The notes below the pieces were generated by a model, which was not told where the DNA came from, did not search any database, and saw only the letters and a list, made by a program, of their open reading frames with translations. The translations under genes were made by a program, and so were the position numbers. Below, in pieces: positions 1 through 32,008 of a stretch of 32,008 bases of DNA. How positions within the stretch are numbered: the first letter of the stretch is position 1; the number at the start of each line of letters is the position of its first letter. The stretch is from assembly GCA_000826855.1 (NCBI GenBank), contig JTLS01000096.1:1-32008 (forward strand), given 5' to 3'. Source of the DNA: Basidioascus undulatus (Eukaryota).

Positions 1-646
1 GGACTGCGCGGTGGTGGGAGGGGACGTTGGGGGCGCGGAAGGGAGGATGCGGTTGAGGAAGCTCGAGAAGATGGAAGGACGCTAGTTGGACCAAACGAAT
101 CCCAATCAGTTCCTGCAGCCTCAGCATGGGAGAAGTACAAACACGCACCGAAGTCCTCTCCCTCTGGATCTCCCTCCTTTCCCTCGTCGGCGGCCTGACC
201 GTCACCGGCGGCGCAGGCGGGGGTCCCGCTGGCGCCGGCGGCCTTGAGAGCGGCCCTAAGTCAGCGTGCGGCCCACCGCCGCTCGTAGCCCTGGGCCGGC
301 TCTGGGTCCTGTGGTGGTTCCGCTGCCTCACGGGCAAGCTGCTCGTCGTGGGCAGCGGGGGCGGGGGCGGGGAAGAAGGTCCGGATGCAGCGGATGCAGG
401 TGCAGGTGCGGGTGCGAGGCGGGGTACGAGGTTCTCAGCGTCGCTGTTGCTGCTTCCCTCCAGGTTGCTGGCCGGGAAGCGTTTCTTTCCCGCCAGGCTG
501 ATCTCGGTGCCCGCCGGCACGGCGAGACGAGAGGACCCTGCGCGGGAGACGGACCAACCTCGCCGGCGCGTCGGAGGCGGCGCAAGGAGCGTCGTCGTCG
601 TCGCTGAGCCCGCCGCGGCCGTCGTCGTGGCCGTTGCGGTCGCCAT
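1..646 (-). CDS. 5' part of a spliced gene running off the left edge; low-complexity Ala/Thr/Pro/Ser-rich N-terminus, product unknown
   Basis: ATG at 646 (MATATATTTAAAGS...). Exon 646-149 is 166 codons, followed by a 67-nt GTGCGT...CTAG intron (148-82). Exon 81-1 continues in frame (RPSIFSSFLNRILPSAPP). A CT-rich leader lies upstream on the minus strand. Confidence 0.6.
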   Translation of the reverse strand, partial: MATATATTTAAAGSATTTTLLAPPPTRRRGWSVSRAGSSRLAVPAGTEISLAGKKRFPASNLEGSSNSDAENLVPRLAPAPAPASAASGPSSPPPPPLPTTSSLPVRQRNHHRTQSRPRATSGGGPHADLGPLSRPPAPAGPPPAPPVTVRPPTRERREIQRERTSVRVCTSPMLRLQELIGIRLVQLASFHLLELPQPHPPFRAPNVPSHHRAV

Positions 647-3600
647 TGAAGCGAGCGTCGGGGGTATGGGGAATGGGCGGTATCAAGCAGGGGGTGGGGG
701 TGTTGGTAGCAAGCGAGCGTGGTGTTACGGGGTATGCTGGTTATAAGGATGCTGATGGTGGGAGTATGAGGGAAAGAAGGAGCGAAAGGAGTGAACCATT
801 CAGGGACTAGTATGCAGCAGATTGCAGACTGCGACAGCCAGCCTCACACGACGAGTCGGCGAAGGGGGTCAGCCAGGGGGCGCAGGGCGTACGCTCCTTA
901 ACCGACGACACACGCAGCGCAGACCAGCAGACTGTGAGCCCCTCTCAACCTGAAATACCAGGAAAATCTGCATGTTCTCGCACCTGAAATCACCGCATAC
1001 TCTGATCGAATAGGCCCGGATTTGTCGGGGAGCGGGCAAGACGAAGCTGGCGATGTGCAGCGTACAAGAGGCGAGCGAAGCGCAACAGAGCAGAGCGGCC
1101 GGGCCGTCGTGTCAGGCGAGAAGGTTGCTCGGAGACTGCGTTTGACTGCAACCCCTTGAACAACCCTTGACACTCGCTGAAACGCACTGTAATCTGTCAC
1201 TTCAAACCGGTTACTGTTGTCTGACACCTTCGCCTGACGCGTACACCTGCGCCTCTGCGCCTCTGCCGTGCATTTTCACCGGACCACTTCAACAACATTT
1301 GAACACGACGATGAGACGCTGTCGGTCCTTTTAAAAATCATAACCACCTCGACCGCATCCGCCAGCCTCGACGCTTGGACGTCGCCCCTAGGGCGAGGCC
1401 CGGGTCCGAGGCACAACAGTCGCAGGCGTGTGCAGGCGTGCGCTAACAAGTCTCTCCAGCGGGGGTGATTGTACCTTATGCACAATCCGCGCAAGAGCAC
1501 TCGCTGCTCGGCTAAAAGGCGCAGAGTTTCCAATGTGATGTGTGATATTGCTGGTAGGTCCCGGCGGTGTGCACAAGAGCTAGGGGGAAGAGATAAGCGA
1601 AGCGCTGGCTTGGGGGGAAAGAGCAAGTGCGACGATGCAGGCTGCGCGTTCAACACTCCATGCGGTCCTGTAGCGCTGCATATGCTCTATGCGGACAGAA
1701 TGCATATGGTCTTTAGGTGTATAGCCGAGGTATACCTACACGTTCAGCAGTTGATACCTAGCAGCTGCCCGGAGACTCAGTCGAGAGGGCGCTCGCTGCT
1801 GCGCGAGGGCTCGTGTACTGCTGCCAAGTGCTGCGTGCTCAAAGTCCGGTTCCAAGCGTACACAGCGCTATAATGGGCTCCAATAATAGGTCGAATGCTT
1901 TGAAAACTGGACGGGTCAGCTGGAGCTTTAAGGCGGGCGCGCTGTGATTGGACCCCGAGCTTGGGAGATTCAATGCGTCGTACACACCCGTTGGCGACCA
2001 GAGGTGTGACTGCTACCTGAGGCAGTCTTGAAAGGCAATAGAACACCACCTGAGTGTCAAATATATGATGGGGACCGTTTCTCAACATCGGTAGTGCACG
2101 AGCGTTGACCTGGCTTCACCTCGCTTAGCACCGTTGTGTGCTGTAAGCCGACAGAGTGCGCCATGCACGCTTCATAGGGTTAGGGTTACATCTTCCACAA
2201 TATATACAGCAGTCACTGCCGCCCCGAAGGGCCACAGCGAGCAATCCAAATATTCAGAGAGTAGACGCGGCAGAAGCCGCGACCAACAGCTCGCCCTCCC
2301 GTAGGGCTGTGAGTCGCCGTGCGATGCGGGAAGGCTCACCGCGCCACCAAGGTTTGGTGAGCCCCGGATGGCCCCTCAAGGTAAGTATGAGATGTAATGA
2401 AAGGCGCGAGGGCGGGTGATGAGGGGGAGGGGGACGCACGGAACGGGCGCGTGGGACGGACTGCCCGGACGCTGCCTTTTGGGACTGCGGCTGGGCTGGC
2501 TGTAAATGGAGTTGTTGAAAATTTTCTGAAAAGAGTTTTATAGTTCAGTCGTCTCTGATCCAACTCTAGCCGTGAATGAAGAAAAACATCTCAACGTTTT
2601 TGATGCGATTCGAGGTCGTCAGGAAGCGCGGCAGCAGGCTGCCTTGATCACCAGCAGTGGGGCCCAAGCCTTACCAGCTACTCATCGTGCGAAAAAACTG
2701 GGGAATGTTGAGGTATAAGCGTTGGCAATCCGCGAAGATCTCCACCGGGTGGACCTTTCAACACTCTGCCTGCGAACGCGGGTCTCTGCATCCCGCGAGA
2801 GCCACGCCTTCGGCAACATCCCCTTTCTTGAATGCGCCCATTCTCCAATAAAGACATTGGGATGAGGACAGTACTCAGATGAAGCATCCTGGCATGCTGG
2901 TTCCCTCGCTGTGTTGCCCCGTAAGCCTGAGATAATACGATTACGAATCGCGATCGCTAGAGCCGCCAGCTTCTCCCTCAAGCGGTCCAAACAAGGCTGC
3001 AGCATCTGTTTCCGCAATCTCCATCGCCATCGCCACGAATCAGCTGTGGATGTGTGTACTGTAGTAAACCATGGACAACGCTGTCAACGCGTCGCGATAA
3101 ACGACAAAGGGGATCTTTCGCACGTACCGTCGCCGCCAACTCTTTGCACACTACGATTGATCCAGGATTGGCAGCGAGATATGCGCGGGGAGAGGAGATG
3201 AGTATGTATGGGTAGGAGCGGATGCAAAATGGCAGCGTCGGCCCGGCTGGCCCGCGCAGCAACAGCCGCAGGAGATTCACTGTGAGCCTCATCAGCTCGT
3301 CCTCAACATCTTGTTTTGAATCGTTCTGTACCTCTGTGGTCCCAATATTTTTTTACATGAGCCCCACAGTGAGCGCGACATGCGATTGTATTAAGTCTCG
3401 GAGGAAGCTGACACGGACCGATCACAGCCGGCGTACAACTGCTGTTCAGAACTGGTTTAAGCAGCGGTGTGAACGCGATCTTGTGAGTATCTGGTCTTCT
3501 TTTGTTATGTTGCAAGCGTACAAGCACGTTGAGTCTGCGCGGCTGGTGTAACTTGATAGTCTGATGCCTTCGAAGCGCTCAGCCGACTGACTCCCCTGGA

Positions 3601-3652
3601 GTCGCCCTGCCCTGCAGGCATCCTGATCGCTCACCGTCTCCGCCTGCCGACC

Positions 3653-4986
3653 ATGTTCAGCAACCTCCGATTTTGGGTATCCGGAAGTCAAGCAGCGCGC
3701 GGCGATGCGCAAGCTCCTCTGCGGGCAGGGCGGCTCGCTCACTCCGAAGGTGCACGACGCGACGCACTTCCTCCTCGCGCCCGCGCAGGTCGCGCACCCC
3801 GACCCCAACGACCTGTGGTACAACTCGCGAAGGTCACACCTCTTTGGGTCCGGGAGTGCGTGGATGCAGGGGAGCTACTGCTGGTCAGTGGCGGCGGCGA
3901 GGTGGGGGAGGTCGGGGGCAGGGGTGCTCAGGCGATTCGTGAGTCTCCAGGGCCTGCACAGATTGTCCGTAACGTTGCTCACCTACCCTCGAACGAAGAG
4001 TCTCTGCGCCGGTGACATCTTTCCGACGCCCGCTCCGCCACGCCATCCGAATCCGACTTCCCATCTTCCCACACCCGACCCAACTCCCTCTCCTGTCCTC
4101 TCTTCCGCGAACGTTCGCCCAATCGGTTCACCCCTATTACCTTCCTTCGACACCCTCGCCTCTCCTCTCCCACACACAAAGCCGTCCGCGTCCTCGTCGC
4201 GCCCGCCTGACGCACTCGCCGTTCCCGACACGACTCCTCGACCATTCGAGCGCGCGCGTGGCTCGTGGCCGGGCTTGGAGCCACTCCCGACACCTCAAGC
4301 GAGCCGTACGTTATCCCAGCGCTGATTCTTCCCCTTGATGCTGCGCTGACAGCCCGCCTCACGTCCCCAGCTACACCAAGCATGTCCCTCGCTCGCTTGC
4401 CCGCGTCTTCCGCTGAACCTCATCTTCCTTCGGCGCCGCACGGTAAGGCGAAAGCGGGGGACATCTTCGTCGACAACGACGGCGTCCCTCTCAAAGTCTT
4501 CATTCAACTGGGGTCTCCGTCCCGAGACGCATTGATAACCGCGATCGAGGTCCGCTTCCTCTCCCTTCGCAGAGTCCCTCGACCTATCCGCTCATGAATC
4601 GAATTGTTGTTTGGTGTTGTTCGCGCAGGCGGCGGCGGCTTAGCCAACACGACCTAGCTGGAGCGGCCGACGTCGTCCTCGTCGACCCGGGACTGATGGA
4701 CGAGGTCGCGGCGCTGCAGCGCAGGTTGTCGCAGTCGGACGACCCCCCGTCCATTCTGACGTTCGCGTGGGCGCTCGAGTCCGTCGAGGAGGGCACGCTC
4801 CTGCGGCCGAAGGAGTACAGCCTCGAGGCGGAGCAGAGGGGAAACGCTAAGGGAAAGGGGAAGGGGAAGCAAAGGGAGGAGGGGAAGAAGGACGAAGAAG
4901 AGGAATCATGCTTCGACAAACAATCTGCCCGAAACGTTGATGCTATTATGCTCCTCCAAGTGGAAAACACAAAGGCCCTATACTGA
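3653..4986 (+). pseudogene. Frameshifted tandem-BRCT protein gene (second BRCT resembles Rap1-type N-terminal BRCT)
   Basis: BRCT1 is split over two frames: MFSNLRFWV / PEVKQRAAMRKLLCGQGG..ATHFLL / VTPLWVRECVDAGELL. BRCT2 reads IFVDNDGVPLKVFIQ..RDALITAIE | GGG..ADVVLVDP..ILTFAWALESVEEGTLL..EY. Introns at 3939-3998 and 4550-4628. Frameshifts near 3680, 3826, 3895, 4300 and 4630-4650. Confidence 0.7.
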
Positions 4987-5612
4987 TCGAGCCTTAGGAC
5001 ATGTGCCGTAGCAGTTACAGCTCGCGAACGGCTTGGGGTGCTCACGTTCTTCGTGTGGACTGTGGTGTGCGAATGAGTCCGCCTTCTGAGCCCTTGGGCT
5101 GACTTTTTCTGTGTAGGACGGTAATAAGTCCCATAATAATACACACTTGTCCAGAGTAGACGCACTGCGGCCGTGCCAAGGAGCCAAGAGGCACTGCCCA
5201 AGCTTCCGCAGGCCCACGGAATGCCACAAAGTGATCAGCCACGGATCAAAGTTGTTTACAATCACAGCAGGTAAGCATTTCTAATATGTTCTAAAAACCA
5301 GCACATGTTCTTCTCCTCTTCGTGAACAGTAGCCAAGGCGGCTGCGGCTCAATATATGCAAACAGTGAAACAACTGCTACCGCCTTGACAACCAACAAGC
5401 TCTTCTAAGCGACTCTCGCTTGCAATCAACAGAGGGAGCAAATGACTGTTCACCTTAATCCAGTTCCCTATCGTAAAAAGCAAATCTGCCGCATTGGTCG
5501 CATATCCTGCACATGCATGCGAGTACACACGAGGGAGACGCTGCGCTCGTTTGCTCTTAGCAATTGCCTGGTATCTGCCACACGCCTACTCGCAACACGA
5601 CGAAATTTGTAG

Positions 5613-6474
5613 TCAAAGCAAGTCGAAATCCGAAAAGCCACATTCATCTCCCCCAATGTTTGCCTCCCCCTGCACCAGGACTTTGACCTTCCCACCCCCA
5701 TCCAGCAACCCCACGCCACAAACACAGCCCAGCCTCGAGAGCGTTTCCCCTGCCTGTACAGATAACAGTCCACTTCCAGTCCGCACCTCAGCCCTCCTTA
5801 GCCCCTTCGGCTCTTTCAAGCCCTTGAACGCCTGCTCGATCTTCCCTCTCCAATCCCACAGCGTCACGGGCGCCGGGAAATTTTCCTCCAATGTCAAATC
5901 CACTAATCCCAATAAGCCAGGCAGGACTTCCAGATAGTTCCTTCTTCACGTTTCCACTTCACGATCCAACGTCCAGCGCGGCTGTGCTCGTCCACGCGGG
6001 CGCGACAGCCCACAGGAGGGTCAATGGTTCAAGGGTGTTTGGGAATCGGATTCGAACAGACGTGGGGTTGAGGCCTCTGAGCGCCTTCATCGCTCCATCT
6101 TGCAGGCCGACATGCCGCCGACAGTCGAGGTCGAGGGAGCGAAGGTTGGAGTAGCCTGAGAGAACGCCTGCGAGGGACGGGGAAGAGACGAGGCGGAGAT
6201 GTTGCACGTATGTGCCGAGGTGCGGGGTCGTTCGAAGTATTCCCTGGGAGCTGGGAGACTTGGTCCGAGGTGGAAATATGGATGTGGGAGAAGACCCCCA
6301 GCCAGGGCTGGCCAGATGTGGCTCAGCGCGACGGGGGCAGGTTGTGAGAGGAGTGGGAGAAGGTAGGAGAGAATGCGGAGCTGGAGCTCGGGGGGAAGGG
6401 ACCGTCTGAAAAAAAGTAGACCTTCCTCGGTCAGTCAGGGAAGATATTTGGAGAGGAAGCACTGGAGATACCAT
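5613..6474 (-). pseudogene. Frameshifted F-box/LRR-like protein gene
   Basis: F-box motif SLPPELQLRILSYL starts at 6401. It continues as VFSHIHISTSDQVSQL and GILRTTPHLGTYVQHLRL..NLRSLDL in other frames, hits TGA at 5961-5959, then LEVLPGLLGLVDLTL to the stop at 5613. Probable ATG-only first exon (6474-6472) and 66-nt intron GTATCT..CTGAC..TTTTTTTCAG (6471-6406). Confidence 0.7.
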
Positions 6475-7140
6475 CGTGACGTTCTCGCACACACGCCGGT
6501 GAATAACAGCTCGGGGCACGTGTGTGTGTTTGTGTGTTGCGTTGCACTTCAGACAGTGAAAGCCATTTAAAAGAGGAGGTTCTGTAGGAAGAGGCTGAAC
6601 CAGACTTAACGGGGAGTTTTCGAGTATTGAAGCCGTGCACCGCTCGCGGGGTCTGAACCCCGGGCATCGGAGTCGACGGAGTGTCGGCCTCAAAGCATTG
6701 GGTTCACATTGAACACCGCTTTCGTAGCCAACCTTTATGTTGCGCGGAGCTTGGATTTGAAGTTCCGAATCATCTGGAATGTCTGATGTATGTGAAAGTA
6801 GTAAATGGAATGCCATGCAGAAACGACTTGTGCCACGGAATCAGCAAGATAGGAGCCACTGAAGGGATGGGAAAGCGGTGCTCAATCCAAAATTTATTCA
6901 ACCAAACAGCCCCAAAGAAAATCTATGTACTTTCCTTGGACGCTCTGCCGGTCGGTCAGACGGACGAGGGTCGTGAATGGAGTTCTCATCCGCAACTGAA
7001 CCCCATATCGAACTACGTGGCCGCGCCCACATTTCTGATCACAGATTGCGCGCCTCAACCACTTTCTCATGCAAAATCAAAGCGTAAGATTTTTCATTGT
7101 TGTTTTGAACAGTTTCCTGTGCCCTTTGCGAGCCCAAGCC

Positions 7141-7161
7141 CACGTGGGTCATTTGCACGTG
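7141..7161. promoter_or_regulatory. Two CACGTG E-boxes upstream of the 7241 gene
   Basis: CACGTG at 7141-7146 and 7156-7161; the second reads ATCACGTG on the minus strand. Both lie 80-100 nt before the ATG. Confidence 0.3.
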
Positions 7162-7240
7162 ATGCCCAGGCACAGCTCGTGTACCCCTTCGACGATGCCT
7201 TTCACACGCTGCATACTCTCCTCCTTCGACCGCTACCGCC

Positions 7241-7935
7241 ATGATCTCGCCTCAGCCTAGCATACACCCCATCTCCGAGGCTCATTTTTCCCTCAGGCCC
7301 GCCACGACGACCATCAACATACCCTCCGCCTCAACGACGGACAAGTGCAGGCCACCGAAGCGACCGTGGGACGCAGTCAGGCAGCTGGAGGAGGGGCTGG
7401 CGGAGCCCGATGGCATTGGAGGGGACGGAGAGGGGGAGAGAAGGGTCAGACGCTGCGAGAAGGTCCGCATGGGTGGTGCCGATGAGGTGCGCTCAGTTCC
7501 TTACCTGTCGGCAGGGTGAATGCGCGGGTCCTGACTGCAGTCCTGTAGCATGACGACGATGCTTCCATGTCGCCCCCGTCCCTCTCGTCGTCTCCTTCTT
7601 CCACCATCACCACCGCAACACCGAGTACCACCAACTCCCAATCCCTTCCCCCGCCCGACGTCCAAGTACTCCACCACCGCGCCTTCGATGCGCTCAACGC
7701 CTCCCTCTCCGCATCTGCGCTTGACTTTATCACCCGCATGCGGGTACTCGAGAGCGCCCGGCTTCCGCAAAAGTCCTCAATCTCCTCCTCAAATGGTCCT
7801 CATGCTGCGACCGGTTCCGAAGTGGACGCAGACAGCCTGTGCGAGATGTTTCGCGCGAGCGAGGTGGTGGACTATGAGAGCGTGCGGAGGTGGCAGGAAG
7901 GTGTGTGGGGAAATGTGAGTTCGCCGTCTGACTGA
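7241..7935 (+). CDS. Hypothetical protein, 2 exons, 210 aa
   Basis: accgccATG start context. Exon 7241-7486 (82 codons), 62-nt intron GTGCGC..CTGAC..TAG (7487-7548), exon 7549-7935 in frame to TGA. No recognisable domain. Confidence 0.65.
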
Positions 7936-9145
7936 CGACCTTGTGAGGACAACTGACTGGAGTTGAATGGGGGGAAAAGGAGGGGGAGTGCGGCGCGGAT
8001 GGGGAGCCGGAAGACTGGGCTTGGGGAGATCTGTGGGATTAGGCCTCGTTCACTGCAGCCGGTGCGTCCAGTATCGGAGCTCATCTCGCTTCGGGCTCCA
8101 GAAAGTTCAGCTTGAACGCTAATGACAGCGCTCTCGGTGTCTGTACAGCATATTTCTCATTCTGTTTATCGTCCAGCCTGACGACAGCGCCGTTCTCACT
8201 TCGTTCTTACTTTCCCTCACATGGCAAACCTGCGCAAACGTCATATTCAACCCACCCAAAAAGACATCGCTCATATCTTATTCCACTTCATATCTCTGAC
8301 GAATCATCATGTACCCCACGAACCCGCCCTGTTGTAGATCTAGACCTGATTCCTTTCTCTCGATGCAATTGCCCCTCTGGGGGCTTCGCTTCCAAAGCTC
8401 AAATATGTTTGGGCTCCGCCGATTCTATGTTCCGTGTCGAAGTTTGCGTCTCCGTATGTGGCCTTCAACGAACTATCGAGATGATCGATACGGTAAGTAC
8501 GCCTTCAAGCTGCGGAAGCAAGGGCTCGGAAACAACACTGACGATTCTGAGCGTCAACCGATTATACTCTGTAATGATGGTGTTGTGATCGCCTTTTGAG
8601 CCAGGAAAAAGCGATCGGCAGAACATGATATGAGACGCCTTTCGAGCGACGGTTGACTTCACCTCCGTACCTTCCAAGACGTTTGGATGGTCAGCCTGAA
8701 CCCCAGGCTTACTGCTCGCCCCAGGGCAGAAGGCGACTGGAGGCAGCCCGAATTTCGGTTACAAGTAGCTTTAGGCTCGGTCGAATTGGACAGCTTCAAA
8801 GGATGCAAGCGAACGCGGTCGTTCACTGCCCGCCCCGCTTCGCCTTCGTTGCCTTCTTCATCGCCGCTTCAACAGCCTCCTTGTGGTATCTATAGCCCTG
8901 TGTCCAGGCTGCCACGCACCTTCTCCCCTGTCGAACCTAAAAGGTGGATTAGTTTCCCTCCTGCTCCTTCAAGCTTCAGGATACCAGGTCGCGGACGCAC
9001 AGCCAAAGCCCTGCACGCAGCCGCGATGTTCCCGTCCGCCGCCTCGATGTAGGTGCCCACGTAAAGGCTGTCTTCGTTCGTCCAGCGCCTGTTTTTTCTG
9101 GCAAGTGAACAATTTTGGGGTTGTGCAGGCGGGCATCGTGTCAGG

Positions 9146-9674
9146 CTATCTGGTGTGAGGAGTGCGGGTTTCAAACGGGTGCCCACCGAGAGCGACTGGA
9201 GCCTTGCGCAGCTGCAGCTCGGAGATCTGCGACGTCGAGCCGGAAGAAGCTGGCGGGGCTTTAGATCTTCTATTCGTCTGAGAAGATAAACAGGGAACTG
9301 GGATTCGAATACACACGATGATCAAACAAGCTGCGCAGAGTTTCTGCCTCGAAGTCTTCACCCTGTGCGGGCGTTCCTGCGCGCCCACGTTCCTCCCCAA
9401 GGAACAATACCTTGTCCCTTAGGAGAACACAAGGGACTTCATCGGTCCTAATCACCATATCCACCAACCGCCCAACAGACTTTTCCCTTCCGCGCCCTCC
9501 ACGGTCGGGCCTCGCAGCCTTTTCCGCCTGGCGTACGAGCTGTTCCATCTCGACCTTATTGAGGCTCCACTTGACATTGAGGCTATTGGAAGAGTGACTC
9601 GGATAGTGCTCTTGCCTTTCCGATGTAAGCTCTTCATTGTCATGAACCCGAATAAACGGTGTGACAACCATCAA
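9146..9674 (-). pseudogene. Possible degenerate coding relic, faintly kinase-like
   Basis: Protein-like stretch VKWSLNKVEMEQLVRQAE...VPCVLL...LRSLFDHRVY, followed by stops. No intact catalytic motifs. Confidence 0.15.
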
Positions 9675-9819
9675 GTGCGAGCGCGTGCACGGCCTGCGAG
9701 ACGTTCGGATAGCGCTGTCTGTATTCTACCCCTGCTCAAGATGAAGCCCAAGCAACCAGTTTCATTTTCCATCGTGACTAACAGTGAAGCCTGTTCCCCA
9801 GGACAACGGCGCCTTCATC

Positions 9820-10559
9820 ATGCTCAACATCGCAGACGCCGCGCCGGTCATCCTCGACCTGACCTCGCCCGATGCGGTTGAGATAGCCTAGCAGGCGGAG
9901 CGTACTCAGGACCTTCTCCAGGGTGGGGGAGTCTGTAGAGCAAGGTCGTCGCCTCAAGGGCAAGGAGTGGGACGTTGCGTTCGAGGGCAAGGCGAGCGCG
10001 GGCGAGGGGTGAGATACCTTCTTTTCGCATCTCCACCAGGGGCACCCCTTTATTCAAATTTTCCTCTCTTAAAGAGAAGTGCATGAGTTTACCGGAGCCG
10101 ACATCCACGATGGACGAGCGCGACCGCCCCGAAAGCTGAACGTACACCGACAGCGCAAAGAGCGGGGTTGCTGGAGCGGCAGAGTCGCGGTTCGATGCCG
10201 GTACGCTCGGAGGAGAAGGGCTGGCGGTGCGGAGTTCGTGTTGATCGAAGCTGTTCCTGACAGCTTTCCCCCTTGAGCGGGCTGTAAGTGACCTTCTTGC
10301 ACCCCGAGGAGTGACACGCCGAAACAGCAGCGACTCACCATCGTACTTCCAGCCCCGAAGCCTCAGACTCATTCCCCCCCATCCCATTCGCATAGTCTCT
10401 AACCCAGCGCACATTCCTCCTCTTTGGGCTACAAGCCTCGAGCTCTTCGCCGTTGTGGCACACGACGACGGCCGCGTCGTCCAAGAGCTTCACGAGCTGC
10501 GCTCCGATGTCCTTGAGGGAGTGGATGAGCTGCGAGCGAATTTTTGGGGGGGGTTGTAG
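9820..10559 (+). pseudogene. Possible degenerate coding relic
   Basis: GC-rich, codon-like segments (MLNIADAAPVILDLTSPDAVEIA*, RLKGKEWDVAFEG, SLELFAVVAHDDGRVVQELHELR) broken by stops and frame changes. Confidence 0.2.
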
Positions 10560-12302
10560 TCGACAAGGTTTTTGTAAGGAAGACGAGGTGAGGCGAGTAA
10601 GTGAGATGGAGTCGGGAAGGGAGCGACGAGCCTCGCTCAAGGAGTTCGAGTCGGCTTGCAACGTGCTGCAGAGGGCCGTTGAGCCTACCGCGTACCCAAT
10701 CAGCCAGAATTTGACGCCAACGTAAAGTATATCAACTAAAGGCTCTCATAGGTAAGCGTCGAGATCGCCTAAGTTGTTTCCATAGAGGGCCTTAATCGAC
10801 TGCGGCAACTGCTGCATGCAGCGCTCATGCAAGATGCGGCTTCAAATCAATGACTGAGAATAGAACTTCTGGTCGTGCATGTTTAATTTTTTTCTTTTAT
10901 CTTATGCGCCGTACATAACAAGAAACTCATCCAACTGAAAGTAGGTTGCGGTGCGCACCACTGTGCTAAAGCGACGAGGAAATGTAGGCTCAAGCCCCGC
11001 ACGATTCCGAGTGATGCTGCACCGGTGCGAACTAATGGCCTGTCCGGCTTGCCAGACTTATATCAGATCCTGGCTGAAAAGGAGCTCTTACTATCCCCCA
11101 GGAAACTTTGATACAACGCCCCCGCAGTCTGATCTTTCGGAGCAAGACGTTCCACTCACATTCACAGACTTTCAGCTCGCGCGGCGGGTGTTACGCAAGC
11201 CTCAACCCCTCGCTCCACCCAAATTTATCTAGTATTGGTTTAGGGAATTTTGTCCTCAGCTAGAGTAGAACCTGTCTCGTGAGCCGTGTCTGTAATTCAC
11301 ACTGCAGGTCAATGCGGTGAGCTCCTAGCTAGCGCCCATTGGGCGCATCCGAAAAGGACTTTGATATGCACCAACATGTGTTCAAGTCTCTATACGCTTT
11401 AGATTAACTTCTATTCACAGCCTAAAAGAGTATATATTCAACGCATTCCCCGGTATGCAGTGGGTTGATTATGGGTCAATAGGCACCATGGAAACTCTTC
11501 AGCAATGATGAAGACGTGTCAAGTGCTGGATCAAGTCCGAGAGCTCACTTCGATGCCCTGACCACCTAGTTTGAAGGGCAGCGTTTGTCCCGAGGCTGGC
11601 GCAAGGGGTGGACCGTCGGCGGAGGACACCCAGTCAGCCCTCGTGCTCTCGTTCCTTCTGCGCCGTCATCATAAGAAGCTCATTTCAAACACTCAGGATC
11701 TAATGTTCTCTCTACCCCTAAGCTACCTCAAAATGCTCCCCAACACGAAGGACGGCCCAGCGACTCCAGACAACAGCGAGCCGTCCAATCGCCCGACCGC
11801 TTGACGGCAGAGCAATGCGTCGCCCTTCCGCGCTCAGCTCACAGCGTCGATCGCAGAGGCGTACCTGAGCGCCATCAACATCCGGGACCAACACTGACTC
11901 TATGCGAACTGCCGAAAATTCACCGCCTGCACATCATTTCCAGATTGTAACAGTTGCGGGAGGGCCAAAGAGACTTGAATCATGTTCGGCTGCACTGGGC
12001 CCGTGCAGCGTTCACGCGTTTCACTGCAGAATGCATGGCAGGTTCAGCTTTGGCGTGCTCTGAACTGAGATTGCCCCACCGTATCCTACCACTCGAGCAA
12101 TTATATTACTGATTGTTGTGCAAGCTCGAATTTGGTGCCAGAGATCAAGTGGACACTGAAGAGGGTCTTCTCTTTGGCGCTCCCCTGGTCCACGTTGAAG
12201 TGCTCCCGGTCGGCGGGGCACCGCATCGCGTCCCACACGCGTCTTCCCTCTTCCCTCTTGCCTTCTTCCAGTTCCGCACTTCACTTGATCGCTACTGATC
12301 GC

Positions 12303-13879
12303 ATGGCGTCTTCATCGTCGCTACAACAATCTCATATCTCACCCCCAGCGGCGGCGCCTAGCCGGTGGACGTTCACCCAGGGTCTCCTGCTTGGGCAGCT
12401 CTCGTTCTTCGTTCTCCTCATTCTCCTCCTTCGCTATTTCATTTTCGAAGACGCGGATGCCGCGCTCGAGAATGAGCGGAAGCGAGTCCGTCTTTCGATC
12501 TTTGCCATCCCTCCGTTCCGCTCCCCGAACCTTCGACTTATCTCACCCTCGCGTCCTTCAGCGACTCCGCCGAGCCCCGCATCCCCCTTCCTCCCCTCGT
12601 CTCCAACAACGCCCACCCATTCTCGTGAAGACGTCATACGACCTCTCCACGCATGCTCCCGAAAGCACCGACTGGTTGAATGTCCTCCTCGCGCACGCGT
12701 TCGTCGGATACCGTGATGAGCTGCGCCGGGAGGGACGCGTTGTGCTAGAGGAAGCGCTCAATCGCGGAGGAGCGAAGGCAGGAGGGGTGTTGGTGCGTGC
12801 TGGTTTTGAGCTTGGGAGAGTGGCGGGAACTGATGGGCGATCTTGGAGTGAGCAGGACAAGATCGTAGTGACCGAGGTGGACTTTGGAGAGGGCTTCCCG
12901 CTCTTCTCCAACGCGCGGATCCGACCAGCCGACGACTCTGGGCGTATGGTTCGTCTCCCAACTCTTACTTGCCGGCTACCTCCGTTCCTTCCAGGCTTGC
13001 AGGCTGATCATTTGCCCCTCATCTTCGCTCCAGCGCGCCGAGATCGACCTCGACTACTCCGACCATCTCTCCCTCTCGCTCGAAACCAAGCTACTCATCA
13101 ACATTCCCCGCCCCCGGTTCGCGGTGCTCCCAATCGCGTTGGGCCTTCATCTCGTTCGTTTCTCCGGGACAGTACGTCACCCCAACCCTCCCCTTTCTGC
13201 TCACCCTTTTTCCACTTCCCACTTCCCACTTACTCTTCTGGCAATGTAGCTCTCCATCGAGCTGCACCACCACTCCCCCACCACCACGCCGCAGAACAAC
13301 GTCCGCCTCTCCCTCCACCCCGACTTCCGTCTCTCCCTCCGCTGCACGTCCCTCCTCGGCAGCCGCGCAAAGCTCCAGGACGTGCCCAAGGTCGAGCAGC
13401 TCGTCGTCTCCCGCCTGCGCGCGTTCGTCGGCGACCGCATGGTCTGGCCGCGCTACTGGCGGGTCGGATTGCCTGGACTAGGTAGGGGTATGAAGAAGGA
13501 GCCTGCTGCGCCGGAGGAGGCGAAAGCGGAGGCGCCGGCACAGGCGAAGGCGGATTCGGAAGCGCAGGGGCCGGTGGCAGGCGAGGGTGAGGTCGAGGGA
13601 GAAGAGGTCTGCGACGACGCGATGGTTCGCGCGCTGGAGGAGATGCAGAAGGAGGTTGGGGAGGGGCTGAGGAGGCGGGCGAACGCCGCGTCCGCTGCTG
13701 GGGGAGCTTCCAGCGGCACACCGGGCACGGACAACCCATCAAGGTCTCCGGGGTCTACGCCCGCGCCAGCTCCGTCGCCGCCGGGCGTGTGGTCCCCGCC
13801 ACCGAGTTTGAGCATGCCTGGCAGCGTCGCGGGCTGGAGCGCGGGCGTGAGTGCTGCTGCTGCGGGGAGCGGGTCATGA
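12303..13879 (+). CDS. MMM1: ERMES subunit Mmm1 (maintenance of mitochondrial morphology 1; TM helix + SMP domain), 424 aa
   Basis: Exons 12303-12485, 12562-12792, 12856-12948, 13034-13171, 13250-13879; all four introns are GT-AG and phase 0. Hallmark motifs: WTFTQGLLLGQLS..RYFIF, ESTDWLNVLLA, FPLFSNARI, ETKLLIN.PRPRFAVLP, SLLGSRAKLQDVPK. Confidence 0.96.
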
Positions 13880-14781
13880 CATGCATGTTCGTCACTCAAG
13901 CATGATCTGTCGAAGTGATCTGAGGGAGTGGATGTATGTGGGTTCGTGTGCCCGTTAGGTTTAGAAGGATCGTGCTATGAGAGGGGCTCAAAGGAAGAGG
14001 ATGAAGTTAACCTTCGCAAAGCGCAGCGGTCAAGATGAGTACCTACGTTTTAACGCCGGGTAGGCTGTCAACGGCAATAACAATGTGCTGGATTAGTTTC
14101 CCCTTCTCTGGATCGCCAGATTTAGACCGTATACCTCTTGCACACCTAGGTAGGAATAATGCTGCAGCGCTGTGGGTTCACGGCAGATCTGCAGGGCGAG
14201 CGAAGGCTCTCATGCGTCTCTCTTTCTCACGGTGCGCGCTGCACAAGATGCATCAATTCCGGGGGGAGGACAGAACGCTGAACATGATAGACATTAGAAA
14301 CAAGCATGCTCGTGGCAGATCTGCTACAGCTGCTAATCAACGCACGCCCCGAACTCCCCCACGGATCGAACAGCTGCGACCCAGCGGGGCTATTGGCCGA
14401 AGAGACGCCACGACGGCTGTCTGTAGGGAAACTTGTAAGTCTTTCAATGGAAGCCCACCTTCCTCACACGCAAGAACTCCATGAACACGTCCTGCCAACA
14501 TGTCCAGTGTCAGTCTTTGCCGTTTCGGCCTCTCCAGTCTACATTCACACTCGCATTACCGTCCGTCACGTCCATGAGCCCGTGTTTCAGGACACGGGCC
14601 CAGAAAGCCGGGACGCTTGTCCGGTTCCAGCAGCAAGAGAAGTGCGACGACGCCTTGCAAGCGGGTGTCGAGCATGTTGACCAAGTCCTCTGGAAACGCA
14701 GGCAAACCGAGATCGCAACCAGTCCCAGATGCGGCTACTGGGAAGTAGGGGTCCTGGCGTTTTGTGGAGCTTTGTGGAGGA

Positions 14782-15876
14782 CTATGGTGTGAAGCGGTTC
14801 GAGAAGGATGTGCTCAAGTCGGTCTCGAAGGAGGAGAAAAAACGCCGCTTCTTTTGGGAGCTCGACAGGTCCAGTGACTTAGGAGAAGGTACTCTTGGAG
14901 GATGAAAATTCCCCAGCGCAGGCAGACCGTCCTCTTCTGGAAAGCGTACAGCGCGATATCGTCGATGCACGCTCAGTGCCACAGTACCACTGGCTCCATA
15001 AGCCTCGATCAGTGAGTGCGCCCTTGCGGGCGAGAGACACCGAATGATGAGGGGCGAGATTTGGGCGTCCTGGTCGGTCTTCAATACGAGGCAAGAACAG
15101 TCGAATGTTCGAAAGAAGTCGACGTCGCTGAGCACGAGCTGGGGGAGAGGCGGGTCCCCTCGTGCGATGCGAAGGTCGCGCGGAATGTGCGCGTACAGCG
15201 CACAGTGGCGGAACAAGAGCGGTCTTTCCTGCAGGGTACGGATAGCGCAGGCGCGGTCCTGCTCGCTGTAAAAGTGCACCACGGACTCGTCGTTGCGCTG
15301 CCCTCTCGTGATTGAGTAAATACGCCCGAATTCGCGCAGGCTGTCGAAGGCCGTCGCGGGATGCTCTACGGCGTGCACAATAGTGCCATCAGCCCCGCTG
15401 GCCCCCAAACTGTTCGCAATCGAGAATGATAAAAGGCGTAACTGTTGTTGAAGGCCAATCACAAATGCGAAGAAGGGCGTGCGGCAGGTTGCGGGTCGCA
15501 GGTGGAAGAACAGCGCGCTGTCCCCGCCGCGACGGTTGACCCTGCAGGCCAGCATAGGCTTTCTCAGCTGCGGGTGCGATAACGCTAAACGTTCTTCTAA
15601 TATTCGACATCTCGGGAGACTCACCTGTCTCGACACACTCGAACACCGCTCTGCGATACCTTCGCCACCAGCCAGCACTTTCTTGTCTGTGGTATTGTCT
15701 CTCGTTGAGGTCTTGAAGAAATGATGGCGGTACGGGTAAGAAGCCGGTCGGGAAGGAGGAGCCGGGCGTGTCGGCTGCGGACGACCAGGACTCGGAGGAC
15801 GGAGAAGAGTCCAGGGCTTCGCGCCTCGTCCGTTCTTCCGCCCCTTAGAGGCCAACAGCATCAACTTTGATGTCAA
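14782..15876 (-). CDS. Uncertain 364-codon ORF or pseudogene with degenerate RRM-like segment(s)
   Basis: AFDSLREFGRIYSI..VVHFYSEQDRACAIRTLQERPL (about 15355-15213) resembles an RRM. A GTGAGT..CGCAG intron-like element lies near 15624-15568. The true start and frame of the 5' part are unclear. Confidence 0.35.
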   Translation of the reverse strand: MTSKLMLLASKGRKNGRGAKPWTLLRPPSPGRPQPTRPAPPSRPASYPYRHHFFKTSTRDNTTDKKVLAGGEGIAERCSSVSRQVSLPRCRILEERLALSHPQLRKPMLACRVNRRGGDSALFFHLRPATCRTPFFAFVIGLQQQLRLLSFSIANSLGASGADGTIVHAVEHPATAFDSLREFGRIYSITRGQRNDESVVHFYSEQDRACAIRTLQERPLLFRHCALYAHIPRDLRIARGDPPLPQLVLSDVDFFRTFDCSCLVLKTDQDAQISPLIIRCLSPARAHSLIEAYGASGTVALSVHRRYRAVRFPEEDGLPALGNFHPPRVPSPKSLDLSSSQKKRRFFSSFETDLSTSFSNRFTP

Positions 15877-16240
15877 TGAGCTCCCTCTGTGTGTTGCAGA
15901 CTTCGACGTTTTCGAACTTCCCGAGGTTTACGACCCTTCGGACTACACGCCGGAGGACGTGCTCGCACCGCACAAGCGGTCCCCAGTGCAGATAAAGATG
16001 CTTTGTGTACGCTTGCTGGTCTTGCTGACGTTTTTTTTATGAAGCTTGAGTCCTCACCTTGTGCCGGTCCATGGAGCGCAGAAAATCGCCGGCCTGCACT
16101 GGGACCGCGGCTTCGGTGAGTCGACCAGGTTCTACAACCACGACCCGGAGGACATCGGAGAGCTCTGCAGCATAGTGCGTAATCGAGCATCATATTGGTA
16201 TCAAGCCTTCAGCTGAGTAGACGTACAGCGGCGCAAGACC

Positions 16241-16516
16241 GTGCAAGAGGTGACTGGGGTCGACTACCTCGCTCCTGTGCACATCCCCGCTCCTCAGGGT
16301 GTTGCTCCTTACGCGGGCAAGATCCACCCCTCGATCGTGACGCTGTTCCATGCTTCCGCGTCGGTGAATGGATCTGACTTCCGGCGGTTCACAGGGCCGT
16401 GGAGCGTGACGCGGCAAGGCCTTGTACGTCGGGGACAGCGTGGTCGCGTAGGGCTCAAGGACGGGGTTTGGGCGTTTGAGATGCTTTTCGAGATGTACTA
16501 TGGCCTTGATGAGTAA
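16241..16516 (+). pseudogene. Isolated coding-like fragment (possible last exon of a decayed gene)
   Basis: About 90 codons with coding-like bias (VDYLAPVHIPAP..GKIHPSIVTLFHAS..FEMLFEMYYGLDE*). No ATG or upstream exon identified. Confidence 0.2.
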
Positions 16517-17259
16517 ACTTGACCTACAAAATTTTGGTACCCCAACGACCATGCAAGCTCTTTCCGAGCGAGAATGAGACATCCAAGCAGTCGAAGCTTC
16601 CCTGAATGAAAACTACAACATGAACCCGATTTCCGAGCAACAATTTACTTCCATGTGCATACCTAAAGACAATGGCCAAGATGCTATCAATGGTTCGCAC
16701 TGTAAAGTGTAGGGCGGCGCGGAAGTGGAGACAGCGTCGTCGCGTCTTTCAAACAGAATATCGCGAATGACGGTGCTGGTGTGATCTACCACGAGTATAC
16801 CCAAGGGGATAAAGACGCCATGAGAACCTCGTGTGCGACGGATACGCGCAGGAGTGACAGACTTCGCCAGGCAGCATGCCGGCGGTGTGCGAACTTGAAA
16901 ACTCAAACTGGCAGACCAGAAACATTGCATGGCATAGCACAGTGCGGCCACAGAGACAGAGACACAGAGGAAAGCTGTAAAATATGAAGCAGACGAACGT
17001 ATGTAGGCGTATGTACGAACAACAAATCCTTCCCCTCTCTCCACCGCTACACAGACGAAGCACCGCGGCACGTAGACCACCCGCTCCCGCTGCCGTCCTC
17101 CCAATTCAATCCACACCCTGCGAGTCCAGCGGCCCACCCCTCCCCTAAATGAGAAAGCAGAAGTGTCGTTCATCCCTCGGCGCCCAGCGCCCAACAAATG
17201 TACCCTGGTTCCCTCCCACATCCTATGTCCCACGAACCACTAGCCAACCAGCGGTGAGC

Positions 17260-18738
17260 TCATACGAGCCCGTCGTACAAGCTGAGCGCTTGGACGATCG
17301 TCGGGTCCTTCTTCGAGCCTTCGACACTGCACAACCACAATCACATCCATCACCACCGTGTGTCAGCACGCGAATCGCAGTGAACGCGCCGAAGATGCAG
17401 AGTGCGTAGGAAGCGCAGGGAAGGGGCGGACGGGACGCACAACTCCTCAAAGTCCAACCGCGCGTTGTGGTCCTTGTCCATAGCGCGGAAGATCTTGTCG
17501 ACGCGCTTTTCGGGCGTGTCTTCGTCCTCTGGCCTGTGGGACGTCCCAATTACAATCGCAATCGCAAGTCCAACCAGCGTCAGGCACAGCAGGTGGGAGA
17601 AACAGAGGGAGAGGGAGGAAACGCACAGCTTGACGATGCTCCCGCTCATGAGGTAGATGCTCCGCACGATCGTGAGCATCTCGTCGTACGTGATTGTCCT
17701 GTTACAGGTCGCCGCGACACCCAGTCCAACGAGGCATGCATTATCAGAAACCGTCTTGCGCTGTGAGGTGGGTGTGCAGAAAGGCCAGGACGCACCCGTC
17801 TTGATCGATATCGTATCTGCCCAGGCGTGCCACCACGTATGAGCATTCGATCGCTCCCGGAAGAAAGGCGGGAAGGGGAGGACGAGAGAAGGCAAGGCGA
17901 TACGCACAACTGGAACGCCCACTTGAGCTTCTCGTCCAGCTTGCCTCGAGAGGTAACGCTCAGAGCGGTCAAGAACTGTCGTCGCAGAACCGCGAACTAC
18001 TTTTCAGTACCTCCCTCAGCTAGTACCCGAAGAGTAGTGCGCACCTCCCGGAAGTTGATCTTTCTGCAGCGGCCGTCGCTCCAGCGTGTCAGCTAGGACG
18101 AGAGAGGCTGGGACGGGTACAGGAAGGCCACGGACCCGTTCCCGTCTTTATCAAACACTTTGAATACGTGCTTTGAGAACTCTGCCGGGTTGCCGAAGGG
18201 GAAGAACTGGGGGTGAGGAGTGGGGTCGAGAGCGGGGTGTCAGTAAGGGCACGGACACGGAGTGGCTGCTTCGTGCGCCGGCCTCATCCCTCCGGCCTCA
18301 TCAAGCCAGCTTGCACCGCTCCTCCCGGGGCGTCCACGTCGCTCCCTTGCCGCCCCCTGTCTGTCGATCATCCCCTCCGCCGCCCTGCATTCTTCAAGCC
18401 TCCCCACTTCAAAACTCACCTGCTTGTAGATCTCCGAGAACGCCTTCTCGTCCAGCTCCCCGCTCGGGCAGTCCTTGTGGAAGCCCTTCCACCTGTCGTC
18501 CACCACCCATCATCGCCGCAGGCCGACCCGTCCACCAGAATCAGCATGGCCTTCTCCCTACCCCTGTGCGTGGCCGAGACCGACCACTGCTGGATCTCCT
18601 TCTTGTCGACTGATCTTCCTCACCCGTGATCAGCACACGCGGGAAAGAAAGGGAGGTGGGAAGGCCGGACGAACAGTACGTCTCCTTGAGCAGGTCGTCC
18701 AGGTCCCCTGGCGGCATCTTTGACGATTTGTTGCCCAT
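17260..18738 (-). CDS. NCS1: Neuronal calcium sensor-1 / frequenin (myristoylated EF-hand protein), 190 aa
   Basis: Exons 18738-18675, 18609-18585, 18492-18420, 18206-18136, 18063-18045, 17975-17908, 17816-17796, 17698-17627, 17533-17441, 17326-17260 total 573 nt (190 aa + stop). Motifs: MGNKSS myristoylation site, [62 protein letters not shown]. Confidence 0.98.
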
Positions 18739-19809
18739 CTTTGTCGGTTAGTCTCTTTCTGGTTTGAGTGGATAAGGGTATCGGGCTGCGTAGATGGTGA
18801 TGGTAAGAAGAAAAGAAGGGCGGCAGAGGGCAAGCCAAGAGTGTGGATGGTCGAGATGGTCGATGGAAGCGGTGCAGGGCCGTTCGTGCCTTCGATAGAA
18901 GCCCGGCGCGTCCGTCCACGCGCGTCATCCGCCCCCCGCCCGCCGAGTCCAGACCGCCACATTTCGCGGGCGTCGCTTTGCGCTGGCCAACGACAGAGGC
19001 GGTGTTGCGGATTTCTTTACTCAGCTTTCAGGTTCTAACAGCACAGGACGAAACACTTGCTTACAGAAAATCCGTCTTTGTCAAGAGCAAGCAAGCATGC
19101 TGACGTATCAGAGTGTGACAGTCTGACATCAGGCTGTCACGGCAGGTCAAGGTCGCTGCGCTGCTGCATTGCGTGCACTGCTTTCTCGTAACCGCTCCCA
19201 GAGGCATGAGCAGTAAGGATCAATCTTAGAGCCAGTAAACGCGCCAAAATTCCACCCGAATCCGACGGTATTCAACGTGCGCAGTAGCGAAGAGTCCTAT
19301 CTAGGCTGCAGGTGTTTCACCCACAGGAATACGCACTGCATCCGTTTCCAGACAAAAATAACGGTAAATCAAGTGCTCTAGCATTTGATGAAGTTCCAAC
19401 AGAACTGAGACCCATGCTTGCTCGATGTTGCACGCTAGCTTTGGGGCTGGGCTAACTCTCTAATTTCTTAACAATCTTACCACCTGAGGTTCTGCAAGTT
19501 TCGTCCCTGTGTCTGGTCTAGGAACATCGTTAGACGCCATAAACCTTTTGCTGATATCTGCTTAATCTCACAGAGCCACGCGTGAGGCGCGTCGAGCCTT
19601 GGGGTCGCTACCGTAGCGACGAGCGACGATCGAAAGGCGTTGAGAGTACAGAAAGAGTTGAGCATGGAAGAAGCGAGTATGTGAGGGCTCAGAGGGACGA
19701 GTGGGAGAAAAACCGATGGTTGTGGTCGAGAATCAAGGAGTCAAGGGGCTTCGAAAGGAGATCGGTAGCCAACTAATCTCCTTCCTCCCCTCACCCGCCA
19801 TCCCGAGCA

Positions 19810-20998
19810 ATGTCTTCACCTAGCACTGCTCTTTCCGTGGACACGCTTTCCGAAGCGGCCAAGACTGCCATCTCTCAGCGGGATTTCGCTCTCTCCCGTC
19901 TTCACGCTCTCCAGGCCTCCCCCGCGTTCTTCCACGAGGACCTCCTCAACCAGCCCGCAGTCTGCAACGAGCTGACCCCCGACTCGCGCGGGCGCGCACG
20001 CACGATCCCCGACATCCAAACCGCAGCTGCTCGAGCACATCTTCGTGAATACATACCACTACGCGTACATCGCCGCGGCACAGTCCGCGCTCGCGGACCA
20101 GGCGCTTGCGCTGAGGGGGCGCCCGCTGTCGGCGACGGACTTCCTCGATCGCGATACGCAGCTGCGGCGGGCGCGTCCGATGATGGAGGGCATGGAGCGC
20201 ATTCGGAGATGCAGGATGCCTGCGGTCGGCGGACTGCTGGGCGTGCCTCGGATGCTGAAATACATTGTTCGAGCCAATGTGAGTCCGCTGCTGTTCCGTC
20301 ATGTAACTTGTGCGCCAGAGTGGTCGTTTAGTTCACCTGCCGGTCGGGCTTGGATCAAGCATACGCGCGGGCCTCGCGAGGAAGGCGAGGCAGCGAGCAT
20401 GATCTTCCACCCGGAGTACATGGATCCTCGACCCTCTCGATCGGCCCATAGCGCGTGAGACGCTGGAGAGCATCCTTCGATCGGTCGAGCAGACTTATGT
20501 CGATGTGGGCGGGAAGCCCCCTGTGCGGACGTTCTATCTCGACGACCGCGACTTTGTCGACCCGCGCTGGACGTGGCTCGGCGAGAGCGAACACCTGGTC
20601 TACCATGTCCCGCGCAAGGTCGCCAAGGTCTTCAGGTGCCTGCTTTTGGATGCCGGTGGACGGAGGAGACTCGCCCAAGGGCGCACTGAAGTGGCCTGAA
20701 GTCGCGAGGGTGCGTCTTGCCTTCCCTCGTCTCTCACGAGCCTTCTCTCGCCGAAGCTCACCCTTTTCTTTGCCCCATCTCTCAGGCATTCCGTGCCCTC
20801 CGCTTTCGGCCCACCTTCTACGAAGGCTCGGGCGTGCCACTCGACCGGCGCGTCCGACCGGCTTTTCGCCCTCAACCGGCCCGCGAGCGGCACGTCTACC
20901 GTGGAAGATATCCAAATCCTCGGCGAGCGGCTGCGGCAGACTTACGGCTGGCGGGCTGGGTGGTTCGAAGCCAGGGGCGGTGGTGGTCGTTGGACTGA
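19810..20998 (+). pseudogene. Decayed member of a fungal protein family with a C-terminal HicA-like (dsRBD-fold) tail
   Basis: N-terminal RDFALSRLHALQASPAFF. C-terminal KVFRCLL / GALKWPEVAR|AFRALRF..EGSGV / LGERLRQTYGW..WF is spread across frames. Introns near 20279-20330 and 20710-20785. Frameshifts near 20027, 20420, 20655 and 20840, and a stop at 20456-20458. Confidence 0.65.
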
Positions 20999-21392
20999 GC
21001 GGGAAACGAGTCGAGGCACGACGCAGGGCGTTTCTCCTTCCTCCTTCTTTGTCGTAATTTTATGCACGGACCACGGACGCTCCGGACGATGGACATATTT
21101 ACCATGATGTGCTGCCCAGACATTGGCTGCGTGATCTGGACAGCGACGGTTTGTCGCCCTGACGCTCGCTGCATTCCTCTGGCGCTCTGTCTTGCCATCT
21201 TCCACAGACGCATGTCCTGTTCTCGCCGGTAGATTTTCTGCATACCACTAGCATCCGAACATGCATCCGTCGTTGTGCGACATCAATTCTCAACTAAGCT
21301 CGTACATCAACGTTTTCACTCTCCCGCCAACATCAACCCAAACAACCTACAACACTCGCACCTTCTCCCAATCCGAAAGCGTCCGTGTCGCT

Positions 21393-24075
21393 CTACCTCC
21401 CATTCCCCCTTGGCAAGCACCGATCAACCAGCAGGCCTTCGAACGATTCCCTGAGCGCATCGATCGTCCGGGGCGCGCTCGGACGTCCGCCCTCGACCGT
21501 GGGCCGCATGGGCGTGCTAGGCGGGGAAGAGGAGGGGGGTTCGTCATCTTCGACTGCGCGCGCCGAGGCCCGCACGACCGTCGTGTCTGCGCCGTAGCGC
21601 ACGGGACCAGACGAGGTCGAGGGCGTGATGGGGTTCTTGTCGATCTGATTGGGTAGGCAGGCGCGGCGGTGAGCGAGAGGACGCGGGAAACAGGAGCTGA
21701 GGAACGAGGGAAGTGCAAACGGAGAACGCACCATATCCTGCCAAGTCTTCAAAAAGACACCCGGGCCGACCTGGGTCCCCTCCTCTTCCTTTCCGCCCGG
21801 CGCCAGCAGGACGCGCATCTTTTCCCTGCTCTCGCGCGCTGCGCGCTCCATGTACTCTGCGTGCGTGTCGAGCTCCTCGCGCACTGCGGCCTGCGTGTCC
21901 GCGTCGAGGGCGCCGAAGAGCGCGAGGAGGTCGGGCGAGAGGTCGCCTGCTCCTCCTTGGGCGGCGTCGTCCGAAGGGGAGGAGGAAGAGGGAGGGGAGT
22001 TTTGGCGGTAGAGCGGGAGACAGTGGCGGTACCAGCCAAGGTAGGCTTTGCGCTGTAGGTGACGTTGCGTCGTGTTAGCGTGCGCGAACGGTGGGGAAAA
22101 GCGGGAGAAACAAGGGAAAGGCGTACCATCTCCGGCGAGTTCTTCGCCAGAGTATGCAAGAACCGATGCAAGTCTCCCTGGTGTCTCCCAAACAGCGCCA
22201 GGTAGCTCTTGGGCCCCTCCCGGCGCTTCGCAACCGCGAGCATGTCGTCCAGGAAGCTCTGGAGGTCGCGCAGCGCGGCGGAGAGGTCGACCGCCTTGTG
22301 CAGGCGCCGGATGAGCGGCTCGAACGCCTTCATTGCTGCGCGCACGCCCTCCGAGAGCAGGTCGGGCGTCGTGCTCGTTAGCGCTGTGAGGAGGCGGCTG
22401 CGATCGCGAATTGCGAGGTGGAGGGAGAGGTAGGCGAGGCTAAAAGCGGAGATGTGAGCTAGTAGAGGGGAAGGAAGGAGGGAGGGCACGGACAGGTTTG
22501 TATGGTCGGTTTCGGACTCGGTAGGAGGCGCGGACTTCAGGAGTAGGATGATAGCCACGATCGACTTCTCCTGCTCGGCTGTGTCCCCATCCAACGCAAT
22601 CGCACCGCACCCTTAGTCCCGCTCTTTCCAGCGAGCACGACGAAAACGAGACACACCGCTCTGCCGTCGAATCTCCATCCGTTCCTCCCGGGAAGCCTCC
22701 TCGACATACTTCAGGATCGCCGCGCGCTGCTCGGGCGTCCCGCACGGCCCGCTCGCGGACGACTCAAGCGCCTTCGTTTGCTTGATTAGGTTCGACTTGT
22801 CCTTCTCGAGGACGGAGGAGATGATCCTGAGAAATGAGAGGTAGGGGATGAGCGGGTGCGGTTTGGAGGGAAGGCGATGGAACGCACTGCTGCATTAGGT
22901 TCTGCCCCGACCCGAAGCCGAGTGCGCCGAGCAGTCCGCGGGAGAGGAAGATCTTGAGCACGCCGGAGACCATGGTTGCCGCGTTCTGTTCGTACAAGAC
23001 GGACACGTCAGCAAGGAGAAGACGAAGGGTGAAGTGAAGAGGAGAAATAAACGCACCGCGACTCGCGCCGCTTGCGCTACGAGCCCGTACGGTAGCAGCC
23101 CGTGCACGCGCTCAATGAGCGAGAGGGTCGAATGAGCGCAGGGCGATAGAGTGAGCATGTAGTGTAGGAAGCTTGCTAGACTGCGAGAAGAGAAAAGGAG
23201 GCCCTATCCATCGCGTCAGCGCCCAGTCTACGTCCACCAGGTCCGTTCGTATGTCCCGCTGTTTCGCACTCACGTAGCAGCCGCATACTGATGGCTTGCC
23301 CTGTACAAGCTCGGCAGCTCCTCGAGCTTGTCCGTCTTGGACACCCACGCAACGAGGTCCTCTGCGCCGTCGCCCCATACGAGCGACTGCAGGAAGTCGT
23401 CCCACGCCCGAAGGACGTCGTCGGGATCTTCGGGGTCGTACGGCGTGCGGTCGGTGGGCTCGGGTTTGGGCGAGGGGGTGCGGGAGGGGCCGGAACGGGT
23501 TGAGAAGCTGGGAGATGAGGAGGAACGGGGAAGACCGCCCAGGACACCGCGGAGAGCATATTCGGCCTGCAGGTGCAGATCGGGGCTTGTGAGGAGGGGA
23601 TGTGGAGAGGTGGGGAAAGGAAGACGAACCACTACGACCACCCCTTGCCCTAGGATCTTGCGCTTGCCGAGCAGACCCTTATCGTATGAATCTGACAGAT
23701 CCTACAGGACGCGCGAATCACTCAGTCCACCTCCATCTCTCCATCTCCGCGCCTGCGGTGTCTCCCGGTCCCGCAGTCTTGCGACAGACTCACCTGCTCC
23801 GCAAGCCTCTCCAGCAACCCCTGCACCTGCACACTCCACACCTCCTCCGGCGCGTCCCGAAACCCCGGCAAGCTAAGCGCGAGCTCGCGGAACATGTAGT
23901 TGAGGGCCGGACTGGGGCGCTGCTTGGGCGTGTCGGGGCCCGGCTTGAACGGAGGGCCGGAGCAGGATGTTCGGCCGGGGTACTTGAGCGACGTGAACTC
24001 GTGCAGGGTTTGCTGGTGCGTGAGGATGTCCAGCAGAGCGCTAAGCTGCGCGGACGTGAGTGCTGGGGCGGTCAT
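21393..24075 (-). CDS. PX-associated domain + DUF3818 family protein, 687 aa
   Basis: Exons 24075-23794, 23701-23630, 23566-23274, 23180-23057, 22985-22888, 22826-22657, 22578-22127, 22052-21732, 21644-21393 total 2064 nt, all GT-AG. Motifs: LTSAQLSALLDILTH..EF, DLSDSYDKG..GKRK, LASFLHY, HGLLPY..NAATM, GQNLMQQIIS, LIRRLHKAVDLS, GPGVFL..WQ. Confidence 0.9.
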
Positions 24076-24474
24076 CGTGCGGCAATTCGGAGGGAAGGCG
24101 GGGGGATATGGATGGGGTTGAGGACGCGATGGGAATAATGATATGTAGAACTGAAGTTGGTTTACGCGCGTGAGGGATTGCAACAGAAGAATGTAATGGC
24201 CTTTTGATGAGGGCCCGATAAGTATAGGTGGATAATGTAAGCCGAAGAGAAGGAAGTGGTCAAAGGGCAGGAGGCGATGGGCGGTGCACAGCCAAGGCAG
24301 GCATCAGGACCTGGACCGGCGAGGCCGAGAGAACGCTTGCCATATGCGAACGTCGTCATGCTGCCCCACAATCGCTGTGCCTGCAGCCTGGGTGACATAC
24401 AAAAAGCTGCGTTGGCTGTGCTGAGAACACACATTTTTATTGCTGTTACGACTGCGCATGCGGGGCGACGGGCC

Positions 24475-24482
24475 TTTATATA
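24475..24482 (-). promoter_or_regulatory. Candidate TATA box (TATATAAA)
   Basis: Perfect TATATAAA on the minus strand in a GC-rich context, about 400 nt upstream of the PX-associated gene ATG. Confidence 0.3.
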
Positions 24483-26190
24483 CCTCAAGCGGTAGTTTGG
24501 GATGCTCAGCGTGCCGCGCGTCTGCGATGGGTGCTGCAGAGTCGGGCTGTGAACTGCGACGTCTCCTTTGGTTTAGCCAGGAAATCAATAGCAATGCTGA
24601 GTCGGATAGCAAGACTGGTGCTACGGTTTCAGGAAGGGGTGGATTGTAGCCAAGCAGTTGGCGGCGGACATGCTGCGGGTCTGAATGCCATGTTTGCTTG
24701 GCACATAAGCATGAGGCGCCTTTGAACGGAAGGGTACAGCCAATACAATGTTCTGCTGTTACTGATGGTGATTTGCTCACCCTAGGAGAGCTTCGGTTGC
24801 GGAAGTAAACACTTTGGGATGGTGCTTACAAGCCTGTTGGAAGCTTGGGCGAGGGCCAAGCAAACCCATCGACAACGCAAGACATACCCTCGCTCAGGCT
24901 CCTAGCTCTTGCCCAACAGATGGTCAGTTTGAGAAGTCTTAACACCAAAGGTCTAACAGGAACAAGAAAAGGGAGACAATGGGAGGAGGACCATGCCCTT
25001 CAAGGTCAATTTTGCCAAATCGGCGCGCAAGCAGTCTCTGCAGCTTTCTTCAGAGACTTCAGAGAAGCGACTAGACGTCTGGGCATAAAATAGATTGTCT
25101 GGTGCGGAGGTATAAAACAAGGACTGTTCAATCCCTGTAACAGAAAATGTAGAAACCGGGTAAGCTGCAGTGTCTTCTTTCAACGTCGCCGCGGAACCCG
25201 GTCCGGGCTGCAAAATGTACTTTTTTGATGACTAAAGGAGACATTCCACTGGATTGTGTGAGCTGTTGAGTTTACCCAGCAGTTCATCGTTAGAATGCCG
25301 AACCTTGCACAAGAGTGCGAGAACGAACAACTCGCGAGTTTGAAACCCCGCAAGCGCCGCGATTCTTGCCTCGAGAGCATCAAGCCCAACAAGGCAAAAA
25401 TATTAGGGAGGGCCGAGAACACACCAAGTACTTCTAACACAAGACCGGCAAGCTGCAGACTCAAGTATGAGGGGAAGGCGGGCATGCAAGGGAACTGCGA
25501 GGGATTCGCAACCCTTCCCACTCCCTGTCCTCTTCCCAGAGAGTCTCCTGGGACAGAACTGTTGGCTGTTTACTGTAGGGATATCCCCAACCTTACACCT
25601 TCTCAGTGTCCCCACTCTCTTGACACGCCGCCTTTGCACAGCCAAACGGCACAGTGTCTCTCGCACTACCAGTTGCCACAGCTGCCACACTCGCACTTCT
25701 GCTTGGAACCCGTTGAAGGTTGTCTGATTCACCACGTACAATATAATGGGACCATTAAAAATCATTAGAAATTCCCGGTAGCTTACTCTTGCCCTATTCC
25801 CGCTTGTCCTGGCACATGCAGGCACTCACCGGCTTGGCAGCAATTTCTACACACCCCCGCTCCTCAAACGTGCTCCCTCCAGTTCCTAGGTATTCTAAAG
25901 GTTCAGGTCATAAACGATCGCTCCTGTAAGCGTCTGAGAAACCACTGGAAGAACACACCCGAAAGAGCGGAAATGGCACCTTGGACGCAGCCTCCTCACG
26001 TCCCGCGGTTGCGGTTGTAGGGTTCCCAGACTGTGTTATAGCCGTTCAGGGGGTTTCAATCTCATAACAATTACATCTGAATCCGAATATACTCATGAAT
26101 GGTAGACCGATGGGATACTCGCTTTGTTGTAGGTCATGAGGTGCATTTCTAATTAGTTAAAAAAATTTCTGTGAGAGTTTCCACAGAAAC

Positions 26191-26272
26191 TCTTTGGTAG
26201 TATAGTGGCTAGTATATCCGCTTGTCATTAACAATGGCGCGGGCGACCCGGGTTCAATTCCCGGCCAGAGAG
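26191..26272 (+). tRNA. tRNA-Asp(GUC) with a 10-nt intron
   Basis: Acceptor stem TCTTTGG/CCAGAGA plus discriminator G; A-box TAGTATAGTGG; anticodon arm TCCGC-TT GTC A-[TTAACAATGG, 26228-26237]-C-GCGGG; T-arm CCGGG-TTCAATT-CCCGG. Confidence 0.97.
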
Positions 26273-26276
26273 TATC

Positions 26277-26281
26277 TTTTT
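26277..26281 (+). terminator. RNA polymerase III terminator (T5)
   Basis: TTTTT 4 nt downstream of the tRNA 3' end. Confidence 0.8.
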
Positions 26282-27178
26282 GCTCCCCGCGTAGAATGCA
26301 CCATTGGTGCACTTTCTAGCATCGCTGGAGCCTGCAGTATTCGGATCACGCTTTATTTTGCTTTCTTCGAACCATCGCTTACCATGAGACCATGGCCTGG
26401 ATAAACCTCCACGTGGGTGGCTCGGGGCCACGGTGTCCGCTGCCAGTGCGCTCCAGGCACATGCTCCCGAGTGCAGTTAATGTTGATCCCCGGCGGCAGA
26501 CGGCTCGGTGTTCCAGAAGCTTGGCCTACACGCCAAGATGATTAACCTTGTGGGAATACCGTCGCGTGATGAGAGTGATCGAGCAAAGAGAGAAGCGGCC
26601 ACAGACTGATAAGCCGGATGGTGAAGGTTGAACCCGCGTTGGCTGCGGTATGTTTCCATCAAAATTTGCTCTGTTTCGCTATTTCTTATCCCATGTTTGC
26701 AAACCGATCCCCAATAGAATACCTGTTGGACCTTGGCCGTTCACCCGACCTTGCTCACAACTTCGACTGCTTCCGACCTCCCGCGTGCCGCAATATTTAC
26801 CTCGTTAGCGCTGCCAAGCGAGCTGCACGCGAGCGCCACGCTCAACTTTCTCTCTCGTTCGGTCGTCCCCTCAGTGATCAGCACGTAAAGGCCCCAGGCC
26901 TTTCGCAACTTTGCCGTGCAGATAACGCCACGGGTGCCGTATGCTGCTTGATACCGGCTCGGCTGTATCCCGTTTCCCATGTGCACACCAAGCTTTGCCG
27001 CATCGCCAAGGCGGGAGTGCACCTCGCATACCAGAAGAATATTGCACCATGCAACTTCACCGAGCCGAGAGAGCTCGCGTGCTCTCGCGATAGCAAGAGC
27101 GGCATTCGCCCCACACATAAGTGTGAAGTTCACTGTTGTCTGGGTCCCGCATCGTCCTTCCTGTTTTCTCTGCGCAAG

Positions 27179-29632
27179 ATGGTGAACGCCCTGCTCGCCC
27201 TAACACTCGCACCCTCGCTCGTCTCAGCCTCGCCGTTCGGATGGGCCAACTGGGGCAATTGGGGTGGTGGCGGGGCGTGGGACTGGTGGAAGCCGCGCCT
27301 TACGCCCGAAGCGTATCAGAAGGAGCTCACGCTCAACGGGTTGCTCACCCACTCGAGGGCACTCGCCAAGTTCGCGGCTCTCAATGGAGACAACCGGGCT
27401 TTCGGTGAGGCGTTGCTTGCTTTAGATTAAAAGGATCCTGTGCTCAAGAAATTGTTTTGGTCTTGATTGTTTTAGGAACCAAGGGCTACAACGAGTCTGC
27501 GGACTACGTCGAGTGGATTGTGCGTCTTTCGAGCGTTGCCTTGCCTGGGTTGGCAGCACATCATACTCATCCGCAGAGACGCCTGATTTAGGCCAAGAAC
27601 AGCGGTCTCGACGTTTACCGGCAGACTGTCATTTACCCCGCCTCTAGCATCTTCAGCAACTCGCTGGTGGTGGAAGAAACCAACATCACCAATTTAACGA
27701 CCTTGTGCATTGCATCTTCATTCGATCTCATCGCTGATGTGTCAAGAGCTGACAGGCTGTTCACAGCCAATGTCCGCGTTCTGGATTGCCCGGCTATTCA
27801 TTCGTTCCTCGGACTGACTGTACACTTCCACAGACTCCGCCGGCACTCCGCCCGAGGGTGTCACTGCACCTCTCGTGCTCATCCCCCAACTCGGCTGCAC
27901 TGCAGCGGACTACGCTGCTGTATCCCCCGCCGGGAAGATCGCGTTCGTCAAGCGAGGGAACTGTACCTTCATCGAAAAGGCACAGTTGGCTAAGGCTGCG
28001 GACGTCGCGGGAGTGGTGATCTTCAACAATCTGCGTGCGCCGACCTTTGTCTGCTTTCCTTTTGAGCTCCACTCTTTCTGACTAGCAGTCACTGCGCTGG
28101 GTTACTTTCCACAGCGGGCGGCCCAGTCGCCTCCCGAATCGACTCGAACTACTCGGCCAACCCCCCTACACTGTCTCTCGCACTCGAGAGCGCCGAGCCG
28201 ATCGTTGCGCGACTGAACGTTTCCGAGCCGGAGGAGGTCGTCGCGACGCTTCAGATCTCTGTGCTCAACGAGCAGCGGCCCGGCGACAACGTGATTGCAC
28301 AGACAAAGTGGGGAGACCAGGAGAAGGTCGTCTTTGTCGTACGTGCTTTCCGTGGAAAGTAGTAGTCTGGGTGCTGATCTGAGCGGAGCACAGGGCGCTC
28401 ACCTGGACTCCGTGCCGGCTGGGCCAGGCATCAACGATGATGGGGTGAGTTTTTCTTGACTCTCCTGGGATCGGCCGCTGAACCAAGTGGACTACAGTCA
28501 GGCACGGGAACTTTAGCCGAACTTGTCAAGCAGATCTCTCGCTTCCGCTCTGCAAAGAACGCTGTACGCTTTGCTTGGTGGTCGACCGAGGAAGTGGGGC
28601 TTGTGTGAGTGCTCTGAAAGTCTTGAACTCTGAATGCAAGCTGATAACACTGTCAATTGTGCAGCGGTTCGAAGTACTACGTTGAGCATTTGTCCCGTGC
28701 GTCATGTGTGCTAGCCGGTGGGCAGCAGGGCTGAGCTGAAATTGCGACTTTGTGACTATTAGAGGAGGAGCGGGCCAAGATCCTGGTTTACATAAATCTT
28801 GACGTAAATATTATTTCCAAATGTGCTACTCCGTCTATTGAGCTCCTTGCTGACCTATGCCCCTCCAGATGACTGCCTCGCCCAACTACAATACGTCCAC
28901 GATTCCTCTCAACTTTTCTTGTTCCATATCTGACACAGTCCTCCTCGGCTAGCACTCATCGGGATTCACGACGGAGACAATTCCACGGGCACCAATGACG
29001 CCCCCTCCCCGGCGGGCGGCCTCGCGCTCGAGGTCCTCTTCCAGAACCACTACGACAGCAAGGGGCTTCCGCACACAGCTTGTAAGATGGAAAAGTGTCT
29101 CTATTTGTGGGGAGAATTGCAGCTTACGAGACTTCACAGACGCTTTCACCAGCGGGAGCGACTACCGTGGCTTCCTCGACGCCGGCATCCCAGCCGGAGG
29201 GGTGGCGACTGGAGCTGGCGGACTGAAGACGGCTTACGAGGCGGAGCTCTTTGGCGGAGAGGAAGGGGTGGCCTAGTAGGTATCTCGGAAGCTGAATTTC
29301 CTCTGTACCGGCTAGCTCAAAGTGCTCTACCATTCAGTGACGAATGCTACCATCGACTTTGCGACGACATCGACAATCTCGCGCACGACGCGTATGTGTG
29401 GAATGCGCATGCAGTGGCGGATGTGATTGCTCAGGTGAGTGCATGCTCTTTGTGTCGACCTTTCCAGTATTGAGATAGTGGTGTCCAGCTGGCAAACGAC
29501 GCCTCTCCGATCGAGGAAGAGCAGGCGCTCGCGGCACGGGGAATCTCAAGAATGGCAAAGCGCGAGCCTGGACAGGAGGACTACGTCTCGTACCTCGGCC
29601 ACGTTTGCAACCAACCTCATGACGAACTGTAA
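27179..29632 (+). CDS. Secreted/vacuolar aminopeptidase Y-like M28 metallopeptidase with PA domain, 522 aa
   Basis: Exons 27179-27404, 27476-27519, 27592-27704, 27767-27771, 27834-28034, 28115-28338, 28394-28444, 28498-28604, 28665-28696, 28763-28803, 28869-28890, 28956-29081, 29140-29275, 29338-29434, 29489-29632 total 1569 nt. Signal peptide MVNALLALTLAPSLVSA; NRAFGTKG; PA motif GKIAFVKRGNCTF; Zn/catalytic motifs GAHLDSV, GINDDGSG, TEEVGLVGS, NLDMTASPNY, SDY, CYH. Confidence 0.95.
27767..27771 (+). other. 5-nt microexon (CCAAT) of the aminopeptidase gene
   Basis: Flanked by ..GCTGAC..TTCACAG and GTCCGC, between two 62-nt introns. Needed to keep frame: ACC TT|C CAA T|AC TCC = T-F-Q-Y-S. Confidence 0.85.
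28891..28955 (+). other. Putative non-canonical AT-AC intron (65 nt) with U2-type signals
   Basis: 5' end ATACGT, branch CTGAC at 28930-28934, 3' end ..TAGCAC. Removal gives MTASPNY-IIGI-HDGD. Confidence 0.7.
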
Positions 29633-29842
29633 CGGCCGAGGGTGCTGTTGGATGGTTTCGGTGGCTCGGTGAGGTTGGATTGGACGAAGCATGTCTTCGA
29701 AAGGATGAAAGTTGAAATGTCTTGATAAGAATGTAACTTCATAATCTTTTACGAGCGACTTTGAGCTGAGGCCTTGAGCGCCATTTGAGCGTGTCAGACC
29801 TTTGCACTCAAGGATAGTACGGAAGGCGCTCGGTAGGTGTTG

Positions 29843-31605
29843 CTAGCTTACTATGCATACTGAAGGATGTTGGAATACATGTTCAATCCGGAGCCACGAC
29901 GACATATCGACTCCCGCCTCAGACCGTTTCGCCTGCATACAACCCAACGACGTTGGGAGAACGTAGACTGTCTTTGTAAATGGACGCCGTCGATGCGTTC
30001 TGCTTAATTTCACCTTTCCCTTCATCACTGCACGTAGCCTGATGCGTCGGGCAACTATCACCGTCACCGGCACCGCCGCCGCAGTAACGCAGATGTTGAC
30101 CAAGGCTTGTGCAAACCTTCCTCGAAAGCCTCAACTCGAGTCCATATGTCGGGAGAGCAGGTATCGGGACTGAGTGTGGACGTACATGGACAGCTTGGCA
30201 ACTGCAAGGATAAACCTAATAGTGCTCGCCAGTTTGCAGCAGAAAGACAGTAGAGCAGTATAGATAGAGATTGTGAATGTGTCATTCTGCAAACATCAAC
30301 ACAGGCAGTTGCTCATTCTCGGAATTGGTCTCGCCCGCCCACATCGAAGACGGGACTTACGGATCGGGCCCCAAGTATCCAAAGGCGTACACGCCCGACG
30401 CGCCTTCGAAAGCTCCATCTAGCGGGACAGCCCAGGTCAACCCACGTGCGCAAAAAAGGGCAGGGCTATGAAAGTTCTCACAGAGAAGGAAGAGGATCAG
30501 AGAACGCAAATACTCCAGTCGATTACGCCGTCCACACGTTTGTCGAGAAGATGTTGGAACGATGACGCCAAACACCCCTAAGGACCGCGTTTGTCAAAGA
30601 GCTTTTTGGCAGCTAACTTCAAATAACTTACAAGTAGCAATGAAGCCCCCCCCCTAATATCAGGACTGCTCCCCAAGTGGCTCTGCTACGCCGGTTCCAG
30701 CGCGAAACATCCAGAAGAATCCCCCTGTAGCACAGATTTGGAGGGAAATGTGGATCAGACAAAGGCCAACCCGACAGATCGGTAGGGGAGAAATTCAATA
30801 TGCAGCGTACGAAACAGGAAGGATAGCAGCTGCTGCGACGCTCCGATGTAAGAAGGATTGCAGTCTAGAAGCCAGGTTCTCTAAAACTGACTTACCGCTC
30901 TTACCCGGACCGAATAGTAAGATCCATTCCAGCTCCAGACGTAGGCGAGGGAAAATTGGAAGAACTGCAAACCAAGGGCAGAAAGTGTATTAGCCTGTAG
31001 GGATGGAGGCGAGCAGACCAGCAAAGGCAATAGCAGTCTAGAACGGAAGTAGAGCAGGTTATTGTCAGATGAAAGTCTCACAGGAATTGTAAAACAGAGT
31101 TCATCGCACTGAGTGTCTCGTTCCTTCAGTACCACCTGCGCCAAAGCTGTCCATTCTTCTGCCCAAGTACGATTCTTGGGGATAACAACTTTAGTGCCGT
31201 CAGAGCTCAAAATAAGGCCACTGGTTTGATAAAATCATTAATGATGTGCGGGAAATGTCTAGTCCACAAACAGGTGCACTCACGGCCGGCACAACAGGCA
31301 GGCGAACGGCAGGCCACAAGCACCAATAGCGATTATAACAGCAGACGTTGCTGTGGTGGGTTTGCTTGAGCCTCAGCTGCGGGTTCGTCCGAACGCTTGT
31401 GGCACTATTTACTTGTTGAGATTGACTCTGCCACAGCCGTATTGGTAGATAATGCAAGGGCCACGATGCCTCCAACAGAGGCGCCGATTCTCTGGAGCGT
31501 GAAGTGAGAAGGTCGAGGACAGCTGCAGATCCCCTCCGCTCAACGACTCTGAGAAGGTATACCTTTTCTCCCTTCTTCCTGTTTCACTCTTCCGTCCCAG
31601 AGAGG
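29843..31605 (-). pseudogene. Decayed UNC-93-like (DUF895) MFS membrane protein gene, 5' half missing from the window
   Basis: Ordered motifs: EEGRKG, QRIGASVGGIVALALS, IIAIGACGLPFACLLCRP, SDGTKVV..TWAEE, WNGSYYSVRVRA, GILLDVSRWNRRSRA, IDWS, LFLLYGAFEG, QALVNICV..VP. Many GT-AG intron remnants, several frameshifts, and an abnormally short 31-nt intron (30895-30865) that leaves the frame broken. Confidence 0.75.
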
Positions 31606-31606
31606 A

Positions 31607-32008
31607 TGTAAAACACTGCCTCGCTGAGGGCCCAGCGTCACTGGGCGTCCCGCGTCGGCATCGCGTTAAGCTGTCCCGCTTGGCTCACAGGGCCCGCCCG
31701 CGGCGGGGCGTCACCTACGAGTCCGTCCTGAGCAAGGCGAACTCTGCTCTCCATTGCCCGGATGAGCGTCATCATCCGTATCGTTGGTCCCGCGGGTTAA
31801 GCGGACCCGCCATGGCTGGCGTTACAGGCGTCCCCCTCGGCACTAGCGCAAAACTGCCTTATGTACACCTTCCCCTATGCCCCTCCTACCACTGGGCCCG
31901 CTTAAACGGCCCATTCCGCGTGGCTCCGCGTTAAGAGAGCCTCGCCTGGCTAGGCGTTAAGAACCCCGCCCTCGGCACGACGAACTGCCCCGCGTCCTCC
32001 TTACCCTC
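31607..32008. mobile_element. Probable transposon terminus (LTR-like), truncated by the window edge
   Basis: Begins TGTAAAAC right where UNC-93 homology stops. Abrupt shift to GC-rich non-coding sequence with recurring GCGTTAAG-like and CACTGGGC/GGGCCCGC motifs. No TE protein visible. Confidence 0.4.

Follow-up and report, generated by a model that had tools for sequence, protein, structure and literature searches.

The stretch 28891-28955, which lies inside an otherwise intact aminopeptidase gene, is probably a spliceosomal AT-AC intron removed by the major (U2-type) spliceosome, an intron of "type II". A U2-type AT-AC intron had been proposed here in a preliminary description, and the removal of 28891-28955 is supported by the protein comparison, the codon statistics and the donor sequence. 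The splicing of the RNA at 28890/28956 is what we infer from the protein comparison, and the spliceosome responsible is likewise an inference. Dependence on the major spliceosome is suggested by the Agaricomycete affinity of the gene product together with the account of fungal minor introns excerpted from PMC10639083.

The aminopeptidase gene and its splice signals

The gene was identified within the window, the whole stretch of 32,008 nucleotides that was analysed. The PA-domain exon matched Pfam PF02225 with an E value of 8.1e-17, and one M28 exon by itself reached 20.2 bits against the Pfam cut-off of 21.3. The full model was aligned over its entire length with proteins bearing PF02225 and PF04389, which indicates a PA domain inserted in the M28 catalytic domain. 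The homologue set came from a full HMMER search that used the PA exon as query and from a search seeded with its match P0031; word-indexed protein searches with single exons as queries gave no matches. The best blastp match of the gene product was P0176 (59% identity over 494 aa). The 59% level is that of Agaricales proteins, and the closest homologues are Agaricomycete proteins, with Asterophora parasitica, Hypsizygus marmoreus, Tricholomella constricta, Pterulicium gracile and Rhizoctonia/Ceratobasidium among their sources. A Pfam comparison of 106 long ORFs from the window named three neighbouring genes.

Apart from 28891-28955 the gene is intact. The frame is open from the ATG to the stop codon at 29630-29632 without a break, and the C-terminus is HDEL. 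The gene product keeps 83 of the 84 columns that are invariant among its 21 closest homologues. The catalytic and metal-site motifs, which the preliminary description had called intact, are all present: HLDS (H, D), NDDG (D), EE, NLDM (D) and CYH (H). Their key residues are invariant in alignment A1, and the zinc ligands are presumably to be assigned among them. The same description had given the other 13 introns as GT-AG and a length of 65 nt as typical for this gene. Both statements agree with the gene model, in which 13 of 13 are GT-AG and span 53-80 nt. The coordinates are collected in Table 1.

Table 1 Features of the aminopeptidase gene and of the proposed AT-AC intron.
Feature	Coordinates	Strand	Description
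PA-domain / M28 aminopeptidase gene (aminopeptidase Y-like)	27179..29632	+	15 exons, 14 introns; 522 aa
Micro-exon CCAAT	27767..27771	+	5 nt; flanked by 62-nt GT-AG introns 27705-27766 and 27772-27833
Intron 10	28804..28868	+	GT-AG, 65 nt; CTGAC, with 15 nt from branch A to the 3' end
Exon 11	28869..28890	+	22 nt; MTASPNY and base 1 (A) of the junction Ile codon
Proposed U2-type AT-AC intron	28891..28955	+	65 nt, phase 1, 68% pyrimidine, 48% GC
5' splice site ATACGT	28891..28896	+	As the local GTRNGT consensus, but A at +1
Rival GT-AG intron, GTCCAC...CACAG	28895..28938	+	44 nt, in frame
Branch-point-like CTGAC	28930..28934	+	Branch A at 28933; 22 nt from there to the AC at 28955
Competing AG, context TAG	28951..28952	+	3 nt upstream of the AC; adds one residue
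Proposed 3' terminal AC, context CAC	28954..28955	+	Read from the sequence
Exon 12	28956..29081	+	Bases 2 and 3 (TC) of the junction Ile codon, then IGIHDGDNSTGTNDAPSPAGGLALEVLFQNHYDSKGLPHTA

The signals described at the outset, ATACGT, CTGAC, the AG at 28951-28952, the AC at 28954-28955, the following TC ATC GGG and the length of 65 nt, were all read in the sequence. The 3' end of the stretch reads CTAGCAC, and exon 12 then opens with TC ATC GGG at 28956. Within the other introns, the branch A of most clear CTRAY sites lies 14-20 nt before the 3' end, with one at 33 nt. The length of 65 nt and the distance of 22 nt between branch A and 3' end fit these introns.

Donor and acceptor matrices (PWMs) were built from the 13 introns of this gene only (n=13), because the Pfam yield of the window was too small for more intron models. 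With +1 and +2 omitted, the ATACGT donor context scored 1.79 bits, and the other 13 donors scored -2.84 to 4.52 bits in a leave-one-out PWM. Apart from +1, ATACGT matches the U2-type 5' consensus of these introns. The acceptor contexts scored +3.4 bits for the AG at 28938, -4.0 for the AC at 28955 and -9.04 for the AG at 28952. The suggestion that GTACGT is a common donor was only partly upheld: the gene uses GTACGT at 1 of 13 donors, GTGCGT at 2 and GTGAGT at 3. A crude window-wide count of hexamers followed by CTRAY..YAG found GTGCGT most often (8 of 29 sites), with GTACGT at 2 of 11.

The window contains one match to the pattern ATACGT..CTRAY..YAC where 0.17 would be expected, and at least one match was obtained in 15 of 100 shuffles. 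The looser ATRNGT..CTRAY..YAC is also matched at 29993, outside any gene. The signal string by itself is not beyond chance. What is beyond chance is the position of the string: its two ends coincide precisely with the bases at which the reading frame, the conserved spacing and the conserved Ile are all recovered.

The protein block at the junction

Exon 11 reads ATG ACT GCC TCG CCC AAC TAC + A and matches LDMTASPNY in relatives. Excision of exactly 28891-28955 gives NYIIGIHDGDNSTG, in which the junction codon A+TC is Ile (ATC). A MAFFT alignment was made of 137 homologues, whose rows span Streptomyces to Agaricales. Two of the 137 rows are truncated proteins without the block, and the counts use the remaining 135. 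The block D-M-x-x-S-P-N-x-x-x-x-x-x-D-G-D is ungapped in 135/135 covering rows, and the block is spaced identically in keratinase KP1, whose structure is solved (8ac9). The four-residue spacing SPNY-IIGI-HDGD, on which the preliminary description had relied, is therefore that of every homologue covering the block. At the junction, P0175 reads NYIIGIYDGDNSTG, and P0178 and P0185 read NYIIGIHDADNSGG. Ile occupies the junction column in 20 of the 21 closest homologues, the remaining one having Leu, and it is also the commonest residue of that column overall (45/135).

The three in-frame options had been correctly listed beforehand as AT-AC (65 nt), AT-AG (62 nt) and GT-AG (44 nt). The AT-AG option gives SPNY-TLIGI-HDGD, and the GT-AG option 28895-28938 gives SPNYNTPPRLALIGIHDGD. 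When the three isoforms were scored with an HMM of the 137 homologues, the values were 634.5 bits for AT-AC, 627.2 for AT-AG and 620.0 for GT-AG. Only the 28890/28956 junction reproduces both the invariant spacing of the family and the residues of the relatives. The junction Ile is placed in a loop shortly before a short strand in the AlphaFold model of the homologue P0176, and to judge from this model an insertion at the Ile would not obviously be excluded by the fold. The orthologous intron was sought in metagenome contigs with two degenerate-motif scans, one with MTAS[PT]N[YH] joined to the following exon across a gap of intron size, and one with the exon-12 motif alone; 0 loci were found.

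In the mechanism that we propose, ATACGT would still offer positions +2 to +6 for pairing with U1 and, subsequently, with U6 snRNA. The CTGAC at 28930-28934 would supply the branch adenosine, with a C/T-rich spacer after it. The exons would be ligated at the AC at 28954-28955 because a first-base A has C rather than G as its partner at the last base. The same pairing of first and last bases would disfavour both upstream AGs (28938 and 28952). The mRNA would join 28890 to 28956 through ATC (Ile) and encode ...INLDMTASPNY-I-IGIHDGDNSTG..., and its product would be a PA/M28 aminopeptidase of conserved form, retained in the ER (HDEL).

Rival junctions and a possible splice-dead allele

The weak canonical GT-AG pair 28895-28938 might be used instead, so that NTPPRLAL would replace the single Ile with a net gain of seven residues. 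This is unlikely, although the pair is in frame, leaves no stop codon and has canonical dinucleotides. Its acceptor CACAG is the best-scoring of the three and ends many introns here, and the 17 nt that would be kept (28939-28955) are 65% GC, a value that resembles the exons (64%) more than the introns. Against this, an insertion at this position is found in 0/135 homologues, and the HMM score is 14.5 bits below that of the AT-AC isoform. The eight codons that would replace Ile look non-coding, with a score of -2.27 bits in a coding-versus-intron test. A score of -2.27 or lower is found in only 0.4% of the 8-codon CDS windows of the gene and a score of -2.27 or higher in 29% of intron windows, with the test trained on the same CDS as its calibration. 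The GC3 of these codons is 2/8 against 0.73 for the gene. The preliminary description had seen no good GT donor; a GT is present at 28895 (GTCCAC), but it scores poorly, at -2.59 bits without +1 and +2. At 44 nt the intron would fall below the minimum of 53 nt among the 13 others, and the AG lies only 5 nt past the branch A of the only CTRAY site. The exact restoration of the conserved sequence by the AT..AC pair would have to be pure coincidence.

A splice-dead allele or a young pseudogene is likewise improbable. Here the intron would not be correctly removed, and its retention would give a stop codon. A change of G to A at +1 is a classic splice-killing mutation, and the retained intron does hit a stop, the TAG at 28950-28952. 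However, no decay is seen elsewhere: there are 13 clean GT-AG introns, the frame runs from the ATG to the HDEL-stop, and the invariant columns are kept as given above. Both end bases are changed, moreover, to exactly the pair known to cooperate, for which a single hit would be insufficient. The gene is otherwise intact, and two random changes in a decaying gene at exactly both terminal bases would therefore be unlikely.

Also unlikely is an intron of 62 nt at 28891-28952 that ends with TAG and gives NYTLIGI. Either A28891 would be a miscall or one allele of a GTACGT...TAG intron, or an AT-AG intron would be spliced, and the AC would be coincidental. This reading is in frame and needs one odd base where AT-AC needs two, and TAG is a canonical acceptor found in 3 of the 13 other introns. 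It would nevertheless bring in a one-residue insertion seen in 0/135 homologues, and its HMM score is 7.3 bits below that of the AT-AC isoform. Its acceptor context is the poorest of the three, and the exact conserved Ile and spacing obtained from the AC 3 nt downstream would be left unexplained. Moreover, a +1 A with a last-base G is reported to be blocked at exon ligation (Parker and Siliciano 1993, as cited in an excerpt of PMC5029451).

Further splice pairs were tried and rejected. Both GT 28895 to AG 28952 (58 nt) and AT 28891 to AG 28938 (48 nt) break the frame. If the 65-nt gap is shifted by -1, +1 or +4, its ends become AA..CA, TA..CT or GT..AT, none of which is a known class, and AT 28891 to AC 28934 (44 nt) would use up the branch site.

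Spliceosome type and known AT-AC introns

The branch box of U12-type introns is TCCTTAAC-like and usually lies within about 10-20 nt of the 3' end. No such box was found near the 3' end of 28891-28955. The pyrimidine-rich TTCCTCTCAAC at about 28903-28913 faintly recalls it, but is some 40 nt away from the 3' end. The U2-type features of the stretch are its CTGAC branch site, its pyrimidine content of 68% and the lack of a U12 5' box and branch box. An snRNA search of the window found none and one tRNA only, and 32 kb says little in this respect. At the 5' end, ATACGTCC departs at +4 to +8 from the U12 consensus ATATCCTT, as the consensus is given in a passage of PMC5029451. The closest homologues are Agaricomycete proteins, and the part of PMC10639083 cited here reports no convincing minor introns in Basidiomycota and most minor snRNAs as absent. 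Since the 5' end is unlike the U12 consensus and Basidiomycota are reported without minor splicing, U2-type (type II) is the best reading. A U12-type intron removed by the minor spliceosome, with which 28891-28955 has only the terminal dinucleotides AT and AC in common, is extremely unlikely.

U2-dependent (type II) AT-AC introns are documented, for example in human SCN4A and SCN5A, and they account for 24 of 610,067 introns in SpliceRack (both from excerpts of PMC1557818). The proposed intron shares with this class the AT and AC ends, a U2-like rest of the 5' site, an ordinary branch site with a pyrimidine stretch, and the lack of a U12 5' box. According to a passage of PMC5029451, metazoan type II introns have a strong /ATAAGT consensus, whereas 28891-28955 has /ATACGT, in line with the GTRNGT or GT[AG]CGT donors of the gene and window around it. 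It further differs from the metazoan examples in its 65 nt and its basidiomycete host.

Similarly, AT-AC introns have been annotated in fungi. In gene models of A. niger, P. chrysosporium and T. lanuginosus built with RNA-seq guidance, 0.03% of introns are AT-AC, as stated in an extract of PMC4084796, and in Coprinopsis cinerea AT-AC is among three accepted intron classes in the text available from PMC12230235. Fungal xylanase genes are hypothesised to carry type II AT-AC introns (excerpt of PMC1557818). Like 28891-28955, these annotated introns are short, have rare AT-AC ends and belong to hosts reported to lack the minor spliceosome. As far as these excerpts go, the fungal reports are genome-wide counts or concern different genes, unlike the single intron here. 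No description of this intron or gene was found in a literature search that was not aimed at this gene family.

Yeast offers a comparison in a host with the major spliceosome only. An engineered AT-AC intron in yeast actin is spliced (Parker and Siliciano 1993, as cited in the quoted part of PMC5029451), and the same part of PMC5029451 describes endogenous AT-AC junctions in yeast RPL30, a side product of 1-2% with an atypical 5' site. The rescue of a first-base A by a last-base C is shared with these cases. Unlike the RPL30 side product, the AT-AC junction of 28891-28955 alone yields the conserved protein.

The preliminary description had also proposed that the AT-AC ends may have arisen by compensatory change at both ends, and that the tandem AG/AC acceptor may be regulatory. 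In a more far-reaching reading, the AT-AC ends might be old and selected in the lineage, either as an ex-U12 intron that switched to U2 recognition when the minor spliceosome was lost in Dikarya, or through a choice among CACAG (28938), TAG (28952) and CAC (28955) that tunes the level of functional aminopeptidase mRNA. The chance of this is slim. Since type II AT-AC introns are already described and are counted at about 0.03% of introns in the fungal annotations excerpted above, the class is a known one and no new question is opened. If confirmed, the intron would be a clean natural example of the rule of A first and C last in a fungus with only the major spliceosome. A gene finder that accepts no introns but GT-AG and GC-AG ones would disrupt this gene or introduce a false insertion.

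The same gene model also contains a micro-exon of 5 nt, which is separate from the AT-AC finding. Its inclusion yields TTFQYSA; P0175 and P0182 have the identical string, and six close homologues have TFQYS.

Gene model and junction at the protein level

The aminopeptidase gene model was built from the reading frames and from tblastn of P0031, a homologue named in the database as a Peptidase family M28 protein of Ceratobasidium sp. AG-Ba. The predicted protein has 522 aa and ends with HDEL. One exon matches the Pfam PA domain (E 8.1e-17), and a short M28 exon scores slightly below the Pfam cut-off. The PA exon, used as query in a full HMMER search, returned 600 proteins at E <= 0.001 (best 150 listed), and the search seeded with P0031 returned 555 matches among 8000 candidates (120 listed). 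Identity was 59% over 494 aa with the homologue P0176 of Asterophora parasitica, 54-59% with other Agaricales proteins, and about 50% with Rhizoctonia/Ceratobasidium proteins. These matches place the host among the Agaricomycetes. Among the matches listed, the 21 closest homologues share 84 invariant columns, of which the model retains 83. As the preliminary description had stated, the catalytic motifs are intact (HLDS, NDDG, EE, NLDM and CYH are among the conserved columns), and each of the remaining 13 introns is GT-AG. These introns are 53-80 nt long. Judged from its sequence, the gene looks functional.

Features of the aminopeptidase gene, the candidate intron region and the neighbouring genes
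Feature	Position	Strand	Remarks
MMM1 (maintenance of mitochondrial morphology) protein gene	12289-13876	+	Pfam PF10296, split over three frames
ORF with EF-hand match	17353-18003	-	Pfam
PX-associated protein gene, ORF pieces	21396-24303	-	PXB (PF12828, E 4.9e-23) and DUF3818 (PF12825)
tRNA gene	26190-26273	+	Rfam tRNA, 47.8 bits; ~900 nt upstream of aminopeptidase ATG
PA/M28 aminopeptidase gene	27179-29632	+	15 exons, 14 introns; ATG 27179, stop 29630-29632
5-nt micro-exon CCAAT, aminopeptidase gene	27767-27771	+	between introns 27705-27766 and 27772-27833
Exon before candidate intron	28869-28890 (22 nt)	+	ATG ACT GCC TCG CCC AAC TAC A
CTGAC in candidate intron	28930-28934	+	sequence read
CACAG in candidate intron	3' end at 28938	+	sequence read
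CTAGCAC in candidate intron	3' end at 28955	+	sequence read

Three in-frame splice choices exist at the candidate intron, the same three that had been listed beforehand. AT-AC splicing (28891-28955) gives NY-I-IGIHDGD, AT-AG (28891-28952) gives NY-TL-IGIHDGD with one additional residue, and GT-AG (28895-28938) gives NY-NTPPRLAL-IGIHDGD with seven. Intron retention leads to a stop codon.

The alignment comprised 137 homologues, namely 18 of the 19 motif-bearing proteins from the PA-exon search and all 119 new proteins from the P0031 search. Excluded were P0068, a fragment of 274 aa, and the 131 PA-exon-search proteins that lack the motif, most of them fragments or other proteins with a PA domain. 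The conserved spacing claimed for this family was verified: 135 of the 137 rows are gapless over the 16-column block D-M-x-x-S-P-N-x-x-x-x-x-x-D-G-D, and the other two are truncated proteins without the block region. Within the 135 rows covering the block, no insertion or deletion was found in any homologue, bacterial or fungal. The same spacing is found in the solved structure of keratinase KP1 (8ac9). The AT-AC product, NYIIGIHDGDNSTG, is a near letter-for-letter match to the relatives, which read NYIIGIYDGDNSTG in the homologue P0175 and NYIIGIHDADNSGG in P0178 and P0185. Among the matches listed, 20 of the 21 closest proteins carry Ile at the junction, and one carries Leu. Against an HMM of the 137 rows, the AT-AC, AT-AG and 44-nt GT-AG isoforms score 634.5, 627.2 and 620.0 bits, respectively.

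In the AlphaFold model of P0176 (mean pLDDT 85), the NLD aspartate lies at the end of strand 337-344, and the junction Ile (352) is placed in a confidently modelled loop immediately ahead of the short strand 354-356. The modelled fold alone would not forbid an insertion at the junction; an insertion is disfavoured by the complete absence of length variation in 135 sequences.

Splice signals and competing introns

Direct reading of the window bore out the earlier account of the region. The intron upstream of the 22-nt exon is normal, with the 3' end CCTCCAG. The exon is followed directly by ATACGTCCACG and a C/T-rich body, and position 28955 by TC ATC GGG ATT CAC GAC GGA GAC. The candidate intron has 65 nt, 68% pyrimidine and 48% GC, compared with 64% GC in exons.

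The splice-site matrices were derived from 13 introns, all of this one gene. With the two terminal bases omitted, the donor context ATACGT scores 1.79 bits and GTCCAC at 28895 scores -2.59 bits; the other donors range from -2.84 to 4.52 bits (leave-one-out). From established snRNA pairing, ATACGT would keep the U1/U6-pairing bases +2 U, +3 A, +5 G and +6 U, and GTCCAC would keep only GT. The single CTRAY site has its branch A 22 nt before the AC, 19 nt before the AG at 28952 and 5 nt before the AG at 28938. Clear CTRAY sites in the other introns are mostly 14-20 nt from the 3' end, with one at 33 nt.

The AT-AC stretch noticed earlier was confirmed, and a U2-type AT-AC intron at 28891-28955 is the best explanation, a probable one for which the comparative evidence is strong. 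Use of the 44-nt GT-AG intron is unlikely. Its CACAG acceptor has the highest context score among the three candidates (+3.4 bits; -4.0 for the AC), and the GC content of the 17-nt stretch 28939-28955 is as high as that of the exons. Against it, this intron would be shorter than all 13 others, with a weak donor, an AG only 5 nt from the branch A, and a seven-residue insertion absent from the 135 homologues. The eight codons replacing the junction Ile score -2.27 bits in a coding-versus-intron test with a codon table that had this same CDS as its training set; scores this low occur in only 0.4% of the gene's 8-codon CDS windows, and scores this high or higher in 29% of intron windows. GC3 of these codons is 2/8, versus 0.73 for the gene. 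A splice-dead allele is similarly unlikely. A 62-nt intron that ends in TAG, its A at +1 being an error or an allele, is about as unlikely, given its extra residue absent from the 135 homologues, its lower HMM score and its acceptor context of -9.04 bits.

The string ATACGT..CTRAY..YAC occurs once in the window versus 0.17 expected, and 15 of 100 shuffles of the window contain at least one match. Taken alone, the signal string is weak evidence. The looser pattern ATRNGT..CTRAY..YAC has a second match at 29993 (+), where it begins ATGCGT; this site lies in the 3' flank, outside the visible coding exons, and shows that chance alone can produce the bare string. The evidential weight comes from position: AT and AC fall on precisely the two bases by which the frame, the invariant spacing and the conserved Ile are all restored. 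Among the four possible registers of the 65-nt gap, compared by hand, only the AT-AC register has ends of a known class.

Spliceosome type and known AT-AC introns

A U12-type intron is hardly credible: ATACGTCC mismatches the /ATATCCTT box (consensus as quoted in PMC5029451), and no U12 branch box is present near the 3' end. A pan-eukaryotic survey found neither Ascomycota nor Basidiomycota to have convincing minor introns (PMC10639083). The candidate intron is best read as U2-type for these reasons. The only Rfam family in the window is tRNA, and 32 kb says little in this respect. Parker and Siliciano (1993, as cited in PMC5029451) reportedly found in an engineered yeast intron that a first-base A works with a last-base C. 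The first-base A of the candidate intron may pair similarly with its last-base C during splicing, which would account for the non-use of both upstream AGs. Two motif scans of metagenome contigs found no orthologous loci.

U2-dependent AT-AC introns (type II) form a rare, established class; PMC1557818 counts 24 among 610,067 introns in SpliceRack and mentions earlier suspicion of such introns in fungal xylanase genes. Other sources give AT-AC as 0.03% of introns in fungal gene models built with RNA-seq guidance, among them those of the basidiomycete P. chrysosporium (PMC4084796), as an accepted class beside GT-AG and GC-AG in the long-read annotation of Coprinopsis cinerea (PMC12230235), and as less frequent in annotations of fungi than in animals and plants (PMC7072748). 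The metazoan type II consensus is /ATAAGT and the candidate is /ATACGT; the sole difference is the donor flavour of its own genome. A general literature search found no description of this particular intron, and no claim of absence from print is made.

Micro-exon and neighbouring genes

Without the micro-exon, the sequence ...NLTT-F-Q-Y-SAGT... could not be read; two close homologues have the identical TTFQYSA, and six have TFQYS. Gene models of Coprinopsis cinerea contain micro-exons of <=15 nt in about 9% of cases according to PMC12230235, so that CCAAT represents expected biology, easily missed by gene finders. The donor downstream of it is the unusual GTCCGC.

The GT[AG]CGT type of donor is common here: the aminopeptidase gene has two GTGCGT donors and one GTACGT, and window-wide no hexamer precedes branch and acceptor signals more often than GTGCGT. 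Ten of the 13 GT-AG introns end in CAG, five of these in CACAG. The MMM1 gene has one clear intron, GTGCGT...CTGAT...AG, at 12793-12855. ARAGORN called the tRNA gene as tRNA-Asn of 84 nt with anticodon att at position 38, which suggests that the tRNA has a short intron and that the anticodon call is doubtful.
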